A stretch of DNA of 37,869 bases from Candidatus Scatosoma sp. Its GTDB lineage: Bacteria > Bacillota > Clostridia > Christensenellales > Borkfalkiaceae. Positions 1-37,869 of the stretch are shown here, in pieces (within the stretch, counting starts at the first letter, position 1; each line of letters starts with the position of its first letter). The notes under the pieces are model-generated. The model was not told where the DNA came from, did no database searches, and saw only the letters and a program-made list of their open reading frames with translations. A program made the position numbers and the translations under genes. The DNA lies in contig JAZNIR010000135.1 in assembly GCA_045577595.1 (NCBI GenBank), positions 1 through 37,869 of the forward strand, given 5' to 3'.

Positions 1-1080
1 CATAAGTCCTTTATCGTAGAGCTCGGAAAGAGTGGTGGTCATACCGTGATAGCGAAGTCCGCCCGCGTGGCTTGCGGTGGGGATAAAGCCCGAACCGAGC
101 GTGTACATTTTCGCAAGCGGACAAACCTTGCCCGTGTCGCAATAATCGTACGCGTATTTTCCGCGCGTGAGCGTGGGACAAGAGGACGGCTCGACGGCGA
201 TAAACCGATAATCGGCTTTGCCTTGTAATTTTTCCGCCATAAACGGGGAAATGAGCCCGCCGAGATTGCTACCACCGCCCGCGCAACCGATAATAATATC
301 CGCCTTTACGCCGTATTTATCGAGCGCCGTTTTCGTTTCTAAACCGATAATGGATTGGTGCAAAAGTACTTGATTGAGCACGCTACCGAGCGCGTAACGG
401 TAGCCGTCTAAACGGTCCGCCGTTTCCACCGCTTCGGAAATCGCGCAACCGAGCGAGCCGTTGGTTCCCGGGAAACGCTCTAAAATTTCTCTGCCGACTT
501 TCGTCGTGGTGGAGGGGGAAGGGGTTACGTTTGCGCCGTAGGTGCGCATGACTTCCCGACGGAAGGGCTTTTGTTCGTACGAGCATTTTACCATAAATAC
601 TTTACAATCCAAGCCAAAGTACGAACAAGCCATAGAAAGCGCCGTGCCCCATTGCCCTGCGCCCGTTTCGGTGGTTACCCCTTTTAAGCCTTGTTCTTTC
701 GCGTAATACGCTTGCGCAATCGCCGAGTTGAGCTTGTGGCTACCGCTTGTATTGTTGCCTTCGAATTTATAATAAATATGCGCGGGCGTACCGAGCGCTT
801 TTTCCAAACAATAGGCGCGCACGAGAGGCGCGGGACGGTACATTTTATAAAAATCGCGGATTTCCGTCGGGATTTGGATATATTCCGACGTGTCGTCGAG
901 CTCCTGTTTGGCAAGTTCGGTGCAAAATACTTGCGATAATTCGTCAAGCGTCATAGGTTGTAACGTTTGGGGATTGAGTAGGGGCGCGGGTTTGTCTTTC
1001 ATAAACGCGCGCAAATTTATCCAAGCCGTCGGAAGTTCCGATTCTTGCAGATAGATTTTATAAGGAATTTCTCGTTGCAT
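1..1080 (-). CDS. trpB: TrpB2-type tryptophan synthase beta-like PLP-dependent enzyme (C-terminus beyond window edge)
   Basis: Not in the ORF track because there is no stop codon in the window. My own translation from the ATG at 1080 stays open to position 1 (360 codons): MQREIPYKIYLQESELPTAWINL...YKFEGNNTSGSHKLNSA...ETGAGQWGTALS...IGCAGGGSNLGG...HAGGLRYHG. These include the PLP-lysine (SHK) and glycine-loop motifs of TrpB. A GGAG lies upstream, and the gene is preceded by a Trp-specific T-box leader. Confidence 0.85.
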   Translation of the reverse strand, partial: MQREIPYKIYLQESELPTAWINLRAFMKDKPAPLLNPQTLQPMTLDELSQVFCTELAKQELDDTSEYIQIPTEIRDFYKMYRPAPLVRAYCLEKALGTPAHIYYKFEGNNTSGSHKLNSAIAQAYYAKEQGLKGVTTETGAGQWGTALSMACSYFGLDCKVFMVKCSYEQKPFRREVMRTYGANVTPSPSTTTKVGREILERFPGTNGSLGCAISEAVETADRLDGYRYALGSVLNQVLLHQSIIGLETKTALDKYGVKADIIIGCAGGGSNLGGLISPFMAEKLQGKADYRFIAVEPSSCPTLTRGKYAYDYCDTGKVCPLAKMYTLGSGFIPTASHAGGLRYHGMTTTLSELYDKGLM

Positions 1081-1094
1081 ATTCGTATCTCCTA

Positions 1095-1385
1095 GAATAA
1101 AAAAGCCCGAAGAAAAGCGTACGCTTATCTTCGGGACGATATTTTTTTACGTATCGCGGTGCCACCCAAATTGACTTGAAAAGTCCGCCTTTTTACGCAC
1201 GATAATGCGTTCTGCGCTGTTACGGGCGCAGTACCCGTCGATTGCTACTGACGCGATTGTTCGCGCGTTCGTTCGCCCTCATAAGTCCATTCCCAAAAGC
1301 TTTCCGCGTTGCGATTTCACCGTCCGCAACTCTCTTTGCCGTTCCGCAAAAGGTACTACTCTTACTCGTCGGTTTGTATTAAATT
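1095..1385 (-). promoter_or_regulatory. T-box leader (tRNA-Trp, specifier UGG) with intrinsic terminator, controlling trpB
   Basis: On the minus strand, AATTTGGGTGGCACCGCG (1172..1155) matches the conserved T-box sequence AAUUAGGGUGGUACCGCG. The stem I region contains AGAGAG and AGTA motifs. The specifier-loop-like sequence GGGAAUGGACUUAUGAGGG places UGG at 1289..1287, followed by a purine. The terminator hairpin is cccgaaga (1135..1128) / tcttcggg (1113..1106) followed by CTTTTTT, just upstream of the RBS and the ATG at 1080. Confidence 0.8.
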
Positions 1386-1391
1386 TTTATA

Positions 1392-1420
1392 ATCATATCA
1401 TATTTTTCGATTGAAGTCAA
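1392..1420 (-). promoter_or_regulatory. sigma-A type promoter for the T-box/trpB transcript
   Basis: On the minus strand, TTGACT (1420..1415), a 17-nt spacer, then TATGAT (1397..1392). Confidence 0.5.
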
Positions 1421-1466
1421 CCGTTTAAACGGGAAAATTGAAAAAAATCAAATCTTTTGCGTATCT

Positions 1467-2252
1467 TTATTTTTTTTCACGGAAACGGGTGGGACTTATA
1501 CGTTCGTTTTTCGAAAAAAACTTGGAAAAGGCAAGCGAATCTTCAAAGCCGACGGAGCGCGCGATTTCCAAAATCGAAAGGTTTGTTTCGGCAAGTAATT
1601 TTTTTGCGTGATAGAGTTTGCGCTCGGTTAAATACGCTTTTGGGGAAACGGAAAAAGTATCTTTGAAAATCGTGTATAAATACGGTTGGCTTATCCCTAA
1701 AAGCTGGGTGAGCGTGGAAACGGAGATTGGCTCGTAGATATTGTTTTCGATATATTCCGTAGCGAAACGGATATATTCGTTTTTGTGCGAATCGTTTTTT
1801 TCGCGGAAAGCGGGCGCGTTGGCGTTGAATACGCTTAAAAACCATTCCAAAAGCAGTAATCTGTCGCAAATGCGGTTGTGATTGGATTTTATTTTTAAAA
1901 CGACGTTTTCCGCCTCTAAAAAGTTGGAAAAAGAAAAGATTTTCGTTTTGGGGTCGGCGTCGTAACGCGCGAAAAATTGTTCCGTTTTTACGTCGGTGAA
2001 AATAAACCATATAAAACGCCAAGCGTCGTTTTTATCGGGATAGTACCGCTCGAACGAATGGGGGGTAATTAAAAAACCTTGCCCTTTTACGACGGGCGAA
2101 CCGTTAAAATACCCTTTGCCGTCTAATACGTAATGGATAATATATTGGTCGCGCCGAGCCGGTCCGAAACGCGATTTTTTCGGGTCGTCCGTATAGCCGA
2201 CGGAGTCGATTTTTAAAGGGGCTTCGCCCGTTCCGTACACTGCGTATAACAT
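1467..2252 (-). CDS. AraC family transcriptional regulator (cupin-like N-terminus plus HTH_18 C-terminus)
   Basis: 261-aa ORF. The C-terminus has the two AraC HTH motifs (LTQLLGISQPYLYTIFKDTFSVSPKAYL...LSILEIARSVGFEDSLAFSKFFSK). It is divergent from the glycyl-radical enzyme operon. Confidence 0.85.
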   Translation of the reverse strand: MLYAVYGTGEAPLKIDSVGYTDDPKKSRFGPARRDQYIIHYVLDGKGYFNGSPVVKGQGFLITPHSFERYYPDKNDAWRFIWFIFTDVKTEQFFARYDADPKTKIFSFSNFLEAENVVLKIKSNHNRICDRLLLLEWFLSVFNANAPAFREKNDSHKNEYIRFATEYIENNIYEPISVSTLTQLLGISQPYLYTIFKDTFSVSPKAYLTERKLYHAKKLLAETNLSILEIARSVGFEDSLAFSKFFSKNERISPTRFREKK

Positions 2253-2360
2253 TTCCCTTTTCTCCTTTCGTTATGATTTTACCATATATGATTATGTTTT
2301 GTCAATATGTTTTTGCAAAATTATATGATAAAATAAAGAAAAGCCCGATTGGAGGTTGTT

Positions 2361-4349
2361 ATGATTTCAGAAAGATTAAAAGCGATTGGCGAATATGCGG
2401 CGGCGGGCGCGTTTGAAGAAGAAAACAGAAGTTTGTTTTACCGTAAAGCTTTGGGCATACGGCGGTATTATGAAAACTGTAAGTTGCCTGCATACAAGGG
2501 GAAAAGATTGTATCCGTCGGGCGCAATACGTTACGACTCGGTGGTGCGCCCCGATTATTTGTTCGGATTGACGACGTGGGATTTTCGTGGGACGGAAGAA
2601 ACGAAAGATTTAGCCGAAGCGTTGCGACGGGATTTCGATAAATATAACGTTTATAAGGCGTTTGTGGAAAAACCGCATACGGTGGCGGGATGTATGTACA
2701 CGCATTCTATGCCCAATTACGAACGGGTGTTAAAAGAGGGGTTGTATTCGTATATTCCCCGTATTGAAAAAATAGCCGACGCGGATATGAAAGAAGGGCT
2801 TTTACATCTTGTAAGCGGTATTGAAAATTATCATAAGCGGATTGTCGCTTATTTAAAAGAAGTAGGCGCGGAAGAACGATTGATTAAGGGGTTGGAAAAA
2901 GTGCCGTTTTATCCTGCGGAAAGCATTTACGAAGCGATTTTGTCTTGGAACTTCGTGATGTATTTAGACGGGTGTGATAATCTCGGCTGTGTGGCGAGCG
3001 GTCTTGCACCCTATCATAAAGGGGAAGACGTAACCGATTTATTAGGGGAACTGTTTGATAATTTAAACGAAAACAACGGGTATTCGATGGCGCTTGGAAA
3101 CGATTATAACGCGCTTACTTTGCAGTGTTTGGAAGCGTCGAAAGGCAGACGTCGGCCTATGATTGAGTTGTTCGTGGACGAAAACACGCCAAGCGAGATT
3201 TGGGAAAAGGCGTTTGAAGTTATCCGTACGAATAACGGGCAACCTGCTTTTTATAACGGGAAAGTGTTGCTTGGCGGATTGCAAGAAAAAGTGCCGAAAA
3301 TTACCGACGAAGATTTGAAAAAGTTTTGTGGCGGTGGGTGTACGGAAAGTATGCTTGCGGGGCTTTCCAACGTCGGTTCGGTGGACGCGGGTATCAACCT
3401 TTTATACGTTTTTGAAAACACGTTGAAAACCGCCTTGCCTACGGCAAAAACGTTCGACGCGTTTTATCAAGCGTTTTTATCGGACGTGAAGGGGGTAATC
3501 AAAACGGTTACGGGGCAAATTTCCCGCTCGCAAGAAACGCGCGCAAAATATCAACCGTTGCCGATGCGGACGCTACTTATCGACGATTGTATAGACGCGG
3601 GGTTGGATTATAACAACGGTGGTGCGCGTTATAAGTGGAGTTTGGTGAATTTTGGGGGAATGATAAACGTTTTGGATAGTTTGTTCGTCGTGAAAGATTT
3701 CGTGTTTGAAAGCAAGCGCTTGACGGCGGAAGAATTGCTGGAAAAATTGGCGTCGGACGACGAAACGTTTTTACGGCAAGCGCGGGCGCATAAAAAATGC
3801 TTTGGGGTGGACGACGACGAAGTCAACCGTTTGGCAAACGAATTTTCCACAGAAATCTATCAAGCGTTAATGGAAGAAAAACCGGCGATAGGCGAAGCGT
3901 TTTTGCCTTGCTCGATACAGTTTATGTCGCAAGTAGGCGCGGGGAAAGTGGTGGGGGCAACCCCCGACGGTAGAAAAAACGGCGCGCCACTTTGCGATTC
4001 GCTTGCGTCGATTTTCGGCAAGGACGTGAAAGGACCGACGGCGCTGATTAGCAGCGTTACTTCGCTCGATTTAAAAGACGCGGTGGGCGTACCCGTATTT
4101 AATTTTAACGTACAACCGTCGTTTAGCAATCAAACGTTAAAATCGTTGATTTTGACGTATATGCAACTGGGCGGGGTGCAAATGCAACTTACCTGTATGG
4201 ACGCGGAAACGTTGCAAAAGGCGTATGAAAATCCCGAAGATTATAAAAATTTCGTCGTGCGCGTGGGCGGATATTCCGAATATTTTTATAGGCTTTCGGA
4301 CGAACTGAAAAAAATGGTAATGGAAAGAACTATACAAACGAAGGTGTAA
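2361..4349 (+). CDS. glycyl radical enzyme (PFL-like fold), short form, substrate unknown
   Basis: The C-terminal glycyl radical motif is FVVRVGGYSEYFYRL. A candidate thiyl loop is FCGGGCTESM. The GGAGG at 2351-2355 favours the ATG at 2361 over the track's TTG at 2349. A dedicated activase gene lies 2 nt downstream. Confidence 0.8.
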   Translation: MISERLKAIGEYAAAGAFEEENRSLFYRKALGIRRYYENCKLPAYKGKRLYPSGAIRYDSVVRPDYLFGLTTWDFRGTEETKDLAEALRRDFDKYNVYKAFVEKPHTVAGCMYTHSMPNYERVLKEGLYSYIPRIEKIADADMKEGLLHLVSGIENYHKRIVAYLKEVGAEERLIKGLEKVPFYPAESIYEAILSWNFVMYLDGCDNLGCVASGLAPYHKGEDVTDLLGELFDNLNENNGYSMALGNDYNALTLQCLEASKGRRRPMIELFVDENTPSEIWEKAFEVIRTNNGQPAFYNGKVLLGGLQEKVPKITDEDLKKFCGGGCTESMLAGLSNVGSVDAGINLLYVFENTLKTALPTAKTFDAFYQAFLSDVKGVIKTVTGQISRSQETRAKYQPLPMRTLLIDDCIDAGLDYNNGGARYKWSLVNFGGMINVLDSLFVVKDFVFESKRLTAEELLEKLASDDETFLRQARAHKKCFGVDDDEVNRLANEFSTEIYQALMEEKPAIGEAFLPCSIQFMSQVGAGKVVGATPDGRKNGAPLCDSLASIFGKDVKGPTALISSVTSLDLKDAVGVPVFNFNVQPSFSNQTLKSLILTYMQLGGVQMQLTCMDAETLQKAYENPEDYKNFVVRVGGYSEYFYRLSDELKKMVMERTIQTKV

Positions 4350-4350
4350 A

Positions 4351-5223
4351 ATGAAAGGGGAAATTATCAACGTTTCGAGATTTTGCACGGACGACGGACC
4401 AGGCATTAGGACGACGGTGTTTTTGAAAGGTTGTCCGCTTACTTGCGCGTGGTGTCATAATCCCGAATCGCAAAAATTACACGAAGAACTGTTTTATTAT
4501 CCGCAAAAATGCGTGGAATGTAAACGTTGCGAAAGCGTTTGCCCGTTTGGCGCGCATACCTTTTTAGCGGGGAAACACGCGCTTATAAGAGAGCGTTGCC
4601 ATTTTTGCGGGGCGTGCGCGGACGTATGCCCGACGGGCGCTTTGGAAAGGATAGGAAAAAGGGCGGATACGGACGAAATCGTTGCGGAAGTGTTGCGGGA
4701 TAAACCCTTTTATCAAACTTCGGGCGGGGGCGTGACCGTTTCGGGCGGAGAACCGCTCTTCCAAGCGGATTTTACGGCGGAGATTTTGAAAAAATGCCGT
4801 GAAAACGGGGTGTCGACGGCGATAGAAACGAGCGGTTTTGCAAGCGAAAAGGATTTTTTAAAGGTGCTTGCCGAATGTGATTTGGTGCTTTTTGACGTAA
4901 AGGACACGGACGATAAAAGGCATCAAAAAAACACGGGCGTACCCCTTGCGCCGATTATGAAAAATTTACGCTTGTTAGACGAATCGGGCGTACCGTTTAT
5001 TATCCGTTTGCCTATCGTGCCCACCTTTAACGACGACGAAAAGCATTTTTCGGCGGTGAAAGCGCTTTTAAAAACGTTGAAAAACAGTCGGGGGGTGGAA
5101 GTGATGCCTTATCATACGCTCGGCGAATACAAATACGGTTTGTTGCAAAGAGAGTACGCGCTTTCGCACGTAAAAAATCCGCCCGATAAACAGGCGGACG
5201 AATGGAAGAAACATTTTGAGTAA
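4351..5223 (+). CDS. glycyl-radical enzyme activating protein (radical SAM with two ferredoxin-type clusters)
   Basis: Radical SAM motif CPLTCAWCHN (CX3CX2C). It also has CVECKRCESVCP and CHFCGACADVCP. GGEPL is present. 290 aa is typical of non-PflA activases. Confidence 0.88.
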   Translation: MKGEIINVSRFCTDDGPGIRTTVFLKGCPLTCAWCHNPESQKLHEELFYYPQKCVECKRCESVCPFGAHTFLAGKHALIRERCHFCGACADVCPTGALERIGKRADTDEIVAEVLRDKPFYQTSGGGVTVSGGEPLFQADFTAEILKKCRENGVSTAIETSGFASEKDFLKVLAECDLVLFDVKDTDDKRHQKNTGVPLAPIMKNLRLLDESGVPFIIRLPIVPTFNDDEKHFSAVKALLKTLKNSRGVEVMPYHTLGEYKYGLLQREYALSHVKNPPDKQADEWKKHFE

Positions 5224-5247
5224 AACTTTAACGATTCGAAAACGCGG

Positions 5248-5805
5248 TTAGAAAAGGGAATTATCGGGAACGAACGGTTTGCCCGTTTCCAAATCTTTCC
5301 ACGTTAAAACGCCGTTTTCGTAAACGATATACGAATGGGGCGTGCCTGCTTTTGGCAACGACACCGAACCGCAGTTGGCGTACGCGCCACCCTTTTCTAA
5401 TTTTTCGTAGCAAGGGGTGTGGAAATGTCCGTTGAAAAGAATATCCCGTTCCTTTAAAAGGGGCGGGTTTTGTTTGTTAAATAAATGCCCGTGCGTTAAA
5501 AATAACGTGCTGTTTTCCGTTTCTAACAGCGCGTAATCGGCAAGACAGGGGAAAGAAAGCACCATTTGGTCGACTTCACTGTCGCAATTTCCGCGTACGG
5601 CGACGATTTTTTCTTTATACGCGTTTAGCGCGCCGAATACTTTTTTCGTGTCGTAGCCTTGCGGTAAGTCGTTTCTTGCGCCGTGATATAAAAGGTCGCC
5701 AAGTAAAACGAGTTTGTCGGCGTTTTCCTTTTCGAACGCTTGCAATAATTTTTCGCACCAAAAGTACGAGCCGTGTATATCCGAAGCGATAATCAGTTTT
5801 TGCAT
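5248..5805 (-). CDS. YfcE/MJ0936-type metallophosphoesterase
   Basis: Motifs DIHGS, GDLLYHG, GNCD, THGH and GHFH. An AAGGAG RBS precedes the ATG at 5805. The track start at 5841 has no RBS. Confidence 0.8.
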   Translation of the reverse strand: MQKLIIASDIHGSYFWCEKLLQAFEKENADKLVLLGDLLYHGARNDLPQGYDTKKVFGALNAYKEKIVAVRGNCDSEVDQMVLSFPCLADYALLETENSTLFLTHGHLFNKQNPPLLKERDILFNGHFHTPCYEKLEKGGAYANCGSVSLPKAGTPHSYIVYENGVLTWKDLETGKPFVPDNSLF

Positions 5806-5862
5806 AAATAGCTCCTTGTGTATAAGATAACCGTACCGCAAAAATATTACGGTACGGAACGG

Positions 5863-6861
5863 TTAAAAGATAAATTTGATAATATCCATTTCTTCGGGTA
5901 AATTCGAACCGCTACCAAGTAACGTTGCGTATTTGTCCATAAGCGTAGGAAGTTCTTCTTCCTTAAACGTTTTAAAGGGGAATTCGGCGTAATTTACCGC
6001 TTTTTGCGCCAATAAATTGATTGCCGTCGAAACGAATTCTCTGCTTTCCGTGATGCCCTTTACGGTTACGTTGTTTTTTAAGGCGTATTCTAAATTGACG
6101 TGCAAATTTTTATAGGTGGACGCGCAGAAAGATACGAACGAATCCCGTTTGACAAGCGGGAAAAGAACGGAAGGTTCGCTACGGTTGGCGTACGCCATAT
6201 ACACCGCTCCGTCGGCAAATTTTCCGCCCGTAACGTTAAGCACGTTTTGCTTTAACGTATCGTCGTTGGGGAAGGTGTAATAAATACCGCATTTTCTCGC
6301 GCGGGCAAGCCGTTCGGCGTTGTTGTCCGCAAGGATAGGCACGGCACGGTGATAGATGATGATTTGGCAAAGTACGTTTGCGTATAACCCACCGCCGAGC
6401 ACGAGTACGTGTTGCCCAACCGAGATTTGCATTTCGTCAACCACCCGTTCGGCAAGCGCGATTGCGTCGATAAGAAAAGCGCTTTCGTCCGTAACGGACG
6501 CGGGCAAGGGATACACGTCGTCTACGCCCGCAAGCACGAAATCACGGTAGAACCCGTCGGACGTTTCGCCCGCGATTTTTAAGCCGTCGGGGGAAAGTTC
6601 GTCTTCGGTTACGCCCGCAAGATATACCCGTTCGCCTTTTTTTACGAAAGAATCTTCGCCCGTTTCGGTTACTTGGCCGATGGCGAATCTACCTGGCACG
6701 AAGGGGGATTTTACCTTAATCGCGCCGTTGTAAACGTTGACGTCCGATTCGGTGAGCAAAGCTTTGGTGATTTTTACTTTCACTTTGTCCGTTTCGAGTT
6801 TTAAATCGGGCGCGTTTACGTGTTGTAAATTGTGTGGATAAGCGAGTTGCCAAACTTTCAT
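5863..6861 (-). CDS. medium-chain dehydrogenase/reductase (MDR) family protein lacking canonical Zn ligands
   Basis: MKVWQLAYPHNL...GRFAIGQV...VLVLGGGLYANVLCQI (Rossmann GxGxxA). The start at 6861 has a GGAAAGGA RBS. The track's longer ORF reaching 7209 runs antisense through rpmE and its promoter. Confidence 0.7.
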   Translation of the reverse strand: MKVWQLAYPHNLQHVNAPDLKLETDKVKVKITKALLTESDVNVYNGAIKVKSPFVPGRFAIGQVTETGEDSFVKKGERVYLAGVTEDELSPDGLKIAGETSDGFYRDFVLAGVDDVYPLPASVTDESAFLIDAIALAERVVDEMQISVGQHVLVLGGGLYANVLCQIIIYHRAVPILADNNAERLARARKCGIYYTFPNDDTLKQNVLNVTGGKFADGAVYMAYANRSEPSVLFPLVKRDSFVSFCASTYKNLHVNLEYALKNNVTVKGITESREFVSTAINLLAQKAVNYAEFPFKTFKEEELPTLMDKYATLLGSGSNLPEEMDIIKFIF

Positions 6862-6990
6862 AAGCTTGCGATTCCTTTCCGCCTGCAAAAAATTCGACGG
6901 GAAAAACTCGCCGTCGGGCGCGGATATGATTAGTATAACGCATTTTTGATAAATTTGCAAGTATTTTTTTATAAATGACGGCAAAAACAG

Positions 6991-7019
6991 TTGACGATTG
7001 AAAAAAAAAGCGTTATAAT
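6991..7019 (+). promoter_or_regulatory. sigma-A type promoter of rpmE
   Basis: TTGACG (6991-6996), a 17-nt spacer, then TATAAT (7014-7019). Confidence 0.6.
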
Positions 7020-7062
7020 TGGAAAGCATAATGAAGAAAAACGAACAGCGAGGTGAATATAT

Positions 7063-7266
7063 ATGAAAGCGGATATCCATCCTAACTATCACGAAGTAAC
7101 CGTAACGTGCGCTTGTGGCGCGACTTTTAAAACGGGCACGACGAAAGACTGCGAAACGTTGAAAGTGGACATTTGCAGTAATTGCCACCCTTTCTTTACG
7201 GGTAAGCAAAAGTTGGTTGATACCGGTGGACGTATCGATAAATTCAAGAAGAGATACGGTATGTAA
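7063..7266 (+). CDS. rpmE: 50S ribosomal protein L31 (type A, CxxC...CxxC)
   Basis: [19 protein letters not shown]...[28 protein letters not shown] is a textbook L31 sequence. Confidence 0.97.
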
Positions 7267-7277
7267 CGGTAAACTGC

Positions 7278-7316
7278 GGCTTTAAGATGCGCTCATCTTA
7301 AAGCCTTACTTTTTTA
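7278..7316 (+). terminator. rho-independent terminator after rpmE
   Basis: 12-bp stem ggctttaagatg / catcttaaagcc with a 4-nt loop, followed by TTACTTTTTT. Confidence 0.8.
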
Positions 7317-7389
7317 TGACTGTTTTTGTCGATTTATTTAACAACGTGGCGAACGATTATTTTTAGCCGTCGCGTTTGAAAGGTGAGAT

Positions 7390-9216
7390 ATGAAGAAAAC
7401 GACGAAGAACTGCGTTTCCATCGGCGGGCAAGCCGTGATGGAAGGGGTAATGATGCGGGGCAGAACGTCTATGGCAACCGCCGTGCGCGACCCGCAAGGA
7501 GAAATTCAAATCGAATCCAAGCGCATCAAACCGCCTGAAAAACAAAATAAATTCGCGCGCTTACCGTTCGTTCGTGGCGTGGTGAATTTCGTGCGCTCGC
7601 TGATTGACGGTAACCGCGTGTTGATGCGGAGCGCCGACGTGGCGATAGAAGACGACGAACAACCCACCAAAGCGGAAAAATGGCTGAAAGAAAAACATAA
7701 AATTGATTTGAGCGGTGTGTTTAACGGCGTCGCCGTCTTGTTAGGCGTGGTGCTTGCCGTACTCATTTTTATTGCGTTACCCCAATTTATCACGGGATTT
7801 TTGCCGTTTGATAAAACGAGCAGGGGATTAGACGGACTTTGGTTTAACTTAATCGAAGGGGGTATCCGTTTGGGCGTGTTTATCGCCTATATCCTTTTGA
7901 TTTCCTTTATCCCGTCCTTAAAACGGGTGTTTATGTGCCACGGCGCGGAGCATAAAACGATAAGCTGTTTTGAAAGCGGAAAGGATTTGACGGTGGAAAA
8001 CGTGCGCGAATGTTCGCGGGTACACGACAGATGCGGAACGACCTTTTTGTTTTTGGTGATGCTCGTTAGTATTTTGGTGTTTTCGCTCGCGAATATTATC
8101 GTGGCGGGTTGGGTGTACACCGACAACGAGAAGTTGGACGGACTGATTCGCGTTTGTTTTAAGCTTTTATTATTGCCCGTCGTCGCGGGTGTTTCCTACG
8201 AAATTTTAAGGCTGTTATCCAAAACGAAAAACAAGTTTTTCTTGATTTTTAAAGCGCCCGGACTGATGTTGCAACGATTGACGACGAGAGAGCCCGAAGA
8301 CGGAATGATAGAGTGCGCTATCGTAGCGTTTAACACCGTTTTGGAAATGGACGCGGACGAAAGTATTCCCGAGCGGGTGTTTGCGACGTCGGGGAAGATG
8401 AGCGCGCTACTTAAAAACACCAAACAACGTTTCGACGCGTACGGGATTGACGGCGACGACGCCGAATGGATTTTCGCGCTCACTTTGGGTATGCCAAAGA
8501 GCGCGGTGAAAAGCGAAGAACGCATTTTAAAAGTTGCCGAAGCCAAAGCGATTTTGCGGATTGTAGACGAACGTTTGACGGGAAAACCGCTTTGGTATAT
8601 CGTCGGCGACACCGATTTTTACGGATATAAAATCAAGGTGGACGAACGGGTGCTTATTCCCCGTCCCGAAACGGAAGAGCTCGCTTTGATGGTGGTGCAA
8701 GCGGTGGAAGAAGGGCAAAGCGTTTTAGACCTTTGCACGGGCAGTGGCGCGATTGCGATTGCCGTTTATAAAGAAGCGGAAAAGGCAAAGCGTAAAATTA
8801 AAATGACGGCGGTGGATATCAGCGAAGACGCGCTGGCGCTGGCGAAAGAAAACGCCGAATTAAACGGCGCGGATATTTTGTTTTTGCAATCGGATTTGTT
8901 TAAGCGGTTGCGGGGTAGATTTGACGTTATCGTTTCCAATCCCCCGTATATTCCGTCGGCGGAAATTGATAGGTTGCAACGGGAAGTGCGCGATTACGAA
9001 CCCCGTCTTGCGCTGGACGGCGGGGCGGACGGATTGGATATATACCGTCGGATTGCCGAAGAAGCGGGCAAATATCTCAATCGTGGCGGTATGTTGATTA
9101 TGGAAGTGGGCGAAGGGCAGGCGCAACAAGTCGTGCGTATGTTTAAAGGTAGCGCGTATTCTATGATTATCAAAGATTTTAACGGCGTGGACAGATACGT
9201 AAAAGTAATGATGTAA
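7390..9216 (+). CDS. prmC: fusion protein: DUF1385 membrane domain plus release-factor glutamine N5-methyltransferase PrmC/HemK
   Basis: The N-terminal ~320 aa (GGQAVMEGVMMRG..., several TM segments, HGAEHK motif) is DUF1385-like. The C-terminal ~270 aa has LIPRPETEEL, LDLCTGSGAIAIA and the VSNPPYIP catalytic motif. It is one uninterrupted frame of 608 codons. Confidence 0.85.
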   Translation: MKKTTKNCVSIGGQAVMEGVMMRGRTSMATAVRDPQGEIQIESKRIKPPEKQNKFARLPFVRGVVNFVRSLIDGNRVLMRSADVAIEDDEQPTKAEKWLKEKHKIDLSGVFNGVAVLLGVVLAVLIFIALPQFITGFLPFDKTSRGLDGLWFNLIEGGIRLGVFIAYILLISFIPSLKRVFMCHGAEHKTISCFESGKDLTVENVRECSRVHDRCGTTFLFLVMLVSILVFSLANIIVAGWVYTDNEKLDGLIRVCFKLLLLPVVAGVSYEILRLLSKTKNKFFLIFKAPGLMLQRLTTREPEDGMIECAIVAFNTVLEMDADESIPERVFATSGKMSALLKNTKQRFDAYGIDGDDAEWIFALTLGMPKSAVKSEERILKVAEAKAILRIVDERLTGKPLWYIVGDTDFYGYKIKVDERVLIPRPETEELALMVVQAVEEGQSVLDLCTGSGAIAIAVYKEAEKAKRKIKMTAVDISEDALALAKENAELNGADILFLQSDLFKRLRGRFDVIVSNPPYIPSAEIDRLQREVRDYEPRLALDGGADGLDIYRRIAEEAGKYLNRGGMLIMEVGEGQAQQVVRMFKGSAYSMIIKDFNGVDRYVKVMM

Positions 9217-9235
9217 AAAAGGAGAGTACCCCTTT

Positions 9236-10306
9236 ATGCTGACGAAGTTGGACGGCATTTTAAAACGGTTTGAATTTTTATCCGAAAAGCTTGCGGATAG
9301 CGACACTTTATCGGATATGTCCGTGTGGCAAAAATATTCCAAAGAACAAGCTGAACTTACCGAAACGGTGGAAAAATACAAAGAATATTTAAGCATCGAG
9401 CAAGAAATGCAAGACGCGTTTGCGCTTGCCGAAACGGAAACGGACGCGGAAATGAAAAAAATGCTAATCGACGAAGGGTACGATTGTAAGGAGCGTTTAT
9501 CCGCGTTACTTGGCGAATTGAAAGTGCTACTTTTGCCCAAAGACAAAAACGACGAGCGGAGCTGTATTTTGGAAATCCGCGCGGGCACGGGCGGGGAAGA
9601 AGCGGCGCTGTTTGCGGGCGAGCTTTGCAGAATGTATCAAAATTATTGCGCGGGGCACAGACTTCGCGTGGAAGAAATCGACGTGAACGCCACCGAGCTT
9701 GGCGGGGTGAAAGAAGCGGTGTATTCCGTAACGGGCGCGGGCGCGTATAAACTGTTGAAATACGAAAGCGGGGTGCATCGGGTGCAACGCGTACCCGCCA
9801 CCGAAACGCAAGGGCGGATTCATACGTCGGCGGCGACGGTTGCCGTACTGCCCGAAGCGGAAGAAGTGGAAGTGGAAATTAGCGATAAAGATATCCGTAT
9901 CGACATTTTTCATTCGGGGGGCGCGGGCGGTCAAAACGTCAACAAAGTGGCGTCCGCCGTGCGGATTACCCACTTTCCGACGGGTATCGTCGTAACTTGC
10001 CAAGACGAACGCTCGCAACTTAAAAACAAGGAAAGGGCGTTTAAGGTGTTGCGTTCCCGTTTGTACGATTTTTATAACGGGCAAAACGCGAAAACGCGGG
10101 AAGAAAACCGTCGCAGTATGGTGGGCACGGGCGACCGTAGCGAACGGATTCGCACCTATAATTTCCCGCAAAGTCGGGTAACCGACCACCGTATCGGGCT
10201 TAGCCAATACAATTTGGACGCGTTTATGACGGGGGATATTGATTCGATGGTGGAAGCGCTGGCGATTGCGGATAGAGAAGCGCTCCTTGCTACGCAAGAA
10301 GAATAA
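9236..10306 (+). CDS. prfA: peptide chain release factor 1
   Basis: GGQ motif (SGGAGGQNVNKV), the RF1-type PAT tripeptide (RVPATETQGRIHTS), and 356 aa. Confidence 0.97.
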   Translation: MLTKLDGILKRFEFLSEKLADSDTLSDMSVWQKYSKEQAELTETVEKYKEYLSIEQEMQDAFALAETETDAEMKKMLIDEGYDCKERLSALLGELKVLLLPKDKNDERSCILEIRAGTGGEEAALFAGELCRMYQNYCAGHRLRVEEIDVNATELGGVKEAVYSVTGAGAYKLLKYESGVHRVQRVPATETQGRIHTSAATVAVLPEAEEVEVEISDKDIRIDIFHSGGAGGQNVNKVASAVRITHFPTGIVVTCQDERSQLKNKERAFKVLRSRLYDFYNGQNAKTREENRRSMVGTGDRSERIRTYNFPQSRVTDHRIGLSQYNLDAFMTGDIDSMVEALAIADREALLATQEE

Positions 10307-10329
10307 AAAAGATAAATATGGATAAAAAA

Positions 10330-10361
10330 ATCACGGCGAAAAATTTCGTCCGTGATTTTTT
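10330..10361. terminator. bidirectional terminator between convergent prfA and the small membrane protein gene
   Basis: atcacgg / ccgtgat stem flanked by an A-run upstream and a T-run downstream. Confidence 0.6.
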
Positions 10362-10385
10362 CTTGGGGATATATATTCGTTGTCG

Positions 10386-10670
10386 TTATGCGTGGGTGCG
10401 TTCGACGGCGCGTTCCCGTTTTTTGTTGATAAAGTACAAGGCAAGGTCGACGCTGACGAACGCTAAATTGATAAGATAAAGCGCCAATACGTAGTTGATA
10501 TGCCCGCCGAGAATTTTGCCCGTGATTCCCGCAAGATAGCCGATAATAATCGCAAGGGTGAATATCACGCTTTTGCCTTTCGTCGTTTTACTCGTCGCGC
10601 TCTTATACACGGAAATCGGCCAAGAGATGCCGAAACAAATTAACATAATGCTTTCAAATACCGTAACCAT
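10386..10670 (-). CDS. small 3-TM membrane protein (possibly PQ-loop/SemiSWEET-like)
   Basis: 94 aa from the ATG at 10670, which has an AAAGGAGAA RBS. It has three hydrophobic segments. The family call is only a resemblance. Confidence 0.55.
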   Translation of the reverse strand: MVTVFESIMLICFGISWPISVYKSATSKTTKGKSVIFTLAIIIGYLAGITGKILGGHINYVLALYLINLAFVSVDLALYFINKKRERAVERTHA

Positions 10671-10795
10671 AAATTTTTCTCCTTTGGTTTTTTTTGTTTT
10701 CCCTACCATTATACATTTGACAAAGGATAATGTAAAATATATAATTATTATAAAAACGATAACCGTTCGTTATTGATTAAAAGGAAAAGTCGTAT

Positions 10796-11680
10796 ATGGA
10801 ATTGGCAAAATTACGGTATTTTTACGTGGTAGCAAAACACCAACACGTTACGCGGGCGTCGGAAGAGATACATATCGCGCAACCCGCTTTGACGAAAGCG
10901 ATTAAATCGCTGGAAGACGAATTACAAGTTTCGCTGTTTTATAAAAAGGGGCGAAACGTGTATTTGACGGCGTACGGGAAATATTTACAAGAAAAATTGC
11001 AAGGGATTTTCGCCGAGTTGGACGCTATTCCGCAAGAGCTGAAAACGTTGAAAGGGGAACAAAACCGAACGGTGAAATTAAACGTGCTGTCGGCGTCGAC
11101 GGCGGTTACCGACGCGGTGGTGGCGTATAAAAAGAAATTCCCCGAAACGGTGTTCGAACTCATTCAAAACGAGGCGGAGCAAGATTGTCAAGTGTCCGTT
11201 TCGATGAACGGGGGACTCTCTACGGCGTTACCACCCTTTGAAAAACGGAGCGTTCTTTCCGAAAATATCTATTTGGCGGTGCATAAAAATTCGCCGTACG
11301 CGCAAAGGCAAAGCGTGGCGCTTTCCGAAGTGGCGGGGGAAGGATTCGTCAGTTTAGCCGGCTCGAAGTGGTTTCGGGTGGCGTGCGATAAATATTGCGC
11401 TATGGCAGGATTTAAGCCGAAAACGGCGTTTGAAAGCGATTCGCCCGTCGCGGTGAAAAATATTATCGGCGCGAGCGCGGGCGTAGGGTTTTGGCCGGAA
11501 TTTTCGTGGGGAAAAACGTCGGGGGATTTGGTGTTGTTGCCGATTTCGTCGCCCAAGTGCGCGCGGGAGCTCGTCGTCGGACTGCATAAAACGGCGATTT
11601 CGTCGGCGGTGGCGGAAGATTTTTACGAATATCTCGTCACGTTTTTACAAAAGCGCTTTAAAAAAGGCGGGCGTGTATAA
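10796..11680 (+). CDS. LysR family transcriptional regulator
   Basis: The N-terminal HTH is MELAKLRYFYVVAKHQHVTRASEEIHIAQPALTKAIKSLEDEL. 294 aa. Confidence 0.9.
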   Translation: MELAKLRYFYVVAKHQHVTRASEEIHIAQPALTKAIKSLEDELQVSLFYKKGRNVYLTAYGKYLQEKLQGIFAELDAIPQELKTLKGEQNRTVKLNVLSASTAVTDAVVAYKKKFPETVFELIQNEAEQDCQVSVSMNGGLSTALPPFEKRSVLSENIYLAVHKNSPYAQRQSVALSEVAGEGFVSLAGSKWFRVACDKYCAMAGFKPKTAFESDSPVAVKNIIGASAGVGFWPEFSWGKTSGDLVLLPISSPKCARELVVGLHKTAISSAVAEDFYEYLVTFLQKRFKKGGRV

Positions 11681-11708
11681 ACGGCGGGGGATTGAACGGC
11701 GAAATCCG

Positions 11709-11737
11709 TTGCAAAAAACCGTTGGGTGTGTTATAAT
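11709..11737 (+). promoter_or_regulatory. extended -10 sigma-A promoter of prmA operon
   Basis: TTGCAA (11709-11714), a 17-nt spacer, then TGtTATAAT (11729-11737). Confidence 0.6.
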
Positions 11738-11759
11738 AAAAGAAAAAAGGTGAACGAAT

Positions 11760-12707
11760 ATGAAATATACCGAATTGACCGTGCATACGACGACGCAAGC
11801 AAGCGAAATCGTGGCGGATATTATGTGGAATTACACCGATTACGGCGTTACCATTTGCGATAGAAACGACATAATCGCTTTGCAAAACAGCAAAGAAACC
11901 ACCTATTGGGATTATATGGACGACGAACTTGCTACGCCCAAAGAAAGCGACGTGCTCGTGAAATGCTACGTGGAAGAAAGCGTGGCGAAAGAGATAATCG
12001 CGTCTATTTTATCGGATATAAACAACGCGAAAGAAATGAGCGGTGGCGCGATTGCGTTCGGTACTTTGGAAGATACCAAACGGCAAGTGGACGGGGACGA
12101 TTGGATTGACGTGTGGAAAAAGCATTTCCGCCCGATTCATTTGGGAAAAATCGTCGTCGTGCCCGAATGGATAGATTATACGCCCGCCGACGGGGAATTT
12201 ATCGTGTTGCTTGATTCGAATATGGCGTTTGGCACGGGCGAACACGAAACGACTTCAATGTGCGTGGAATGGTTGCAAAATTATATCACGCCCGAAACCG
12301 TTTGTATCGACGTGGGTTGCGGGAGCGGTATTTTAGGCATTTCCGCGTTAAAGCTCGGTGCGAAAAAAGCGTATCTCACCGATATCGACGAAATCGCGGT
12401 GGAAAGTTCGCTACATAATTGTAAGTTGAACGGCGTGGACGAACGGGCGGTGGTGGCGCATTCCAACCTTTTGGACGACACGGATATTCAAGCGGACGTA
12501 ATGGTGGCGAATATCACGGGCGAAGTGTTGAAGCTGCTTGCGCCGTCGATTCCTAAAAATTTGAAAAACGACGGGGTTTTGATTTTGAGCGGTATTATCG
12601 AAAGCCGTTTGGAAATGGTGAAAAAGGCGTACGCGGAAGTGGGTATGCAAGTGGAAAGCGAAAGAAGAAAGGGCGAATGGTTTTCGTTGGTGTTAAAACG
12701 CGCGTAA
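11760..12707 (+). CDS. prmA: ribosomal protein L11 methyltransferase
   Basis: FGTGEHETT and DVGCGSGILGI motifs, and the conserved prmA-rsmE-mtaB order. Confidence 0.92.
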   Translation: MKYTELTVHTTTQASEIVADIMWNYTDYGVTICDRNDIIALQNSKETTYWDYMDDELATPKESDVLVKCYVEESVAKEIIASILSDINNAKEMSGGAIAFGTLEDTKRQVDGDDWIDVWKKHFRPIHLGKIVVVPEWIDYTPADGEFIVLLDSNMAFGTGEHETTSMCVEWLQNYITPETVCIDVGCGSGILGISALKLGAKKAYLTDIDEIAVESSLHNCKLNGVDERAVVAHSNLLDDTDIQADVMVANITGEVLKLLAPSIPKNLKNDGVLILSGIIESRLEMVKKAYAEVGMQVESERRKGEWFSLVLKRA

Positions 12708-12726
12708 AAGCGGAAAGGGAGAGAGT

Positions 12727-13455
12727 ATGTCTGCGTTGAAAAGATTTTTCGTGGATAAAATAGAAGAATTGACGGAGCTTTGCGGAGAAGAATTCGAGCA
12801 CGCGAAAAACGTGCTCCGTATCGGCGTGGGCGACGAAGTGGTGTTGCTGGATAACAGTGGGAAAGAATACACCGCCGTCGTGTCCGCCGTAGAAAAAAAG
12901 CGTATGCTTTTAAACGTCGTGCGGGAAGAAATCGGGCAAAGGGAAGCAAAAGAAAAGGTTTGTCTTTTGTTCGGGTATTTGAAAAACGCCGATAAAAACG
13001 AATTTCTCGTGCAAAAGGCGGTGGAGCTCGGCGTAAGCGAAATCGGGGTGTTTTCTTCCGAGTTTTCGTCGGCGTATATGAACGCGAACAAGTTGGAGCG
13101 GTTGCAAAAGGTGGCGAAAGAAGCGTGTAAACAATGCTTGCGCGCCGTCGCGCCCAATATCGTGTATTACGAGAGTTTGGAAAAGGCGCTCACGGCGGGG
13201 TTGCCGTACGAAAACAAGTTGTTTGCGTGCGAATTTGCAACGGCGAGCGAGAAAAATTTGACAAGCTTGCAAGGCAGTACGGTGATTGTCGTGGGTAGCG
13301 AAGGGGGATTTTCGCGCGAAGAAGCGGAAAAAGCCAAAACGCTGGGCTACGCGCATATTACGCTTGGGAAACGCATTTTGCGGGCGGAAACGGCGGGCGT
13401 GGCGCTAACTGCCGTCGTGATGTACGCTTTGGGCGAATTGGGGGATAGAGAATGA
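12727..13455 (+). CDS. rsmE: 16S rRNA (uracil1498-N3)-methyltransferase
   Basis: RFFV start motif, the GSEGGFS...LGKRILRAETA C-terminal SPOUT motifs, and synteny. Confidence 0.9.
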   Translation: MSALKRFFVDKIEELTELCGEEFEHAKNVLRIGVGDEVVLLDNSGKEYTAVVSAVEKKRMLLNVVREEIGQREAKEKVCLLFGYLKNADKNEFLVQKAVELGVSEIGVFSSEFSSAYMNANKLERLQKVAKEACKQCLRAVAPNIVYYESLEKALTAGLPYENKLFACEFATASEKNLTSLQGSTVIVVGSEGGFSREEAEKAKTLGYAHITLGKRILRAETAGVALTAVVMYALGELGDRE

Positions 13456-14708
13456 AAGCGAGCGTTATTACGCTGGGTTGTAAAGTAAACGACGTGGAAA
13501 GCGGTTCGATAATACGCGGTTTGGAAGAGCTCGGTTACGAAGTTTCGCGGGAGCTTTGCAAGGCGGATTTATATATCGTAAACACTTGCGCCGTAACGGC
13601 GGAAGCGGAGAGAAAGAGTCGTCAAACGGTGGGAAAAGCGTTGAAAAACAACGAAAACGCGAAGATTATCGTGTGCGGTTGCGCGAGCGAAAAAAGCCCC
13701 GACGATTTTTTGGGAAAGAGCGAAAACGTCCTGTCCGTCGTGGGCGCGCAACGAAAAAACCGCGTGTTGGAAATCGTGCAAAACGGGTTTGCGGACGATT
13801 TTTTAGGGAAACAGCTTTTTCAAGCGAAATCGTACGAAGAAATGCCACTTCCCGAATGTTTAAAAACGCGGAATTTCGTGAAAATTCAAGACGGGTGCAA
13901 CCGTTTTTGTTCCTATTGCGTAATTCCGTATTTGCGGGGGCGTAGCCGTTCGCGGAGCTTGGAAAGCGCGCGGGACGAAATTTTACAAAGTCGCGCGTTT
14001 GAAACGGTGGTTACGGGGATTGATATATCCGATTACAAGGACGAAAAGGGGCGCGACCTTGCCGATTTGATGCGCGCCGTTAAAGACGCGGATACGCGTA
14101 TCCGTTTGGGTTCGATGGAAGTGGGATTGATTACGCCACGATTTTTAGACGCTTTGAAAGGTTTGAAGAATTTTGCGCCACAATTCCATTTGTCCTTGCA
14201 AAGCGGTTCTTCTGCCGTACTTAAAAGTATGAATAGGCATTACACGCGCGAAGAATATTTGCAAAAGTGTAAAATGATTTACGACGCTTTTGAAAACGCG
14301 TCGATTACGACGGATATTATCGTGGGTTTTCCGACGGAAACGGAAGAAGATTTTTTACAGTCGGTAAGCATCGTGGAAGAAGCGGGGTTTGCGCAAATTC
14401 ACGCCTTTCCCTATTCCCCGCGCGAAGGGACGAACGCGTATAAAAAGTATAAAGAATTGCCCTTTGCCGTAAAAAAGGAACGGGTGGAGCGGTTGATAAA
14501 GGCGGGCGAAGAGCAAAAGCGGGCGTATATGCAAAAGTTTATCGGCAAGCGTTTGCGCGTCGTGCCCGAGCGTTTTATCGGCGGTTATACGGAAGGATAT
14601 TTGGATAATTATATCCGCGTGTACGTGGCGGGGGATATTGGGAAAAATCCCGCAACGGTGGAAATTACGAAGTTGTATCAAGACGGCGTATGCGCCGAGA
14701 AAATATAA
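13452..14708 (+). CDS. mtaB: tRNA t6A37 methylthiotransferase (MiaB-like, MtaB)
   Basis: UPF0004 N-terminus (TLGCKVN...NTCAVT...GC), radical SAM CNRFCSYC, and an overlapping ATGA junction with rsmE. Confidence 0.88.
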   Translation: MKASVITLGCKVNDVESGSIIRGLEELGYEVSRELCKADLYIVNTCAVTAEAERKSRQTVGKALKNNENAKIIVCGCASEKSPDDFLGKSENVLSVVGAQRKNRVLEIVQNGFADDFLGKQLFQAKSYEEMPLPECLKTRNFVKIQDGCNRFCSYCVIPYLRGRSRSRSLESARDEILQSRAFETVVTGIDISDYKDEKGRDLADLMRAVKDADTRIRLGSMEVGLITPRFLDALKGLKNFAPQFHLSLQSGSSAVLKSMNRHYTREEYLQKCKMIYDAFENASITTDIIVGFPTETEEDFLQSVSIVEEAGFAQIHAFPYSPREGTNAYKKYKELPFAVKKERVERLIKAGEEQKRAYMQKFIGKRLRVVPERFIGGYTEGYLDNYIRVYVAGDIGKNPATVEITKLYQDGVCAEKI

Positions 14709-14728
14709 AATAACAAGGAGAAAAAAAG

Positions 14729-15064
14729 ATGGAAAACTGTATTTTTTGTAAAATCGTGGCGGGGGAAATTCCGTCGCCCAGACTGTATGAAGACGATAAA
14801 ATGATTGTCATTCGCGACATTGAACCGAAAGCGAAATTGCATTATTTATGTATCCCTAAAACGCATTTTGCGTTGCTTACCGAAATGGACGGGGAAAAGG
14901 CGGAAACGCTGAAATATTGCTTTGAAAAAATAGCGGAAATCAAAGACGAACTTGGATTGCAAGACGGCTACCGTATTATTATCAATCAAGGGGAAAACGG
15001 CGGACAAACGGTGCGTCATTTGCATATCCACTTGCTTGGCGGGGAAGTGTTGGGCGGATTTTAA
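14729..15064 (+). CDS. HIT family (histidine triad) nucleotide-binding protein
   Basis: CIFCKI N-terminus and the HLHIHLLGG histidine triad. Confidence 0.92.
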   Translation: MENCIFCKIVAGEIPSPRLYEDDKMIVIRDIEPKAKLHYLCIPKTHFALLTEMDGEKAETLKYCFEKIAEIKDELGLQDGYRIIINQGENGGQTVRHLHIHLLGGEVLGGF

Positions 15065-15112
15065 AAGCGCGATTTGATAAAAAAGGTATAAAAAATAAAT
15101 AAACAGTCAATA

Positions 15113-15155
15113 CTCCTTTTCACGACGGAAAACCGTTGTGGAAAGGAGCTTTTTT
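15113..15155 (+). terminator. strong hairpin plus T-run after the HIT gene; its 3' arm contains the RBS of the next gene
   Basis: 16-bp stem (15113-15128 / 15133-15148, with two G-U pairs), an AAAA loop, then CTTTTTT. The ATG at 15156 follows directly. Confidence 0.65.
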
Positions 15156-15611
15156 ATGCGCGCGTTTTGGCGGATACAACAGTGGTTTTTATGCGTGGTG
15201 GCAACGCTTACGTTGTGCCTTTTTTGCGCGCTTTCCAAAACGGTGTACGTGGGAAAATTCGTCGACGTGGCGGGGACGAGACGTTTCTATTTAGACGGCG
15301 CGTCGTCGTGGGCGATTATGAAATCTTCGTTGTCGGTGCAAGACGTGCGACGGGTGAAAGGGGAATCGGTGTCGTTTGCCAACGACAAAAACGAACGGGC
15401 GGATACGCTTGCGGAAAAATATATGCAAAAGTACGACGCGTCCCTTATGATTAAGGAAGAATGCGCGGACGTCGATTGTTATTACGCGTACACGGGAAAT
15501 TGGACGGAATACGTGCTCGTGGACGGCAAAGCGGTGAATTTGCATATTGCCGTTTCCAAAGACGGGAAACGGGTTACGCTCGGTTATCCGATTATTTTCG
15601 GCGGGTTTTAA
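15156..15611 (+). CDS. hypothetical membrane-anchored/secreted protein
   Basis: 151 aa with an N-terminal hydrophobic segment (WFLCVVATLTLCLFCAL). A GGAAAGGAG RBS lies 7 nt upstream of the ATG at 15156. Confidence 0.6.
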   Translation: MRAFWRIQQWFLCVVATLTLCLFCALSKTVYVGKFVDVAGTRRFYLDGASSWAIMKSSLSVQDVRRVKGESVSFANDKNERADTLAEKYMQKYDASLMIKEECADVDCYYAYTGNWTEYVLVDGKAVNLHIAVSKDGKRVTLGYPIIFGGF

Positions 15612-15715
15612 GGGGGTATAAGAAGATTTTTTGCATAAAAAGGGAAAGCGTACGTTTAAACGGCGGAAAATTCGGCAAACATATACATACAAAAAGGTAA
15701 GGAGCAAAAAACATT

Positions 15716-16360
15716 ATGAAAGAAAAGAAAGAAAAAAACAAGAAAAAGTGGCTGAACGGCGAACGCAAATTTTATCTGTTGACGGCGATTGGTTGTGCGG
15801 TGGCGCTGTTTGCCATTATCACGGTGGCGGTAGTGGTGTCGAACAACGGCTTTCAAAAGCAACCGAGCGTGAATACGGGCGTGAATAACGAACAGCAAAA
15901 ACCGGACGACGAAAAGGGCGACGACGAGCAAGTGGTGGTTACGCCCGAAGGATTGGTGATGCCGGTGGAAACGGTGTCCGTGCTGAATGAATACGGTTTT
16001 TATCACAACCAAATTACGGGCGCGTATTACCAGCATCAAGGCATTGATTTTTACGCGGAAGCGGGCACGAGCGTGCTTGCCGTAGAAGCGGGCACGGTGG
16101 AAAGCATTTATAAAGACAATTTGCTTACGGGCACGGAAATCGTAGTGGCGCACGACGACGGTTTGAAATCGGTGTACCGTTTCGTGGACGAAATCGACGG
16201 CTTGAAAGTGGGCGATAAAGTGGAAAAGGGCGAAAAGATTGCGACGGTGGCGCAGGCGTGCGGAAACGAATATAAAGACGGTCCGCATTTGCACCTTGAA
16301 CTGCATAAAAACGGCGTGAACGTAGACCCCGCAACCTATTTGACGTTGGAAGAAAAATAA
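15716..16360 (+). CDS. M23 family metallopeptidase with N-terminal membrane anchor
   Basis: HQGIDF and GPHLHLEL motifs, and a TM segment LLTAIGCAVALFAIITVAVVV. Confidence 0.88.
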   Translation: MKEKKEKNKKKWLNGERKFYLLTAIGCAVALFAIITVAVVVSNNGFQKQPSVNTGVNNEQQKPDDEKGDDEQVVVTPEGLVMPVETVSVLNEYGFYHNQITGAYYQHQGIDFYAEAGTSVLAVEAGTVESIYKDNLLTGTEIVVAHDDGLKSVYRFVDEIDGLKVGDKVEKGEKIATVAQACGNEYKDGPHLHLELHKNGVNVDPATYLTLEEK

Positions 16361-16382
16361 ATAACGATTGGTAAAATAGGAG

Positions 16383-16418
16383 CTCTCGGCGCTTACAAAC
16401 GCCGAGAGTGATTTTTTT
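16383..16418 (+). terminator. rho-independent terminator after the M23 peptidase gene
   Basis: ctctcggcg / cgccgagag stem followed by TGATTTTTTT. Confidence 0.8.
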
Positions 16419-16426
16419 GGAAAGTA

Positions 16427-16455
16427 TTGACAAGCAGTTTTTTATATGATAGAAT
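16427..16455 (+). promoter_or_regulatory. extended -10 promoter of the lipoprotein gene
   Basis: TTGACA (16427-16432), a 17-nt spacer, then TGaTAGAAT (16447-16455). Confidence 0.6.
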
Positions 16456-16531
16456 AAAGATGTAAAAAAATTTTTTATATTTCGAACGGACGGGGGATTT
16501 GACAAATATATATAATAAGGAGAAAATAGAA

Positions 16532-17119
16532 ATGATGAAAAAATGGGTGAGTTTGTTTTTAGGTTTCGTATTTATCTTTGCTTTTAGCGCGTGTGATAAA
16601 GAGAATGTAGGAGACGATAGAGAAACGGGTCCGTGGATTGTGTGGAGTAGTTATTATACGGATTTTGAAGAATTTCAGACGTTTTTCTTGGACGAAATGA
16701 CAACAAGGCATCCTATTAAAATCGTAATGATAGATGGTTCAAAGAACGGAAGCCAAGATAACGAATATATATTTGAGGGGGGTGTAATAAATGCAATCAC
16801 CCGAGAAGAGCTTTTTATGGGATATGATTCTTATGAATTTTCTTTTTCTTGTATAAAAAACGATTATAATGAAGAAGTGGGATGGAGTCGAATTAGGATA
16901 TCGGGAACAAGTGAAGTGTTGTCACAGGAAGAAATAATTGATCTAACCAATCTTAATTTTATATGTATACAAGAGGGTACGCATTATAAGGAATATACCG
17001 TGAGTAGCGGAGAATTGTTGTTATGCACCGTTCGTTTTTCCATATCAAATTTGACAGATAGTATTTGTTTTGATTCAGCAATAGATACTATCAAACAATG
17101 TTTAGTAATTATAGAATAA
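16532..17119 (+). CDS. hypothetical lipoprotein
   Basis: The signal peptide plus lipobox is MMKKWVSLFLGFVFIFAFSAC. An AAGGAG RBS lies at 16516-16521. The composition is AT-rich compared with the flanks. Confidence 0.75.
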   Translation: MMKKWVSLFLGFVFIFAFSACDKENVGDDRETGPWIVWSSYYTDFEEFQTFFLDEMTTRHPIKIVMIDGSKNGSQDNEYIFEGGVINAITREELFMGYDSYEFSFSCIKNDYNEEVGWSRIRISGTSEVLSQEEIIDLTNLNFICIQEGTHYKEYTVSSGELLLCTVRFSISNLTDSICFDSAIDTIKQCLVIIE

Positions 17120-17301
17120 AGGAGAATAACTTAAGCGATTTAAGGAATATTAATTATTTGTATGTATTTTATGGGGCACATGGGTACGGCGATAATACTT
17201 GGAAAAATGACCGAGTTTATATGGAATTATCGTATGTCGTAACTCAAACGGATATTAATTCCCCTGAGTTCTTTTGGTCGTATCAAGACCCGTTTGATTA
17301 A
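17098..17301 (+). CDS. hypothetical small protein (uncertain)
   Basis: 67-aa ORF that overlaps the lipoprotein gene end by 22 nt. It has no convincing RBS at its ATG and no recognisable motif. Confidence 0.3.
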   Translation: MFSNYRIKENNLSDLRNINYLYVFYGAHGYGDNTWKNDRVYMELSYVVTQTDINSPEFFWSYQDPFD

Positions 17302-17321
17302 ACTACTGTAAATAAAAACTT

Positions 17322-17360
17322 CCCCCTTGCCGTAAGCGACGGCAAGGGGGAACGCTTTTT
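17322..17360 (+). terminator. rho-independent terminator
   Basis: 12-bp GC-rich stem cccccttgccgt / acggcaaggggg, followed by AACGCTTTTT. Confidence 0.8.
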
Positions 17361-17375
17361 ATAAAAACACAAATC

Positions 17376-17412
17376 AAGAGCAAGGCGAAAAAGGCTTTGC
17401 TCTTATTTTTTT
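17376..17412 (+). terminator. second tandem hairpin plus T-run
   Basis: aagagcaaggc / ggctttgctctt stem (one G-U pair), followed by ATTTTTTT. Confidence 0.55.
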
Positions 17413-17575
17413 CGATTTACTCAATCGAAAAAAGTGATTATTCAATAAAATTTATCAAAATTTTCGATTATTTTTTCCGTTTTGACAGAAAAACGGTTGC
17501 TTTCTTTTTGAAAACATTGTACAATAGTAAACGTAAAAAACAGATGCGAACGAACGCAAACAGGAGATATAACGA

Positions 17576-18775
17576 ATGAAAAACAGAATTGCCAACAGAA
17601 TGACGACGATTTCCCCGTCTTTGACGCTTGCGATTTCCGCAAAGGCAAAGGCTATGAAAGCGGCGGGCGAACCCGTCGTGTCGTTTGGGGTGGGCGAACC
17701 CGATTTCAATACGCCCAATCATATTATCGAAGCGGCGAAAAAGGCGCTGGATAACGGTCATACGAAATATACGCCGTCGTCGGGGCTTTTGCCTTTGCGT
17801 AAGGCGATTTGCGAAAAGTTTGAAAAGGACAACGGACTTTCTTACGAGCCCTCGCAAATTATCGTTTCTAACGGGGCGAAACATTCGATTTTTAACGCTT
17901 GCTACGCCGTGCTAGAAGAAGGGGACGAAGTGATTATTCCCGTGCCCTATTGGCTTACCTATCCCGAAGTGGTGAAAGTGTGCGGGGCGACGCCCGTATA
18001 TCTGGATTGCAAGAAGGAAAACAAGTTTAAGTTTACGGCGGAAGATTTGAAAAAGGCGATTACGCCCAAGACGAAAATGCTTATCTTTAATTCCCCGTCC
18101 AATCCTACGGGCGCGGTGTATTGCGAAGAAGAAGTGCGCGCGATTGCCAAAGTGTGCGAAGAAGCGGATATTTTCGTGCTTGCCGACGAAATTTACGAAA
18201 AACTTTGTTATAACGGCGTAAAACCTTTTTCGATTGCAAAGTGTAGCGATAAGATGAAAGATTTAACGATAACCGTCAACGGCGTTTCGAAAACGTACGC
18301 AATGACGGGGTGGCGGGTTGGTTATCTCGCCGCGCCGAAAGACGTCGCGAAAGCCATTGATTCTTTCCAAAGCCACGCAACGTCCAACGCTTGTTCGATT
18401 TCTCAACACGCGACGATAGAAGCGCTTGCTTCGTCTGAAGAAGAAATCGGGGAAATGGTGAACGTATTCGATAAGCGCAGAGAAAAACTTTTGAAATTGA
18501 TTGCCGATATAGACGGCGTGTACGCCGTAGAGCCGGACTGCGCGTTTTACGTGATGATGGTGGTGGGCGGTTTGTACGGCAAATCGTACGGCGATAAGAA
18601 AATTAACGGTTCGATAGACTTTGCGGACGCGCTGTTGGACGCGGAAAAGGTGGCGACGATTCCCGGTGTTTCGTTCGGTGCGGACGATTGCGTACGCCTT
18701 TCTTATTCCCTTTCCGACGCGGATATTCAAGAAGGTTTGACGAGAATTAAACGGTTTGTAGAGAATTTGCGTTAA
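17576..18775 (+). CDS. class I pyridoxal-phosphate aminotransferase (aspartate aminotransferase-like)
   Basis: GEPDF, NPSNPTG and the PLP-lysine motif SKTYAMTGWRVGY. 399 aa. Confidence 0.9.
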   Translation: MKNRIANRMTTISPSLTLAISAKAKAMKAAGEPVVSFGVGEPDFNTPNHIIEAAKKALDNGHTKYTPSSGLLPLRKAICEKFEKDNGLSYEPSQIIVSNGAKHSIFNACYAVLEEGDEVIIPVPYWLTYPEVVKVCGATPVYLDCKKENKFKFTAEDLKKAITPKTKMLIFNSPSNPTGAVYCEEEVRAIAKVCEEADIFVLADEIYEKLCYNGVKPFSIAKCSDKMKDLTITVNGVSKTYAMTGWRVGYLAAPKDVAKAIDSFQSHATSNACSISQHATIEALASSEEEIGEMVNVFDKRREKLLKLIADIDGVYAVEPDCAFYVMMVVGGLYGKSYGDKKINGSIDFADALLDAEKVATIPGVSFGADDCVRLSYSLSDADIQEGLTRIKRFVENLR

Positions 18776-18788
18776 TACACGGTAAAAA

Positions 18789-18812
18789 ACGGGGCGAAAA
18801 AGCCCCGTTTTT
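18789..18812. terminator. terminator after the aminotransferase gene
   Basis: aaaaacggggc-gaaaaa-gccccgttttt. Confidence 0.8.
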
Positions 18813-18863
18813 CGATTATTAAAAAATTTTTTCATTTTTCCTTGATTTTTTTTCGTAAAAGTC

Positions 18864-18892
18864 TTGAAATTATGTGAAAAATTTGGTAGAAT
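18864..18892 (+). promoter_or_regulatory. extended -10 promoter
   Basis: TTGAAA (18864-18869), a 17-nt spacer, then TGgTAGAAT (18884-18892). Confidence 0.55.
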
Positions 18893-18961
18893 AGAATAAA
18901 CCCGAGTAAGAGCAATCCACAGCTTGGGTAAAGTTCGACAAAATCAGGGAGGATTTGATTT

Positions 18962-19369
18962 ATGATTAAAGTAATTTACGGCGCAAAGGGTACGGGTAAA
19001 ACCAAGATGATGATTGACGCGGCAAACGCTGCGGTGGAACAAGCGAAAGGACATCTGATTTTTATCACGGACAGCAAGCGCGGTATGTATGATTTAGAAC
19101 GCGAAGTGCGTTTTATCGACGTAAGTGAATACGATATTGCAGGCGAAACGGCGCTTTGCGGATTTATCAAGGGCGTTATTGCGGGTAACCACGATAACGA
19201 GTACGTATATATCGACGGCGTTGTCCGTATTGCGGGCAAACCGGTGCAAGAACTTGCAACGTTCTTCTATATGCTTGATAAAGTGGCGAAAAACAACAAT
19301 ATGGTGATTACCGTATCCGTTTCCGCAACGAAAGAAGAATTGCCTGATTTCGTTACGAAATATCTGTAA
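18962..19369 (+). CDS. minimal P-loop NTPase, function unknown
   Basis: Walker A is GAKGTGKT. A Walker B-like sequence is EYVYIDG. Only 135 aa. A GGGAGG RBS is present. Confidence 0.7.
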   Translation: MIKVIYGAKGTGKTKMMIDAANAAVEQAKGHLIFITDSKRGMYDLEREVRFIDVSEYDIAGETALCGFIKGVIAGNHDNEYVYIDGVVRIAGKPVQELATFFYMLDKVAKNNNMVITVSVSATKEELPDFVTKYL

Positions 19370-19424
19370 TCAATAACGCCGTTTTATAAGTATCGAACGG
19401 CATCTTTGTAAAATTCGTACGAGG

Positions 19425-19459
19425 ATAGCCGAGCGGTTCTTTCCGCTTGGCTATTTTTC
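19425..19459 (+). terminator. rho-independent terminator
   Basis: 12-bp stem atagccgagcgg / ccgcttggctat followed by TTTTCT. Confidence 0.7.
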
Positions 19460-19587
19460 TTAAAAAAGGGAAAATAGCGTAACAGCCGATAGCGGGCTGT
19501 CGTTTTTGCTTGTTTGCCGTCCGTATAGGGGCGGACGAACAGGAAAGGAAAAGAATAAAAGAGAAAAACGAAGGTAGGTTGAATAAG

Positions 19588-21129
19588 ATGTATTTTATCA
19601 GTACGCGTGGCGGAGAAAGAGTAACGGGTGCGGAAGCAATCGTACAAGGCTTGGCGAAAAACGGCGGTTTGTACGTGCCTGAAACCTTTCCGAAGGTAAG
19701 CCGTGAAGAAATGGAAGAAATGGCGGGTATGAGCTATCCCGAACGCGCGGCGTTCGTGCTTGGCAAATATCTTGCGGACGATTTGGGCGCGGATTACTTA
19801 AAAGAAATTTGCGAAAAGGCGTATTCCACGTTTACGAGCAAAGACCCTGCCCCGCTTGTGAAAATCGACGGGAATTTGTATATTTTAGAGCTTTTTCACG
19901 GGCCTACGTGCGCGTTTAAGGATATGGCGCTTACCGTTTTGCCTTATCTTATGACGAAAAGTTGCGAAGTTACGGGCATTCAAGACGAAATCCTTATTCT
20001 TGCGGCAACGAGCGGGGATACGGGTAAAGCGGCTTTGGAAGGCTTTCGCGACGTAAAAGGAACGAAAGTGGCAGTGTTCTATCCCGACGAAGGGGTGGCA
20101 AAAATGCAACGCTTGCAAATGTGTATTCAAGACGGCAACAACGTGTTCGTTTCGGCGGTGAAAGGAAATTTCGACGATTGTCAACGGGCGGTAAAACGGC
20201 TGTTTACTTCTCCCGATTTTAACGCGCAACTTGCGGAAAAACACGTGCGTCTTTCCAGCGCGAACTCGATGAACTTCGGACGGCTTGCTCCGCAAATTGC
20301 GTATTATTTCTCGGCGTATCTCGATTTGACGACGTCGGGGCAAATCGAAATGGGCGACAAAATCGACTTCGTCGTGCCTACGGGCAACTTCGGGGACATT
20401 TTGGCGGGGTGGTATGCAAAGCAAATGGGATTGCCCGTGCGCAGGCTCGTTTGCGCGTCGAATAGAAATAAAGTGCTTGCCGATTTCTTTGAAAAGGGCG
20501 TTTACGACGTGAAACGCAATTTCTACCGTACGATGTCGCCGTCTATGGACATTCTCGTTTCTTCCAATTTGGAAAGATTGTTGTTTGAAATTTCCGGCAG
20601 AAACGAAAAGGTTACGGCGGAGCGTATGCAACAACTTGCCGAAAAGAAAGAATACCGTATTACGACGGCGGAAAAGAACAAGCTCGATAAAGAATTTTTC
20701 GGCGGATTTGCCAGCGAAGACGACACCATTGAAGCGATGTACGAAATTTTCGAAGAATACGGGTATGCAATGGATACGCATACGGGCGTAGCGCTTTGGG
20801 TGTATATGGAATACCAAAAATCTATGGAAACGGAAGACGGCAAAAAGGATAATACGCCTTGCGTCGTGCTTTCTACGGCAAACCCTTACAAATTCCCGCA
20901 AGACGTATTGTACGCGCTTTCGGGCAACGACGTAAAGGACAGCTTTAAAGGGATTAAGCGTTTAAACTTGCTTACGGCAATGAAACCGCCCAAGAGCTTG
21001 TTGGATTTGCGTTACCGTCCGTTGCGCTTTAAGACGGTGGTGGAAAACGATTTAAACGCGATGGCGGCGGAAATTTTACGCTTTGCAGACGGGGAAATCG
21101 TGCCCGTACCCGACGGCGGAAAAAAGTAA
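19588..21129 (+). CDS. thrC: threonine synthase (long form)
   Basis: MYFISTRGG...GLYVPE N-terminus and the PLP motif GPTCAFKDMAL. The ATG at 19588 fits the family N-terminus. The track start at 19510 adds 26 unrelated residues. Confidence 0.92.
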   Translation: MYFISTRGGERVTGAEAIVQGLAKNGGLYVPETFPKVSREEMEEMAGMSYPERAAFVLGKYLADDLGADYLKEICEKAYSTFTSKDPAPLVKIDGNLYILELFHGPTCAFKDMALTVLPYLMTKSCEVTGIQDEILILAATSGDTGKAALEGFRDVKGTKVAVFYPDEGVAKMQRLQMCIQDGNNVFVSAVKGNFDDCQRAVKRLFTSPDFNAQLAEKHVRLSSANSMNFGRLAPQIAYYFSAYLDLTTSGQIEMGDKIDFVVPTGNFGDILAGWYAKQMGLPVRRLVCASNRNKVLADFFEKGVYDVKRNFYRTMSPSMDILVSSNLERLLFEISGRNEKVTAERMQQLAEKKEYRITTAEKNKLDKEFFGGFASEDDTIEAMYEIFEEYGYAMDTHTGVALWVYMEYQKSMETEDGKKDNTPCVVLSTANPYKFPQDVLYALSGNDVKDSFKGIKRLNLLTAMKPPKSLLDLRYRPLRFKTVVENDLNAMAAEILRFADGEIVPVPDGGKK

Positions 21130-21155
21130 AAATTTTATAAAAACACAAAAACGGT

Positions 21156-21190
21156 ATCCCCGATTTTAGATAATAAATTCGGGGATTTTT
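21156..21190 (+). terminator. rho-independent terminator after thrC
   Basis: atccccga / tcggggat stem followed by TTTTT. Confidence 0.7.
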
Positions 21191-21318
21191 GTTAAAAATG
21201 TGAAATATTGGGCGATTTCTCGTGAAACGCCCTTTTGCGGTTGCCTTTTTGTTTTCGTTGTGTTATAATGAACGGGAAGGCTTAAAAAAGCGAAAAACGG
21301 ATAAAAAAGGGGTTTTGT

Positions 21319-22209
21319 ATGTTCGGATACGTCCGCACGGATACGCCGTATTTATATATCAAAGACGATACGCTGTACCGCGCAATGTACTGCGGTGTGT
21401 GTAAAGGGATTGCAAAAGTTTGCGGAAATTCGGCGCGAATGGGGCTTTCCTACGACGTAACCTTTCTTTCCGCACTTTTCCACAACCTCGCGGGCGTGGA
21501 CGTGAAAATTGAAAAACAACATTGTTTAACCCATTGTATCCGCTCACGGCAAATGGCGGAAGTGGACGAAATGACTTGTCAACTCGGCGCGCTCAACACC
21601 GTGCTTGCCTATTATAAGTACGTCGACGACGTAGCGGACGGCGACGGCGGAAAAGGGAAACGGTGGTTTTTTAAAAAGGGTTTTAAACGGGCGAAAAAGA
21701 AATATCCCGAAATCGAACGTATCGTGCGCGAAAATCTTATAAAGCAAGCGCAAGTGGAAAAGGCGGGCGTGGACAGTTTGGATAGGGCAAGCGACGCGAC
21801 GGCGACGATGCTTGCGGATATTTCCGATTATATTTTAGATGGCAAAGCCAACGAATACACCCGTAAATTGTGTTACGCCGTCGGGAAATGGATTTATCTT
21901 ATCGACGCGCTGGACGATTACGATAAAGATAAGAAAAAGGGGAGCTATAATCCCTTTGAAAGGGCGTACGGCGTGGCTTGTAAACGAGAATTGACGGTGG
22001 GGAAAATAGGGGAAGAAGTAAATTACGCGTTTCACGCTTTGTTTTTTGATATCCGTGAAAATTTGAGCCACTTGCATTTTTCCTTTAACCGTGATTTGAC
22101 GGATAATATTTTATTGCGCGGTTTGCCACTCGTAACCAAACGGATTATGGAAGGATTACGTTGCGACGGCGCGTGTAAAAAAAGAAAAAAGAAAGATACT
22201 AATGGGTAA
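21319..22209 (+). CDS. DUF5685-like protein
   Basis: MFGYVRTD...YRAMYCGVCKGI N-terminus, recalled as typical of the DUF5685 family that often sits next to J-domain genes in Clostridia. The family call comes from memory only. Confidence 0.6.
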   Translation: MFGYVRTDTPYLYIKDDTLYRAMYCGVCKGIAKVCGNSARMGLSYDVTFLSALFHNLAGVDVKIEKQHCLTHCIRSRQMAEVDEMTCQLGALNTVLAYYKYVDDVADGDGGKGKRWFFKKGFKRAKKKYPEIERIVRENLIKQAQVEKAGVDSLDRASDATATMLADISDYILDGKANEYTRKLCYAVGKWIYLIDALDDYDKDKKKGSYNPFERAYGVACKRELTVGKIGEEVNYAFHALFFDIRENLSHLHFSFNRDLTDNILLRGLPLVTKRIMEGLRCDGACKKRKKKDTNG

Positions 22210-22257
22210 AATAGGGGGAAAATAGCGGCGGATAAACGCCGAAAAGGAATAAAAACT

Positions 22258-22878
22258 ATGAATGAAAATTACAAAATTTTAGGTGTAAACGAAAACGCAA
22301 CCGACGAAGAAATTACCGCGCGCTACAAAGAGCTTAAAGCCAAGTATAGCGAAGAAAGATGGCAAGACGGCGAAGCGGGCAACGAAGCGGCGAAAATGCT
22401 TACCAAAGTGGAACTTGCCTACAAGGAAATTATGGCGGGCAGAAAGGAGCAAAGTAAAAATACCGACGGCGTCGACGTCTACGAAGAAATCGGACGGTTG
22501 TTAAAGGAAGAAAAAATTGCAAAAGCGCAAGCGCTTTTAGACGATTGCAACGAACGCCCTGCCGAATGGCATTATTTGCAAGCGGTGGTTTATTATAAGA
22601 AAGATTGGACGAACGACAGCAAAAAGCAGTTGGAAATCGCTATGCAAATGGACCCCGACAATGTGAAATACCGTAGCGCGTACGGCAAAATTAACGCGAA
22701 AAACGATTTCCAAAAACAATCGGCGCACGAAACGGAAAATCCGTATTCGAGAAATAACGGCGCGCCGATAGACGACGAACCGCAAATGGGCGGAAACGCT
22801 TGTTCGAACTGTATCTCTTGTTGCTACACCTATCTTTGCGTAGACTGCTTGTTCAGTCTTTGTTGCGGTTGCCGTTAA
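22258..22878 (+). CDS. J-domain-like protein lacking the HPD motif, with a Cys-rich C-terminal tail
   Basis: The N-terminus is NYKILGVNENATDEEITARYKELKAKYSEE, with SEE where HPD is expected. The C-terminus is CSNCISCCYTYLCVDCLFSLCCGC. Confidence 0.7.
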   Translation: MNENYKILGVNENATDEEITARYKELKAKYSEERWQDGEAGNEAAKMLTKVELAYKEIMAGRKEQSKNTDGVDVYEEIGRLLKEEKIAKAQALLDDCNERPAEWHYLQAVVYYKKDWTNDSKKQLEIAMQMDPDNVKYRSAYGKINAKNDFQKQSAHETENPYSRNNGAPIDDEPQMGGNACSNCISCCYTYLCVDCLFSLCCGCR

Positions 22879-22893
22879 GCGCAAAAACGATAG

Positions 22894-23421
22894 ATGAAAC
22901 GGCTGGATTCCCACCAAATTGCGCTGTCCGCGCTCGCTTGCGCGATAGCCACTATATTTTTAACGCTCGGCATTTATTCGGAGTTTTTGCTCTTTACGGG
23001 ATATTTGCTCGGTTGCGTTGCGCTGATGTTGCCCCTTGCGAAAAAAAGCTACTTGGGATACGTTTTGGCGTACTTGGCAAGTTGCATACTCGCCTTTATC
23101 TTTAATGCGGGGCGGTTTTGGGATTTGTTGCCGTTTATTGCGTTTTTCGGGTTGCACCCGCTCGTCAACGAGTTGCAACTGCGTTTTAAAATCAACCGTG
23201 TCGTGGCGTGCGTGGTGAAAGCCGTTTGGTTTGACGTAACGATGTATTTGATTTGGCGGTTTATTTTCGGAATGACTACCGCCGTAGATTTTTTAAATTC
23301 TCAAAATATTCTTTGGATTATTCTCGTATTCGGCTCGCTTTTCTTCGTGCTGTACGATTACTTAATGTATAAGTGGCGAGGGATTGTGAACGTTACCGTG
23401 CGTAGAATTAGTAAAAAATAG
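22894..23421 (+). CDS. hypothetical polytopic membrane protein
   Basis: 175 aa with about 5 hydrophobic segments. No motif recognised. Confidence 0.65.
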   Translation: MKRLDSHQIALSALACAIATIFLTLGIYSEFLLFTGYLLGCVALMLPLAKKSYLGYVLAYLASCILAFIFNAGRFWDLLPFIAFFGLHPLVNELQLRFKINRVVACVVKAVWFDVTMYLIWRFIFGMTTAVDFLNSQNILWIILVFGSLFFVLYDYLMYKWRGIVNVTVRRISKK

Positions 23422-23440
23422 CGCGGTTTGGAGGACGAAT

Positions 23441-25180
23441 ATGATACGGAAAAACGACAGTATTTGCGCGATTACCGAAGCTATCGGTTCGGGCGGAGAA
23501 GGGATTATCAGGCACGAAGGGGTAACTTTTTTCGTGCCTGCTTGTTTGCCTAACGAAAAGGTACGCTTTAAAGCGCTGAAAATAAAGGGGAACGTGGGAT
23601 ACGGAAAGCTGGAAGAAGTGCTTACGCCTGCAAAGGAACGGGTGCGGGCGAAGTGTCCCGTTTTTTTGCGTTGCGGTGGGTGTTGTTTGCAACATTTGGA
23701 TTATTCCGCGCAACTTGTACATAAATCGAAAGTGGTGAAAGACGCTCTGCGGAAAATCGGCGGTTTGGACGTGGACGTGCCGACGGCGATTGCCAGCGAT
23801 TTTCCCTACGCATACAGAAATAAATTGCAAATGCCGATTGGCGTAAACGCGCAAGGGGAAACGGTGATTGGATTTTATGCCGAACGTAGCCACCGTATCG
23901 TGGAAATTTCTTCGTGCGCTATTCACCCGCAGTGGGCGGAGAAGTTAATTGCCGTTGTAAAACGGTACGTGGCGGAAAAGGGGGTACAGGGTTACGACGA
24001 AACGAAAAAGACGGGGTTATTAAGGCATATCGTCGCGCGGGAAATCGGCGGGAATTTTATCTTTACGCTGGTGGCAACCAATGGAAACGTGCCGTTTTTG
24101 GAGTATTTTGTAAATCTACTTTCCGAAGAATTTTCTTCCTTTTCGTTATACGTCAACGTGAACGATAAAGATACGAACGTGATTTTCGGCGAACGCTTTC
24201 ATCTCGTACACGGGCAGGGCTTTTTTCAAGCGGAAGAACAAGGAATACGTTACGAAGCGGGGCCCGTTACCTTTTTGCAAGTGAACGAAAACGTGCGTGG
24301 AAAGCTGTATCAAGACGCTTTGCAAACGGTGGTGAACGGCGGGGACGAAGTAGTTGTCGACGCGTATTCGGGCGGTGGACTTTTGACGGCTATGATAGCG
24401 AAAAAAGCGAAAAGGGCGTACGGAATCGAATTGGAAGAAGAGGCGTCCCGTTGCGCCGACGCGTTAAAGAAAAAAAACGGTTTGGGAAATATGACGAATA
24501 TTTGCGGGTACGTGGAAGAAAAGCTGTTTGCCGTCGTGGAAAGGGAAAAAGCCGAGAAATTGCGTTTAATTCTTGACCCGCCCCGCGCGGGAATAGCGCG
24601 GAGCGTTTTGAAAGCCTTATTGCAAAGCGGTATTCCAAAGCTTACGATTATTTCTTGCAATCCCGCTACGCTTGCGCGAGATTTAGGGATATTGACGGGG
24701 CGTTTGGTGGAAAACGAAAAGGGCGAATTGATGAAAAACCCCGATTTCGACGTAAACGGAAAGGGGAATACGGGCGATTATTACGAAATAGAACGCATAC
24801 AACCTTACGACATGTTCCCCCAAACCAAACACGTGGAGACGTTAGTTGTTCTTTCCCACAAAAAACCTGACGGACATATCAGTGTAAACGTAGAGTTTGG
24901 AGAAGAAGAAGGACAGGTTTCTCTTAAAGATATAGAAAAGCGCGCATTAGAGCGTGCGCCTAAGAAAAAGACGACTTACAAAGATATTCAAGCGTATATC
25001 GAAGAAAAGTATGGTTTCAAAGTGCATACGGCTTACATTGCCGAAGTGAAAAGAGATTTAGGCTTACCTATGTATGATGCTCCGAACGCAGTAAACGAAT
25101 TAAAATATCCGCGTTCACATCCAACGGATGAAATGGTAGAAGCGATAAAAGACGCTCTTAAACATTTTGAGATGATTTAA
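23441..25180 (+). CDS. rlmD: 23S rRNA (uracil-C5)-methyltransferase RlmD/RumA with a ~110-aa C-terminal extension of foreign composition
   Basis: TRAM-like N-terminus, Fe-S cysteines CPVFLRCGGCCLQH, DAYSGGG and DPPRAG SAM motifs, and SCNPATLARD with the catalytic Cys. After ...HVETLVVLS the codon usage changes. The tail is KVHTAYIAEVKRDLGLPMYDAPNAV. Confidence 0.88.
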   Translation: MIRKNDSICAITEAIGSGGEGIIRHEGVTFFVPACLPNEKVRFKALKIKGNVGYGKLEEVLTPAKERVRAKCPVFLRCGGCCLQHLDYSAQLVHKSKVVKDALRKIGGLDVDVPTAIASDFPYAYRNKLQMPIGVNAQGETVIGFYAERSHRIVEISSCAIHPQWAEKLIAVVKRYVAEKGVQGYDETKKTGLLRHIVAREIGGNFIFTLVATNGNVPFLEYFVNLLSEEFSSFSLYVNVNDKDTNVIFGERFHLVHGQGFFQAEEQGIRYEAGPVTFLQVNENVRGKLYQDALQTVVNGGDEVVVDAYSGGGLLTAMIAKKAKRAYGIELEEEASRCADALKKKNGLGNMTNICGYVEEKLFAVVEREKAEKLRLILDPPRAGIARSVLKALLQSGIPKLTIISCNPATLARDLGILTGRLVENEKGELMKNPDFDVNGKGNTGDYYEIERIQPYDMFPQTKHVETLVVLSHKKPDGHISVNVEFGEEEGQVSLKDIEKRALERAPKKKTTYKDIQAYIEEKYGFKVHTAYIAEVKRDLGLPMYDAPNAVNELKYPRSHPTDEMVEAIKDALKHFEMI

Positions 25181-25270
25181 AGATAAAAGTATAAAAATAG
25201 GCTAATATAACGGTTAATTTTCAACATTTTAATATCAATGAAAAGCGCAAATTTTTAAGTGTAAAAAAAT

Positions 25271-25304
25271 TTGACAGTTTTTTTGCACACGAAAGTGATA
25301 TAAT
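25271..25304 (+). promoter_or_regulatory. promoter of the accessory operon (extended -10)
   Basis: TGaTATAAT at 25296-25304. TTGACA at 25271-25276 sits at a non-optimal 22-nt spacing. Confidence 0.5.
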
Positions 25305-25319
25305 ATAACCAACGGAATA

Positions 25320-25393
25320 TAACAGGCAAAGGCACGACTATTTGAGGAATAGTCGTGCCTTTGCTTGTTTACAGGCAAAGGCACGACTATTTG
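25320..25393 (+). repeat. direct-inverted-direct repeat leader (A 25322-25344, A' 25348-25364, A 25371-25393)
   Basis: acaggcaaaggcacgactatttg occurs twice, 49 nt apart. Between the two copies lies its reverse complement aatagtcgtgcctttgc, giving a 17-22 bp hairpin with either copy. Confidence 0.9.
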
Positions 25394-25408
25394 GGTCTAA
25401 GAAAAAAA

Positions 25409-25783
25409 ATGAAAAAAAGCAGTTTGAGAAAGTTTTTGAATTCGTATTATTTGATAATTGAATCCGTAAAAGAAAAACGACGCGAAACGGAGCTTCTATT
25501 GTATGGTCGTAGAAAAAGAATTAGTATACCTGATTGGTGTTGGAGAATAGAAGAAATTTTTCAAAAAATAACAGTCGCGGAAAATAATTTTATCGTGAAT
25601 GAAATTATTGATAAGGTATATAGGCAAGGGGTAGGGGATAAAAGCGTATTTTTAGACTTGCCTATTACGGAAAGTGGGTACTACCGATTAAAACGCAAAC
25701 TTGAAGAAAAAATTTATGAGCTATATATCTCAAGCGGCGACGTAGACGAAGAAGAAATCTTAAAAAATAAATTAATGGAATAA
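25409..25783 (+). CDS. ArpU/RinA-like small transcriptional regulator (sigma region-4-like HTH)
   Basis: 124 aa from the ATG at 25409. The C-terminus LPITESGYYRLKRKLEEKIYELY resembles the ArpU-family motif (SES.FYRLK.RAL..F). The track start at 25355 lies inside the leader hairpin. Confidence 0.5.
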   Translation: MKKSSLRKFLNSYYLIIESVKEKRRETELLLYGRRKRISIPDWCWRIEEIFQKITVAENNFIVNEIIDKVYRQGVGDKSVFLDLPITESGYYRLKRKLEEKIYELYISSGDVDEEEILKNKLME

Positions 25784-25797
25784 AGAGGTAAAAAAAC

Positions 25798-33321: not shown

Positions 33322-36300
33322 ATGGGAATTATTAAATTAAAGAATGCGAACGATGAGCAAGCGGCGGAAAACGCTGCTTTGGAAGAGCAACAGGCGTATA
33401 AACAGGCTGTTGAGGCACAAGTGAGTGCAGAAGTTCCTCAAGAGGAACATGAACAATGGGATGACCCTGCTGTATTGCATGAGGACGAAACGAGAACGGA
33501 TGAAAACTCTCGACACTACGTTTTAAATAACGGCACGGCTAAGTCTGTGTTTAATGCGGAACCGGTGAGTTTCTTTGACGAAGAGGAAAAGAAATGGAAA
33601 CATATCGACAACTCTTTGGAAGAAAAAGAGGATGCGTTTGAAACTAAAAGCGGTAAGTTTAAAACCCGAATTTCCAAAGTACATAAAGGTAAAAAAGTTG
33701 CAATTTCTAAATCGGACAAGCAACTTTCTTGGGAGTATCTTGGGAAACAGGTTGCTGCCGTTGCAAATGAAAACGTTGAAGACATAGCGGAAACGGTTTT
33801 GAAGGTAAATAACGGTACGCAAGGCGTAGCAAAACATATCAATAGTTCGGCGATTTACGAAAATATTGAGAAGGATACCGACCTTGAATATTGCTTGCTG
33901 GGGAATAACCTTAAAGAAAATATTATCGTTAAAGAAAAATCTGCGGATTATAGATACCTTTTCGCATTGAAAACGGAAGGGTTGAAACTTCGTCTTTCGG
34001 ATGATAACGAAAGCTTGGAACTTTATACCGAAAAGGAAAAGGAAGACGGAACGGTAGAACAAAAGGTAGAGTTCACCATTCCCAGTCCTTATATGTACGA
34101 TGCAAACGGCGTTGCGAGCGACGACGTTTATTATGAGTTGGAGCCGTCTGAAGACGGAAAGTTTGCTTTTGCTGTCGTTGCGAACGAAGAATGGGTGAAT
34201 GCTGCCGATAGAGCGTTCCCCGTTACGATTGACCCGCAAGTTGTGACGAGTCAAAACAATCTTGTCACTAAGCAAACGTATTATAGAGATATCTATTCAA
34301 GTTATGGTTCTGGCTCAGGGTCGGGGACAAGCTATAGTAGTTGGTATACGAGCTCTATTGCGAATATTAAAGTGAGCCGTTCTAATTATAGCGAATATAA
34401 AACAACATTAACGGTAAAGAGAAATTTGTTCGATTTAATAACAGATAATATCTTAAGCGTTAAATTGGTTTTGACACCCAGTAAATCGTTTAGCGGATAT
34501 TTGTATTGCAATGGGGTTTTGACTTATTACAATACGGAAAATGGTAATCTAAAAATAGATATAACAAATAGTTTTAAAAATAATTTAAATAGTTTCAGTG
34601 TAACATTGGAACCGTATACATATACGGATATGCAGTTTTATATGAGTGGTGAAGCTCCTAAAATTGAGATCCAGACCTTGACAGATGAAAATGTACTACC
34701 GTTGAAAAAAACATATTCTTTGGCAGGGACGGTTAATGGTGAATTGAATTTTTCTACAGGGGAAATTGTTAACAGTTATACTGATGTTCCAGGTAGAAAT
34801 ATTTTGTTGGGATTGCCTATTGCGCATATTTATAAAAAACATTCTTCGGATTTTTATGTTGGGAAAAATTTTAGATTAAACTTACACGAACAATTTAAGA
34901 ATAATGATGGAACCTATGAGTATACCGATGCGATGGGAAATGTTTACGGTTTCAAGGAATATCATTATTGTTTCGATGATAATGGAAACAAGAATTATAT
35001 TCTTGCGTCCAAAGATGAAATTACCATTGAAACAGATGGTAGATTAACATATAACGGGAAAGAGGTTTTTCTTGAATATAAATCTCTTACAGGATTGAAA
35101 GCGATAACGAATATTGAAGATTATATTCATAGCGAGTTTTTTGAAAATAGAGGTGACGAAGAAAAACAATACGGGGAACAATGTGAAAATTATAAGGCAA
35201 GCTTGTGTAATTATGTTGCCGTTTCGTATGATGGAAGTTGTAAGGCATATTTGAGTGACTATATTTCAACCAATAAAGCGTTTCAGCAATTTCTTAATGA
35301 TACAAAATATTATTATCTAATGACGAAAGCGGAGAAAGATACATATGAAATATTAAATGAGCAATATAAAAACCCTACAGATTCTTCTGGGCAAAATATT
35401 ATCTCTATGCAAATGACAGACATTAGGAATAAGTCTGCGGATTATATTTCTCAAATTAAAAGGACGTATAAAGAATATGCAAATATCAAAGAGACATTCA
35501 ATCAATGTCAATTGCAGTCTCCTATAAATTTCTTGACCAATGAGAAGATTATTAAAGGGTACAATAAATACGGTCAGCTTGTTAATGTATATGATAGATA
35601 TGGGAACTATGTTGTAATTGAATACGAGAGATATGATGTCCATAATTTGGATAAAGTTAGAATAAAACAAATTTATGATAATCAAAAGAATCTTATTGTT
35701 TTTTCATACAATCTTAATGAGAAATTATCTAGTATTTTAGATGTCAATGGACGCAAGATTAATTATATATACAATGACGACGGGTGGTTGCTTGAAATCA
35801 ACGATGATAATGGTATACAATTAGTATTTGGCTATGATTCAAATGGTAACATTAATCTTATTACAGAAAAGAAGAAACAATTGAGAAGTACATTGTCGCA
35901 GACGAGTAATACGCTTTCGATTTTAAATGAATCTTTAGTGGATACTGTAAAGCTTGATGAAATGGTTACTGATGAATCTACTGATTCAGGTGCTTTATCT
36001 AAATATGATTTCGTGTTTACAAGAAATGGCTATCAAGAAATCGATAATGTTTTAGTGACATCAAAAACGTGTCGCGAAAAGTATATCTTCAATTTAAATA
36101 AAAGCCTTTCTGGATATTATATTGAAGAAAATGGTGTGGTTGTAAAAGCAGAACAATACGATTATCAAAGTTATTGGAATGGGAATATGCCACAAGATAA
36201 TCCTCGAAGTGTTACTAAAAAGGCCGCTGCATCTTCTTTATGTAAAGTTGGAATCGAAAGTTATACCTTTGTTGTTGGTGATACAGAAACGACAATTATC

Positions 36301-37869
36301 GACCAATTTAATAATCCAGTAAGCAAGACTACGAGTGCTGTTTTGGTATCCGAATGGACGGATTCTAATGGCGTAGAACAACAGAATAAGCAAACGGCTA
36401 CGGTAAGTTATGTTTATGACGATAATCAAAAGCTTGTTCAAGAAACGATTGTTGTAACGGATAGTAATCCTGCGAAAACCGTTACTTCGTATAAGAAATA
36501 CAATTATAACGCATACGGCGACGTAATTAGAACGGAAAGCTATGTAGAAGGCGAAGAATACACGACGGGTAAAACGATTGAAGAAACCGTTTACGATGAT
36601 AAAGGAAACGTAATCAAATCGTTTACGTATAATTCTTTGGATACGAGTAGCAAGTTCTATACCGAAACGGAATATGATGACAATGGTAAAGTTCTTGCCG
36701 AAATAGACGAAACGGGCGAAAATAAGACGAAATTCGGTTATGTAGACGGAACGAGCACTGTTCGTGAAGAAGTTCTTCCCAACGGCAGTAAATTTGCATA
36801 CGGAAGAGATTATGACGATACGGTTACGGCAATTTCGCAAAGCACGGAAGACGGCGAGGAAAACTCCACGCAAAAAGTGCATCGTTATGGCGCAGTCGTT
36901 GAACTTAAGAGCGGTAATAATAACGTGAAATATGCGTATAACCATAAGCGTAAACTGAAAGCTGTTGAACTTAACGGCGTTGAAGAATACGTAAAATACG
37001 ATTATGTAGAAACGCAAGATAGTTACGGATCTGTAGCAAAAGAAATCATAACTGCAACGTATAAATCTGGCGACGTATTCGTAAGCGAAAAAGACGGTAA
37101 GGGTAATTTGCTGAAATTAACGGCAAATAACGTCGTTCAACTTGAAAATATTTACGATAAAAAAGGTCAACTTAATACGTTGAAAGATAAAGTTACAGGT
37201 AAAAACTACAGGTTTGAACGTGACGAGCTTGATAACGTAACGGCAGTTTACGAAGTAGATAGCAGCGACGTGCAAATTTCCAATGGCTATGGCGAAAGTG
37301 TTATTTACGACGAACTCGGCAGCGTTAAGAAGAAAACGATTGTAGGTCCCGTTTCTCAAGTTTACGATTATACCTATAAAACGAATTCATTGCATACGTT
37401 GGAAAGTATTGCAGTTGGCAACGTGTCGATTAAACCTGAAACTGACGTTCAAGGTAGAAATAAAGGCAAATCTCTTTATATCAACAACGTCAAGGTTGGG
37501 GAAGAAAATATCTCTTACCGTAAAGTTAGCGACCACGCAACAAATATGCCGAGCACGGTTTGGTTTGGGGATAAAACGAACGGTACTTATCAAATCAAAG
37601 ACAGTATTCGATATGCTTACGATGTAATGGGTAATATCGAAAAGGTATATGAAAACGGCGAGCTTGCTATCCGTTATCAATATGACGCACTTAACCGACT
37701 TGTGCGCGAGGATAACAAAACGCTTGACAAGACCTATGTTTTTGTGTATGATAATAATGGCAATATCGTTAAGAGAAGAGAGTTTGTCTTCACGTTAAAA
37801 GACGCTACTTTAATCGAAGAACTTGAGTCTACGGATAAAGTATATATCTATAACGGCGACCAAATGGTA
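33322..37869 (+). CDS. Rhs/YD-repeat family protein, N-terminal 1516 aa (continues beyond window)
   Basis: Not in the ORF track because there is no stop codon in the window. I translated it codon by codon from the ATG at 33322, which has AGGAGG at 33305-33310, and found no stop through 37869. YD repeats run from ~35.56 kb onward (VYDRYGNYVVIEYERYD, YVYDDNQKLV, YNAYGDVIRTESY, VYDDKGNVIKSFTYN, EYDDNGKVLAEIDETGENKTKFGY, YQYDALNRLVRED, FVYDNNGNIVK). Confidence 0.85.
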   Translation, partial: MGIIKLKNANDEQAAENAALEEQQAYKQAVEAQVSAEVPQEEHEQWDDPAVLHEDETRTDENSRHYVLNNGTAKSVFNAEPVSFFDEEEKKWKHIDNSLEEKEDAFETKSGKFKTRISKVHKGKKVAISKSDKQLSWEYLGKQVAAVANENVEDIAETVLKVNNGTQGVAKHINSSAIYENIEKDTDLEYCLLGNNLKENIIVKEKSADYRYLFALKTEGLKLRLSDDNESLELYTEKEKEDGTVEQKVEFTIPSPYMYDANGVASDDVYYELEPSEDGKFAFAVVANEEWVNAADRAFPVTIDPQVVTSQNNLVTKQTYYRDIYSSYGSGSGSGTSYSSWYTSSIANIKVSRSNYSEYKTTLTVKRNLFDLITDNILSVKLVLTPSKSFSGYLYCNGVLTYYNTENGNLKIDITNSFKNNLNSFSVTLEPYTYTDMQFYMSGEAPKIEIQTLTDENVLPLKKTYSLAGTVNGELNFSTGEIVNSYTDVPGRNILLGLPIAHIYKKHSSDFYVGKNFRLNLHEQFKNNDGTYEYTDAMGNVYGFKEYHYCFDDNGNKNYILASKDEITIETDGRLTYNGKEVFLEYKSLTGLKAITNIEDYIHSEFFENRGDEEKQYGEQCENYKASLCNYVAVSYDGSCKAYLSDYISTNKAFQQFLNDTKYYYLMTKAEKDTYEILNEQYKNPTDSSGQNIISMQMTDIRNKSADYISQIKRTYKEYANIKETFNQCQLQSPINFLTNEKIIKGYNKYGQLVNVYDRYGNYVVIEYERYDVHNLDKVRIKQIYDNQKNLIVFSYNLNEKLSSILDVNGRKINYIYNDDGWLLEINDDNGIQLVFGYDSNGNINLITEKKKQLRSTLSQTSNTLSILNESLVDTVKLDEMVTDESTDSGALSKYDFVFTRNGYQEIDNVLVTSKTCREKYIFNLNKSLSGYYIEENGVVVKAEQYDYQSYWNGNMPQDNPRSVTKKAAASSLCKVGIESYTFVVGDTETTIIDQFNNPVSKTTSAVLVSEWTDSNGVEQQNKQTATVSYVYDDNQKLVQETIVVTDSNPAKTVTSYKKYNYNAYGDVIRTESYVEGEEYTTGKTIEETVYDDKGNVIKSFTYNSLDTSSKFYTETEYDDNGKVLAEIDETGENKTKFGYVDGTSTVREEVLPNGSKFAYGRDYDDTVTAISQSTEDGEENSTQKVHRYGAVVELKSGNNNVKYAYNHKRKLKAVELNGVEEYVKYDYVETQDSYGSVAKEIITATYKSGDVFVSEKDGKGNLLKLTANNVVQLENIYDKKGQLNTLKDKVTGKNYRFERDELDNVTAVYEVDSSDVQISNGYGESVIYDELGSVKKKTIVGPVSQVYDYTYKTNSLHTLESIAVGNVSIKPETDVQGRNKGKSLYINNVKVGEENISYRKVSDHATNMPSTVWFGDKTNGTYQIKDSIRYAYDVMGNIEKVYENGELAIRYQYDALNRLVREDNKTLDKTYVFVYDNNGNIVKRREFVFTLKDATLIEELESTDKVYIYNGDQMV

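Follow-up and report, generated by a model that had tools for sequence, protein, structure and literature searches.

A conserved cassette with a predicted acyl-transfer module beside signal-less Rhs genes of gut Clostridia

Introduction

CtaG and BtrH have been shown experimentally to be carrier-protein-dependent, amide-forming transacylases with a Cys-His-Asp triad (PMC7183216, PMC12865890). AziU3/AziU2, the solved relative of a gene pair described below, is a cyclase and not a transacylase. In the distant BtrH/BtrH-AziU2 locus of C. tepidiprofundi, the genes are accompanied by both a small-molecule exporter and a PPTase. Relatives of these proteins also occur directly upstream of an Rhs gene in Candidatus Scatosoma sp. 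(Borkfalkiaceae, Christensenellales; assembly GCA_045577595.1), on contig JAZNIR010000135.1, whose 37,869 nt are the window analysed here. The preliminary description of this locus had called the accessory set unusual for Rhs genes, and a literature search agrees: no paper was found that ties these families to Rhs, nor any description of the cassette as a system. The cassette, which many gut Clostridia share, has the appearance of a so far undescribed system for maturation or export of an Rhs toxin.

Organization of the locus

Twelve plus-strand ORFs fill positions 25355-37869 (ORF list and translations with upstream sequence). Eleven of them precede the Rhs gene, which is the twelfth and continues past the window end at 37869. 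Near position 25200 the GC content falls from about 46% to about 36%, and the block is a low-GC island. Its upstream half and the gene junctions, taken from the ORF list, are as follows:

25296-25304, plus strand: putative extended -10 promoter element, TGaTATAAT, read off the sequence
25321-25394, plus strand: leader; the 5' arm of a long, perfect hairpin (25321-25369) recurs as a third copy at 25373-25394
25409-25783, plus strand: gene 1, putative small regulator, 124 aa counted from the ATG (open reading frame from GTG 25355)
25798-27051, plus strand: gene 2, cytoplasmic right-handed parallel beta-helix protein by AF2 model, 417 aa
27064-27588, plus strand: gene 3, sole membrane protein of the cassette (hydropathy, alignment of C-termini)
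27563-28207, plus strand: gene 4, thymidylate-kinase-family P-loop kinase (PF02223, 3.5e-27)
28207-29265, plus strand: gene 5, NTP_transf_5 (Pol-beta-like) nucleotidyltransferase (PF14907, 1e-22)
25783/25798, 27051/27064 and 33315/33322, plus strand: junction gaps of 14, 12 and 6 nt
27563/27588 and 31784/31797, plus strand: long overlaps of 26 and 14 nt
29258/29265 and 30078/30085, plus strand: 8-nt overlaps
30308, 31561 and 32722, plus strand: ATGA overlaps
28207, plus strand: TAATG overlap

All eleven junctions reported earlier were reproduced exactly and support an operon-like, translationally coupled arrangement; gene tables show the same coupling pattern in homologous cassettes with just 40-50% protein identity. 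The claim that the block lacks an internal terminator also holds, as terminator-like sites are no commoner than in shuffled sequence (9 versus 7.7 ± 3.1). The terminator scan of the block found no such site at 33315/33322, and its sole strong hairpin, with a 17-bp stem, lies in the leader. Promoter-like matches are likewise at chance level (39 versus 43.7 in shuffles). The single promoter proposed earlier stands in part: an extended -10 element is present (missed by a consensus scan owing to spacer length), but TTGACA at 25271-25276, 22 nt upstream of it, is too far away for a canonical -35. The whole block is presumably read as a single transcript.

The leader folds at -40.1 kcal/mol (z = -6.9; none of 200 shuffles folds equally well) and might act as attenuator, terminator or operator; its three arm copies are retained only among close relatives. 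Gene 1 probably starts at ATG 25409 and not at GTG 25355, because conservation among homologues begins at the ATG and the GTG itself is part of the leader hairpin. This gene is found in just part of the cassettes, and its product in the window has no match in Pfam, PHROG or NCBIfam. What is left of its description as a phage-type regulator is a sub-threshold match to DUF1492, over the same C-terminal stretch, in three of five homologues.

Gene 2 encodes the most conserved protein of the cassette, at 57-83% identity where neighbouring genes show 40-50%, and its homologues form 242 clusters, all of about 415 aa. The assignment to PF13229 was not borne out (no Pfam match by HMM), but the structure model (pLDDT 92.6) does show a generic right-handed beta-helix. 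Foldseek matches it, at a TM of about 0.43, to phage tailspikes, fucoidan lyase, AlgE epimerases and NosD, a likeness to polysaccharide-active beta-helices that includes tailspikes of Gram-positive phages. In the gene 3 product, two to three N-terminal transmembrane helices lead into a variable acidic linker, and the C-terminus carries a conserved K-I-[IV]-L-[RK]-G-[KR]; family profile searches matched the protein to neither holins nor any other family, and it is the topology that suggested a holin-like protein. The kinase and nucleotidyltransferase calls are upheld. Gene 4 scores 98.8 bits against TIGR00041 (cut-off 83.25), its best PDB matches are all Tmk, and its P-loop and DRY motifs are invariant across 20 homologues. 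Gene 5 keeps its G-S ... D-x-D motif in at least 90% of 21 sequences, and sequence searches found no solved relative.

A predicted acyl-transfer module

The next six genes are:

29258-30085, plus strand: gene 6, putative first CtaG/BtrH/AziU3-type papain-fold transacylase (AF2 model and Foldseek)
30078-30311, plus strand: gene 7, carrier protein 1, PP-binding with a conserved D-S-L serine motif (PF00550, 5.9e-10)
30308-31564, plus strand: gene 8, short ANL adenylating enzyme, 418 aa (PF00501, 2.1e-47)
31561-31797, plus strand: gene 9, carrier protein 2, PP-binding with a conserved D-S-L serine motif (PF00550, 1.1e-12)
31784-32725, plus strand: gene 10, putative second papain-fold transacylase, BtrH_N (PF14399, 3.2e-10; Peptidase_C39_2, 2.9e-5)
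32722-33315, plus strand: gene 11, AziU2-like partner subunit (profile of 17 homologues)

HMM searches thus recovered the two carrier proteins, the adenylating enzyme and one of the two BtrH-like proteins named earlier (gene 10). The other, gene 6, matches no Pfam family, PF14399 included, and hhalign gives no significant alignment with the gene 10 family. Its model (pLDDT 92.7) nevertheless has an AziU3/CtaG-type fold: the top Foldseek PDB entries are AziU3 (8gs1_B/D) and CtaG (9qvq and others), at probability 1.0 and TM 0.50-0.56. Residues C15, H119, D118 and N131 of gene 6 are invariant among 35 sequences, as are C20, H115 and D97 of gene 10 among 20. Gene 11, left unnamed in the preliminary description, matches no Pfam family but is an AziU2 homologue: its profile aligns over the full length with AziU2/Azi28 (7wuw, 8gs1; E = 8e-8), sharing the D-N-x-x-C-E-G-Q and L-P-x5-H-x-F-A-x-T-L motifs, and genes 10 and 11 therefore form an AziU3/AziU2-like pair. 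In all loci seen to have both, separate or fused, gene 10 immediately precedes the AziU2-like gene. Fusions of the two (loci L036, L054 and L033) and of gene 6 with the carrier protein (L084) are Rosetta-stone evidence that the partners interact.

By homology, the core chemistry would be that of a thiotemplated, NRPS-independent acyl-transfer module. The ANL enzyme, with conserved TSGTTGxPKG and SGK motifs, would activate a carboxylic acid that belongs to the aryl or fatty-acid class and is not an amino acid, because the solved relatives closest to it are feruloyl-, fatty-acyl-, o-succinylbenzoate- and 4-chlorobenzoate-CoA ligases, while NRPS A domains score lower. It would load this acid onto the two small carrier proteins, from which the two CtaG/BtrH-type Cys-His enzymes, one partnered by the AziU2-like subunit, would hand the acyl group, bound as a thioester, to a primary amine. 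The transacylase reading follows from the AziU3/CtaG fold of gene 6 and the BtrH_N domain of gene 10, both with invariant Cys and His; the cyclase activity of AziU3/AziU2 counts against it.

The Rhs protein and its N-terminus

33322-37869, plus strand: gene 12, Rhs/YD-repeat polymorphic toxin without signal peptide, 1516 aa to the window end (PF05593, 2e-11)
33322-33342, plus strand: invariant N-terminal heptapeptide M-G-I-I-K-L-K (homologue alignment)
33343-33456, plus strand: hypervariable acidic linker, aa 8-45 (column identity 20-50%)

HMM search confirms the RHS repeats, and full-length homologues (1920-2220 aa) have TEN_YD-shell matches, a PxxxxDPxG core end and variable C-termini, that of Pumilibacter muris being Tox-REase-7. 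Small ORFs and orphan Rhs C-terminal fragments lie downstream of the homologous genes. The protein had rightly been called signal-less: its N-terminus contains no hydrophobic segment (maximum KD19 -0.37), Pfam detects no PAAR or LXG domain, and no other export determinant was found. The start codon follows an in-frame stop 6 nt upstream and has an AGGAGG ribosome-binding site.

Every complete cassette-linked Rhs protein examined opens with M-G-[ITS]-I-K-[LMFI]-[KRM], with one exception that has Ser for Gly. Most of aa 1-7 show column identities of at least 90%, and beyond the linker, from W46-DDPAVL on, identity returns to 70-90%. The motif is exclusive to the signal-less lineage, and related Rhs proteins with the same N-terminal domain bear Sec signal peptides: among the best 150 representatives with this domain, 36 start with the motif and 47 with classical signal peptides, so the motif takes the position of a secretion signal. 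Synonymous changes at codons 3, 4, 6 and 7 point to selection at the protein level. Part of the conservation may instead serve translation initiation, since Lys5 is always AAA and 22 of 24 sequences have GGA for Gly2. By the established specificity of MetAP, the initiator Met can be cleaved off when Gly or Ser follows it.

Linkage to Rhs and mobility

Cassettes ranging from 99% down to about 30-40% identity share the order g2-g3-Tmk-NTase-g6-ACP-ANL-ACP-BtrH-AziU2-Rhs, across many species-level MAGs of Christensenellales and other Clostridia and in one cultured strain, of P. muris. Among 25 dereplicated loci with enough downstream sequence, 19 have an Rhs gene that begins no more than 1.5 kb from the last AziU2-like gene. 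Cassettes that are permuted (L072) or multiplied (L019/L082) still have the BtrH-AziU2 pair beside Rhs. The link is not a chance juxtaposition, and the alternative that homologous modules never neighbour Rhs genes is clearly contradicted. The genomic contexts differ between loci, and in two of them the cassette comes right after a rolling-circle Rep gene, with a resolvase or recombinase gene further upstream; it follows that the block moves as one unit.

Intact cassettes with no full Rhs beside them show that the tie of the module to Rhs is not strict. In two of these (L036/L046), a fused BtrH-AziU2 gene precedes gene 2 and the cassette ends at a BrkB gene; their gene 2 proteins are identical, and the contig collection has 138 blocks in which this protein is indexed. 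One full cassette has no Rhs downstream (L026), and two loci retain nothing of Rhs but a truncated remnant beginning MDTIKLN (L054/L055). Reduced variants hold only gene 2, gene 3, Tmk and a WbsX-like protein (L038/L039) or only g6-ACP-ANL-BtrH-AziU2 (L017).

Possible function

The three roles offered earlier remain inference: covalent modification of the Rhs protein or its cargo, synthesis of a small molecule alongside it, and modification of the producer envelope for self-protection. The conserved N-terminal motif gives the first of these a concrete, testable target. The best explanation, held tentatively and at somewhat less than an even chance, is that the cassette is a horizontally mobile, co-transcribed, Sec-independent accessory system dedicated to Rhs, which would acylate an amine, most plausibly at the Rhs N-terminus, and help in export. 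Intact cassettes without an adjacent full Rhs weigh against such dedication: the module can persist, and perhaps function, without Rhs in cis. In favour of the Rhs reading, the cassette has neither a small-molecule exporter nor a PPTase, unlike the locus of C. tepidiprofundi. The kinase and nucleotidyltransferase have no place in the acylation model; possible tasks for them are synthesis or activation of the acyl substrate, or addition of a phospho- or nucleotidyl group.

Observed here are the order and coupling of the genes, their families and folds, the shared synteny and the exclusive N-terminal motif; the kind of acyl group, its acceptor, a part in export and expression as one transcript are inferred. 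In the preferred reading, acylation of Rhs, the acceptor would most likely be its N-terminus: once the initiator Met is cleaved off, Gly2 of the invariant G-[IT]-I-K-x-K would be exposed, with Lys5 and Lys7 as alternative sites, and the motif would stand in for the Sec signal peptide of related Rhs proteins. The acylated basic N-terminus would bring the 220-kDa toxin to the membrane, where the three-TM protein (gene 3) would pass it through the membrane and the tailspike/depolymerase-like beta-helix enzyme (gene 2) through the wall. Against this export step stand the missing holin family match of gene 3 and the fit of gene 2 to no specific enzyme family (TM about 0.4). The proposed route would be of the holin-plus-wall-enzyme (type 10-like) kind.

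Conservation of the cassette and its linkage to Rhs

The link that the preliminary description drew between the cassette (genes 1 to 11) and the Rhs gene behind it (gene 12, 33322-37869) is not a chance one: homologous modules do adjoin Rhs genes, and the order of the genes is deeply conserved. When homologues of genes 10, 2 and 6 were traced to about 80 genomic and metagenomic loci, the order (gene 1)-gene 2-gene 3-Tmk-NTase-gene 6-ACP-ANL-ACP-BtrH-AziU2-Rhs was found to be kept from 99% down to about 30-40% identity (Tmk and NTase are genes 4 and 5, the ACPs genes 7 and 9, ANL gene 8, BtrH gene 10 and AziU2 gene 11), and the overlapping gene junctions are likewise conserved. A Rhs gene starts no more than 1.5 kb from the last AziU2-like gene in 19 of 25 dereplicated loci, the denominator being those with at least 1.5 kb of downstream sequence. 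The BtrH-AziU2 pair abuts Rhs even in a permuted cassette (locus L072) and in one with three BtrH-AziU2 pairs (L019/L082).

The genomic contexts of the cassette differ between loci. One copy is found in the cultured Pumilibacter muris (L029), and two, in distant genomes, closely follow a REP_ORF2-G2P gene for a rolling-circle replication initiator (L011 176-2388 and L083 1-9196). Further upstream in both there are resolvase/recombinase genes, joined in L083 by one for a LexA-like repressor; the Rep and recombinase neighbours suggest that the cassette is carried here on an integrative mobile element.

Some cassettes do without Rhs. One type (L036/L046) is intact but lacks Rhs and has its BtrH-AziU2 genes fused and placed ahead of gene 2; these two loci share an identical gene 2 protein, for which the index of the contig collection lists 138 blocks. 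L054/L055 belong to this type as well, with a deletion remnant of Rhs retained. L026 has the full cassette without a downstream Rhs. Reduced forms are L038/L039, where gene 2, gene 3 and Tmk are the sole cassette genes, accompanied by a WbsX-like protein and beside an integrase, and L017, with only gene 6-ACP-ANL-BtrH-AziU2 in a genome that also carries a full cassette. In Clostridium tepidiprofundi, a distant BtrH/BtrH-AziU2 locus has exporters and a PPTase and is a small-molecule cluster of the ordinary kind. The enzyme set therefore has its origin in natural-product-type pathways and is able to survive where Rhs is not present in cis.

Two ideas about the Rhs-less loci were discarded. They do not encode the Rhs N-terminal domain separately (the remnant in L054/L055 is the N-terminal 60 aa fused to the C-terminal part of Rhs), and decay of the module is not discriminating as a sign of dependence on Rhs: clean internal deletions occur in Rhs-less and Rhs-bearing loci. 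In a Rhs-less pair, 1755 bp spanning the NTase 3′ end, gene 6, ACP 1 and the ANL 5′ half are deleted (L036 13089-14843 versus L037), and in a Rhs-bearing pair about 780 bp spanning the gene 6 3′ end and ACP 1 (L044 13745-14525 versus L042). The contigs of each pair are otherwise identical or near-identical, and the deletions could be natural variants or assembly artefacts.

The Rhs protein and its N-terminal tag

The Rhs assignment of gene 12 holds: RHS repeats are found by PF05593 (2e-11) and TIGR01643, and full-length homologues have TEN_YD-shell matches. The gene ends with the window at aa 1516; the longest copy among the 14 contigs that carry this island has 1753 aa, and full-length homologues have 1920-2220 aa. 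A simple pattern scan found a core-end motif of the PVMNVDPNG type (PxxxxDPxG(L)) in 5 of 11 complete homologues, 180-230 aa from the end. The C-termini vary between loci (in P. muris, Tox-REase-7 at 2.5e-13), and homologous loci have, downstream of Rhs, an ORF of 117-134 aa, for which no family match was found, and orphan Rhs C-terminal fragments. The full-length cassette-linked homologues are probably bona fide polymorphic toxins. Four full-length proteins of the MGxIK type (P0310, P0312, P0318 and P0322) have long Gly/Ala-rich hydrophobic C-terminal domains after a PVM[NR]VDPNG core end, which points to toxin domains that insert into membranes and not to nucleases. Where the N-terminal domain ends (aa ~322-346, window 34285-34360) there is a Ser/Gly/Tyr-rich low-complexity stretch, SSYGSGSGSGTSYSSWYTSS, that has similar counterparts in homologues and gives a spurious Serglycin match.

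None of the known trafficking determinants looked for (Sec signal peptide, PAAR, LXG, TcB-type) was found in the Rhs protein, which has no hydrophobic N-terminal segment and no Pfam domain in aa 1-500. Its start is secure (AGGAGG RBS; frame closed by a stop 6 nt before it) and strongly conserved: every complete cassette-linked Rhs examined begins with a heptapeptide tag, M-G-[ITS]-I-K-[LMFI]-[KRM] (M-G-I-I-K-L-K in the window), except for MSIIKLK in L016, and the truncated remnant of L054/L055 begins MDTIKLN. A hypervariable acidic stretch of 35-60 residues follows, with conservation returning at W-DDPAVL-ED. At tag positions 3, 4, 6 and 7 there are synonymous and conservative codon changes, which show selection on the peptide; the invariant AAA of Lys5 and the near-invariant GGA of Gly2 leave room for a nucleotide-level contribution. 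Among the other ORFs of the fetched loci the MGxIKxK motif was not found, except for one chance internal match.

Searched with residues 1-330, the full library yielded 3805 representatives. Among the best 150 of the 3805, 36 start with the tag, 47 have a classical hydrophobic signal peptide and 67 have other N-termini, many of them with the short motif MK-x-x-[LI]-G-[KN]-K or starting directly at the conserved domain. Given the 47 relatives with a signal peptide, the Rhs body is therefore normally Sec-exported, and in the cassette-linked lineage the heptapeptide and linker replaced the signal peptide. There is a second signal-less family, with the start M-K-[ILFVM]-x-[LI]-G-[KN]-[KQ] (P0358, P0359, P0367, P0368, P0382, P0392, P0403, P0411, P0417, P0418, P0425, P0431, P0452, P0455 and P0457); a search of the fetched loci for MK-x-x-[LI]-G-[KN]-K gave no match. 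These N-termini suggest that several short tags replace signal peptides in clostridial Rhs proteins.

The putative carrier-protein acyl-transfer module

Genes 1, 2, 3, 6 and 11 have no Pfam, NCBIfam or PHROG match. Of the two BtrH-like transferases in the preliminary description, gene 10 was found by HMM and gene 6 by fold; PF14399 has no match in gene 6 at E <= 0.1, and profile-profile comparison of the two families is insignificant (0.3% probability). Against PDB, the gene 6 profile had no match and the gene 10 profile had chance-level matches only. An AF2-type model of gene 6 built on a deep alignment (pLDDT 92.7) has the AziU3 (8gs1) and CtaG crystal structures as its sole significant PDB matches (Foldseek probability 1.0, TM 0.50-0.56), and the count of two is therefore right by fold. 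C15, H119, D118 and N131 of gene 6 are invariant in 35/35 sequences. Gene 10 matches BtrH_N in Pfam (3.2e-10) and Peptidase_C39_2 (2.9e-5), and its C20, H115 and D97 are invariant in 20/20 sequences. Both proteins are predicted to consist of a papain-like N-terminal domain and a helical C-terminal region, gene 6 from its model and gene 10 from its sequence.

HMM searches bore out the two PP-binding proteins, each with a DSL serine motif, and the one short ANL (AMP-binding) enzyme. The two carrier-protein genes and the ANL gene are interleaved with the putative transacylase genes in the same locus, and in L084 gene 6 is fused to carrier protein 1. The nearest relatives of the ANL enzyme are aryl- and fatty-acid CoA ligases rather than amino-acid adenylation domains.

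A profile of gene 11 homologues matches AziU2/Azi28 over the whole length (E = 8e-8; PDB entries 7wuw_A and 8gs1_A, at about 1e-7 over residues 4-184), including the most conserved motifs. AziU3 and AziU2 form a solved heterodimer whose large subunit has a CtaG-like fold (PMC12865890), and genes 10 and 11 are therefore an AziU3/AziU2-like pair. In L036, L054 and L033 the two genes are fused, which speaks for a complex. Some loci have an insert that separates Rhs from the AziU2-like gene: a protein of 353-364 aa of unknown family in L018/L045, L084 and L085, or an optional nitroreductase-family gene (168-169 aa), as follows.

L021, 11451-12020: nitroreductase insert
L029, 11479-11988: nitroreductase insert
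L031, 11489-11998: nitroreductase insert
L083, 17410-17919: nitroreductase insert
L085, 12148-12654: nitroreductase insert

Genes 1 to 5

The proposal that gene 1 is a phage-type regulator is weakly supported: DUF1492 matches are sub-threshold only and occur in 3/5 homologues. Gene 2 had been assigned to PF13229, which gives no match even at E <= 0.1; its right-handed beta-helix was nonetheless seen by structure prediction on a deep alignment (pLDDT 92.6) and Foldseek, the closest folds being phage tailspikes, fucoidan lyase, mannuronan epimerases and NosD (TM ~0.43). On this model gene 2 is a member of the polysaccharide-active beta-helix class (lyase, hydrolase or tailspike) without a specific family; it has no signal peptide, neither a specific enzyme family nor a catalytic site was identified, and its profile found no match in PDB.

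Gene 3, the sole membrane protein of the block, is 174 aa long. It spans the membrane at ~10-34 and 45-73, and more weakly at ~78-97, and has a variable acidic tail. Its topology fits the earlier holin-like label, whereas membership of a holin family did not stand: the protein and five homologues have no Pfam, PHROG or NCBIfam match even at E <= 1. After the variable acidic linker its C-terminus carries a conserved K-I-[IV]-L-[RK]-G-[KR] (aa 158-164, window 27535-27555), present in Rhs-less cassettes too. In composition it resembles the Rhs tag G-I-I-K-L-K and also MK-I-I-L-G-K-K, with which other signal-less Rhs homologues begin, and the gene 3 and Rhs motifs may be complementary beta-strand docking motifs.

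The calls for genes 4 and 5 were upheld by HMM. Gene 4 scores 98.8 bits with TIGR00041 against an NCBIfam cut-off of 83.25, has conserved P-loop and DRY motifs and belongs by sequence to the thymidylate-kinase family, with dTMP as putative substrate. Gene 5 is an NTP_transf_5 protein with a conserved GS...DxD motif, for which a single-sequence search of PDB gave no match.

The island and its transcription

An ORF list with translations returned twelve consecutive plus-strand ORFs in 25355-37869, with junctions identical to those first described. GC content falls from ~46% to ~36% at ~25200, and ordinary chromosomal genes lie upstream, a tRNA U5-methyltransferase-like one with its end at 25180 and those for PrmA, a radical-SAM methylthiotransferase, an aminotransferase, threonine synthase and DUF5685; this marks the block as an acquired island and not a prophage. 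A prophage origin was rejected: Tmk alone has a PHROGs match, the upstream genes are housekeeping ones and the gene 2 profile has no relative in 2.9 million viral contigs. An exact-sequence look-up placed the island at the same chromosomal site in 14 contigs with identical gene 11, 14/14 of which break inside Rhs. The gene directly upstream (window 23441-25180) encodes a 579-aa protein in which the tRNA U5-methyltransferase domain covers residues 265-418 only and the long N-terminal part has no family match; in all island-bearing contigs the boundary marked by the GC drop lies directly 3′ of this gene.

The earlier view that there is no internal terminator agrees with a count of 9 terminator-like sites, which is at chance level (7.7 +/- 3.1 in shuffles). 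Promoter-like sites are at chance level too (39 versus 43.7), and neither kind occurs at the gene 11/Rhs junction. As for the single promoter, an extended -10 (TGaTATAAT) is present at 25296-25304; the TTGACA noted earlier is 22 nt away. A very stable leader hairpin follows at 25321-25369 (-40 kcal/mol, z = -6.9), then a third copy of its 5′ arm. Within 25321-25394 the long hairpin is perfect, the third 5′-arm copy is direct and the 3′ arm could pair with either copy, an arrangement that is possibly attenuator-like or a triple operator. It is kept in close relatives only (>= 84% identity). The start of gene 1 is most likely the ATG at 25409.

Proposed mechanism and alternatives

By homology, the ANL enzyme would activate a carboxylic acid, which would be tethered to the two carrier proteins and moved by the two papain-fold transacylases to a primary amine via Cys-acyl intermediates. 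Experiments on CtaG and BtrH have established the same acyl-transfer chemistry (PMC7183216, PMC12865890). Of the possible acceptors, the Rhs N-terminus is the leading candidate. The tag occupies the export-signal position of its relatives and offers amines: Gly or Ser at position 2 would permit removal of the initiator Met and leave a free alpha-amine, and Lys5 and Lys7 would supply epsilon-amines. An acylated, basic N-terminus would direct the protein to the membrane, and the 3-TM protein of gene 3 and the signal-less beta-helix enzyme of gene 2 might then give it passage, by analogy with the holin-dependent release of signal-less clostridial toxins (PMC8878733, PMC11344133). In its most far-reaching form this would be a novel protein-export route in monoderm gut Clostridia, with Rhs acylated on tag Gly2 and/or Lys5/Lys7 by the papain-fold transacylases, the AziU2-like subunit as specificity factor, and release via gene 3 and a beta-helix wall enzyme; we put that form forward tentatively and regard it as rather improbable. 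The kinase and NTase have no place in the mechanism, and the AziU3/U2 precedent is a cyclase, not a transacylase.

A possible, if doubtful, alternative is that the cassette is a small-molecule cluster, NRPS-independent and thiotemplated (closthioamide/butirosin/azinomycin type), and that Rhs is co-regulated cargo of the same "competition island" and not a substrate; the product, an acylated amine or perhaps a metabolite that is nucleotide-linked or electrophilic, would work either on its own or in parallel with Rhs. Characterised relatives of all the enzyme families sit in natural-product pathways (PMC7183216, PMC12865890), the distant BtrH/BtrH-AziU2 locus is a classic cluster with kinase, PPTase, A-PCP and ABC exporters, some cassettes lack Rhs or are reduced, the optional nitroreductase genes resemble tailoring enzymes, and the kinase and NTase could add a leaving group for an AziU3/U2-type cyclisation. 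However, the window cassette contains no exporter, PPTase or amine-building enzyme (e.g. ATP-grasp, aminotransferase), its best-conserved proteins are a beta-helix and a small membrane protein, untypical for such clusters, and neither the order-keeping BtrH-AziU2 coupling to Rhs across deep divergence nor the N-terminal motif exclusive to these Rhs proteins is explained. Modification of an envelope polymer (wall polysaccharide, teichoic-acid-like polymer or lipid-linked precursor) with an acyl, phospho- or nucleotidyl-derived group, for anchoring or display of Rhs or protection of the producer, seems unlikely. It would suit the fold that the beta-helix protein shares with polysaccharide-active enzymes, the minimal variant of gene 2, gene 3 and Tmk with its WbsX-like glycan enzyme, the Sec-exported surface proteins among the Rhs relatives that share the N-terminal domain, and the analogy with Dlt, in which an ANL enzyme and a carrier protein serve D-alanylation. 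The reduced module of L017 also adjoins a Polysacc_synt flippase-type gene and a SASA esterase, but this flippase belongs to a housekeeping neighbourhood (MazG, Dus). All the enzymes lack a signal peptide, the sole membrane protein has 2-3 TM segments and is not an MBOAT or flippase, and such a role explains neither how a signal-less Rhs reaches the surface nor the invariant heptapeptide.

It is very unlikely that the papain-fold proteins are Peptidase_C39-like leader peptidases that cut MGxIKxK and the acidic linker off Rhs during export while the carrier and ANL genes serve otherwise. The Rhs N-terminus is leader-like (short conserved motif, variable acidic stretch, conserved DDPAVL boundary), and besides the Peptidase_C39_2 match of gene 10 there is a weak Foldseek match of gene 6 to the PCAT1 peptidase domain; yet a double-glycine site and an ABC (PCAT) transporter are both missing, structure comparison points first to the transacylases CtaG and AziU3 and not to peptidases, and the genes of the two carrier proteins and ANL lie in among the papain-fold genes, with a fusion in one case. 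A role as an island for anti-phage defence or abortive infection, in which Rhs adjacency reflects clustering of conflict systems, is hardly credible. The Tmk-like protein has weak PADLOC matches (PDC-M51B 4.5e-11; VakA 2e-7), the neighbours of the minimal gene 2-gene 3-Tmk variant are an integrase, a DUF4011 helicase and a methylase, and the beta-helix resembles phage tailspikes. However, the Tmk matches are to models of different candidate systems, no other cassette protein has a PADLOC match, the gene 2 profile scan found no cassette in the viral contigs, and the conservation of gene order with Rhs exceeds island-level clustering. Carrier-protein acyl transfer is, to our knowledge, no known defence logic.

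Significance

Each component is of a known kind: Rhs polymorphic toxin, CtaG/BtrH-type thiotemplated ligases, AziU2-family subunit, Tmk-family kinase and Pol-beta-type NTase. In the literature searched, including a comprehensive polymorphic-toxin survey (PMC3482391) and recent Gram-positive toxin work, we found no account of their combination, of its conserved linkage with a signal-less Rhs or of the MGxIKxK tag. If the tag is an acyl acceptor or export signal, acylation and export of Rhs by the cassette would be a new maturation and secretion route, in which thiotemplated "natural-product" enzymes have been co-opted for the modification and secretion of a giant (220-kDa) protein. CtaG/BtrH/AziU3-type enzymes, so far known from small-molecule antibiotic pathways only, would here act on or with a protein toxin, and the cassette provides an AziU2-like partner subunit for this enzyme class outside aziridine biosynthesis. 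Rhs toxins are major weapons in bacterial competition, and for Gram-positive export of Rhs without a Sec signal or T7SS features the cassette is a concrete, widely distributed candidate machinery. The seven-residue tag is amenable to mutation, and Pumilibacter muris CLA-AA-M08 is a cultured carrier. The carriers are Christensenellales and related gut Clostridia, and the system may therefore shape competition in the gut microbiota.

Comparison with known systems

The early closthioamide pathway of Ruminiclostridium cellulolyticum combines CtaI (ANL), CtaH and CtaE (two PCPs) and CtaG (papain-like ligase), and the cassette likewise has a stand-alone ANL, two small carrier proteins and a putative papain-fold transacylase, gene 6, that matches CtaG crystal structures. 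CtaG is a Cys-His-Asp transacylase that forms an amide from a carrier-bound thioester (PMC7183216, PMC12865890). Unlike that pathway, the cassette lacks an ATP-grasp enzyme, decarboxylase and thioamide synthetase, has two putative transacylases, one with an AziU2-like subunit, adds a kinase, NTase, beta-helix and membrane protein, and is coupled to a protein toxin gene and not to small-molecule export.

The AziU3/AziU2 pair (and Vzb10/11; azinomycin, vazabitide) forms an aziridine through ring closure in which sulfate is displaced (PMC12559475). By sequence, gene 11 is homologous to AziU2, and gene 10, directly upstream, belongs to the papain-like BtrH/CtaG/AziU3 fold group. In contrast to that pathway, no sulfotransferase or amino-group carrier protein was found among the twelve proteins with Pfam and NCBIfam, and gene 10 keeps the invariant Cys/His pair typical of transacylases. 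In butirosin biosynthesis (BtrH/BtrI), BtrH transfers an ACP-bound acyl group to an acceptor with a free amine (PMC12865890), the reaction type proposed for the cassette, whose gene 10 matches Pfam BtrH_N; the acceptor of BtrH is an aminoglycoside, whereas the cassette has no aminoglycoside genes.

On the secretion side, the holin-dependent release of large clostridial toxins (TcdR/TcdE, TcsL) and type 10 secretion offer a parallel (PMC8878733, PMC11344133): in the cassette too, a giant toxin without a signal is encoded together with a small putative regulator and a small protein that has several TM segments and a charged tail, and gene 2 might correspond to the cytoplasmic enzyme of the wall-active type. 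The differences are that gene 3 is in no holin family, gene 2 is not a recognised muralytic enzyme and the acyl-transfer module is absent from the known systems. WapA-type Sec-dependent, wall-associated Rhs of Firmicutes and T7SSb-associated Rhs of Listeria have in common with the cassette Rhs the Rhs/YD shell and, to judge by homologues of the latter, probably a polymorphic C-terminal toxin and downstream immunity/orphan cassettes (PMC10327511). The N-terminal domain (aa 45-320) is also common to many signal-peptide-bearing Rhs proteins; the cassette Rhs has instead of a signal peptide or LXG/WXG the MGxIKxK tag, the acidic linker and an 11-gene upstream cassette.

In HlyC/RTX toxin acylation, eukaryotic N-myristoylation and goadvionin-type ACP-dependent RiPP N-acylation, acyl transfer to Lys or an N-terminal Gly activates or targets a protein or peptide, through enzyme families (TAAT, NMT and GNAT) that differ from those of the cassette. 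We know of no papain-fold, carrier-protein-dependent N-acylation of a protein. The start of the Rhs tag, MG followed by basic residues, resembles myristoyl-plus-basic membrane-targeting motifs.
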